From NCBI GenBank assembly GCA_016839445.1, contig JAEOUG010000183.1, positions 1 through 36,357 on the forward strand: a DNA stretch of 36,357 nucleotides, read 5' to 3'. The position numbers and the translations under genes are program-made. This DNA comes from Candidatus Thorarchaeota archaeon (GTDB lineage: Archaea; Asgardarchaeota; Thorarchaeia; Thorarchaeales; Thorarchaeaceae). The notes under the pieces are model-generated. The model searched no databases, had not been told where the DNA came from, and saw nothing but the letters and a program-made list of their open reading frames with translations. Within the stretch, counting starts at the first letter, position 1; each line of letters begins with the position of its first letter. This document shows, one piece after another, positions 1 through 36,357 of this stretch.

Positions 1-1326
1 ATGGGAGACTATACAACCGATGAGAGCTCGGCATCACTCCAAGAGCAGATTCTGAGCCATATGAGCCAGACTGCAGAGAAGACTGCCGGAGTGATCAATC
101 AGAAACTAGCGACTGCGGAATCACTGATCAATGCACTGGCGGAGGAGTTCTCTCGGCAGATGGACTCAGCAACTACCTTCACACCAAGGGAGACGTTCTA
201 CGATTACTTCTTCGAGATAAACACAGGCCCGTTCCCTGCCGATACGCACTACGAGAGAACCTACGGCCTGAATGTTTCCTGGGACTACAGTAGTTGGTTC
301 CTCCAAGGGTCCACCTCAGCGAACTGGCTCACTTTCAATACCACGCACGCAGATAGGCTTGGCAAAGTATCCAATATGGACTACATGTTCAAGTCAGTGC
401 ATGAGCAGCTCGCCTTCCGGTGGCTGTACATAGCGTTCACCGACGGTCTCTTCATCAACTACCCAGGTAGCATCTTTGCAGGGAGCGATGCAGAAAGAGT
501 CAGTGAACCATACGATCCCACGGGAGAGGAGTGGTATGAGGACATTGAGGACGCCAATGGTCAGATTCAGTTCGTGAGCCCCTACTACGACGAGATCGAG
601 CACGTCCTGATGATATCGATAGGGAAACTGGTCTATCAGGACTCCATCCCTCTAGGAGTCATTTCCGGAGATATAACACTCAAAGACATCCGTGACAAGA
701 TCATCAATGTCACTGTTCTGAACACTGGCTATGCAGCACTTCTGAACAGGGATGGCGACGTTGTTGCTCACCCGGAAGTTGAGGATGACGAGTACGCCCT
801 TGGACTTCCAGCGATAACTCAGGTTGAAACCAACCCAGATGGGTCATCTGCTCTGACAACACAGCAGGTCCTGCAGATTCGTTCGGTTAGCGAGGGAGTC
901 ACTGGTTCCCTGACCTATGTGCGAAACGGAACCACGATGTTGATGGTGTACACACCCGTCGGCAGAGGTGACTACATATGTGCCATATCTGTGCCCCTGA
1001 ATGAGGCATTGGAGTCTATTCCGCCCCTTGAGGCACGCATCGCGATAGCCAATCAAGATGCCGCTACGTTCATCATCTTTGTCACCATAGGGGGCATCGT
1101 GCTGTCAGGGCTGGTGGCCGTCGCCATATCGAATACTATAACAAAGCCCCTCGAGTACTTGATGGGCCTGGCCACGAGGAACGTTGCAGCGAAGATTCGT
1201 GATGCACCTCTGGATACGCAGGACCTCCAAGTAGACTCCTCGTATATGTCGAAGGATGATGAAATCGGAGAATTGGCCCGCGCATTCCAAGGGATGCTCG
1301 ACACAATCAGGGAAGACGAATCGTGA
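1..1326 (+). CDS. Membrane sensor with double Cache (dCache_1-like) domain, one TM helix and C-terminal HAMP; no output domain; probably 5'-truncated by the window edge
   Basis: Cache motifs LYIAFTDG..YPG, YDPTGEEWY, SPYYD, GVISGDI and GYAALLNRDGDVVAHP; hydrophobic helix ATFIIFVTIGGIVLSGLVAVAI; HAMP ITKPLEYL...DDEIGELARAFQGML followed by stop. No N-terminal TM or signal peptide is visible in the window. Confidence 0.85.
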   Translation: MGDYTTDESSASLQEQILSHMSQTAEKTAGVINQKLATAESLINALAEEFSRQMDSATTFTPRETFYDYFFEINTGPFPADTHYERTYGLNVSWDYSSWFLQGSTSANWLTFNTTHADRLGKVSNMDYMFKSVHEQLAFRWLYIAFTDGLFINYPGSIFAGSDAERVSEPYDPTGEEWYEDIEDANGQIQFVSPYYDEIEHVLMISIGKLVYQDSIPLGVISGDITLKDIRDKIINVTVLNTGYAALLNRDGDVVAHPEVEDDEYALGLPAITQVETNPDGSSALTTQQVLQIRSVSEGVTGSLTYVRNGTTMLMVYTPVGRGDYICAISVPLNEALESIPPLEARIAIANQDAATFIIFVTIGGIVLSGLVAVAISNTITKPLEYLMGLATRNVAAKIRDAPLDTQDLQVDSSYMSKDDEIGELARAFQGMLDTIREDES

Positions 1327-3200
1327 CCCAGTACGACGACAGTGGAGTGAACGACGTGCGCGAGGATGAGTGGAACATCGACAGAGCTCGGACTGTGTAC
1401 GGTATAGGTAAGAATGATCTTCACTTCTTGGATGTCAACGAGGATGGTGACCTGTGCGTACGCCTTCGCGGGCAATCAATTACGTTCAGGGAGATTATCC
1501 AGAGACTTGAGACTTCGAATGGTGATAGTCCATCATACACATCTTCCTTCACACTTCGAATCCCAGGACTTATCGCGCATCAGATCGCCAAGATAAGAAA
1601 CTCATTCTTGAAAGCCATGAAAGACCTGGACTACTCTGGAGACTTCCTCGCAGTGTATCCCATCAAGGTCAACCAGAGAAGAGACTGCGTGATTCCTGTG
1701 ATCATGGCCGACCGCAAGTATGGTCTTGAGGCCGGAACCAAGGCGGAACTGGAGCTAATCAAGGCAGTGATCCAGAAGGAGAAGGACAGGCAGATTGTGT
1801 GCAACGGGGCCAAGGACCCTGAATACCTCAACCTAATTCTCCAGTGTATCGAGGAAGGCTACAACATGTCGGTGTCCATCGAGTCGCTCCACGAGGCCAA
1901 CATGATAGTAGACCTGTTCGATCCAGAGAGGACCGACCTTGTGCTCCGTATCAAGCCGTATCTTAGTGTTGAGGGTCACTGGTCACATTCAACGGGCCGA
2001 GACTCCAAGTTCGGACTCAGCATTCACGATCTGCATGATGTTGTAGACCTTCTCAAAGGCAAGGGATTCGAGTCCACCGTAAGGACAATCCTGGCTCATG
2101 CGGGCTCCCAGATCACAGACACGAAGGCATTCAGAAGATTCGGACGCTTCATGACAGGGCTCTATTCCGAACTCAGGAGCAGAGGTCTATCCGAGCTTCA
2201 CGTCATCGACTTCGGAGGCGGACTGGCCATAGACTACGAAGGCGCCCTAGAAGAGAATCACACCTACGCGTACGCAGAGTCCATAATCCGAGGAGTGAAG
2301 GATGCGCTTGCTGAAGAGAACTCCGAGGTTCCCCCACCCGACATCATGATTGAGTCAGGGAGGGGTGTTACCGCGCTCTCATCGATGGTTGTCGTGAAGG
2401 CGCTTGAAGTGAGATCGGTCTTTCCAGCACTGAGCGACATCTCAGACTTGAAGGTGAAGGCTGTAAGGGAGAAGGCCTCGAAGTTTCTCGAGGAGATAGA
2501 GAAGTCAAGTTCGGCCTCTGATCTTGCGAAGATCTCCGACCGGTTGCATAGAGACCTCGCAGCAGACATGGATGAGCTTCAGGAGATACTTGAGAGCGAG
2601 AGCGCAATCGGAATCTTGGAGAAGTCGGTCAGAACGCGACTACGGACTCTTGGGTTCACGTCCGCTGACACACTGCTTCCTGAAAGGAGCTTCTGGCATC
2701 CTGAGCACATTGCCATTGGCAACTTCAGCGTCTTCAATAGTATAGCCGACCACGTTCTAGTCAAGCAGCACTTCCCGGCCATTCCTCTGACGGACCTGCA
2801 CCTGCAACCTGAGACCACAGTCAGATTGGCCGACATCACCTGTGACTCGGACGGAGAGATAGCTAATTTCTACCTCCAGAACACAGAGCTGCCTTGGTTC
2901 TCGAAAGACAACAGGCCAATCACGATGCCAGGTGGACAAATGGGCCTTGGGATCCCAATAGGAAGCCTGGAGAGACTCCCCGACACGGGCTTCGTCCTTG
3001 CGCTCACTGGCGCATATCAAGATGCGATAGAGATGGACCATAATCTTCTCGGGGACCTCCCGGACGTGGAGTTGCATCTCCTCGAGGACAACACATGGTC
3101 CCTTCGTTGGGTTACCGGAGCTGAGTCCATCCGAAAGATACTCGAGGATGTCGGCTACTTGGGTCTGGGCACCGATGGAGACCCGTACATGGGCGATTAG
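1323..3200 (+). CDS. speA: Biosynthetic PLP-dependent arginine decarboxylase (bacterial SpeA type)
   Basis: YPIKVNQ (PLP Lys), GLEAGTKAEL, CNGAKD, SKFGL, HAGSQI, DFGGGL, ESGR, DITCDSDG, GAYQD..HNLLG. GTGA overlap with the upstream stop. Confidence 0.92.
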   Translation: MTQYDDSGVNDVREDEWNIDRARTVYGIGKNDLHFLDVNEDGDLCVRLRGQSITFREIIQRLETSNGDSPSYTSSFTLRIPGLIAHQIAKIRNSFLKAMKDLDYSGDFLAVYPIKVNQRRDCVIPVIMADRKYGLEAGTKAELELIKAVIQKEKDRQIVCNGAKDPEYLNLILQCIEEGYNMSVSIESLHEANMIVDLFDPERTDLVLRIKPYLSVEGHWSHSTGRDSKFGLSIHDLHDVVDLLKGKGFESTVRTILAHAGSQITDTKAFRRFGRFMTGLYSELRSRGLSELHVIDFGGGLAIDYEGALEENHTYAYAESIIRGVKDALAEENSEVPPPDIMIESGRGVTALSSMVVVKALEVRSVFPALSDISDLKVKAVREKASKFLEEIEKSSSASDLAKISDRLHRDLAADMDELQEILESESAIGILEKSVRTRLRTLGFTSADTLLPERSFWHPEHIAIGNFSVFNSIADHVLVKQHFPAIPLTDLHLQPETTVRLADITCDSDGEIANFYLQNTELPWFSKDNRPITMPGGQMGLGIPIGSLERLPDTGFVLALTGAYQDAIEMDHNLLGDLPDVELHLLEDNTWSLRWVTGAESIRKILEDVGYLGLGTDGDPYMGD

Positions 3201-3219
3201 CAGAGCAACGGTGTGGGCA

Positions 3220-4023
3220 ATGGATTCATCGACTGAAGAGAAGTTCTCAAGAGTGGCAGACTCCCTTAGTGGGAAATCGGTCTTGGTTGCTTTCAGCGGC
3301 GGTGTTGACAGCTCGGTTCTTGCACACGTCGCAGCAGGGGCTGCTAGCAGGGCGGCTCTTCTGACTGTATCCAGCCAAGTGGTGCCGGCAGATGAGGTAC
3401 AAAGGGCAAGATCAATCTCCTCAGAGATTGGGGCCGAGCACATCATCGTAGAATTCGATTGGCTTGCAGACGAGAATCTCATCAAGAACCCTAGACACAG
3501 GTGCTACTCATGCAAGAGGCATCTTGCGGAGATTTGGAAGAGCAAGGCCAAGGAGCTCGGCCTAGACCTAGTAGTTGAGGGAACAACGGCGACAGAAGAA
3601 ATGGGCTATAGACCAGGACTAGAGGCACTGAAGGAGGCAGGAGTTGCATCTCCATTCATAGAGGCCAGCATCTCCAAGGAGGAGATTCGTGCTTACGCCA
3701 AGGAGAAGGGGATCTCCGTAGCAGATGCTCCATCCAATGCGTGTCTTGCCACACGATTCCCCTATGGCGAGACCATAACTCAGGACCTCCTTAGTTCAAT
3801 CGAGTCAATTGAGGACAAGGTGCGAGCGCTCTTCAACGTAGAATGTGTAAGGGCAAGATACCATGGAGACCTCGTCAGGATCGAGGTCGAAAGGGAAAAG
3901 ATTCCTACGGCATTCGACCCTGACAAGATGAAGGAGCTGGACTCATTTGTCAAGGGGAAGGGATTCTCCTACGCAACCTTGGACTTGGCGGGGTATAGGA
4001 CAGGCTCAATGGATGAGACCTGA
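3220..4023 (+). CDS. larE: ATP-dependent sulfur transferase LarE (PP-loop; nickel-pincer cofactor synthesis)
   Basis: AFSGGVDSS PP-loop, RCYSCK, RPGLEA, SNACLATRFPYG, RARYHG, LDLAGYRTGSM. Start moved to ATG 3220 to avoid overlap with speA. Confidence 0.9.
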   Translation: MDSSTEEKFSRVADSLSGKSVLVAFSGGVDSSVLAHVAAGAASRAALLTVSSQVVPADEVQRARSISSEIGAEHIIVEFDWLADENLIKNPRHRCYSCKRHLAEIWKSKAKELGLDLVVEGTTATEEMGYRPGLEALKEAGVASPFIEASISKEEIRAYAKEKGISVADAPSNACLATRFPYGETITQDLLSSIESIEDKVRALFNVECVRARYHGDLVRIEVEREKIPTAFDPDKMKELDSFVKGKGFSYATLDLAGYRTGSMDET

Positions 4024-4025
4024 AT

Positions 4026-5213
4026 CTACCCAAGGCATATCAGCTCTCTCTGAGGGTGAGAGAGGAACTCACAGCCACCCTTTGTCACTAGGATATCCTC
4101 TTCGAGGCTCAACTGGCCGTACTCCTTCGTAGTGACGTAGAGCTCCAGTGTGAATACATTCCCTGCCTCTACCTCACCTCTCGGCGTGTCGCCATACCTA
4201 TCCCACAGCGGCCCGAGCAGAGTGCCTCCGTCGTGGGCCAGTCGCCCCACTTGGTGTCCTAGAGCGTGTTTGTATTCCTCGTAGCCTCTTGATTTGACAT
4301 GGTCCCTGGCAATCGCGTCCACTTCGTGACCTAGCACACCGGGCCTGATGAACTCGGATGCCTTCTGGATCGCATCGTGGACTGTCTCGAATGCGTGCAG
4401 AACTTCCTCAGGAACCTCGGCCGGCTTCCCAAAGAAGAACATTCGTTGGATGTCGGAGCAGTATCCTTCATACTTGACGCCGAAGTCGAAGTGAAGAAGA
4501 TGCCCCGCCTTAGTTTCGTTCTCAGTTGGGCCGGAGTGACCGAAGACCTTGTTGGGTCCTGCATCAACTGCTGGATTGTGGTCCTCATCCCAAGCGTTTC
4601 CCACACCGTGCCTATCCATCGCTTCGTGGAACATTCCGTAGATTTGGGCCTCACTCAACCCAGGCCTGAGTCTGGGAGACATCTCACGGAAGATGTTCTC
4701 AGTAATCTCCACTGCCTTCCGTATCCGGGCAACCTCAGAGGGAGTCTTCCGTCCGCGAAGCCTCTGTATCAAGGCTTCGGCAGAAACCAGTCGATTTGCA
4801 TATGGTGTTCCAGAGAGGTGCTCGGTGAGAATCCGATACATCCCTAGGCTGAGTCCGTCCGCTGCAACGTCACTGAGACTGAAGTTGATGCCGACCTGCC
4901 CAGGCTTGATGCGTTCCAGTTCTGACCGCAGAGTATCCTTGACTCCCTCTGTGTAAGGGATTACCCTGTGATAGAGACCCTTCGCCTCAATTCCATCGGC
5001 ATCGAAGTTGCCAACTATAGCAGTCCGTTCACCACCCTTTGTGAACAGAAGAGCCGATTGCCAGACCAGGTCGCCCCCAAGGATGAGCTCGAGCACAGGG
5101 TCTGCCATTTGAGAGGTCTCTCTTACCCACACCAACCAGGCATCCATATCAATCTCAGCAAGAATCTGGGTGGCCTGTTCGCACTTCTCACGTTCCAGAT
5201 TATGAGCCATCAC
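4026..5213 (-). CDS. Xaa-Pro aminopeptidase / M24 metallopeptidase
   Basis: Metal-ligand motifs DFGVKYEGYCSDIQR, HALGHQVG..HD, FTLE and LEEDILVT; creatinase-like N-terminal domain. Confidence 0.9.
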   Translation of the reverse strand: MMAHNLEREKCEQATQILAEIDMDAWLVWVRETSQMADPVLELILGGDLVWQSALLFTKGGERTAIVGNFDADGIEAKGLYHRVIPYTEGVKDTLRSELERIKPGQVGINFSLSDVAADGLSLGMYRILTEHLSGTPYANRLVSAEALIQRLRGRKTPSEVARIRKAVEITENIFREMSPRLRPGLSEAQIYGMFHEAMDRHGVGNAWDEDHNPAVDAGPNKVFGHSGPTENETKAGHLLHFDFGVKYEGYCSDIQRMFFFGKPAEVPEEVLHAFETVHDAIQKASEFIRPGVLGHEVDAIARDHVKSRGYEEYKHALGHQVGRLAHDGGTLLGPLWDRYGDTPRGEVEAGNVFTLELYVTTKEYGQLSLEEDILVTKGGCEFLSHPQRELICLG

Positions 5214-5217
5214 AAGG

Positions 5218-6330
5218 TCACTCCTTTCCGTGCGGACTAATGACTGCCTTCACAGAGAGCTGTTTCTCTTGAGTTTCCAAGGCTTTCTGTGCATCATCAA
5301 GTGAGAAACGGTGTGTCACCAGCTTCTCAAATGGAAACCTATCATAGTTGTCTGCAATGGTCTTGATAGCCTGATAGACATGAGTGGTCTCAGAGCCCCA
5401 TACAGTCCTGATATCCAAGTGCTTTCTGTTCATGAGATGTGGATTGATCTCAACGGGTCCACTGTCTGTGTACTGCCCGCAGATGGTATAGGTCCCACCC
5501 TCACGTACAAGCTCGATGCCCTCAGGAATGGCAAGCGCGCTCCCTGTGGCCTCGTATACAATGTCTGGTCCATGACCCCCAGCTATGTCCTTGAGTATGT
5601 CCTTTCTCTCTGCAAGACTAGTATCACGGATATTCAGCGTGTGAGTTGCTCCGAACTCTTGGGCGATCTTCAAGCGGTTTGGAGCTTGGTCAATGGACGT
5701 TATCGTGGACGCTCCATTCACCTTCGCAAGGATGGCAAGCATGAGACCAACTGGTCCCGCTCCCTGAATGGCAACGTTCTTACCCCAGCCTAGCGGGCTC
5801 CTCATGACCGTATGAATCGCAGTGGGCATTGCACAGCCAACCGCGCTGGCTCCGTCAAAACTAACATGATCAGGTATCTTGATGATGTGAGTGCCTGGTG
5901 TCAGGTACAGGTATTCCGCGTAGCCCCCTATCAGATGGGGCCACTTGGTGGAATCACGAGTGATCCCGTACACCTCTCGATTTGGGCACTTCGTGGGAGC
6001 CTTTGCGATCAGGCAATACCAACAGGAATAGCAGGTCTTAGTGACGTCGTGGAATGTCACGCGGTCACCGACCTTGATCAGATTGCCGTCAAGGTCGCGG
6101 ATTGGAGAGGGGCCTACGTCTTCAATGGTTCCCACAACCTCGTGACCAGGTATGAGAGGATAGGGCACACCGGATAGCTTCCCGTGCCATAGGTGAACAT
6201 CTGTACCACACACGCCTGCGTTTGCCACTCTCATGAGAGCAGCTCCTGAGACGAGTTCCGGAATCTCATACTCCTCGACCACAAGTGGTTCGCTTGGACT
6301 AGGCACAACTGCTGCACGGCTCTTCGTCAT
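5218..6330 (-). CDS. Zinc-dependent medium-chain alcohol dehydrogenase (MDR)
   Basis: GVCGTD, GHE, structural Zn motif CYSCWYC...C, Rossmann GAGPVG. Confidence 0.92.
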   Translation of the reverse strand: MTKSRAAVVPSPSEPLVVEEYEIPELVSGAALMRVANAGVCGTDVHLWHGKLSGVPYPLIPGHEVVGTIEDVGPSPIRDLDGNLIKVGDRVTFHDVTKTCYSCWYCLIAKAPTKCPNREVYGITRDSTKWPHLIGGYAEYLYLTPGTHIIKIPDHVSFDGASAVGCAMPTAIHTVMRSPLGWGKNVAIQGAGPVGLMLAILAKVNGASTITSIDQAPNRLKIAQEFGATHTLNIRDTSLAERKDILKDIAGGHGPDIVYEATGSALAIPEGIELVREGGTYTICGQYTDSGPVEINPHLMNRKHLDIRTVWGSETTHVYQAIKTIADNYDRFPFEKLVTHRFSLDDAQKALETQEKQLSVKAVISPHGKE

Positions 6331-6416
6331 TGACTTCCACCTTTGTTGGACTGTGCCGAACTCCGTAGAACCCCCATTTAATCCTTCATTCTCGTGCCAA
6401 AGGCGGATTCCGAACC

Positions 6417-6428
6417 ATAACGTTATAA
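6417..6428 (+). promoter_or_regulatory. Putative TATA box (TTATAA) overlapping a 10-bp palindrome ATAACGTTAT, upstream of the tusA-dsrE-iscS-iscU cluster
   Basis: AT-rich island in the divergent ADH/tusA gap, about 45 nt upstream of ATG 6473. Confidence 0.45.
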
Positions 6429-6472
6429 GGAATAATTAACTATTGTTTATCAGTAGTGGGCAGGTGACAAGA

Positions 6473-6715
6473 ATGTCAGAGAAGCCTAATGAAACACTGG
6501 ACTGCGTGGGGCTGTTCTGTCCCCAGCCGCTCTTCCAAACAAGGGAGGCTATTGATGCACTAGAGCCAGGCCAGGTTCTAGAAGTGTTGGCTGACGATCC
6601 AGCGGCTGAAGAAGACCTGAAGAGGTTCGCGAAGAGGACGGGTCATGATCTTCTCCGTGTTGAACAGCTACCCGATGGAGTCCGGCGTTTCCTACTGAAG
6701 AAGAAGAGTGAATGA
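6473..6715 (+). CDS. tusA: TusA/SirA-family sulfur carrier protein
   Basis: LDCVGLFCPQP (CPxP), LEVLADDPAAEEDL; AGGTGA SD precedes ATG 6473. Confidence 0.9.
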   Translation: MSEKPNETLDCVGLFCPQPLFQTREAIDALEPGQVLEVLADDPAAEEDLKRFAKRTGHDLLRVEQLPDGVRRFLLKKKSE

Positions 6716-7065
6716 GTATGGCGAGCATCCTTTACGTGCAGACCAGCGACCAGCAAGAGCGACAGTATTCCCCCCTCGTTCTGGCTCAGAGCGCGAAGGC
6801 AATGGACATAGACGCTAAGGTGTACTACCTTGGTCAGGGACTAAGGGTTCTGGACCCTGATAATGACTTCAAGATTGGAGACTTCCCCAGCTTCCAGGAA
6901 ATGCTGAGAAGGACAATAGAGATGGGAATCCCGGTTTATGTCTGTGAGGCCTCAACGCAGATGCTAGGGTGGGAGAAGGTCGAGCTGACCCCAGACCTGA
7001 AGACTGTGGGAGCAGCGACGCTCAATGATCTGACGCTGGAAGCAGATGCCACCATGTGGTTCTAG
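6712..7065 (+). CDS. DsrE/DsrF-family sulfur relay protein
   Basis: Pattern PLVLAQSAKAMD..VYYLGQG...GIPVYVCEAS...VGAATL; ATGA overlap with tusA. Confidence 0.8.
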   Translation: MSMASILYVQTSDQQERQYSPLVLAQSAKAMDIDAKVYYLGQGLRVLDPDNDFKIGDFPSFQEMLRRTIEMGIPVYVCEASTQMLGWEKVELTPDLKTVGAATLNDLTLEADATMWF

Positions 7066-7088
7066 ATGACCGACTGAGTGTGGGGCAA

Positions 7089-8258
7089 GTGAAACAGGTG
7101 TATCTTGACTATCATACGGCGAAACCGGTAGATCCTAGAGTAGTGGACGCAATGGTGCCCTACTTCACAGAGAAGTTCGGGAACCCATCGTCTCTACATC
7201 ATGTAGGCGATGTGGCCACGGAGGCGCTAGAGGAAAGCAGGAGGGCCATTGCAGATTACATCAATGCAGATGACGACGAGATTGTCTTCACTTCCGGCGC
7301 TACTGAGGCGATCAATCTTGGTATCATTGGGTATGCCCTGAAAAACAAGAGCAAGGGCAATCACATAATCATCTCAGAAGTTGAACACATCTCCATTCGC
7401 AATATCGCCAAGTATCTTGAGAGAGAGGGCTTCGAGGTCTCGAGAGTTCCTGTCGACCAGTACGGAATGGTGGACATCAGGAAACTTGAGAGAAGAATAA
7501 CTGAGAAGACCATCCTGATCTCAGTCGGATATGCCAGCAACGAGATAGGGACAATCCAACCGATAAAGGAGATTGGGGCACTTGCCGAGGAGAGGAACAT
7601 CGCCTTCTTCACAGATGCAGTCGCTGCGCAGGGGCTTGTTAATCTAGATGTCCAGCGTGAGAACGTACACTTGATGGCACTATCCTCCAATGACTTCTAT
7701 GGGCCGAAAGGTGTCGGCGTGCTGTACATGAAGAAGAAGTACAGAGTCAATCCCATCATGATAGGCGGCGGACAGGAACGGGGCCTGAGGTCGGGTAGCG
7801 AGGATCTGGCAGGTATCGTTGGCATGCGTGCGGCCGTAGAAATCATGCGGAAGGAAATGGACTCCGAAGTGAAGCGGCTAGAAGCGTACAGGGACAGGAT
7901 GATCAAGCAGGTGCTCGAAGAGGTTCCAGACAGCTACCTCAACGGTCACCCCACGGAGCGCCTCGCCAGCAACGCTCACTTCAGGTTTGACGGAATAGAG
8001 GGTGAGTCGATACTCCTCATGTTCAAAGACATGGACATCGCCGTTTCGACAGGCTCAGCGTGCACTTCCAAGACATTGGAGCCGTCACATACGCTGATTG
8101 CCACGGGACTACTTCACGAGGAGGCTCATGGGTCCCTGCAGCTGACAACTGGTAGATTCACCACAGACGATGACGTCGATGCAGCGATGAAGGCGGTACC
8201 TGATGTGGTATCGCGCCTGCGTGAGCTGTCACCGATTTACGATTCAAAGAAGAGGTAA
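7089..8258 (+). CDS. iscS: IscS/NifS-family cysteine desulfurase homolog with Asp in place of the PLP-binding Lys
   Basis: YLD, FGNPSS, FTSGATEA, EH, NEIGTIQP, GGGQERGLRSG, STGSACTS. The usual SxHKxYGPKG reads SSNDFYGPKG. Start is GTG 7089 or 7056. Confidence 0.92.
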   Translation: MKQVYLDYHTAKPVDPRVVDAMVPYFTEKFGNPSSLHHVGDVATEALEESRRAIADYINADDDEIVFTSGATEAINLGIIGYALKNKSKGNHIIISEVEHISIRNIAKYLEREGFEVSRVPVDQYGMVDIRKLERRITEKTILISVGYASNEIGTIQPIKEIGALAEERNIAFFTDAVAAQGLVNLDVQRENVHLMALSSNDFYGPKGVGVLYMKKKYRVNPIMIGGGQERGLRSGSEDLAGIVGMRAAVEIMRKEMDSEVKRLEAYRDRMIKQVLEEVPDSYLNGHPTERLASNAHFRFDGIEGESILLMFKDMDIAVSTGSACTSKTLEPSHTLIATGLLHEEAHGSLQLTTGRFTTDDDVDAAMKAVPDVVSRLRELSPIYDSKKR

Positions 8259-8263
8259 GAAAG

Positions 8264-9043
8264 ATGAAGTCAACGAAGTATTCCGAAAAGGTTCTTGACC
8301 ATTTCCGGAATCCGCGGAACGTCGGAACGCTCGAGGGCGATGATGTGGCCGTAGGGAAGGTAGGCAACCCGACCTGTGGCGACATTATGGAGGTCTACAT
8401 ACGCATAGATGGAGACCGAATCACTGATGCGAAGTTCAGGACCTTCGGCTGCGGATCTGCCATCGCCACGACGAGCATGACTACTGAGATGGTCAAAGGC
8501 ATGTCGCTGGACGACGCCATGAAGCTGACGAGGCAAGACGTCGCAGATGAGCTGGATGGCCTCCCTCCCATCAAGATGCATTGCTCGAACTTGGCTGCGG
8601 ACGCGCTCCATGAAGCAATCAAGAGCTACCGGAAGGGTATGGGAGAAGATGTGGGAGAGGAGGACAAGGTAAAAGACACCGAACCCGAGTGTGTCGTCGG
8701 GAAAGACGAGTTTCTCGGGAAAGGTGTCTGGACCGCAGTAGATGACCCAGAGGAGCTCAGAGACCTGCGTACCCTCATTCTTCACTCCGGTGATGAGAGC
8801 GTCGAGGCAGCACTGGAATTGACCGAAGTTACAGACAGGGTCGTTCTTCTTACTCCTGATGCGGAGATCATGACTACTCCTGAGCTGAGAGCACGGTTAG
8901 AGGACTCAAGGGTGAAGCTGCTGACTGAGTCAAGGCTTCTGGAGATCCTAGGGGAGTTCGAAGTCGAGAAGGTGAAGATCTTCAATATTGATGAGGATGA
9001 GGACTACGAGCTCTTTGTCGACGCAGTCGTCATCATGGAATGA
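8264..9043 (+). CDS. iscU: IscU/NifU-N Fe-S scaffold fused to a degenerate thioredoxin-reductase-like NAD(P)-binding domain
   Basis: YSEKVLDHFRNPRNVG, GNPTCGD, FGCGSAIA, KMHCSNLA; then an acidic linker and GKDEFLGKGV...SGDESVEAALEL...VVLL...ELFVDAVVI. Confidence 0.88.
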   Translation: MKSTKYSEKVLDHFRNPRNVGTLEGDDVAVGKVGNPTCGDIMEVYIRIDGDRITDAKFRTFGCGSAIATTSMTTEMVKGMSLDDAMKLTRQDVADELDGLPPIKMHCSNLAADALHEAIKSYRKGMGEDVGEEDKVKDTEPECVVGKDEFLGKGVWTAVDDPEELRDLRTLILHSGDESVEAALELTEVTDRVVLLTPDAEIMTTPELRARLEDSRVKLLTESRLLEILGEFEVEKVKIFNIDEDEDYELFVDAVVIME

Positions 9044-9099
9044 ACCCCCGACAGACACATAACTGCCCTCCCAGTAGCCTATGCTCGAGAGCAGCCCAG

Positions 9100-9795
9100 A
9101 TGGCACGCAAGAACGGCATCGGCACCATCAGTGAATGGTCCCTTCACTCAGACATCAAGCGGTCATACATGACTGCAGACTCACGGGAGGAGGTCGACGT
9201 TGATGGGTTCATTGTAGATGTTGTTCGTGATGACCTCCTCATCGAGGTGCAGACGAGAGGATTTTCTAAGATTAGAGACAAGCTGATGAAGCTCGTCAAG
9301 TCTCACAGGGTTCGTCTTGTATACCCGGTTTCATTGACCAAGTGGATTGTGAGAGAGAGCCCTGAGGGCTCAGAGACCATCAGTCGCAGGAGATCTCCCA
9401 AGCAGCAAGGCCCCCAGAGTCTCTTTGACGAACTCGTGTCCATTCCAACACTTCTGCATCATCAGAACTTCTCCTTGGAGGTCCTGCTCATTGAAGAAGA
9501 AGAGATACGTCGGAAGGACAATCAAGGGAGTTGGAGGCGGAGAGGGTGGAGTATCATTGATCGCAGACTACTCGGCATTCTGGGCCGCCGAGTCTACAAT
9601 GAGCCCAAAGACTTGCTCCACTTCATCCCCGACTCTCTAAAGGATGAGTTCACAAACAGAGAGCTCGCAGATGCCACAGGATACACGATTCGTGAGGCGG
9701 GCAAGGTTACATACTGCCTTAGGCGAATGGGCATTCTAATCGTCACTGGGAAGAGAGGCAATGCGAATGTGTTCTCAGTGAAACGAGATCACTGA
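9100..9795 (+). CDS. Conserved hypothetical protein, PD-(D/E)XK nuclease-like fold with C-terminal wHTH
   Basis: E..LH..IK...VDV..D..LIEVQT resembles a restriction-like catalytic core; FTNRELA...AGKVTYCLRRMG..GKRGNA is HTH-like. Start ATG 9100 (or 9040). Confidence 0.55.
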   Translation: MARKNGIGTISEWSLHSDIKRSYMTADSREEVDVDGFIVDVVRDDLLIEVQTRGFSKIRDKLMKLVKSHRVRLVYPVSLTKWIVRESPEGSETISRRRSPKQQGPQSLFDELVSIPTLLHHQNFSLEVLLIEEEEIRRKDNQGSWRRRGWSIIDRRLLGILGRRVYNEPKDLLHFIPDSLKDEFTNRELADATGYTIREAGKVTYCLRRMGILIVTGKRGNANVFSVKRDH

Positions 9796-10904
9796 CCCTT
9801 CTCGATTTCTTCGATGAACTCGGGTATGAGCTTCAGGTACTTGCTCGCAGGGGTCTCCCATCTGTCTTTCTCCGCATCGAACATGTCGAATGGATGTAGG
9901 GTTTTGGTCAAGTTCTTCGGATCGTGAATTGTCTGGAAGTGGTACCACTTCAGATAGGGTCGCATCCGGTCGAAGCCACGAAGGAACTCGCGGTAGTCAC
10001 ATGCGGGCAGATAGGTTCTATACCCGAACCTTGTTTCTGACTCCATCATTACCGTGCCAATCTGAGGGATCTCATAGAAGCTGGATATCAGCCCGACGTT
10101 GGCTTCCTCCACCTCAAAGAACACGGTGACATCGAGGCATGGCTCTGGAAGGTAACCTATCTGCCTGAATCCCTTCACGATGCCATTATCCTCAAGTCGG
10201 TGAATCCGCATGTTCACGTGTGCTTCCGAGAGCCCAAGCTCCTCTGCAATCTCCTTCTGTGTCACCTCACCGTTCTGGTAGAGCATCTTGAGTATCTTCA
10301 CGTCAGGACCATCGAAGTCCACAATCGGGTGTAGCTCGCTGAGCTTGGCGTCTGCAGGAAACTTCCCCTTCGCGTTCTTGTCAATCCGCTCCTTCCATGA
10401 CTCCCAGTCGTACTTCCAGCCTTCGCCAGGATGGTAGTCTGTGAAGTCCTCGGCCGTGTACTCGTAGTCGGTGATGTCGAAGATGAAGAAGCCGGTAATG
10501 AGGTCATTCTTCTGCATGGCCTCGAGGATTCTCCTTCCTATTCTGGGAGCTGCAAGGGAGAAGAGGCAGTGAACATAGTATCCATCGTATGTCCCGTATG
10601 TCGGAGAGTACCAGTAGAGGGCGTCAAGCTTGCTGAAGAGCTCAGGAAGAATCCTTGTCCCCCTCTGAGTCGAATTCATGACCAGAATGCTCTCACCAAG
10701 ACCCATCCGTCGCTCGTGGGTCATCACCAACCTCCTGCTGAGGAGCTTGGCCTCTCTCATCTTCTTGAGCCTATACCTGACTGTACGTGGAGGGATGTCT
10801 CCCAACATCCCAGCGATCTCCTCAGTGGATGCCTTGGCGCCTAGTCTGCCGAGGACTGTGAGGATTCGCAAGTCCTTCCTATCAAGTCGGTAAGGCCGAG
10901 ACGT
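9789..10904 (-). CDS. Tandem-duplicated Lrp/AsnC-type winged-HTH transcriptional regulator (start codon uncertain)
   Basis: Two HTHs: LDRKDLRIL...TEEIAGML..PPRTVRYRLKKM and FDGPDVKIL...TQKEIAEELGLSEAHVNMRIHRLEDNGIV. The SD points to ACG at 10904; the ORF track uses TTG 10943. Confidence 0.8.
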   Translation of the reverse strand, partial: TSRPYRLDRKDLRILTVLGRLGAKASTEEIAGMLGDIPPRTVRYRLKKMREAKLLSRRLVMTHERRMGLGESILVMNSTQRGTRILPELFSKLDALYWYSPTYGTYDGYYVHCLFSLAAPRIGRRILEAMQKNDLITGFFIFDITDYEYTAEDFTDYHPGEGWKYDWESWKERIDKNAKGKFPADAKLSELHPIVDFDGPDVKILKMLYQNGEVTQKEIAEELGLSEAHVNMRIHRLEDNGIVKGFRQIGYLPEPCLDVTVFFEVEEANVGLISSFYEIPQIGTVMMESETRFGYRTYLPACDYREFLRGFDRMRPYLKWYHFQTIHDPKNLTKTLHPFDMFDAEKDRWETPASKYLKLIPEFIEEIEKGQ

Positions 10905-10942
10905 AGAACCACCTCTATTGCAGAAACCAGAACGATAGCACA

Positions 10943-10948
10943 ATTAAA
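10943..10948 (-). promoter_or_regulatory. Putative TATA box TTTAAT for the tandem wHTH regulator
   Basis: AT-rich hexamer about 27 nt upstream of the AGAGGTGG SD-like site (10916-10909). Confidence 0.45.
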
Positions 10949-11052
10949 CTTCGCATTGTAGCAACGTATCCGACTGCTCGTGATAACGCTTATCTGTGGC
11001 GGCTGTCTCCGAGCTACATCGATAACACGAACCCTCCGCAAGGTGGAACGAA

Positions 11053-11337
11053 ATGGGCGGGCCAGATAGATACACAAGAAGCACAATCCTTGTACTGGAC
11101 AGACTGGCCAAAGACGGTCCCATGTCCCCACAAGACATCGCCAAGTCATGTGGCCTCGCCATGAGAACAGTGACTCTGGCACTCAGAACCCTTCAGCAGT
11201 CATCGCTCTGCAAGAAGACCGCAAATCTCAGAGATATGAGAAAGCCACTCTACCGCGCTTCGATAGATGGCATGAACCAGCTCAAGATGAACCCGGAGTT
11301 TCTCAGGTCACTGGCCAATCTGCAAGTGACAAAGTGA
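11053..11337 (+). CDS. Small winged-helix DNA-binding protein (MarR/TrmB-like)
   Basis: VLDRLAKDGPMSPQDIAKSCGLAMRTVTLALRTL...NLRDMRKPLY; AAGGTGG SD upstream. Confidence 0.8.
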   Translation: MGGPDRYTRSTILVLDRLAKDGPMSPQDIAKSCGLAMRTVTLALRTLQQSSLCKKTANLRDMRKPLYRASIDGMNQLKMNPEFLRSLANLQVTK

Positions 11338-11342
11338 GTGGC

Positions 11343-11696
11343 CTAGTCGCCACACTCATGGAAACAGCTTTTCAGGATGGTCTGCATCACGGCCCCTCGT
11401 GCCACATCGGCGTCGGGAAGACCCGACAGGATCTCGTCGCAGATTCTAATGGCAGGTAGCCCTACGGGCAAAGGATCCCCGCATCCATCGTCATGCTCCG
11501 ATTGGACGTCAACCACTCGAATTGAGTCACGTGAGAGCCCGAAGTCCCCCATGACCTCTGTCAGAATCTCAAGTGCTGCATCACACAGCAGACAGTGTTC
11601 GCTACTGTAGAGAATGACACAACTGCATCTGCCGCAAGCGGCCTGTGTTGTCTTCTCCGAAACATAGGCTGAGTCCACTCGCACCGTCATGTCCAA
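11343..11696 (-). CDS. Cys-rich thioredoxin/glutaredoxin-fold protein (CLLC)
   Basis: VILYSSEHCLLCDAA, cis-Pro motif GLPAIRI, GLP; visibly paralogous to 25794-26183. Confidence 0.72.
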   Translation of the reverse strand: MDMTVRVDSAYVSEKTTQAACGRCSCVILYSSEHCLLCDAALEILTEVMGDFGLSRDSIRVVDVQSEHDDGCGDPLPVGLPAIRICDEILSGLPDADVARGAVMQTILKSCFHECGD

Positions 11697-11932
11697 TCAA
11701 GGAAAGACTGTGAGATTTCCAATATAACGGCTATAGCGAAGTTGACCTCCTTCCAGATGGCCCGAAACGGCTCCCAGAGGCTCTCTACGAGGGTCAGCAG
11801 GCGCGTTGGCAGGAGTCAATGCCCGCGAGGACTGAGGCGGCAGAGACTCGTCAATGACAATGATTGACCATCTTAACATCTGGCCATATAGCTTGCATAT
11901 GACTGGCATAATACGCGAGGCGTGAGGGATCA

Positions 11933-12577
11933 TCAGTCGATTTCCAGAACGCGCCAAGCCAAGTATGTGCCTACGGTCTCGAGGGGATGCCAGTGCTGAG
12001 CGATATGCTCAACCTCTTTTGGAGTGGGGACATCCTTCAGCTCATACATCTTCATTACTCCCTTTCGGACGCCCAGATCCTTGGGGGAAAGCACATCCAG
12101 GCGTCCTAAAGAGAAGATCAGGTACATCTGGGCAGTCCACTCTCCTACCCCTTTGATATCGACGAAGAGCTGGAGAATCTTCTCACTCGAGAGCTTCCTG
12201 AGTGATTCCACGCTGTTGTATTCTTCAAGGAAGCCACCTTCGCCAAACGCCTGTGCCACATTATGGAGATAGGAGGCCTTCTGTCTGGAGAGACCCACAC
12301 TCCTTAGTTGGTCCTCAGAGTGGGAGAGGATTGATGAGGGCGTCAGGTCTCCGACAAGCTCCAGAAGTCTACCTAGTATGGTTCTCGCAGCCTTGCCGGA
12401 CAACTGCTGGTAGACAATGGAGTGAACCAGCATCTCAAAAGGAGGTTTCTTGGTCGGCTTGAGCACCATTCTCGTTGCTCCGATGAACTTCTCAAGCTCG
12501 GGGGCTTTGGACTGAAAGCGCTCCAGGACTCTCTTTGTCAGTACATTCCTCATCAGCGTTCTAGATGACGCTGGCAC
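11933..12577 (-). CDS. alkA: DNA-3-methyladenine glycosylase II family (HhH-GPD)
   Basis: FEMLVHSIVYQQLSGKAA, LRSVGLSRQKASY, IKGVGEWTAQMYLIF..GRLDV..KDLGVRKG. Start may be an internal Met. Confidence 0.88.
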   Translation of the reverse strand: MPASSRTLMRNVLTKRVLERFQSKAPELEKFIGATRMVLKPTKKPPFEMLVHSIVYQQLSGKAARTILGRLLELVGDLTPSSILSHSEDQLRSVGLSRQKASYLHNVAQAFGEGGFLEEYNSVESLRKLSSEKILQLFVDIKGVGEWTAQMYLIFSLGRLDVLSPKDLGVRKGVMKMYELKDVPTPKEVEHIAQHWHPLETVGTYLAWRVLEID

Positions 12578-12696
12578 ACACTGAATATGAAGGAATTCCC
12601 CTCGGCAAGGAGAACCAGGAGTTTTGCTTTGAGAGCGAAGACAGACGAGTCAAATTGAAATCTCAAACACACCAAGTGCTGGGTAGGCGACTAGTC

Positions 12697-13587
12697 ATGG
12701 AGCTTCTGATAGTGGGGCACATCTACCGAGAGGTGAGGATTACCTACTCGGGGCAAGAAGAGATGCTCTCCGGGGCTCCAGCCTATGCGGCCAGCGCACA
12801 GACACTTGGAGCAGTTGGCACTGGCATCGTTTCCCATGTAGGATTAGACTTCAGTGACAATGATCTTGGGAGACTTGTCACATCCGGTCTCGACACATCC
12901 GGACTGATGCGGTCAGGAGCGCAGACAACGCAAATCATCACCAGAGAGTATGACGACGGAACCAAGAAGCATGATGTAGTGGCGGTCGCTCCACCAATCG
13001 AAGAGGGTCATCTTAGCGAAGACCACCTAGGGGCCAGTGCAATCTATTTCTCTCCAGTACTTGGCGAGGTTAAGCAGTCCTGCCTAAGGAGAGCAGCCAA
13101 GACGGAATCCCTCATAGCTCTTGATGTGAGTGGGTGTCTGAGAATAGCAGACAAGTCAGGTTCAGTGCTCTACTACGTGCCCGAGAACATCGATAGCTAT
13201 CTTGACTACACAACGATTCTGTTCACTGATCCGGTGGCGCTGTCACTTCTCACAGAAAAGGCAACTGAGGAGGACTCCGCACAGGATCTACTCTCCCGAG
13301 GACCCTTCATCGTGGTCGTAAACAGAGATGAGGGGGGTTCTACTATCTACTCCCACAGAGGAGAGAATGAGATACCTTACATCATGCCAGGGCGAATCCT
13401 GGATACCGCTGGATCAGACCACATCTATGCAATGGGCTTCCTGATGGAATTCCTTCGAACCGGCGGAGAGATATCCAGAGCAGGGTACTTCGCCTCCGCC
13501 TGCGCATCTGTTGCGGCTGAGGGCAAAGGCCCCTTTGCAGTGATCTCGAGATATCAGGTGGATAGACAACTGCGGTCTCTCTACTAA
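12697..13587 (+). CDS. PfkB-family carbohydrate/nucleoside kinase
   Basis: LIVGH, SGAPAYAA, VSHVGLDF, ALDVSG, DTAGSDHIYAMGF (degenerate DTxGAGD). Start ATG 12697. Confidence 0.8.
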   Translation: MELLIVGHIYREVRITYSGQEEMLSGAPAYAASAQTLGAVGTGIVSHVGLDFSDNDLGRLVTSGLDTSGLMRSGAQTTQIITREYDDGTKKHDVVAVAPPIEEGHLSEDHLGASAIYFSPVLGEVKQSCLRRAAKTESLIALDVSGCLRIADKSGSVLYYVPENIDSYLDYTTILFTDPVALSLLTEKATEEDSAQDLLSRGPFIVVVNRDEGGSTIYSHRGENEIPYIMPGRILDTAGSDHIYAMGFLMEFLRTGGEISRAGYFASACASVAAEGKGPFAVISRYQVDRQLRSLY

Positions 13588-13783
13588 TGAGCGAAGAGCA
13601 ATCTGCGTAATACGTTCTGCACCTCTAGGTTAATGCCAGCAGCGGTCTGTGGCTGGGCGGTTCTGGTTGGCGCATATTGGTACTTCAGAATCCGCCCCAA
13701 GGAATCGTAGAGGGCTCCTGCCTCATTGCGTGATTGGGCGGTCTGAGGCCCCAGTCGTGTCGGCTGCCCATACGTAGAGATGT

Positions 13784-14971
13784 CTACCGGAGCGAGTCAA
13801 GCGCCTGTTTGAGGTCGGCCAAGAGGTCTGCGGGGTCCTCGATTCCGACGGATAGACGAACCGCGGACGCGGAAATGCCCATCTCTCGAAGCGTGCTCTC
13901 GTCGAAGCCATAATGCGTGGTCAGGGACGGAATGCTGGCAAGACTCTCTACCCCTCCGAGCGAGACTGCATTGAGGAATATCCGAAGGGAGTCTACGAAC
14001 GTTTCGGCACCCTTCAGATCAGAATCGAGGTCAATAGAGAGCATGCCCCCAAATCCATTCATCTGCTTCCTTGCGACAGCATGGTGCTCGTGAGAAGGCA
14101 GGCCAGGATAGTGTACGGCACGGATGCGAGAGTCCTTCGAAAGTTCTTGTGCCAAGAACATCGCGTTCGAGTTGTGGCGCTCTACTCTGATGGCGAGAGT
14201 CTTCAGGCCGCGGTCAAGGAGGAAGGACGCGAATGGATCCATTGTACCACCGAGTAGCTTGGCCGCCTCTCTGACTCTGCCCATGGTTACGGCAGAACCA
14301 GACACGGTCCCTGCAATGAGGTCGCTGTGTCCTCCCAGGTACTTGGTCGCGCTGTTCATGACCAGGTCAATGCCCAGGAGATGAGGTTTCTGATTGATGG
14401 GAGAGGCGAACGTGTTGTCAATCATGCTGGTCGTTCCGGCAGACCTCGCGGCCTCTGCCACGCGCTCGATGTCCACCACCTTCAGCGTGGGATTAGTTGG
14501 GGTCTCAAAGAAACAGAGGCGGTACTTCCCCCTTCCCTCGGAGATGGCATCGGGGAACTCGGCGATGTCCACGAAATCCACCTCGATGCCGTTCTGAGGA
14601 AGAACCTCTTTGAAGAGATGGAGTGTACCTCCATAGATGGAGTCTGTTGACAGAATCTTCTCTCCGCCTTTCACCATACCGAAGACTGCAGAGCTTATCG
14701 CCGCCATTCCTGATGCAACCACATTGGTGTCTTCGGTTCCTTCGAGAGCACTGATCTTCCCCTCCACATGCTTCGTAGTTGGGTTGCTCCACCTGGTGTA
14801 GACGTGGCCACCGGACTTCCCCTGTACTGACTCAAGCATGTGTTTCTGACTCTCAAAGACGAACGTGGAAGTCTGCACAATTGGCATCACGGCAGGCCCA
14901 GGTCTCTGCTCTTCAGTTCCCTGGACGCAAATAGTGGATGGTCTTCGCTCATTCTCTCTCATCCGCATCAC
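13784..14971 (-). CDS. Cys/Met metabolism PLP enzyme (methionine gamma-lyase / cystathionine gamma-synthase family)
   Basis: PIVQTSTF, YTRWSNPT, ASGMAAI, ETPTNP, DNTFASP, SATKYLGGHSD, AVSLGGVESL, RLSVGIED. Confidence 0.93.
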   Translation of the reverse strand: MMRMRENERRPSTICVQGTEEQRPGPAVMPIVQTSTFVFESQKHMLESVQGKSGGHVYTRWSNPTTKHVEGKISALEGTEDTNVVASGMAAISSAVFGMVKGGEKILSTDSIYGGTLHLFKEVLPQNGIEVDFVDIAEFPDAISEGRGKYRLCFFETPTNPTLKVVDIERVAEAARSAGTTSMIDNTFASPINQKPHLLGIDLVMNSATKYLGGHSDLIAGTVSGSAVTMGRVREAAKLLGGTMDPFASFLLDRGLKTLAIRVERHNSNAMFLAQELSKDSRIRAVHYPGLPSHEHHAVARKQMNGFGGMLSIDLDSDLKGAETFVDSLRIFLNAVSLGGVESLASIPSLTTHYGFDESTLREMGISASAVRLSVGIEDPADLLADLKQALDSLR

Positions 14972-15052
14972 GTGAACTACCTTGATGAGGATGTTTAGTA
15001 AACCTATCCATTAGCAGAGTTGCGGATCTGATAGGCTGCCCTGGAGAAGCTC

Positions 15053-17203
15053 TTACTTCGCAGACAGACTGTACCTGTGTCGGTCGAGGAACTCCTGACG
15101 CTTCGCCTTGTTCCATGTGTTGATGCTTTGGAGATAGCCTGTCACGCGTGATATAATATCTACGCCCACGAACCCACACTTGGGACAAGGAATCCTTGTC
15201 AGATCATCAATGCTAGCGAATCTAACGTTTCTCCAGTCGATGCCCTCCTGATGGCCACACTGAGAACAAGCTAGGACATCTTTTGTGAACGACCAGTACG
15301 ACGTTAGCGTATCTCTTGCGATCTTCTTCGTCAGTGCCCACAGTGCGTCGGGATCAGGGTTGGATTCACCCAGATAGATGTGAGTCAAGGCACCCCCGTC
15401 CATATACGGATGGAACATGCCTTCCTTCTTGATGCGGTCGCTGAGATGAAGGTCTGCACCGACATAGAGGGCAGTGCTGTTTGTGTAGTAGACATTAGGG
15501 GCTTGGCCCTTGAGGTACTTCCTGATTCCTGGATAGGCCTTGTAGTCCTTGGATGCAAGTCGGCCAGCAGCACTCTCGGCAGGTGTACGCGTCACTCCGA
15601 AGTGAAGTCCGGTTTCTTTCTGGAACTCCTTGGACTTCTCCTTGAGGTATCTCAGGACCTTGACGCCGAAGCGGGTGCCCTCACGTTCGTGAAGGTGATG
15701 GTCAGTCATTATGTGGGCCATCTCTTCGAAGCCGACTGTTCCGAGGAGGAACTCTCTTCTGTTCATATCGATAAGCGGCTCACCATTGGGCTTGGGTTGA
15801 GTGTAAAATGGAACGCTGCCGCTGGCGATGAGCTTGTCCATCAGCATCTTCTTCTCAAGGATGACCTGCTTGGAGAGCTCAAAGTACTCATCCACCTTAG
15901 TGAAGAACCGGTCCTCATCCGTTCTGCCAATCCATGCGGCTCGGCCGAAGTTGGGAGTCACCATCTGTGAGGCACCAAAGACCATGTTGCCACTCAAGAA
16001 CTCCTCCAGTTCCTCATCGCTTGATGCGGTCCACAGATGTGAACAGCAGCTGCTGCAACCGGCCTCGATGCTGGAACGCCAGTTGAGATAGTTCTCGAAG
16101 TAGGGAGATCCATGCTTAGCAGTGAGTTCAGCGACAAGGTGCCACGAGTCATCGAACTCAGGCTTCATGAACTCCTCGCGAAGAACGATGTTGGGTTTAG
16201 GAAAGCTGAAGCCCTTCCCCTTCATATCGCCCTTGAGCATGACCTCCATGAAGGCGTTGAAGAACTGATGGGCCTCATCCTCGAAGTCTGCATAGGTGAC
16301 CTCGGTCTCCTTGCCACCAGGAAGGACCGCAGGAACATCACGCATGATCTTGGGGATGCCAGGCGTCAGGTCTACACTTGAGAAGATGACCTGACCGCCG
16401 CGAGCAACGTACTGCTGAGTGAGAGTGAATATGAGCTGCTGAGCAGCCTGCTTGATCTTCTTGTAGGGCAAGCCCTGCATGAAGGGAGCAAGGAAGGTAT
16501 TGAAGTAGAAGTAGCCCTGCCCTCCAGCGAATGAGCTCTGGGCTGCTGCGAGCCAGATGGCGGAGTGATTGACCGCTACAGGTAGGTGCTGAGCCGGACC
16601 TGCTGCACTGGAGTGCATGCCTCCCAGACCGTCTGGCGCAATGCCTAGCTTGAGGACCTGGCGGAGGTCCCAGGTTGCGCAGTAGTCACGCGTGCTGAAG
16701 TACTCACGGTCTTTGATGTAGATGTCACCGCTGAGGTGCGCGTCAGCCAGATGTGGTGGGATGGAGAGATAGGTGTGCTGTTCCATGACCTGGTCGTGAA
16801 CGAGCTTGGCAATGGTCTCCGGGTTGCGCATTAGATTGGCGTTAGAGGTGTGGTCCCCGGGGTCATTGATGAGCAGGCCGAGGTCGTACATGGGAATGCC
16901 CACTCTGGTGTAGAGGATGCGTTCCTTCTCCAACCCCATCTCAGCTAGAATGCTGTTGCACATCTCTCTGATGAGGGGGCCTGACAGGAACTTGATTCCA
17001 GAAGCAACGATTCGATCCATGACCCTGACAGCAACAAGGTGTGCATCGGCACGAGTAAGGTGGGCCTCCAGGACTAGACTGTCAATGATGGCGTTGGCAT
17101 CGAAAATCTCCATGGTGCCCTGAGTAGTCCTGACCTTGGGCATCTTCTTCTCTCTAGCCCGCAAGTCCTCGAGATCTGAGACCGAACTACGGATGTCAGT
17201 CAT
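15053..17203 (-). CDS. nrdD: Anaerobic (class III) ribonucleoside-triphosphate reductase with N-terminal ATP cone
   Basis: ATP cone, AHLSGDIYI, FAGGQG, FSFPKP, TPAESAAGR, YYTNS, Zn motifs CSQC and CPKC, glycyl-radical SRVTGYL. Confidence 0.95.
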   Translation of the reverse strand: MTDIRSSVSDLEDLRAREKKMPKVRTTQGTMEIFDANAIIDSLVLEAHLTRADAHLVAVRVMDRIVASGIKFLSGPLIREMCNSILAEMGLEKERILYTRVGIPMYDLGLLINDPGDHTSNANLMRNPETIAKLVHDQVMEQHTYLSIPPHLADAHLSGDIYIKDREYFSTRDYCATWDLRQVLKLGIAPDGLGGMHSSAAGPAQHLPVAVNHSAIWLAAAQSSFAGGQGYFYFNTFLAPFMQGLPYKKIKQAAQQLIFTLTQQYVARGGQVIFSSVDLTPGIPKIMRDVPAVLPGGKETEVTYADFEDEAHQFFNAFMEVMLKGDMKGKGFSFPKPNIVLREEFMKPEFDDSWHLVAELTAKHGSPYFENYLNWRSSIEAGCSSCCSHLWTASSDEELEEFLSGNMVFGASQMVTPNFGRAAWIGRTDEDRFFTKVDEYFELSKQVILEKKMLMDKLIASGSVPFYTQPKPNGEPLIDMNRREFLLGTVGFEEMAHIMTDHHLHEREGTRFGVKVLRYLKEKSKEFQKETGLHFGVTRTPAESAAGRLASKDYKAYPGIRKYLKGQAPNVYYTNSTALYVGADLHLSDRIKKEGMFHPYMDGGALTHIYLGESNPDPDALWALTKKIARDTLTSYWSFTKDVLACSQCGHQEGIDWRNVRFASIDDLTRIPCPKCGFVGVDIISRVTGYLQSINTWNKAKRQEFLDRHRYSLSAK

Positions 17204-17514
17204 GCGTAGTCATGGACCTCCTTCTTGATGCCTTCCACGGTGGGAACCTCACCCGAGTACAGCAACTTCATGGATCCATTACGTTCTACCAGTATTGCTG
17301 GAGTGCTGGCAATGAAGATCTGATGCTCGAGAAGCCGGAACTCGAGGTCATCATCCATCTTCAGCAAGTCGATGGTTTCAATGGGTACGTCAGTGCCGTC
17401 AAATGCCTCGTGTATCACTGCCTTCGCGGCTGGGCAGTTCACGCAGTTCTCCTGAGTGAAGAGATACAACTTCGGCGTACTGTCTTGTCCTCCCGGCGAC
17501 ATATCACTCGTCAC
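17200..17514 (-). CDS. nrdH: NrdH-like glutaredoxin/thioredoxin (CVNC), translationally coupled to nrdD
   Basis: LFTQENCVNCPAAK, IASTPAI; ATGA overlap with nrdD. Alternative start ATG 17502. Confidence 0.8.
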   Translation of the reverse strand: MTSDMSPGGQDSTPKLYLFTQENCVNCPAAKAVIHEAFDGTDVPIETIDLLKMDDDLEFRLLEHQIFIASTPAILVERNGSMKLLYSGEVPTVEGIKKEVHDYA

Positions 17515-17517
17515 TCC

Positions 17518-17534
17518 CGACTCGAAACGAGTCG
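17518..17534. repeat. Perfect 7-3-7 inverted repeat CGACTCG-AAA-CGAGTCG
   Basis: Read directly from the sequence; abuts the SD/start of nrdH-nrdD. Confidence 0.7.
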
Positions 17535-17890
17535 CGAATTGATGGGTTCTCGGCGTCGAATAAAAGCATTACCGCCTTCGGAGATGGCCTCTCGCCTTGT
17601 CCCAATGCATCTCCGAGCTGCCTCTGGTCTTGCATGCTTGCTCATCTCCTAGGCTTGCTTGCCCTACTTAAGGCCACCAAGAACATGGTCGAAAAAGGTG
17701 CCCTCCGGGCCAGCTATTTGCAGAATTCGAGGCCCTTTCTGCAACAACCTTGTAGTGAAAGCACTCAAGGAATGAAACAATCAGATTCCGGAGATTGGCG
17801 CGTTTGAGACGTGTACTGCAGGAAGCGGACAAGCCCCGAAACCTAGAATAGGGGCTGAGGTTTCGCACTGCCGTCCGGGAGGTAAACGAT

Positions 17891-18514
17891 TTGCCAACAT
17901 ACGTGAGAGCCAAGAGCCCCGTGGATGGCTGGGTTCGCATCGTCAGGAAGATTATGCAGTCAGGGATGACAAGAACTGACGAGAGAGGAAGCGACACACG
18001 CTGGCTGGACAATGCAGTGATCCACATAGAGGACCCCTTCAAGGACAGAGTCAGTGAATTGTATCCCTTCAGCGAGGCGGTCCTGAGGGACAAGTATGCA
18101 ACACAACTCCTCAACCCAGACAGGATGGACTTCGACTACACATACGGAGAACGGCTCAATGCGTGGGGCACAGAGGAACTCGATCAAATCTCCTACGTCA
18201 TCGCCAAGCTGAAAGACAGTCCGTACACAAGACGGGCCGTGGCCACGACATGGGATCCGAGGAAGGATACGATAGTGGACGAAGTCCCTTGCCTCAACCA
18301 CTTTGTCTTCATGACAAGGGAGGATGTCATCGACCTCTCAGTAATGATACGTTCAAACGACATGTACGGCGCTTGGCCTGCGAATGTCTATGCGTTGGGC
18401 GAACTCCTGAGTCATGTCTGCGACCATGTGGGACGCGAACGGGGCACCGTGACAACGATGTCAGTCAACGCCCACATCTACAAACATGACTGGGAGAGAG
18501 CGGAGCAGGTCTGA
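17891..18514 (+). CDS. thyA: Archaeal-type thymidylate synthase
   Basis: FDYTYGERL, TRRAVATTWDP, VPCL, RSNDMYGAWPAN, AHIY; GGAGGT SD before TTG. Confidence 0.92.
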   Translation: MPTYVRAKSPVDGWVRIVRKIMQSGMTRTDERGSDTRWLDNAVIHIEDPFKDRVSELYPFSEAVLRDKYATQLLNPDRMDFDYTYGERLNAWGTEELDQISYVIAKLKDSPYTRRAVATTWDPRKDTIVDEVPCLNHFVFMTREDVIDLSVMIRSNDMYGAWPANVYALGELLSHVCDHVGRERGTVTTMSVNAHIYKHDWERAEQV

Positions 18515-18609
18515 AGAAATCCGCGCGATTTATCTAGCTCTTCCTACTCGTTGGTCAGGGGGTTCAATTAGTAACTCAAGTAGCCCCTCGAAGAACTAGG
18601 TGTAACCAG

Positions 18610-19203
18610 ATGGACGACATCGACAAGAAGCTTGTATCACTCCTCTACGATAACGGACGAATGACTCTGGTAGACCTGGGTAAGGAGCTGGGGATGTCCC
18701 ACGTAGCAGTGAGCAAGCGACTGGACAAGCTCATTCAGTCGGGGCTAGCGAAGGTCACCGCTGGTGTGAGCGGGGAGTTCCTCGATGCCAAGATCCTGTT
18801 CATGGGAATAGAGACAGAGGACATGGAAGTCGCAGACCGAATCAGAGAGAAGTACAAGGACTGCCCTCGCCTCTTGATGCTTGCGCCGGTCACGGGGAGA
18901 TACAACATCTTTGCAGTCATGGTGGCAGAAGACCCATGGAGCCTCGAGTCCATCATCGGCACCTGCAGCATGCGGACAGAACCGGGAGTGAGAAGATCAG
19001 AGAACTGGTTCGGCAATGCGCCGGTCTCCCCTGAGTTTCTGCAAATAGACCTAGCACCTCCCGTCACAGGGAAGTCTGTCGCTCCCTGCGCAATGGACTG
19101 CGCCAAGTGCAAGAGATACCATGTAGAGAAGTGCGTAGGATGTCCGACCACGGAGAGCTACAGAGGAAGTCTCTGGGCATCGCCCGATGGCGGAGGGAAG
19201 TAG
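18610..19203 (+). CDS. Lrp/AsnC-family regulator with C-terminal Cys-rich tail
   Basis: MDDIDKKLVSLL..NGRMTLVDLGKELGMSHVAVSKRL, TGRYNI; tail CAMDCAKC...CVGCP. Confidence 0.88.
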   Translation: MDDIDKKLVSLLYDNGRMTLVDLGKELGMSHVAVSKRLDKLIQSGLAKVTAGVSGEFLDAKILFMGIETEDMEVADRIREKYKDCPRLLMLAPVTGRYNIFAVMVAEDPWSLESIIGTCSMRTEPGVRRSENWFGNAPVSPEFLQIDLAPPVTGKSVAPCAMDCAKCKRYHVEKCVGCPTTESYRGSLWASPDGGGK

Positions 19204-19258
19204 GCAGCAAAGAGGAACAGTTAACTCGGCATTGCACTTCGACATCATTGTGAGTACG

Positions 19259-19849
19259 ATGACAGAGGTCTTCATTCATCCATTGGCTGTAGTTGACGAA
19301 GGAGCTCAGATAGGCAAAGGCACACGCATATGGCACTTCGCACACGTGAGAGGCACAGCGAAGATAGGAGAAGGCTGCAACGTAGGGAAAGACGTCTACA
19401 TTGACGCTGATGTAGTGATTGGCAACAACGTGAAGATCCAGAACGGAGTCTCGGTGTATCATGGTGTGACCATTGAAAACGACGTGTTCTGTGGTCCTCA
19501 TATGACATTCACCAACGACATGTACCCACGGGCATTCGGTGAAAGCTGGGACGTTGTCAAGACCCTCGTGAAGAAGGGGGCATCGATCGGAGCGCACGCG
19601 ACGATTGTCTGTGATACTATTCTTGGTGAGTATTGCATGATTGGCAGCGGAGCTGTCGTGACTAGAGACGTTCCTGCACACGGGTTGGTTGTTGGAAATC
19701 CTGCACGATTGGTTGGATTCGTCTGCAAGTGTGGGCAGCCACTGAGCAAAGAAGTCGCCCGATCAGACAAGTCAGTGACATTCGAGTGTGGGAAATGCAG
19801 CGAGAGAATCACCATACCCAGTGAGGACCTCAAGAGAAAGCAGCGGTAG
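19259..19849 (+). CDS. Hexapeptide-repeat N-acyltransferase (WbpD/WxcM-like) with C-terminal Zn ribbon
   Basis: FIHPLAVVD..AQIGKGTRIWHF, VKIQNGVSVY, FTND.YPR, VGNPARLVG.VCKCG...CGKC. Confidence 0.9.
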   Translation: MTEVFIHPLAVVDEGAQIGKGTRIWHFAHVRGTAKIGEGCNVGKDVYIDADVVIGNNVKIQNGVSVYHGVTIENDVFCGPHMTFTNDMYPRAFGESWDVVKTLVKKGASIGAHATIVCDTILGEYCMIGSGAVVTRDVPAHGLVVGNPARLVGFVCKCGQPLSKEVARSDKSVTFECGKCSERITIPSEDLKRKQR

Positions 19850-21954
19850 TGGGCCCATTGTCTCATCTCTACAAGAAGTTCGTAAAGGAACAGGTATCAG
19901 GCCTAGTTGACAATGTAGAGAAGATCAGGAATGTCACAGTCATTGCCCACATAGACCACGGCAAGACCACCCTCACGGATTCACTGATAGCGGCCTCTGG
20001 TCTCTTGTCGCAGGATGTTGCCGCGTCAGCGAGGCTTCTTGACTATGACTTGATTGAGCAGGAGAGAGGCATAACCATCAAGGCCTCAAGCATCTCGCTA
20101 GTTCATGAATTGGGAGGGAAGAAGCATCTCATCAACATGGTGGACACACCGGGCCATATCGACTTCTCAAGCCACGTTACCAGAGGGCTCAGACTCACTG
20201 ATGGCGCAATCATCGTCGTGGACGTAATCGAGGGAATCATGGTTCAGACTGAAACCGTCACACGTCAGGCAATGAGAGAACTTGTGAGACCAATCCTCTT
20301 CGTCAACAAGGTCGACCGGCTGTTTAGAGAGAGACGGCTCAGTGCTAAGAAGACCGCACATGAGATCAATAGGACCGTGAGAGAGTTCAATGCAATGCTG
20401 GGCAAGTATCTCGATGATGAGAGGCTCGAAGAATGGGAGGTCTCGTTCTTGAATGGGTCCCTTGGTGTTGGGTCTGCCCTTGACAAGTGGGGCATTGACA
20501 TCACTACGCTCAGTGAAAGATCAGGCAATAGCAGGGACCCATTTGAACTGGGGCAAGCCTTCGTTTCCATTCTTGAAGACATAGAGAAGGAGTACCGGAG
20601 TGACAACCGTAGAGTCCTCTCAGCCAGATACCCCGTCGGTCGAGTGCTTCTGGACTCGGTTGTGACAGTAGTGCCCAATCCGGCGCACGCACAGAGCTAC
20701 AGAGTACCCTCGTTCTGGAACGGGGATATTGAATCCCCTGCTGGCAAGTCTATTCTGAAGTGCGACCGCTCTGGACCCTGCATCTGCCTGGTAGGCGATG
20801 TGCAGCCAGACAGGCATGCTGGCACGGTGGCGTCTGTCAGGGTATTCTCCGGAACTCTGGTTCGGGCGAAACCACTGGTCACATCCAGGTCTCTTGAGAA
20901 GATGAAATCGCTTCAGATCGGGATATCCATGTCAAAGACCAGAGTGGACCTACCGGAAGTACCAGCCGGCAATCTGGCATTCATCACAGGCCTGAAGGAA
21001 GTGGCCATTGGGGACACACTCCTAGATCCGAGCGTGGCCGATACGACACCTATGAGTGAACTGCAGTATCCAACTGAGCCCGTAGTGACGTACACAATCG
21101 AGCCCAAGAGGCTATCACAACTCGCAGAGATCAAGGAGCCAATTCAGGAATATGTACAGACGGATCCTGCTCTGGAATTCCATGTGAACCCAGACACTGG
21201 AGAGATGTTGCTCTCAGGGGCGGGTGAGCTGCACGTGGAAATCACAGTTGAGAAGCTGGCCAGACAGGGCGTAGAAGTTGTCCTGGGCAAGCCGATGGTT
21301 GTGTTACGCGAACAGATGGCCAAGGATGGTTTGTCCCGAGAGGCCGGTGGGAGAGAGGTCAGCAGATTCACGGTACGTGCGGTCGTGACACGACCCGACC
21401 TGGTAGCCGAGAGTATGGGAGTTGTGCTCGACTCGGATGCGTCCACAGACAGCTGGATTCTGGATGGCTCGGGCAAGATCGGCCTTTACGACGACGAAGT
21501 GGAGTGGATAAGAGAAGCATTTCGAGTCATGATACGGACAGGGCCCAAGCATGGCGAGAAGATGAGGCGGCTTGGCGTTGTCATAGAAGATGCCAGCATC
21601 AGATGCGAGGGGCCCGAGACCTCATGGCGCGAGGTCACTCAACCTCTTATGGATGCCATCCGACAGAGCGTAATGTCCGGAGACCCAACACTGATCGAAC
21701 CCTGGGTAAGACTAGAACTGAGCGCACCGGAAGAACACATAGGTGCGCTATCGTCGATACTGGCCAGAAGACGGGGGAACGTATTGGAGATCGATTCGGA
21801 GCGCTCACTGTTCAGATTGACCGCAGAGATACCAGTAGGGGAGTCCTTCGGGCTCGCCAATGAAATAAGAACCGAAACATCAGGTTGGGCCACTTGGGGA
21901 GCCAGAAGCGGAGGCTATCGTGATATATCCAACCCAGAGACTAGGTTCGACTAA
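19849..21954 (+). CDS. Divergent archaeal elongation factor 2 paralog (aEF-2p-like translational GTPase)
   Basis: AHIDHGKTT, ERGITI, DTPGH, NKVD, GSAL, GELHVEI, EF-G domain V-like C-terminus; the diphthamide HRG loop is absent. Confidence 0.9.
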   Translation: MGPLSHLYKKFVKEQVSGLVDNVEKIRNVTVIAHIDHGKTTLTDSLIAASGLLSQDVAASARLLDYDLIEQERGITIKASSISLVHELGGKKHLINMVDTPGHIDFSSHVTRGLRLTDGAIIVVDVIEGIMVQTETVTRQAMRELVRPILFVNKVDRLFRERRLSAKKTAHEINRTVREFNAMLGKYLDDERLEEWEVSFLNGSLGVGSALDKWGIDITTLSERSGNSRDPFELGQAFVSILEDIEKEYRSDNRRVLSARYPVGRVLLDSVVTVVPNPAHAQSYRVPSFWNGDIESPAGKSILKCDRSGPCICLVGDVQPDRHAGTVASVRVFSGTLVRAKPLVTSRSLEKMKSLQIGISMSKTRVDLPEVPAGNLAFITGLKEVAIGDTLLDPSVADTTPMSELQYPTEPVVTYTIEPKRLSQLAEIKEPIQEYVQTDPALEFHVNPDTGEMLLSGAGELHVEITVEKLARQGVEVVLGKPMVVLREQMAKDGLSREAGGREVSRFTVRAVVTRPDLVAESMGVVLDSDASTDSWILDGSGKIGLYDDEVEWIREAFRVMIRTGPKHGEKMRRLGVVIEDASIRCEGPETSWREVTQPLMDAIRQSVMSGDPTLIEPWVRLELSAPEEHIGALSSILARRRGNVLEIDSERSLFRLTAEIPVGESFGLANEIRTETSGWATWGARSGGYRDISNPETRFD

Positions 21955-21957
21955 GCT

Positions 21958-24258
21958 CTACATTCGCATGTAGTATCTCTCGTTCATTATGGCCCCAAGA
22001 TATGCTAGGACCCTTCGATCAACGAGAGAGACAGAGTCCATCATTCGTAGAGCTCGATTGATGTTAGAGAACACGGCGTTAAGATAGGGTTGAGCGGGGG
22101 TCAATTCGGAGAGTTCGACCATCTCAAGATATGCGTTCGTGATCTTGACGAGACCCAGCCAATCATCCGCCAGAACGAAGTTGTACTTGCTCTCGTCGAC
22201 AGAGGGCGGTGTTGTGGTGAAGAGACCTCGGTTTATGTATGCGGCATACTGATTCTCAAGTGCAAGCGCGAACCTCCGTAGGATCTGCGTGAGCGACGCT
22301 GCGACAGCCTTGATGAACTCCGCAGACTCCCCGAAGTCAGATTCAGTCTCCATGACCTCGCCGAATGTGACCGCACACTTGTACAGGCCTGTGGCTAGCT
22401 GCGAGTAGTCCTTGTTCTCGTAGAAGTCGCGTATCGTTTGAACAAGGTACGTCTGACCCAACCAGTAGTTGCCCAACAGGGAGTCCACATTGATGACGGC
22501 GTCATCGACTGTAGGTTGAACTCGACCCGCCATCTCAAGACTCAGAGCCTCCACGTTCAGTTTAGACGCGGCTAGTGCTCCGGTCAGGCTCGCGACGTCG
22601 GAGAGGCTTGTGGACCCTCTGTTCATCCTCTTAGAACGTTCCAGAAGAGAGGACCAAGATGCACTCATGTATGGAACGACAAGGGAAACTCCCTCGATGA
22701 ACAGGAAGTCCTCAGTGGCGGGCGCATCAACAAGCATTCTGTCAATGTCATCGAGAAGACGCAGGAGTCTAGGGGGAATTGATCCGCCATGCCTCGCAAT
22801 CAACCATACAACATTGTAGGTTGAGATTGCCACCTCCACAAAGGCGCGGTTGTCAGTAGGAAAGAGAGGAACATACTGCACCAGAATATCACGGATACTG
22901 TCGGGTGTGGCTCCATCCGACCGCTCAGACTCTCTCAAGCGAGCCAGGCCGAAGCCCATTCGGGTTCCCAAGATTTCAAGGTCACTGATCAACCCCTTCT
23001 CGACCAATCGTTCACGGAGCGCCAGGGCGTTCTCAAACGACTTGAGTCCCTTGGACCAATACTCGTCAGAATCAGTGCATAGGCATAGCCACCCAATCAT
23101 GTTCTCTAGACGGGACCGTTCCACATCCTTCTCGTCCTTTGCGGCTTGGATGTCGGGCAGAACTGCACGCGCACGGTCTAGGTAGTCAAAGGCACGAGCC
23201 ATGTTCTCATGGTCGCCCATGAGGCCGTAGGCAAAACCCAGTCCTGTCAGGGTCCTGAAGACGTGCAGGCTCTGGTTGGGAGTAATCTCCTCGATGGAGT
23301 CGTATATCCTCAGTCCCTGTTCCAGCCTGTCAACAGCCTCGTCTACACCCTCTCTCCATCCGTTGGCAAGAATGCTCGAGCCTATCACCAAATGCGAGAG
23401 GCCAAGCTCATCCTTGCTGGCCATCCCACTTACAAGTGCCATCTCGTAGAGCTCAGCAGCCTTGTCTCCGATTTTCCTAGCAAGGGTAAACGATACGGAG
23501 TCATCTCGAGTTTCATTCACGCCAAGCTGGAGCATGACCTCTGCCAGACGTAGCTTATCCTTCTTCTTGCGGGCTATCTTCTCAAGGCTGTTTAGTAGGT
23601 CTCTCGATTGATCGAACATCTTCAGTTCAGTCAGCACGCAGGCATAATCGAAGGTTATCTCAAACTCCATGTCTTCCATCTTGTTCTCTCGAGATATCCC
23701 GATCAAACGGTTCATGAGAAGCTCGGCGCCCTCGAAGAATCCAGCTTCAATGAGCGACCACGCCAGAGAGTGCACTTCCCTCAAGACCATTGCATCTGTC
23801 TGCGCGTGGCGACGATCATGGATTGCATCCATGGTCATGAGAACTTCATCAGTGAAGAAGGGTAGGACCGGCCGTAGATTCATTCGTATGGAAGAAGCCA
23901 CTGCCTGAAGCAGTTCTCCTAGAATGTCAATTAGGCGGGGAATGGCTTCGATGTCAGGAAGAAGCTCACACTCAACACGTCTGTCACCACTGGTGTACCT
24001 TGCATCAAGCAGCGTAAGTATCTCAGGGAGCGTTCGATCAGGCATGAACGACAGCCGTACAGTAATCTCGGTAAGCTTGGCGCTGGCAAGGCCAGGTCTT
24101 CGGAGGATAATCTCCTCAAGTGCGCGTGCGATGTCAAAGAGGAGGTCACTCTCTTCAGGAGTCCTGAATGAGATGTTCTGTATGGCCGAGAGACCGTCAT
24201 CAAGAGAGAGTGATGCGCACAACACATCCCTTAGCGTGGCAAGAAGCACAGGTTCCAC
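21958..24258 (-). CDS. Large alpha-helical TPR-like solenoid protein
   Basis: 766-aa ORF with repeated TPR-like helices (LAEVMLQLG, AVDRLEQGLRIY, LTGLGFAYGLMG..ARAFDYLDRA, SFENALALRERL). Confidence 0.7.
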   Translation of the reverse strand: MEPVLLATLRDVLCASLSLDDGLSAIQNISFRTPEESDLLFDIARALEEIILRRPGLASAKLTEITVRLSFMPDRTLPEILTLLDARYTSGDRRVECELLPDIEAIPRLIDILGELLQAVASSIRMNLRPVLPFFTDEVLMTMDAIHDRRHAQTDAMVLREVHSLAWSLIEAGFFEGAELLMNRLIGISRENKMEDMEFEITFDYACVLTELKMFDQSRDLLNSLEKIARKKKDKLRLAEVMLQLGVNETRDDSVSFTLARKIGDKAAELYEMALVSGMASKDELGLSHLVIGSSILANGWREGVDEAVDRLEQGLRIYDSIEEITPNQSLHVFRTLTGLGFAYGLMGDHENMARAFDYLDRARAVLPDIQAAKDEKDVERSRLENMIGWLCLCTDSDEYWSKGLKSFENALALRERLVEKGLISDLEILGTRMGFGLARLRESERSDGATPDSIRDILVQYVPLFPTDNRAFVEVAISTYNVVWLIARHGGSIPPRLLRLLDDIDRMLVDAPATEDFLFIEGVSLVVPYMSASWSSLLERSKRMNRGSTSLSDVASLTGALAASKLNVEALSLEMAGRVQPTVDDAVINVDSLLGNYWLGQTYLVQTIRDFYENKDYSQLATGLYKCAVTFGEVMETESDFGESAEFIKAVAASLTQILRRFALALENQYAAYINRGLFTTTPPSVDESKYNFVLADDWLGLVKITNAYLEMVELSELTPAQPYLNAVFSNINRALRMMDSVSLVDRRVLAYLGAIMNERYYMRM

Positions 24259-24295
24259 GTTACTCTCTCCAGTACGAACCTCGGCCGATTCCTGC

Positions 24296-24301
24296 TTTAA
24301 A
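24296..24301 (-). promoter_or_regulatory. Putative TATA box TTTAAA for the TPR-like gene
   Basis: About 40 nt upstream of GTG 24258, in the short intergenic gap. Confidence 0.4.
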
Positions 24302-24319
24302 GGTTTCAGAGTAAAGATA

Positions 24320-25033
24320 TCAATGCTCGATTACGAAGTCATGCCAGACCCGCGAAGTGTCTGTCCCCCTCATCCGCTCCATCCTCAGCTGGTGGACGGG
24401 GACCTCTCCAGATTCGTTCACTTTAAACCGTAGCACTGCGTCTGCGAGGTATGAGAAGGTTGCATAGGTCTTCTCCTCATGCACACCCTCCTCCAGCACG
24501 TACATGATGCTATGAGAACTCTGTGTCACTCTGCCGCTGAGCCTCTGCACTGCGCGGGGCATCGTCGCAGCATTGGAGTGAAGGATTAGGGTGGATAGGC
24601 TGTCAATGACAACTCTAGCAACGACCAGACGCTCAAGCACTTCTGAGAGCACAATCCCGAGCTCACTGATATCGTCGACCTTCGCTAACGAGCGAGTTGT
24701 ACTGGAAATAGGAGCACCCATCCGCTCAGAGTAACCATCGATGAAGACGAACTGGCCAGAGGCCTCCTGTTGCTCGATAGTCCAGCCGTGCCTGCTCATG
24801 TCGTTGCGAATGACCCGCGGAGATACATCCGTCGTGACGAAGACAGCAGGGAACCCAAGCTCAATTCCTTCCGCTAGGAAGGCTTCTGCATAGGTCGTCT
24901 TTCCAGATCCCAGTGGACCGACTAGCATGTACGACACCTGAGTAAGTTGGCCGAACTCGACAAGGTCACTTATCATCGGTCGAGCCCGCGCCGGGGACGG
25001 TGCTTCGTTGCTGCTATTCTCGGTCGCATTCAC
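24320..25033 (-). CDS. Single-domain KaiC/RAD55-like ATPase (divergent copy)
   Basis: GPLGSGKT, VFVTTD (EE lost), RVVIDSLS, FSYLADAVLRF, LRMERMRGT. Likely start GTG 25033 after GGGGT. Confidence 0.85.
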   Translation of the reverse strand: MNATENSSNEAPSPARARPMISDLVEFGQLTQVSYMLVGPLGSGKTTYAEAFLAEGIELGFPAVFVTTDVSPRVIRNDMSRHGWTIEQQEASGQFVFIDGYSERMGAPISSTTRSLAKVDDISELGIVLSEVLERLVVARVVIDSLSTLILHSNAATMPRAVQRLSGRVTQSSHSIMYVLEEGVHEEKTYATFSYLADAVLRFKVNESGEVPVHQLRMERMRGTDTSRVWHDFVIEH

Positions 25034-25050
25034 TTCTCGGACCCCATGTC

Positions 25051-25797
25051 TTAGTGTCCAGGCCCTATCTCTCCAGGCCACACTCTTATGCCTTCATCAG
25101 TGATACGCATCGAGTGTATCCGCGAGCTGTGTTTTGAACCTCTTAGTTTGAGGACTTCAATGGAGCGCGATCTCGACGTTTCACTGATCTTCTCGTTGTA
25201 CAGTACGATGACTCCGCTCGCTAAGAAGGCTTCGATATCAAAAACGCCCAGTCCCTGATCCTGAGCCGGTATCTCGCTAGTGAGGAGAAGTGTGCATCCC
25301 GTCTTGGTAATGGTAGCGGCGAGCTTGAAGAACTCCTCTCTCAGAATGTCTCTACTCCGGAACTTGTAGGCCATAATCGAGAGAGTATCGAGGACAACTC
25401 GCTTCGCCTTGATTTTCTTGATGTGGTTCATGATGATGGCTTCCAGTCCAGAGAGGTCAAAGCTGGGATACTCACCAATTGTGACGGGAGTGACCTCCTT
25501 GGACGGGGAGAGATCTACGATAGAGATCATGCCATCCTTCTCAAGGCCTTCGAGATCCATTTTGAATCGGGCCATGTTTCTCTTGATGAGTTGTGGAGGT
25601 TCCTCCAATGTCACCAACACCCCGGGCTCACCATAATCCTTAGCCCCTCTGTAGATGAACTGCGTAGCCAAGATGCTTTTTCCAGTGCCTGCCTTTCCAG
25701 CCACTAGGATTGTGTCCCCTCTCGGGAAGCCTCCTTCGATCAGTTCATCAAGACCTGGGATTCCTGTCTTCACACGCTCTATTGTCTGGTCGCTCAT
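25051..25797 (-). CDS. Single-domain KaiC/RAD55-like ATPase
   Basis: RVKTGIPGLDELIEGGFP, GKAGTGKS, VTLEE, RVVLDT, LLTSE, RSIEVLKLRGS. Confidence 0.92.
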   Translation of the reverse strand: MSDQTIERVKTGIPGLDELIEGGFPRGDTILVAGKAGTGKSILATQFIYRGAKDYGEPGVLVTLEEPPQLIKRNMARFKMDLEGLEKDGMISIVDLSPSKEVTPVTIGEYPSFDLSGLEAIIMNHIKKIKAKRVVLDTLSIMAYKFRSRDILREEFFKLAATITKTGCTLLLTSEIPAQDQGLGVFDIEAFLASGVIVLYNEKISETSRSRSIEVLKLRGSKHSSRIHSMRITDEGIRVWPGEIGPGH

Positions 25798-26183
25798 TTC
25801 GACTCACCCTTCTTCTTCCGAGATGCCACTCTGGCTCCGAGAATCATCTTGATCAGCATGTCCGGTTCAGGGATACCGGTGATTGAGACGCCACCTATCA
25901 TCACCGTGGGCAGAGCAAAGACACCGTATTCCTCTGCAACCTCTGGGTTCTCGGTGACGTTGATGACGTTCAAGTAGAAGCTGTCGGGGCCAAAGTCCTC
26001 TATTGTTTCACGTATCACTTCCTCGGCGCGTGGACAGAAGGCGCAGGTCTCAGACTTGAAGAGGACTACCTCAATCTTATCAGAGAGTTCCTCCTCAGTC
26101 GGCGTACCAGCCTCCTTGCTATCTGTCACACGGCGTTGCTCCTGAACCATGGAAGTGGCAGAGTCAAAGACGCTGCTCATCAC
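25794..26183 (-). CDS. Thioredoxin-fold protein (CAFC) with KaiB-like features, translationally coupled to the KaiC-like gene
   Basis: VVLFKSETCAFCPRA, LNVINVTENPEVAEEYGVFALPTV, GIP; ATGA overlap with 25051-25797. Confidence 0.85.
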   Translation of the reverse strand: MMSSVFDSATSMVQEQRRVTDSKEAGTPTEEELSDKIEVVLFKSETCAFCPRAEEVIRETIEDFGPDSFYLNVINVTENPEVAEEYGVFALPTVMIGGVSITGIPEPDMLIKMILGARVASRKKKGESK

Positions 26184-26228
26184 TTGAATGTTTTGAGCGT
26201 ATTATCTATGTGCATACTGAACTGATGC

Positions 26229-26612
26229 CTATTTGTAACCCATGAGACGTCGAATCCGGGTCGAGGCTTTTCCGACGGCCCGAGAGTGGTATCGGACGTT
26301 CCGCGGCATCAGTGCTCCAATAATCAGGGATTCATCGCCCCTTGATCCAACTCGCTTGAACACGGCCTTGCCTTGTGCACATCTGAGGCTGATATCACGA
26401 ACATGACCGAGCATCAATTCAGAACGGACGCGCTCGGCAACCTCAGCTATCATGCCAGCCATTGCGGCGACCAGGTCCTGGTTAGCGGTCGGCGATGCGG
26501 CGGAGGCCACTAGGAGACCATCACCTCTGGCAAGAACTGAAACCGTGTAGCCCCCTTCCCGATTCATCTCCTCAAGTATCATGGGAAGCTTATTGTAGTC
26601 AGGCCGTTCCAT
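26229..26612 (-). CDS. Roadblock/LC7 (MglB-like) domain protein
   Basis: ILEEM..EGGYTVSVLARGDGLLVAS...VAAMAG...ELMLG..RDISL...GKAVF fits the Roadblock fold pattern. Confidence 0.85.
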   Translation of the reverse strand: MERPDYNKLPMILEEMNREGGYTVSVLARGDGLLVASAASPTANQDLVAAMAGMIAEVAERVRSELMLGHVRDISLRCAQGKAVFKRVGSRGDESLIIGALMPRNVRYHSRAVGKASTRIRRLMGYK

Positions 26613-26656
26613 TTCAGCGAAATCCTCCGTGCTGCCGCTTAGTTCCGGTGGTTCCC

Positions 26657-26703
26657 TATTAAATCATCTGAGACTGTCTACCGTCACAGTAGAGATTTAA
26701 ATG
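26657..26703. promoter_or_regulatory. Back-to-back TATA boxes (minus ATTTAATA 26664-26657; plus TTTAAATG 26696-26703) flanking a TCTAC-N7-GTAGA dyad
   Basis: Each box lies about 40-45 nt upstream of a divergent start (Roadblock ATG 26612; Rab TTG 26740); dyad at 26677-26693. Confidence 0.5.
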
Positions 26704-26739
26704 GTGTCGAGTTCAGTCCATCGCAGGGAGTGTGTTCAA

Positions 26740-27270
26740 TTGTCTACGGAATACCGCTTCAAGATTGTGATGCTCGGAGAGGGTGCCGTAGGAAAGACAG
26801 CCATGACGCTCCGCTTCACACAGAACTACTTCGAGACAGACTACAAGCGAACAATCGGCACCGATTTCTCTGTCAAGCGCCTCAAGATCCCCGAGTACGA
26901 CACCGATGTTACGCTACAAATATGGGACTTAGCGGGACAACCGCGGTTCGAATCAGTACGGCAGGGCTTCTACCGGGGAGCGCGAGGCGGACTTCTCCTC
27001 TATGACGTCACACGGCGAAGGACCTTCATTAGCCTCGAGAACTGGAAGGAGGAGACTTTCAGGAGCCTGGACAGGGAGATTCCGTTGGCGGTTGTAGCTA
27101 ACAAGATAGACCTTGTTGAGAGCAGGGTAGTGACTCCTGAAGAAGGTCAGGAGTACGCCAGAGAGCACAACCACCTGTACGTCGAATGCAGCGCGCTCAC
27201 GGGACATAATGTCGAGGATGCCTACGTCGATCTCTGCAAGAGAATGATTGATGAGTCAAAGAAGAGCTGA
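26740..27270 (+). CDS. Rab-like small GTPase #1
   Basis: GEGAVGKT, TIGTDF, LQIWDLAGQ, RFESV, FYRGA, LYDVT, NKID, CSAL; no C-terminal prenylation Cys. GGGAGTG SD before TTG 26740. Confidence 0.93.
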   Translation: MSTEYRFKIVMLGEGAVGKTAMTLRFTQNYFETDYKRTIGTDFSVKRLKIPEYDTDVTLQIWDLAGQPRFESVRQGFYRGARGGLLLYDVTRRRTFISLENWKEETFRSLDREIPLAVVANKIDLVESRVVTPEEGQEYAREHNHLYVECSALTGHNVEDAYVDLCKRMIDESKKS

Positions 27271-27274
27271 TGGG

Positions 27275-28402
27275 CTATCTTCGTCTGACCTTGCCCTTAA
27301 GCAATCCAAGGGCCCTTCTGCATTGCCACAGCACATAGAAGACGCTCTTTGACTGGAGAATCTCGGGGTCGTACCCCGCTACGAGCTCCTCGTATTTCCG
27401 GATGAGCTCCTGGTTGCTTGCAGGAGCTGGGTCAGCCTCAATCTCCTTCAGGAGGTTCTCGAAGGGAGCAAGCATAGCACCCATGTCAGTGACCTCCCAT
27501 CTTAGCACGGCCCCAGAGCCGTCTTCTGTGATGAAGGCATTCCCAGTCGGCAGCCACTCGATTCCGTCAATTTCACCGATAGTGGTAGCTTGACCCACCA
27601 CTGTTTCGGAGTCCACTTCCCAGAGGAACAGGTCTTTGTCAGAGGAGCCAGAAACAAGGTACTTGCCGTCGGGGCTGAAGCCCAAGGCTCGCACTTCTCC
27701 CGAGTGCTGATGAAGAGTACTTGTTATCTTCATTGGTTTCCAGCTGGAGTCCCACAGTACTATGATCTGATCAGAAGAGCAGGAGGCAAGTCTCTTACCA
27801 TCATGTGAGAAGCGTGTGTGGTGGACTGCCGCGCGATGCTCTTGGTGCTTCTCAATGAGCTTGCCAGATATTGCGTCCCATTCACAGATGTTGGCGTCCA
27901 CAGACCCAGAAACGATCCGGTTGTCGGTTGGGTCCCAGTCGCATGTTACCACATAGAACCCGTGACCCTTCATCTTGTGCATCTTTGACTGGTCGTCGAT
28001 ATTCCAGACTGTCAGAGTTGTATCGCCGCTTCCTGACACAAGCCTGTCACCATCAGGAGAGAAAGCCAGACATAGAACCGGATAGGTGTGATCTCGTAGC
28101 TGGCCCAGACACTCCCCAGTCTTGATGTCCCATAGCTTGATGACATGTTCGACGGTCCCAGCGGCCACAATGTCCCCCCTAGGGCTAAAGGCCAGTGAGG
28201 TGCATAGAAAGTCATCCTGAACCTTCTGCATCTCCTCTCCGGTCTCAGCGGCATAGAAGCGAACTGTCCTGTCCTGAAGAGCGGCGGCAAACATGCGGCC
28301 GACTTTGTTCATGGCAAACCGGCGTGTGATGTCCCCGCCCTGTTCGGCGGCGGGTTTGAGGATCTTGGGTTTGAGAAATACAGAGAGATCTTGACCTTCC
28401 AT
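27275..28402 (-). CDS. WD40 beta-propeller protein (about 7 blades) with a short helical C-terminal tail
   Basis: Repeats such as HTYPVLCLAFSPDGDRLVSGSGDTTLTVWN and HSGEVRALGFSPDGKYLVSGSSDKDLFLWE; GGAGTG SD before ATG 28402. Confidence 0.92.
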   Translation of the reverse strand: MEGQDLSVFLKPKILKPAAEQGGDITRRFAMNKVGRMFAAALQDRTVRFYAAETGEEMQKVQDDFLCTSLAFSPRGDIVAAGTVEHVIKLWDIKTGECLGQLRDHTYPVLCLAFSPDGDRLVSGSGDTTLTVWNIDDQSKMHKMKGHGFYVVTCDWDPTDNRIVSGSVDANICEWDAISGKLIEKHQEHRAAVHHTRFSHDGKRLASCSSDQIIVLWDSSWKPMKITSTLHQHSGEVRALGFSPDGKYLVSGSSDKDLFLWEVDSETVVGQATTIGEIDGIEWLPTGNAFITEDGSGAVLRWEVTDMGAMLAPFENLLKEIEADPAPASNQELIRKYEELVAGYDPEILQSKSVFYVLWQCRRALGLLKGKVRRR

Positions 28403-28512
28403 CCGGTTCACTCCTTGCCGGCTCTAAGGGCTGGAAAAACTGACAACGTAAAAAGGGTTCCTTGGATGTGCTTGGCAGTGCACTCCGGCCTGTTCCTCAA
28501 TCAGAACAAGTA

Positions 28513-28518
28513 TTATAA
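28513..28518 (+). promoter_or_regulatory. Putative TATA box TTATAA for the HEAT/appendage gene
   Basis: Preceded by purine-rich GAACAAG (BRE-like); 35 nt upstream of TTG 28553, with GGAGGG SD in between. Confidence 0.5.
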
Positions 28519-28552
28519 TCCCAGTAGCATCGGCAGACTCGGAGGGCCCCGA

Positions 28553-29764
28553 TTGTCCAAGAAGAGCGAACGCACTCTGACCTCTGCACTGGGAGGAGGA
28601 GAACCGCTTCGTTTGCTGAAGAAGGCAATCAAGAAGATATCCAAGCCTTCAGAGGATAAGATAGGGAAGACACTAGAGAGCATCACGAGCATTCAGGCAT
28701 GCAAGGATGCGGCCCTCACAGGAGACGAGAATCTACGATTACTGGCAGTCATGAAGCTCCCAGACTTCGGTGTCGAGGCTCTCGAGCCTCTCGAGCTGGC
28801 ACTCAACGACGAGAGTTCGCTAGTAAGAGTAGCATCTGCCGGAATGCTGGCGGCTCTGGGCGACCGTGATGGTGTGGCCCTAATGGAGCAACACCTTAAC
28901 GACAACAACGACACCGTGAGAGCTGCCTTGGAGTACTCAATCCAGTGGCTTCAGAGAAAGGGAAAGGTGCTTGCGAAACCAACTCGATTGACGAAAGGAA
29001 CAGATCCCTTGGGAATCCTCCTTGAGGATCTTGTGCCCTTGGGGACTACTGATGAAGTCCTAGTCAAGAACGACTTCGCGGCACTTCCTGGCAGTCTGCA
29101 GTTTGGCATGACCATTGAGAACGAGAGCTTCGCGACAATCAGGGATGTCCGAGTAGAGATTCTGTCATATCCCAAGGAGAACCTAACTCCTGAAGACTCC
29201 CAAGTTCAGATGATTGAAGAGATACTCCAGGGAGAGTCTAATAGCCTGATCTTCGAGTTCCGCGTGGACGGCGATTGCGTAGAGGGAGAGATCATCACGT
29301 CGGTAACCCTAAGAGATGAGACCGGAGAGAAACTGGCCGCCAAGTCAGGTAATGTCTTCGTCCGATCGATCTACGAGCAGATTGAGCCCATCGACATAAC
29401 GGAAGACGAATTCCTGACAGTCAAATCGGAGATGACAAACTGGAACCGTGAGCACATGCTTGCCAGCGAGCCAGTCGAGGTCTTCGAAGCCCTAGTGAAG
29501 ATCATCGAAGACAAGAACATGAGGATATTCCAGTTTGACTCTGCAGAGAAGAAAAAGGCGTTCATGGGGATTGTCGCAGCAATGGGCAAAGGACGCCACT
29601 CGGGTAATCGGATAGCGGTGTCTTTCACCGTGGCCGGAACGAAGGATGATGAGCTGTCCAAGCTGCGTATAGATGTGTTCTCGGACAATGCCGAGATACT
29701 CCACAGTGCAGCAAGCGCAATCTTTGAGGAGATTCAGGTAGTACTGGGTGTTCTTGACGACTAG
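28553..29764 (+). CDS. HEAT-repeat protein with C-terminal Ig-like plus platform domains resembling the beta-COP/adaptin appendage
   Basis: HEAT repeats LELALNDESSLVRVASAGMLAALG and HLNDNNDTVRAAL; beta-sandwich LQFGMTIENES...VRVEIL...GESNSLIFEF...GEIITSVTL; platform-like tail IEPIDITEDEF...NMRIF...FMG...LRIDVFSDN. Confidence 0.7.
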   Translation: MSKKSERTLTSALGGGEPLRLLKKAIKKISKPSEDKIGKTLESITSIQACKDAALTGDENLRLLAVMKLPDFGVEALEPLELALNDESSLVRVASAGMLAALGDRDGVALMEQHLNDNNDTVRAALEYSIQWLQRKGKVLAKPTRLTKGTDPLGILLEDLVPLGTTDEVLVKNDFAALPGSLQFGMTIENESFATIRDVRVEILSYPKENLTPEDSQVQMIEEILQGESNSLIFEFRVDGDCVEGEIITSVTLRDETGEKLAAKSGNVFVRSIYEQIEPIDITEDEFLTVKSEMTNWNREHMLASEPVEVFEALVKIIEDKNMRIFQFDSAEKKKAFMGIVAAMGKGRHSGNRIAVSFTVAGTKDDELSKLRIDVFSDNAEILHSAASAIFEEIQVVLGVLDD

Positions 29765-29770
29765 ACGAGT

Positions 29771-30337
29771 CTAAGCCAGCCCACCAGCCTCGAGTATCTT
29801 AATCGCGAGCTCGAGGAAAGCAGCCTCAACATTCTCGCCAGTCTTCGCGGAGGTCTCGATGAAGGATGTGTGGACTCCATTGCTGGCAATCTTGTTAGCC
29901 AGGTTCTGTCCTTCCTCGGTGGTGACAATGGTCTGCTGCATCACCGGATTGTCCTTGAACTGCTCACGGAGATCTGTCTTGTTAGCCACGAGAACGATTG
30001 GTATCTTCTTGCCAGCATTGGTCCAGCATTCATCGACCCAGCTCATGAGATTATCATACGAGCCCCGTTCAACGGTGGAGTAGACAGCCAGAGCGCCCTG
30101 GGCACCCTTGTAGAAAGTAGAGCGAACACTCTTGAAGTGCTCTTGTCCGGCTAAGTCCCATATTTGGATGCTCACATCATGGCCGCCCTCAAGACTCATC
30201 TTCTTGACCGCGAAGTCAGCCCCGATGGTGATCATGTAGTTGGCTCGGAAACCTTCTCCCATGTAGGTCCGGCGCAGGCTGGTCTTCCCGACACTGCCAT
30301 CTCCCATTAGCACGACTTTGAACAATGCAGTGACCAT
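29771..30337 (-). CDS. Rab-like small GTPase #2
   Basis: GDGSVGKT, TIGADF, IQIWDLAGQ, FYKGA, NKTD, ETSAK; no CAAX/CC tail. Confidence 0.93.
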   Translation of the reverse strand: MVTALFKVVLMGDGSVGKTSLRRTYMGEGFRANYMITIGADFAVKKMSLEGGHDVSIQIWDLAGQEHFKSVRSTFYKGAQGALAVYSTVERGSYDNLMSWVDECWTNAGKKIPIVLVANKTDLREQFKDNPVMQQTIVTTEEGQNLANKIASNGVHTSFIETSAKTGENVEAAFLELAIKILEAGGLA

Positions 30338-30358
30338 GATACGTCACCCGACTCGTAG

Positions 30359-30375
30359 AGTGTCCACTGGACACT
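30359..30375. repeat. Perfect 8-1-8 palindrome AGTGTCCA-C-TGGACACT
   Basis: Read directly; about 20 nt upstream of the Rab #2 start. Confidence 0.7.
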
Positions 30376-30459
30376 GACGCGGTATTTGACGCTTCCGCTA
30401 TTTGAGTCTATGCCGATTGTCCAGCTTCATTGCAGGGGCGGGGAGAGCGGTTCACGGAA

Positions 30460-30483
30460 CACGAGGTCTCCGGAGGACTCGTG
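30460..30483. repeat. Imperfect 24-bp palindrome CACGAGGTCTCCGGAGGACTCGTG
   Basis: 20 of 24 positions match its own reverse complement; lies in the Rab #2/polB2 divergent gap. Confidence 0.6.
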
Positions 30484-30671
30484 ATTAACAATGGCAACCC
30501 AGACTTGGAGGGTTGGTGGGTATGGGAGGGTCGTCCCACCTCTTCAGGTCATGTTAGTTTCGGGAACCTGTCCCCATGGTGGGAGTCCTTCCGGAAGTAC
30601 AACTCCTACCCGGAAGACCCACAATCACAGCGGTAGAATGTATGAGGCCAGCTGAATGGTGGATGCAAGAC

Positions 30672-30947
30672 ATGGGTAGAACCGTACGCACCTTTCGGGA
30701 TGCAATCAGAATCGAGGAGGCCAGATGGAAGGACTACAGGAGGACAATGAGACCGTCGCAGAGGGAGTTCCTCGACCGTGTCTTCGATCATGGGAGGAGT
30801 CTTGCTGATGCGGGTACGATGATTGTGACCCCTAGAGTCATGGAGGTGGTTCTCCTCTCATCGATGGTAGAGATGATTCGAGAGCTGGATGAGATCAAGG
30901 AGAGGTTGGGGGTGCTTGAGACACGGCTTGAGGAGATCTCACCCTGA
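30672..30947 (+). CDS. Small helical PolB2-associated protein (arCOG07300-like)
   Basis: MGRTVRTFRDAI..E..RW..YRRTM...REFLDRVF pattern and a 1-nt overlap with polB2. Confidence 0.72.
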   Translation: MGRTVRTFRDAIRIEEARWKDYRRTMRPSQREFLDRVFDHGRSLADAGTMIVTPRVMEVVLLSSMVEMIRELDEIKERLGVLETRLEEISP

Positions 30948-33217
30948 TGACTGAGACTGGATGGTTGCTCGACGCCAGTATCGACCGAGAGAACCAGGGG
31001 CTGACACTCTGGATCAAAACAGATGGAACGACTCGGGGATACCTCTATCGAAGATTCCACCCATCGCTCTTTGTGACTACTGACATCATCACCAGTGGTG
31101 AGTGGAGGAACGACGAGGCCGTGAAGGCCGTACGAGAGCATGAGTCTGTGGTCGATGTCGAGATTGTCAAGCGCTTCGTGAGTGTATACGATGATGAGAA
31201 GAGCCCTGTACTCAGGGTCTCTACAACAACAGACGCCTTCCTTGACCTAGCAAGAGACCTTGAGCGACTTCCCGGGGCTACTGTCTTCCACGCAGACATC
31301 GATCCAGTACAGCAGTTCTTCATCATTGAGAGGATCTTCCCGTTCGGGCGAGTGGAGTACGACCTGAGCGGAGAAGAGATCACCAGCATCAGATGTCTTG
31401 ACAGCAGGGAGGACACAGAGTACGAGATCCCAGACCTCGAAGAGATTCGTTTCGAGGTGTTTGTAGACACAGAAAGACCCTTCCCAAGATTTGAAGACCC
31501 GATACACCACATCGAGGTCCTGCACCACGAGAGCATCATTCGCATCGAAGATGAGGACGAAGCGGAGATTCTCAGGGGATTCCAGGAGCTAGTCGACGAG
31601 ATTGATCCCGATGTGATTGTCAGTAGAGGAGGCGACGACAGTCTATTCCGATACCTCGGTCTGCGAGCGAAGATCCACGGAATACAGCTCGTGCTATCAA
31701 GAAACGGCACTCCATTGAGAGTGGTTCACAGGAAGCCTCAGTCATTCTGGCAGTACAATCAGATCATGTTCCGTGCCGGGAATCAAGTGATGTTCGATGG
31801 GAGAATACACATCGACAGGTCCGAGAGTCTCTACTACTCACCCTCGGGCATGGAGGGAGTGATTGAGGGGTGCAGACTTGCCTTCTCTCAGCCACAGAGG
31901 GTATCGAGAATGTCAATTGGTAGCGTGAACGCTGCGGTGCAGTACTTCAATGCCTACGAGATGGACATCTTGATTCCACCCATCAAGAAGAACCCGGAGT
32001 TCCTCAAACCGATCACAGACCTCCTGGCCATCGACCGCGGGGGCCTCATCCTTCAGCCCCGGCCCGACATCTACGAGAACATCGCGGAATGTGACTTCTC
32101 ATCGATGTATCCGACGCTCATGGTGACACGCAACATAAGCCCTGAGACCATCTGCACACGGGATGACTGCCCGTACGAGCACAAGTACTGCATAGAGGTG
32201 CCCGAACTGAGCTTCAGGCTCTGTACACGCAAGAGAGGGCTAGTTGCGGAATCGCTTGACCTTGTCGTGAAGAAGCGTGATGCCTTCAAGAAACACATCA
32301 AAGAGGGCAAGGATGCCCGCAGGTATGAACTGATGCAGAACACGCTGAAGGGAGTCCTTGTCTCATGTTTTGGGTATCTTGGGTTCAAGAACGCACGTTT
32401 CGGGAGAGTGGAAGCTCATACAGCTGTGACTGCTCTGGCAAGAGACACCCTACTGAGGACGCAGGAGATTGGAGAGGAGATGGGGCTTGAGATGGTGCAC
32501 GGCATTGTAGACTCGTTATGGCTAAAGTCAGATTCAGAGATTGAATATGACAAGATTGTCGAGTTCTGCCAGAGAGTGACTGACGAGGTCGATATTGCCA
32601 TGTCCCCGAAGGGAGTCTACCGCTGGATGGTCATTCCATCCTCGCGGCTTCACCCTTCTATCGCACCGCTGAATAGATACTACGGAGTCTACAGGAATGG
32701 AGCTATCAAGACCAGAGGTATCGAAACGCGAAGACGTGATACCTGTCTGTACGTGGGGGACTGCCAGATGGCAATGATCAGGACACTGGCAAAGGGAAGG
32801 GACAAGGCGGGATTCATCAGGAGAATACCGGATGCGAAGGCGGTCTGCAGGCGTTATATAGAGAGGTTGCATCAGGGAGACGTTGACTTCCGAGATCTCA
32901 TTCTCAACTCGCGCCTCACAAGAAACCCAGGAGAATATCGTGCAACATCGCGTGCTGCAGTTGTATCCCAGCAACTCACCAGAGTAGGAAGAGAGCTACA
33001 TGCAGGACAGAAGGTGCGCTACATCATGACAAGTGCAGATTCGGAGAATCCCATGAGGAGAGTCAGAGCTCTGGAACTCGTTGACAGAAGCACACGGTAT
33101 GATGCGGCTGCGTATGCAAAGCTGTGTGAACGTGCCTTTGAGAACTTGATTCCGGTGCAGTATCTTCCAGACACAGGGAGAGAAGACTCCGAACAGATGC
33201 TCCTGACTGCAGAGTAA
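30947..33217 (+). CDS. polB2: Family B DNA polymerase, PolB2 subfamily (degenerate exonuclease)
   Basis: DFSSMYP...NISPET, KGVLVSCFGYLG, HGIVDSL (for YGDTDS), KTRGIETRRRD; no intact ExoI DxE/ExoII motifs seen. Confidence 0.88.
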   Translation: MTETGWLLDASIDRENQGLTLWIKTDGTTRGYLYRRFHPSLFVTTDIITSGEWRNDEAVKAVREHESVVDVEIVKRFVSVYDDEKSPVLRVSTTTDAFLDLARDLERLPGATVFHADIDPVQQFFIIERIFPFGRVEYDLSGEEITSIRCLDSREDTEYEIPDLEEIRFEVFVDTERPFPRFEDPIHHIEVLHHESIIRIEDEDEAEILRGFQELVDEIDPDVIVSRGGDDSLFRYLGLRAKIHGIQLVLSRNGTPLRVVHRKPQSFWQYNQIMFRAGNQVMFDGRIHIDRSESLYYSPSGMEGVIEGCRLAFSQPQRVSRMSIGSVNAAVQYFNAYEMDILIPPIKKNPEFLKPITDLLAIDRGGLILQPRPDIYENIAECDFSSMYPTLMVTRNISPETICTRDDCPYEHKYCIEVPELSFRLCTRKRGLVAESLDLVVKKRDAFKKHIKEGKDARRYELMQNTLKGVLVSCFGYLGFKNARFGRVEAHTAVTALARDTLLRTQEIGEEMGLEMVHGIVDSLWLKSDSEIEYDKIVEFCQRVTDEVDIAMSPKGVYRWMVIPSSRLHPSIAPLNRYYGVYRNGAIKTRGIETRRRDTCLYVGDCQMAMIRTLAKGRDKAGFIRRIPDAKAVCRRYIERLHQGDVDFRDLILNSRLTRNPGEYRATSRAAVVSQQLTRVGRELHAGQKVRYIMTSADSENPMRRVRALELVDRSTRYDAAAYAKLCERAFENLIPVQYLPDTGREDSEQMLLTAE

Positions 33218-33218
33218 G

Positions 33219-34607
33219 CTACTCCGTCACAGCATGGGCCTGCATTGCGATTCTCGGGCGGAGCTCACGGACTGGAATCCCGGTCTCACGCGACACACGA
33301 AGGACATCGTCTGCTTCGGGCTTGATGTTGATAATGCTGCCATCCCGAGTACGTGATACTTTGACGCGGACCATGTACTCCTTGTCATCAATCTCTAATC
33401 TGCACACAAGGCTCTCTCTGTTGGCTTTGAGTCGCGCCCAGTTGGAGTATCTGATTCCGGTCGTGCCAAGCTGTCTAATCATCACCTCAGCGATGCTCTT
33501 CAGCCCAGCCTTGGCCGCAATGACCTTCACAACATGGGCAGGCCTGTTCTTCTTTCCCATCGCAGGAATGATGACAACGTCATAGGCCAGACCATCATCG
33601 ATGAGCGTATCGAAGAGATTCCCAAGGGTTTCCCCATCAACATCATCGACATTGGTCTCAATCACGACTACTTCGTCTGTACTCCAGTCTTCAAGCACCT
33701 CTGCTTTCTCCTTCGTCTTCGGTTTGTCTTCCTTGGGAGCCTTCTTCTCTGTTTCAGTCTCTGAAGGATCAGGCTTGGCCTCAGGTTTCTTCTCCTCGGT
33801 CTCGGGAGCCACCATCTCGCCCACGGAAATCTGCATCATGTTTGGCGTCTTGCCTAGGTCTCGCGTGCCGAATCCAACCCCTTGGTTTCTGACGACGAAG
33901 CCTTCTCTGCTCTTGATGTACGAACCGGCAATTGTCACCAGTAGAGCCGCTCCGGTCGGAGTGAGAACCTCTGTACGTGCATCCCCGTTGTGGAACGGAA
34001 CATCATTTGCCACAAGAATCTCAGCCACAGCTGGAACCGGGACTTCGAGCTCGCCATGTTCAGTAGAGACAGTTCCACTTCCCACAGCAACACGCGTTGA
34101 CACAAACTCAGTGTCTTCAAGAAGGTCGCCCCGTTCAAGTAGATAGGCAGTTCCTACTATGTCGAGAATCGTGTCGATGCTGCCTGTTTCGTGGAGGTGT
34201 AGCTCAGATATCGGTTTGTTGTGAGCACGGCTCTCAGCCTCGAAGATCTCCTGCAAAGCCTTCTTGGCAAGGTCCCGTGCCTCTTTGGAGAGCTCAACCT
34301 CTTCAGATACTGCCATCAGGACGTCCATTAGTGACTGTGGGTCCAACCGCAGGGTCGGGTTCCGAGTTATCTGAATTCGTCGGCCGGTCTTGTCACCAAC
34401 CGTGTGCGTGGTCATGTTGATCCTGAATGACGGATCATAGATGAGCAGGCTGGCAGCAACTGGGAGGAGCGCATCTTCCTCCCCTATGAGGTCGGTCAGT
34501 GCAGCCAGGAACATGTCTCCTGAAGCTCCTGCTGTTTCCACATCAATCAGGACTCGTTTCTTCGCCAAGTCAGTCCTTCTCCTGCCATACTGCGGCTGTT
34601 CAGACAA
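33219..34607 (-). CDS. larC: Nickel insertase LarC (nickel-pincer nucleotide cofactor biosynthesis)
   Basis: GASGDMFLAAL, AESRAH..HLHETGSIDTILDIVG, HGELEVPVPA, TPTGAAL, ETNVDD, GKKNRP, TTGIR, KPEADD. Confidence 0.92.
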   Translation of the reverse strand: MSEQPQYGRRRTDLAKKRVLIDVETAGASGDMFLAALTDLIGEEDALLPVAASLLIYDPSFRINMTTHTVGDKTGRRIQITRNPTLRLDPQSLMDVLMAVSEEVELSKEARDLAKKALQEIFEAESRAHNKPISELHLHETGSIDTILDIVGTAYLLERGDLLEDTEFVSTRVAVGSGTVSTEHGELEVPVPAVAEILVANDVPFHNGDARTEVLTPTGAALLVTIAGSYIKSREGFVVRNQGVGFGTRDLGKTPNMMQISVGEMVAPETEEKKPEAKPDPSETETEKKAPKEDKPKTKEKAEVLEDWSTDEVVVIETNVDDVDGETLGNLFDTLIDDGLAYDVVIIPAMGKKNRPAHVVKVIAAKAGLKSIAEVMIRQLGTTGIRYSNWARLKANRESLVCRLEIDDKEYMVRVKVSRTRDGSIINIKPEADDVLRVSRETGIPVRELRPRIAMQAHAVTE

Positions 34608-34654
34608 CTCTGGTTGTTGCTCGAAGAAAAGCGTTTCGAGGATGAATACATACC

Positions 34655-35431
34655 TCAGTCAGTGGCGGCCCTCCACTTGCTGAAGATGGCCATGTACATG
34701 CATTCCTCAGGAGAGATCCACATCTCGGAGCTGTCGAAGGAATCATTCGTATGCTCCACCGGAGCACCGCGAACCAGCACGGCCGGAATGCCCTCATCAG
34801 ATTCACCCATCAGCAGTGTGCATGCAGAGGCAAGATTGTCTGCAACTGCCCTTCTTGTCACGCGCAGCGTGTTGCCGAAGAGGTCTCTACGTCCTCGATC
34901 ATCAGAAACAGGCTTGAATCCTGCAACACCCAAGGCCATGCCCACATTCCCAAGCCTAAGTGGTTGGGTCCGGCTGTCTATAATCATCACTCCGACTGTC
35001 ATGCCCAGCCTTGACCTAATCTCGTGCCTGATTCTCTCTGCACTCTTCCTCGAGTTCCTGGGCAGCAGGGATGCAAAGCCAGGCGGCACATTGGACTTGT
35101 CCACTCCTGCATTTGCCATGAGTGTATTGTCTTTGATTGTGAGCAACACATTAGGAATCCCTCCAAGGATCTCGTCTGCCTCGCGAATGACAAGCTCGGC
35201 CACCGCGGGGAGAACGGAGTATCTCTCTGCAAGACGCTCGGCTTCGGGGGATACGTCGATACCTGAGAGCTGCACAACTTGGCCTTCCGTGGTCCCAAGA
35301 GGCGTTTCGGCCACTACAAGGATGTCATCGTCTTCAATGGTCAAGCCGTTCTCTTCTATGCTCTTCACAAGTACGTCGACGATGTCATCCTCAGAGGTAA
35401 TGACTCTCGTCTTGATTGGCATTAGCTCCAT
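34655..35431 (-). CDS. cofE: Coenzyme F420-0:L-glutamate ligase
   Basis: DDDILVVAE, ANAGVDKSN, LLP, VGVMIIDSRTQPLRLG, DLFGNTL.VT..AVADNLASA..LMGE..EGIPAVLVRG. Confidence 0.9.
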   Translation of the reverse strand: MELMPIKTRVITSEDDIVDVLVKSIEENGLTIEDDDILVVAETPLGTTEGQVVQLSGIDVSPEAERLAERYSVLPAVAELVIREADEILGGIPNVLLTIKDNTLMANAGVDKSNVPPGFASLLPRNSRKSAERIRHEIRSRLGMTVGVMIIDSRTQPLRLGNVGMALGVAGFKPVSDDRGRRDLFGNTLRVTRRAVADNLASACTLLMGESDEGIPAVLVRGAPVEHTNDSFDSSEMWISPEECMYMAIFSKWRAATD

Positions 35432-35440
35432 CTTGCTTCT

Positions 35441-36357
35441 TCAGCCCCCTTGCAGTTTCATTCTCTCATCCATGATACATCTGTCCCCCTTTCGTCCTCC
35501 CATTGGAGAACCGGGTGTTCCTAGTGAGTTCATGCAGCGCGCCGCTACTGCGGCGCCCATAGCCAGACCGTCTTCGACAAAGACGAGTTGGTGGCTCTCA
35601 ACCCACAACTCCCCTGTACTGAGACGAAGTGAGTCGGTGACTCTTTCAGGCTTCCTCCCGGTGGTTACAGCTCTTCCAGTAAGCCCGAGGGATGTTTCAG
35701 GAAGGATTAGTCCGTTCTCCTCACACTTGTCGACGATGCGCTGGACTATGTCACTCTGGACTAAGTCCGCAACAGCCACAAGCAGTCCAAGCCCACCCGC
35801 CTCGAAGAGCGCCCCTCCGAGAGCCTCAAGATCTGGGATTCCAGAACCGTTCACCCCTGCATCCACGCCAATCAACGATAGGCCAGATTCCTCTGCGGCA
35901 ACGGGGTCGACAGGAACAGTCCCAAATCGAGAGCAGTCACTTGGAATCTCCATGACTCGGACTATTCTGCGGGCACGCTCAAGCCAGCCGTCATCAATCT
36001 CCTCCGTATGCTCCTTTGGCAGACGCAAGTCCAAGAAGCACCCGAATTGCCCTTTCACCAAACCAGAGCCTCTGGCAAGAGCATCGGGAATGGCACCAGC
36101 CAACCCCGCAAACGATCCGATTGTCTTCGCATATGGGAAGTCATTGTTTGTTACACGTCCAGCCAACGTCGTACCGAAGTCCAGAGAGATGAGGGGATTC
36201 CTTAGGTCAATCTCTGTGACCTTGGCCGCACCCTTCAGACCTGCGGTAACAAGCTCACCCTCCATCTCATTTGCTACGACGCTTGTGTTCGACGGAGGGA
36301 GCACAGATGCAATGGCGCCATCAAAGCAGACCTTCTTGAGCCAAGTGAATTCCCTCA
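35441..36357 (-). CDS. Methanogenesis marker protein 14 (DUF2114) homolog, 5'-truncated by the window end
   Basis: FDGA..SVLPP...VVANEMEGELVTAG, RNPLISLDFGTTLAGR, GLAGAIPDA, GLTGRA, DGLAMGAAVAARCMNSLGTP..GG...CI. The frame stays open from 36304 to the window end (REFTWLKKVCFDGAIASV). Confidence 0.82.
   Translation of the reverse strand, partial: REFTWLKKVCFDGAIASVLPPSNTSVVANEMEGELVTAGLKGAAKVTEIDLRNPLISLDFGTTLAGRVTNNDFPYAKTIGSFAGLAGAIPDALARGSGLVKGQFGCFLDLRLPKEHTEEIDDGWLERARRIVRVMEIPSDCSRFGTVPVDPVAAEESGLSLIGVDAGVNGSGIPDLEALGGALFEAGGLGLLVAVADLVQSDIVQRIVDKCEENGLILPETSLGLTGRAVTTGRKPERVTDSLRLSTGELWVESHQLVFVEDGLAMGAAVAARCMNSLGTPGSPMGGRKGDRCIMDERMKLQGG

Follow-up and report, generated by a model that had tools for sequence, protein, structure and literature searches.

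A Roadblock–thioredoxin–KaiC–KaiC operon beside a Rab gene in Thorarchaeota suggests a KaiBC-like ATPase switch with a redox-capable partner

Introduction

The described systems that come closest to the locus reported here include the KaiB–KaiC pair of cyanobacteria and proteobacteria (with the night complex and the KaiBC hourglass timers), SasA's thioredoxin-like domain, the MglA–MglB polarity switch of a small GTPase and its Roadblock GAP and the Rag GTPase–Ragulator–GATOR1 pathway. To our knowledge, cyanobacterial KaiB has no redox-active CxxC and the SasA domain no CxxC; we know of no thioredoxin or KaiC genes in MglAB operons, and of neither KaiC nor thioredoxin in the eukaryotic Rag pathway. 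According to a preprint, the binding of KaiB and of SasA requires two B-loop residues of KaiC, F122 and D123. SasA's N-terminal thioredoxin-like domain is described as stably folded and as binding the B-loop of KaiC CI without a fold switch (PDB 6X61). Archaeal KaiC-like proteins, ArlH and CirA-D among them, are, according to papers that cite the work, described as 'signal transduction hubs', with single-domain and inactivated paralogs in operons with varied input and output domains (Makarova, Galperin & Koonin 2017).

A Rab protein of Thorarchaeota, Thor-Rab, has been crystallised (PDB 7EZB). The Thor-Rab structure paper calls its partners hard to predict and reports that, among the Rab paralogs of SMTZ1-45, only Thor-Rab has an MglA-like switch-I Arg (Arg37).

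Here we analysed a window of 36,357 nucleotides (the whole stretch of DNA under study, contig JAEOUG010000183.1 of a Candidatus Thorarchaeota archaeon). A sequence-only reading had proposed that it holds an ancestral-type KaiBC module with thiol-redox input and with output through Roadblock and Rab.

Results

The four co-oriented genes of the proposed operon were all found on the minus strand (Table 1), with the gaps of 45, -4 and about 17 nt that had been claimed. Read from the sequence, the Roadblock stop and the thioredoxin GTG are 45 nt apart, thioredoxin and KaiC1 overlap by 4 nt in an ATGA and are translationally coupled, and 17 nt separate the KaiC1 stop (25051) from a GTG at 25033. The latter, which corresponds to a Val conserved in KaiC2 orthologs, is probably the KaiC2 start; with the longest ORF, the overlap with KaiC1 would be 31 nt, and a start at the first ATG (24976) would leave a gap of 74 nt. 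A fifth co-oriented gene, encoding a TPR-like solenoid, follows KaiC2 after 61 nt. The ESM-atlas neighbours of its product were all TPR clusters, which we note as a lead only. The divergently transcribed Rab gene was present as described, and so were the peptide quoted for the thioredoxin and its CAFC motif. By eye, the spacer between Rab and Roadblock contains an A/T-rich TTTAATA-like box, and we infer that it holds a shared promoter.

Table 1. Features of the locus, in positions of the window
Feature	Position	Strand	Remarks
TPR-like solenoid	21958..24258	-	766 aa; fifth co-oriented gene; weak TPR_12 match (Pfam)
KaiC2	24320..25033 (longest ORF to 25081, 253 aa)	-	KaiC PF06745 106.5 bits; DUF7504 43.1 bits
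KaiC1	25051..25797	-	248 aa; KaiC PF06745 241.2 bits
KaiC1 B-loop equivalent and next helix	25426..25518	-	Residues 94-124, including F113-D114; predicted thioredoxin docking site
CAFC thioredoxin	25794..26183	-	ORF of 129 aa; Pfam Thioredoxin_3 (PF13192) 39.8 bits, cut-off 24.8
Thioredoxin, conserved core	25797-26075		
Thioredoxin, CAFC active-site motif	26034..26045	-	Residues 47-50 of the 129-aa ORF
Roadblock	26229..26612	-	ORF of 127 aa; Pfam Robl_LC7 (PF03259) 34.5 bits, cut-off 23
Rab/Roadblock intergenic region	26613..26700	.	88 nt, divergent
Rab	26701..27270	+	Pfam Ras PF00071 171.4 bits; divergent from Roadblock
WD40 propeller	27275-28411	-	Pfam; conserved neighbouring block 27275..30337
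HEAT protein	28391-29764	+	Pfam; conserved neighbouring block 27275..30337
Second Rab (Rab2)	29771-30337	-	Pfam; conserved neighbouring block 27275..30337

To see how far the arrangement is conserved, we searched 400 genomes of the phylum. Orthologs of the thioredoxin (at least 116 bits; next best match 70.9 bits) were found in 72 of the 86 genomes of family f1, the present one (G000) included, and in the one genome of the sister family f2. The linkage proved to be retained: the order Roadblock–thioredoxin–KaiC1 was found in 20/20, 15/15 and 62/62 loci, in three sets that overlap in species and come mostly from one family, whose members are kin and not independent. Roadblock was the first operon gene in all Thorarchaeota loci examined, and the position of KaiC2 was conserved across them. 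The four-gene arrangement is far beyond chance. Of 62 Thorarchaeota loci, 56 had Rab and Roadblock in divergent orientation; in f2 (G025) Rab was co-directional. The TPR-like gene came next after KaiC2 in 14 of the 15 genus representatives and, in the larger set, in 55 of 62 loci; the sister family lacked it. On the other side, WD40 and Rab2 were syntenic in 13 of the 15 genus representatives, and HEAT in 5. The syntenic block extends from Rab2 to an EF-2 paralog and includes genes that are unlikely partners.

The small protein upstream of KaiC1 is an MJ0307-type thioredoxin by sequence and fold. It consists of a conserved core and a variable charged N-terminal extension, and its cis-Pro motif, ALPT, lies at residues 90-93 of the ORF. 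All 35 HMM-found loci of Thorarchaeota and f2 encode C-x-F-C (31 CAFC, 2 CPFC, 1 CGFC and 1 CIFC), and 97/97 loci retain the proline of the cis-Pro motif, which reads ALPT or one of three variants. In the profile comparison of KaiB with Thioredoxin_3, the latter family score was reached (Table 1) and the former was sub-threshold: the Pfam KaiB profile (PF07689) gave 24.6 bits (cut-off 27) and TIGR02654 gave 16 bits (cut-off 145.3). The narrower equivalog of the MJ0307 family, TIGR00411, was also missed (55.5 bits, cut-off 92.75). A PDB profile search returned 1fo5 first (8.3e-17) and 1NHO with 1.5e-12; the first KaiB chain (3.6e-4) was about 41st of the best 60 matches. An AF2 model (pLDDT 89) had the order β-α-β-α-β-β-α (E2-7, H14-26, E34-39, H44-50, E57-60, E63-66, H71-90), and this single model contained the thioredoxin fold alone and no second fold. 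The order is that of fold-switched KaiB; since it is common to all thioredoxins, it does not discriminate. The top Foldseek matches of the model were thioredoxins, with KaiB absent among the best matches.

In position, the thioredoxin does resemble KaiB. As KaiB is, the thioredoxin is encoded next to kaiC, with the 4-nt overlap here and adjacency in every related locus examined; membership of the KaiB family, as judged by cut-offs and fold searches, did not hold. All 23 Thorarchaeota-type thioredoxins matched Pfam KaiB at E<0.01 (best 7e-7, below or near the cut-off), compared with 2 of 8 paralogous Thorarchaeota thioredoxins. Outside these operons, the nearest homologs belong to sensor modules, namely PAS-Trx-PAS histidine kinases and proteins of the type Trx-V4R-V4R. 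A PAS-Trx-PAS histidine kinase is present in another Asgard family.

Judged from its sequence, KaiC1 is a KaiC ATPase of one domain that is intact and CI-like and has a B-loop. Its Walker A (GKAGTGKS), catalytic Glu pair (EE65-66) and Walker B Asp (D137) were invariant in 23 orthologs. Against PDB 8zn5_B it scored 175.5 bits with the CI domain and 82.1 bits with CII. It is one domain of 248 aa, without CII and the Ser/Thr phosphorylation sites of CII, and it stayed below the cut-offs of circadian two-domain KaiC (TIGR02655 153.5 bits, cut-off 546.25; PRK09302 204.1 bits, cut-off 408). Residues 94-124 align to the KaiC CI segment DASPDPEGQEVVGGFDLSALIERI, and the F-D dipeptide of KaiC1 is the only one within the aligned B-loop segment. 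F113 was invariant in 9/9 KaiCs linked to a thioredoxin or KaiB-like gene. KaiCs without a thioredoxin gene beside them, those linked to Lrp and to SNAP, also have the B-loop and an F-D or F-N motif; the docking site is thus not specific to the module.

KaiC2 retains Walker A (GPLGSGKT), and its catalytic Glu pair is replaced by D-V (VTTDVSP). Since 'LEE' of KaiC1 aligns to 'TDV' in KaiC2, the latter is a degenerate paralog. Just three true KaiC genes were found in this genome.

We also used complex prediction, with custom alignments. Thioredoxin and KaiC1 gave an ipSAE of 0.64 in three runs, and the best of three controls, none of them a paralogous Thorarchaeota thioredoxin, gave 0.00. Of 157 solved complexes, 116 attain the mark for this score, as do 2 of 215 mismatched pairs. 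Agreement between runs covered at least 94% of contacts, and the partner pLDDT was at least 79. The thioredoxin is predicted to dock on the B-loop of KaiC1, the KaiB/SasA site: the modelled interface comprises KaiC1 residues 94-96, 100, 102-121, 123-124 and 145, and is centred on residues 113-118 (F-D-L-S-G-L), which contact thioredoxin residues 53-55, 11-13 and 44-48. The active-site face of the thioredoxin, CAFC included, lies inside the predicted interface. The score may reflect memory of the solved KaiB–CI and SasA–CI complexes (5JWO, 6X61). At the KaiC1 interface we saw no conserved Cys, and KaiC2 lacks Cys entirely, so that redox gating is argued for solely by the conservation of C-x-F-C.

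The Rab next to the operon is, by sequence, the ortholog of crystallised Thor-Rab: it matched 7ezb_A with 7.9e-88, and the gene that SMTZ1-45 has in this place (L102:1293-1814:-) is identical to 7ezb_A at 174/174 aligned residues. Its switch I carries the MglA-like Arg (YKRTIG, R50), which fits an MglB-like Roadblock partner. Roadblock scored above its family cut-off, and its best PDB match was the Roadblock/LC7 protein 7yh1_D (2.5e-5). We infer that it regulates the adjoining Rab in an MglB-like way, as a GAP/GEF platform.

Related thioredoxin–KaiC pairs were found in four further Asgard families, f13, f33, f21 and f7. Both loci of f13 (Atabeyarchaeia) encode a longin-fold protein, a thioredoxin (CGFC), KaiC and a Gtr1/Rag-like GTPase (Gtr1/RagA-like PF04670, 64.5 and 81.1 bits). 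The best structural matches of the longin-fold protein were GATOR1 subunits (9o5d_D, TMq 0.62, E 9.8e-4), with one match at E<=1e-3. As a lead only, its atlas neighbours include NPR2/NPRL3/C9orf72 families. The order in f33 is thioredoxin (CAFC), KaiC and KaiC2. In f21 (Freyarchaeum/Jordarchaeaceae) and f7, a Cys-less small protein, with 'RTPKY' in place of CAFC, precedes KaiC and a fusion of a KaiC-like domain with an Arf/Ras-like GTPase. In these two families, 7/7 of the loci listed had KaiC with an ORF of 379-420 aa downstream, and 4/4 fusions tested had both domains. KaiC2 of the present locus matched the KaiC-like half of an f21 fusion (BLASTP 3e-9). Other linkages of KaiC to GTPase genes were Rab–KaiC–KaiC2 in f10 and f32 and KaiC–Roadblock–GTPase in Atabeyarchaeia.

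The Cys-less proteins share with cyanobacterial KaiB the lack of a redox-active CxxC, which the CAFC thioredoxin has. For the three from f21 the best Pfam family was KaiB (26.9, 27.1 and 27.9 bits, cut-off 27), and one is named 'circadian clock KaiB family protein' by NCBI. hhalign of the Thorarchaeota thioredoxin profile with the Cys-less set gave a probability of 95.3% (E 2.3e-8); the Cys-bearing and Cys-less forms are thus homologous. In the KaiC tree, the thioredoxin-linked KaiC of f33 was sister to the KaiB-like-linked KaiCs with 99/99 support. A single clade of all thioredoxin- and KaiB-like-linked KaiCs was neither shown nor rejected (p-AU 0.449).

Discussion

These data suggest a KaiBC-like ATPase switch with a redox-capable partner in the KaiB position. 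We judge it fairly probable that a KaiBC-like module coupled to small GTPases is Asgard-wide and has its Thorarchaeota form in this locus. The proposed KaiBC module with thiol input and GTPase output was partly supported: it stood with regard to the KaiB position and the GTPases, and failed at the family cut-offs of KaiB. On gene-order grounds the wiring to GTPases is strongly supported, by the Rab/Roadblock synteny, the Rag-like operons of f13 and the KaiC::GTPase fusions of f21 and f7. A literature search on KaiC with Asgard and GTPase, or on fusions of KaiC with small GTPases in archaea, found no reports.

In such a module, whether the thioredoxin binds would depend on the nucleotide that KaiC1 carries, with KaiC1 probably in a ring with KaiC2 or stacked on it. 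The dithiol/disulfide state of C-x-F-C could modulate this binding or report the redox state. The resulting complex would control the Roadblock dimer, which would act on Rab as MglB does, such that slow ATPase chemistry, and possibly redox state, gates the GTPase switch. The same core recurs in other Asgard families, where either its partner is Cys-less and KaiB-like and KaiC2 is fused to a GTPase, or a longin protein and a Rag-like GTPase accompany it.

The thioredoxin might instead be a disulfide reductase dedicated to the module, for example to Cys78 of Roadblock or to cysteines of the TPR-like protein; redox would then act on the regulator of the GTPase, and the thioredoxin would be no stable ligand of KaiC, which would merely be co-expressed. 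An active oxidoreductase needs the C-x-F-C and cis-Pro that we found invariant, and the best profile matches are real thioredoxins and PDOs. Thioredoxin substrates are bound at the cis-Pro face, and it is this face that the model puts on KaiC1. As to targets, at least 90% of 20 Roadblock orthologs have Cys78 but G025 of the sister family does not, and there is no target Cys in KaiC2 or at the KaiC1 interface. Moreover, the homologs at the same position in f21 and f7 are Cys-less and the module persists, so that its conserved role cannot be disulfide reduction. We regard a dedicated reductase as unlikely.

A KaiC hub with another output (transcription, motility or proteostasis), beside which Rab and Roadblock are inherited synteny, seems to us quite improbable. 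Synteny inside one family can last by descent, as the block from Rab2 to the EF-2 paralog with its improbable partners illustrates, and some chance adjacency is expected in a genome with 28 Ras-family and 13 Roadblock matches. Also, the GTPases of MK-D1 are described in a published account as generally not in operons with Roadblock or longin genes. On the other hand, the same genome has only its three KaiC genes, and GTPases are linked to the module again and again, in arrangements that are unrelated: a fusion with the second KaiC (f21, f7), a Rag-like GTPase directly downstream (f13), a co-directional Rab (f2), and the orders seen in f10, f32 and Atabeyarchaeia. A role of the module in defence against viruses, or as a mobile-element system, is highly improbable: KaiC-like ATPases are reported from some defence candidates and an Asgard virus, and KaiC1 has a sub-threshold PADLOC match to mad8 (E 4.8e-4 over 38 residues), but 0/6 module proteins have a meaningful PADLOC match, Pfam finds no nuclease or other effector domains, GC content is flat over the whole window, and the module occupies a stable chromosomal site among housekeeping genes in 16 genera.

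If the GTPase-coupled module is real, crystallised Thor-Rab gains clonable candidate regulators from the adjoining operon. KaiB-type partners would no longer be confined to the full-length KaiC of clocks but would also serve archaeal KaiC of a single domain, against what the 2017 census states of them. CxxC-bearing and Cys-less versions of the partner would occur inside one orthologous module, which makes a thioredoxin origin of KaiB testable. The KaiC::GTPase fusions and the longin–thioredoxin–KaiC–Rag-like operons would join a slow-ATPase switch with GTPase switches in those archaea that are most closely related to eukaryotes. A wider and tentative idea, which we hold to be rather doubtful, is that slow Asgard KaiC ATPases serve as timers or as energy/redox gates of GTPase cycles, by means of a thioredoxin-fold partner on the B-loop, a second KaiC that tethers a Rab-, Rag- or Arf-like GTPase or is fused to it, and a Roadblock or longin protein as GAP/GEF platform. 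The Thorarchaeota operon would then have kept the partner redox-active and the Jord/Freyarchaeial operons would have kept it Cys-less and KaiB-like, so that one orthologous module would record the passage from thioredoxin to KaiB, and a clock-type ATPase would be linked with the forerunners of the eukaryotic Rag/GATOR- and Rab-type switches.

How does the locus compare with known systems? It resembles MglA–MglB in that a Roadblock gene adjoins that of a small GTPase with an intrinsic switch-I Arg; it differs in that the GTPase is Rab-like by sequence and structure and in that Roadblock shares an operon with thioredoxin and KaiC genes. The likeness to Rag GTPase–Ragulator–GATOR1 is that of the Atabeyarchaeia operon, with its Gtr1/RagA-like GTPase and a longin-fold protein of weak structural matches. 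MJ0307 and Mt0807 (1FO5, 1NHO) are the best sequence relatives of the thioredoxin and share the minimal fold of 85-93 residues, the CxxC and the cis-Pro; the Thorarchaeota protein is set apart by its C-x-F-C signature, its strict linkage to kaiC and its score under the TIGR00411 cut-off. Like the archaeal KaiC-like hubs, as papers citing the 2017 account describe them, the operon joins single-domain and inactivated KaiC paralogs.

With cyanobacterial and proteobacterial KaiB–KaiC the locus shares a small thioredoxin-fold protein encoded directly upstream of kaiC, a CI-like KaiC with a B-loop and F-D motif and, in the model, a partner placed on the B-loop as is described for fold-switched KaiB. 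Unlike that pair, the Thorarchaeota KaiC is single-domain, without CII; its partner scores as a thioredoxin and keeps the redox C-x-F-C; the locus has a second, degenerate KaiC and lacks KaiA, SasA and CikA; and it is a small GTPase that is proposed as its output. Since the thioredoxin is predicted to have the plain β-α-β-α-β-β-α fold, the SasA domain is the better analogy, with the difference that it is fused to a histidine kinase whereas the Thorarchaeota thioredoxin is stand-alone and Cys-bearing.

Organization of the locus

Four co-oriented genes in the window encode a Roadblock protein, a small thioredoxin (Trx) and two KaiC proteins (KaiC1 and KaiC2). ORF listing, the sequence itself and Pfam established this order and the domain identities, and bore out the gaps of 45, −4 and ≈ 17 nt noted in the sequence-only reading. 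The first separates Roadblock from Trx, the second is a 4-nt ATGA overlap of Trx and KaiC1, and the third runs for 17 nt from the KaiC1 stop codon to a GTG at 25033. This GTG is the likeliest KaiC2 start because its Val is conserved in orthologs; the first ATG, at 24976, would give a spacing of 74 nt. ESM atlas neighbours of the fifth gene product were generic TPR clusters only. GC content is flat along the window and the remaining genes are housekeeping genes. Convergent with the last operon gene lies an EF-2/EF-G-like GTPase paralog of 701 aa (19849-21954, +), which is syntenic in the sister-family genome G025 and in every Thorarchaeota representative with a contig extending to this position.

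Features of the KaiC-thioredoxin locus and of related Asgard loci (L-numbers denote loci in other genomes; f-numbers denote Asgard families)
Feature	Position	Strand	Basis or remark
Roadblock	26229-26612	−	ORF listing; Pfam Robl_LC7, 34.5 bits
Small thioredoxin (Trx)	25794-26183	−	ORF listing; Pfam Thioredoxin_3, 39.8 bits
KaiC1	25051-25797	−	ORF listing; Pfam KaiC, 241.2 bits
KaiC2	24320-25081 as longest ORF; likeliest GTG start 25033	−	Pfam KaiC, 106.5 bits
TPR-like protein, 766 aa, fifth co-oriented gene	21958-24258	−	61 nt beyond KaiC2
Rab-like GTPase	26701-27270	+	Divergent from Roadblock across 88 nt; Pfam Ras, 171.4 bits
152-aa longin-like protein (f13)	L076:4402-4857; L077:5978-6436	+; −	Heads Trx-KaiC-Gtr1/RagA-like operon
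KaiC-like::Arf/Ras-like GTPase fusions (L156-L166)	e.g. L160:2229-3389	+	KaiC-like domain at residues ~1-224; P-loop GAYHAGKT at residue ~223
Other GTPase-linked Asgard KaiC loci	L204:1223-3276; L197:1837-3974; L198:1158-4166; L085/L087	−; −; −; 	Neighbour reading

Trx is a thioredoxin that resembles KaiB

Trx had been likened to cyanobacterial KaiB. In the profile comparison of 25794-26183, Thioredoxin_3 (39.8 bits) won over Pfam KaiB, which scored 24.6 bits, under its cut-off of 27. The top NCBIfam family was the MJ0307 thioredoxin (55.5 bits, under the equivalog cut-off of 92.75), and circ_KaiB reached 16 bits against a cut-off of 145.3. A PDB search with a profile built on 20 orthologs gave the MJ0307 thioredoxin 1FO5 as best match (8.3 × 10−17), ahead of PDO/glutaredoxin-like proteins and 1NHO; no KaiB chain ranked above about 41st (3.6 × 10−4) among the best 60 matches listed. 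The AF2 model (pLDDT 89) has a minimal β-α-β-α-β-β-α fold. Its top Foldseek matches in the PDB were thioredoxins or thioredoxin fusions, and KaiB was absent among the best 50 listed. The protein carries both CAFC and the cis-Pro loop. By every sequence test, then, the small protein is a thioredoxin. What stands of the likeness is that Pfam KaiB was the second-best family for 23/23 orthologs (best E 7 × 10−7); only two of eight paralogous Thorarchaeota thioredoxins matched it, at about 17 bits.

The KaiC proteins

Walker A, EE65-66 and D137 of KaiC1 are invariant in 23 orthologs, which marks the protein, as far as sequence can tell, as an intact ATPase domain. It matched the CI half of clock KaiC with 175.5 bits and the CII half with 82.1 bits, and its B-loop segment aligns with 'DASPDPEGQEVVGGFDLSALIERI' of clock KaiC CI. 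KaiC2 has kept Walker A and carries, in the alignment, 'TDV' at the site of the catalytic 'LEE' of KaiC1; it also matches Pfam DUF7504. There are three true KaiC genes in this genome: KaiC1, KaiC2 and an Lrp-linked KaiC on contig C60. A weak 'KaiC' match beside a Roadblock gene on contig C43, considered as a second module, proved to be RadA by its HhH and RecA-type sequence.

An AsnC/Lrp-type HTH gene directly upstream of KaiC is widespread (contig C60:845-2065 (+) of this genome, L079-L082, L086, L088-L090 and L196). With clade support of 97/95 to 100/97, these Lrp-linked KaiCs are a subfamily of their own, and at least five of the families examined have it.

Predicted docking of Trx on KaiC1

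The complex of KaiC1, KaiC2 and the Trx core was predicted, each protein with its own 23-row alignment. Each of the three runs gave a Trx-KaiC score of 0.64 and none of the three controls exceeded 0.00, although this may be memory because like complexes have been solved (5JWO, 6X61). Of 157 solved complexes, 116 attain the mark set for this score, as do 2 of 215 mismatched pairs. The runs shared at least 94% of contacts, with a partner pLDDT of at least 79. Trx was placed on the B-loop of KaiC1 and the helix after it (94-96, 100, 102-121, 123-124 and 145), and on KaiC1 only. On Trx, the predicted interface extends over the CxxC face (6, 8, 10-13, 16-17) and also takes in the C-terminal half (40-41, 44-45, 47-57, 59, 61-70). 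At the level of prediction, the model supports binding of Trx to KaiC1.

The tightest predicted contact pairs involve KaiC1 F113-L118. According to Swan et al. (bioRxiv 10.1101/2020.06.17.158394), KaiB and SasA's thioredoxin-like domain dock on the KaiC B-loop, and KaiC F122 and D123 are needed for docking. F113-D114, the only F-D dipeptide in the segment of KaiC1 aligned to the clock B-loop, is probably equivalent to F122-D123. The B-loop/F-D motif is not confined to Trx-linked KaiCs: Lrp- and SNAP-linked KaiCs without a thioredoxin neighbour carry it too.

Conservation within Thorarchaeota

In a search of 400 genomes of the phylum, Trx orthologs of at least 116 bits were found in 72 of 86 genomes of the window's family (a count that covers its own genome) and also in G025, the one genome of sister family f2; the next best match below this group scored 70.9 bits. 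Conservation of the operon, proposed as a check, was evident: the order Roadblock-Trx-KaiC1 is kept in 20/20 loci, in 15/15 representatives of other genera of the family and in 62/62 public contigs, sets that share species, are kin and count as one lineage. The full set Rab(−)/Roadblock/Trx/KaiC1/KaiC2/TPR is present in 50 of the 62 contigs; the remainder end at a contig edge or have no Rab. In G025, Rab is co-directional and just upstream of Roadblock, and the TPR gene is absent. Genomes without a Trx ortholog are also without KaiC1, contig-edge cases excepted, which is weak evidence because the genes are adjacent.

C-x-F-C is kept in 35/35 HMM-found Thorarchaeota and f2 loci (a tblastn-based count). 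The 62 pattern-found loci (L091-L152) are no evidence on motif conservation because their search was seeded with 'CAFCPRAE'.

The module is adjoined at 27275-30337 by a WD40 propeller, a protein of HEAT repeats and Rab2, a second Rab; WD40 and Rab2 are syntenic in 13 of 15 sampled Thorarchaeota genera. By analogy, this combination of a propeller and a solenoid with Rab and Roadblock recalls coat/GATOR-like assemblies.

Rab and Roadblock

The window Rab matched the 'Thorarchaeota Rab' of PDB 7EZB with 7.9 × 10−88. The SMTZ1-45 Rab (L102, LRSL01000056.1, 1293-1814, −) is identical to 7ezb_A over 174/174 aligned residues, and its gene adjoins the same Roadblock-Trx-KaiC-KaiC operon; Tran et al. 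2024 (PMC10933270) name this contig for Thor-Rab. The gene of the crystallised Thor-Rab (PDB 7EZB/7EZD/7EZE) is thus a direct neighbour of the operon. 'KaiC' and 'thioredoxin' do not occur in the main text of that paper. According to Tran et al. 2024, an Arg of Thor-Rab corresponds to MglA's intrinsic Arg finger and is missing from the other SMTZ1-45 Rab paralogs. The window Rab has this Arg (YKRTIG) and the second Rab does not, as would suit the neighbouring Roadblock being an MglB-like partner. The operon Roadblock has distant relatives only among PDB Roadblock proteins (best 28 bits).

Roadblock R77 and C78 are nearly invariant (at least 90% of 20 orthologs) and are not kept in G025. C78 is a possible thiol target of the neighbouring Trx.

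Variants in other Asgard families

A wider survey consisted of a KaiC profile search of phylum genomes followed by reading of neighbour genes. In f13 (Atabeyarchaeia), both loci (2/2) have the order 152-aa protein-Trx (CGFC)-KaiC-Gtr1/RagA-like GTPase. The model of the 152-aa protein (β-β-α-β-β-β-α-α, pLDDT 76.8) had GATOR1 subunits, DENND1, Ykt6 and SEA-complex longin domains as best PDB matches (best TMq 0.62, E 9.8 × 10−4); its ESM atlas neighbours, from the NPR2, NPRL3, C9orf72 and folliculin families, provide a lead. Family f33 has Trx (CAFC)-KaiC-DUF7504-type KaiC2. For the proteins upstream of Trx in L076 (f13, longin-like) and L078 (f33), BLASTP and hhalign gave no match to the Roadblock profile. 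By eye, the L078 protein (5674-6024, −), upstream of the CAFC Trx, looks like a second, degenerate thioredoxin-like protein, with CSRS in the CxxC place and 'AAPAT...VGIP' resembling the cis-Pro region; Pfam gave no match for it.

Families f21 (Freyarchaeum/Jordarchaeaceae) and f7 have a small protein, KaiC and an ORF of 379-420 aa. KaiC and the long downstream ORF are present in 7/7 loci listed, and the small ORF in six by ORF listing and in the seventh, L163, by motif scan. All long ORFs tested (4/4) contain both a KaiC domain that has no Walker A and an Arf/Ras-like GTPase domain; these KaiC::GTPase fusions are encoded downstream of the KaiB-like protein and KaiC. The small proteins have 'RTPKY' at the CAFC position and have kept cis-Pro. 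Pfam KaiB was the best family for the three f21 proteins (26.9, 27.1 and 27.9 bits), of which one bears the NCBI name 'circadian clock KaiB family protein'; for others NCBI gives 'thioredoxin family protein'. Alignment of the Thorarchaeota Trx profile with these Cys-less proteins by hhalign gave 95.3% probability (E 2.3 × 10−8, 77 columns).

The KaiC tree places the f33 Trx-linked KaiC as sister of the KaiB-like-linked KaiCs (support 99/99) and gathers Lrp- and SNAP-linked KaiCs in a separate group (96/91). A single clade of all Trx- or KaiB-like-linked KaiCs had support of 85/84 in the first tree; that of all 13 linked KaiCs was missing from the second tree and was not rejected either (p-AU 0.449).

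Further arrangements are Rab-KaiC-KaiC2 with a truncated second KaiC (f10), Rab-KaiC-KaiC2::REC and REC-KaiC-Rab-unknown-KaiC (both f32), and, in Atabeyarchaeia, KaiC-Roadblock-GTPase with a divergent weak longin match. Thioredoxin, Roadblock and GTPase genes were all missing near 7 of 15 further KaiC loci examined: the flanking genes are ordinary ones of metabolism or replication at L190-L195, and Cdc6 plus a truncated KaiC-like ORF at L200. The suggested connection to small GTPases held at the level of genomic linkage, through the Rab neighbour in Thorarchaeota, the Rag-like GTPase in f13 and the fusions in f21/f7.

Trx homologs outside KaiC operons

ORFs matching Trx were considered as KaiC fusions and turned out to be Trx-V4R-V4R proteins (~500 aa) and PAS-Trx-PAS histidine kinases (660-700 aa). 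The former, of ~490-540 aa, occur in several Asgard families (L021-L023, L025, L026; e.g. L021:5309-6919, +) and have, by eye, an N-terminal CxxC thioredoxin and two CxGxG...C repeats resembling V4R. The latter are PAS-thioredoxin (CVYC)-PAS-HisKA/HATPase kinases of f20 (L072-L075; e.g. L072:2510-4570, −; domains by eye) and, at about 71 bits, come nearest to Trx among homologs outside the KaiC-linked group. That the nearest outside homologs sit in sensor proteins agrees with a sensing role. PADLOC assigned the module proteins to no defence system.

Interpretation

A KaiBC-like module is the best-supported reading of the locus. In such a module, a thioredoxin-fold partner would occupy the B-loop of a CI-like KaiC ATPase, as the predicted docking suggests, a second, degenerate KaiC would connect the module to a small GTPase, and the Roadblock or longin protein would act as regulator of the GTPase. 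The persistence of Cys-less partners in f21/f7 speaks for binding, and against disulfide reduction, as the conserved role; strict C-x-F-C retention in Thorarchaeota, f13 and f33 speaks for redox chemistry being of importance in these groups. We infer that the module may further involve nucleotide-state dependence, redox gating via C-x-F-C, timing and control of Rab.

Full-text searches retrieved no report joining KaiC, Asgard and GTPase, and none of KaiC with small GTPase, archaea and fusion; an earlier mention is possible. Co-occurrences of KaiB and Asgard among the matches examined were incidental (the instrument maker 'Kaibai'; Asgard in a reference list). Schmelling et al. 2017 describe KaiB as present only alongside full-length KaiC. 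We rate the module as a variant that belongs with the known KaiB/KaiC-type modules and KaiC signalling hubs.
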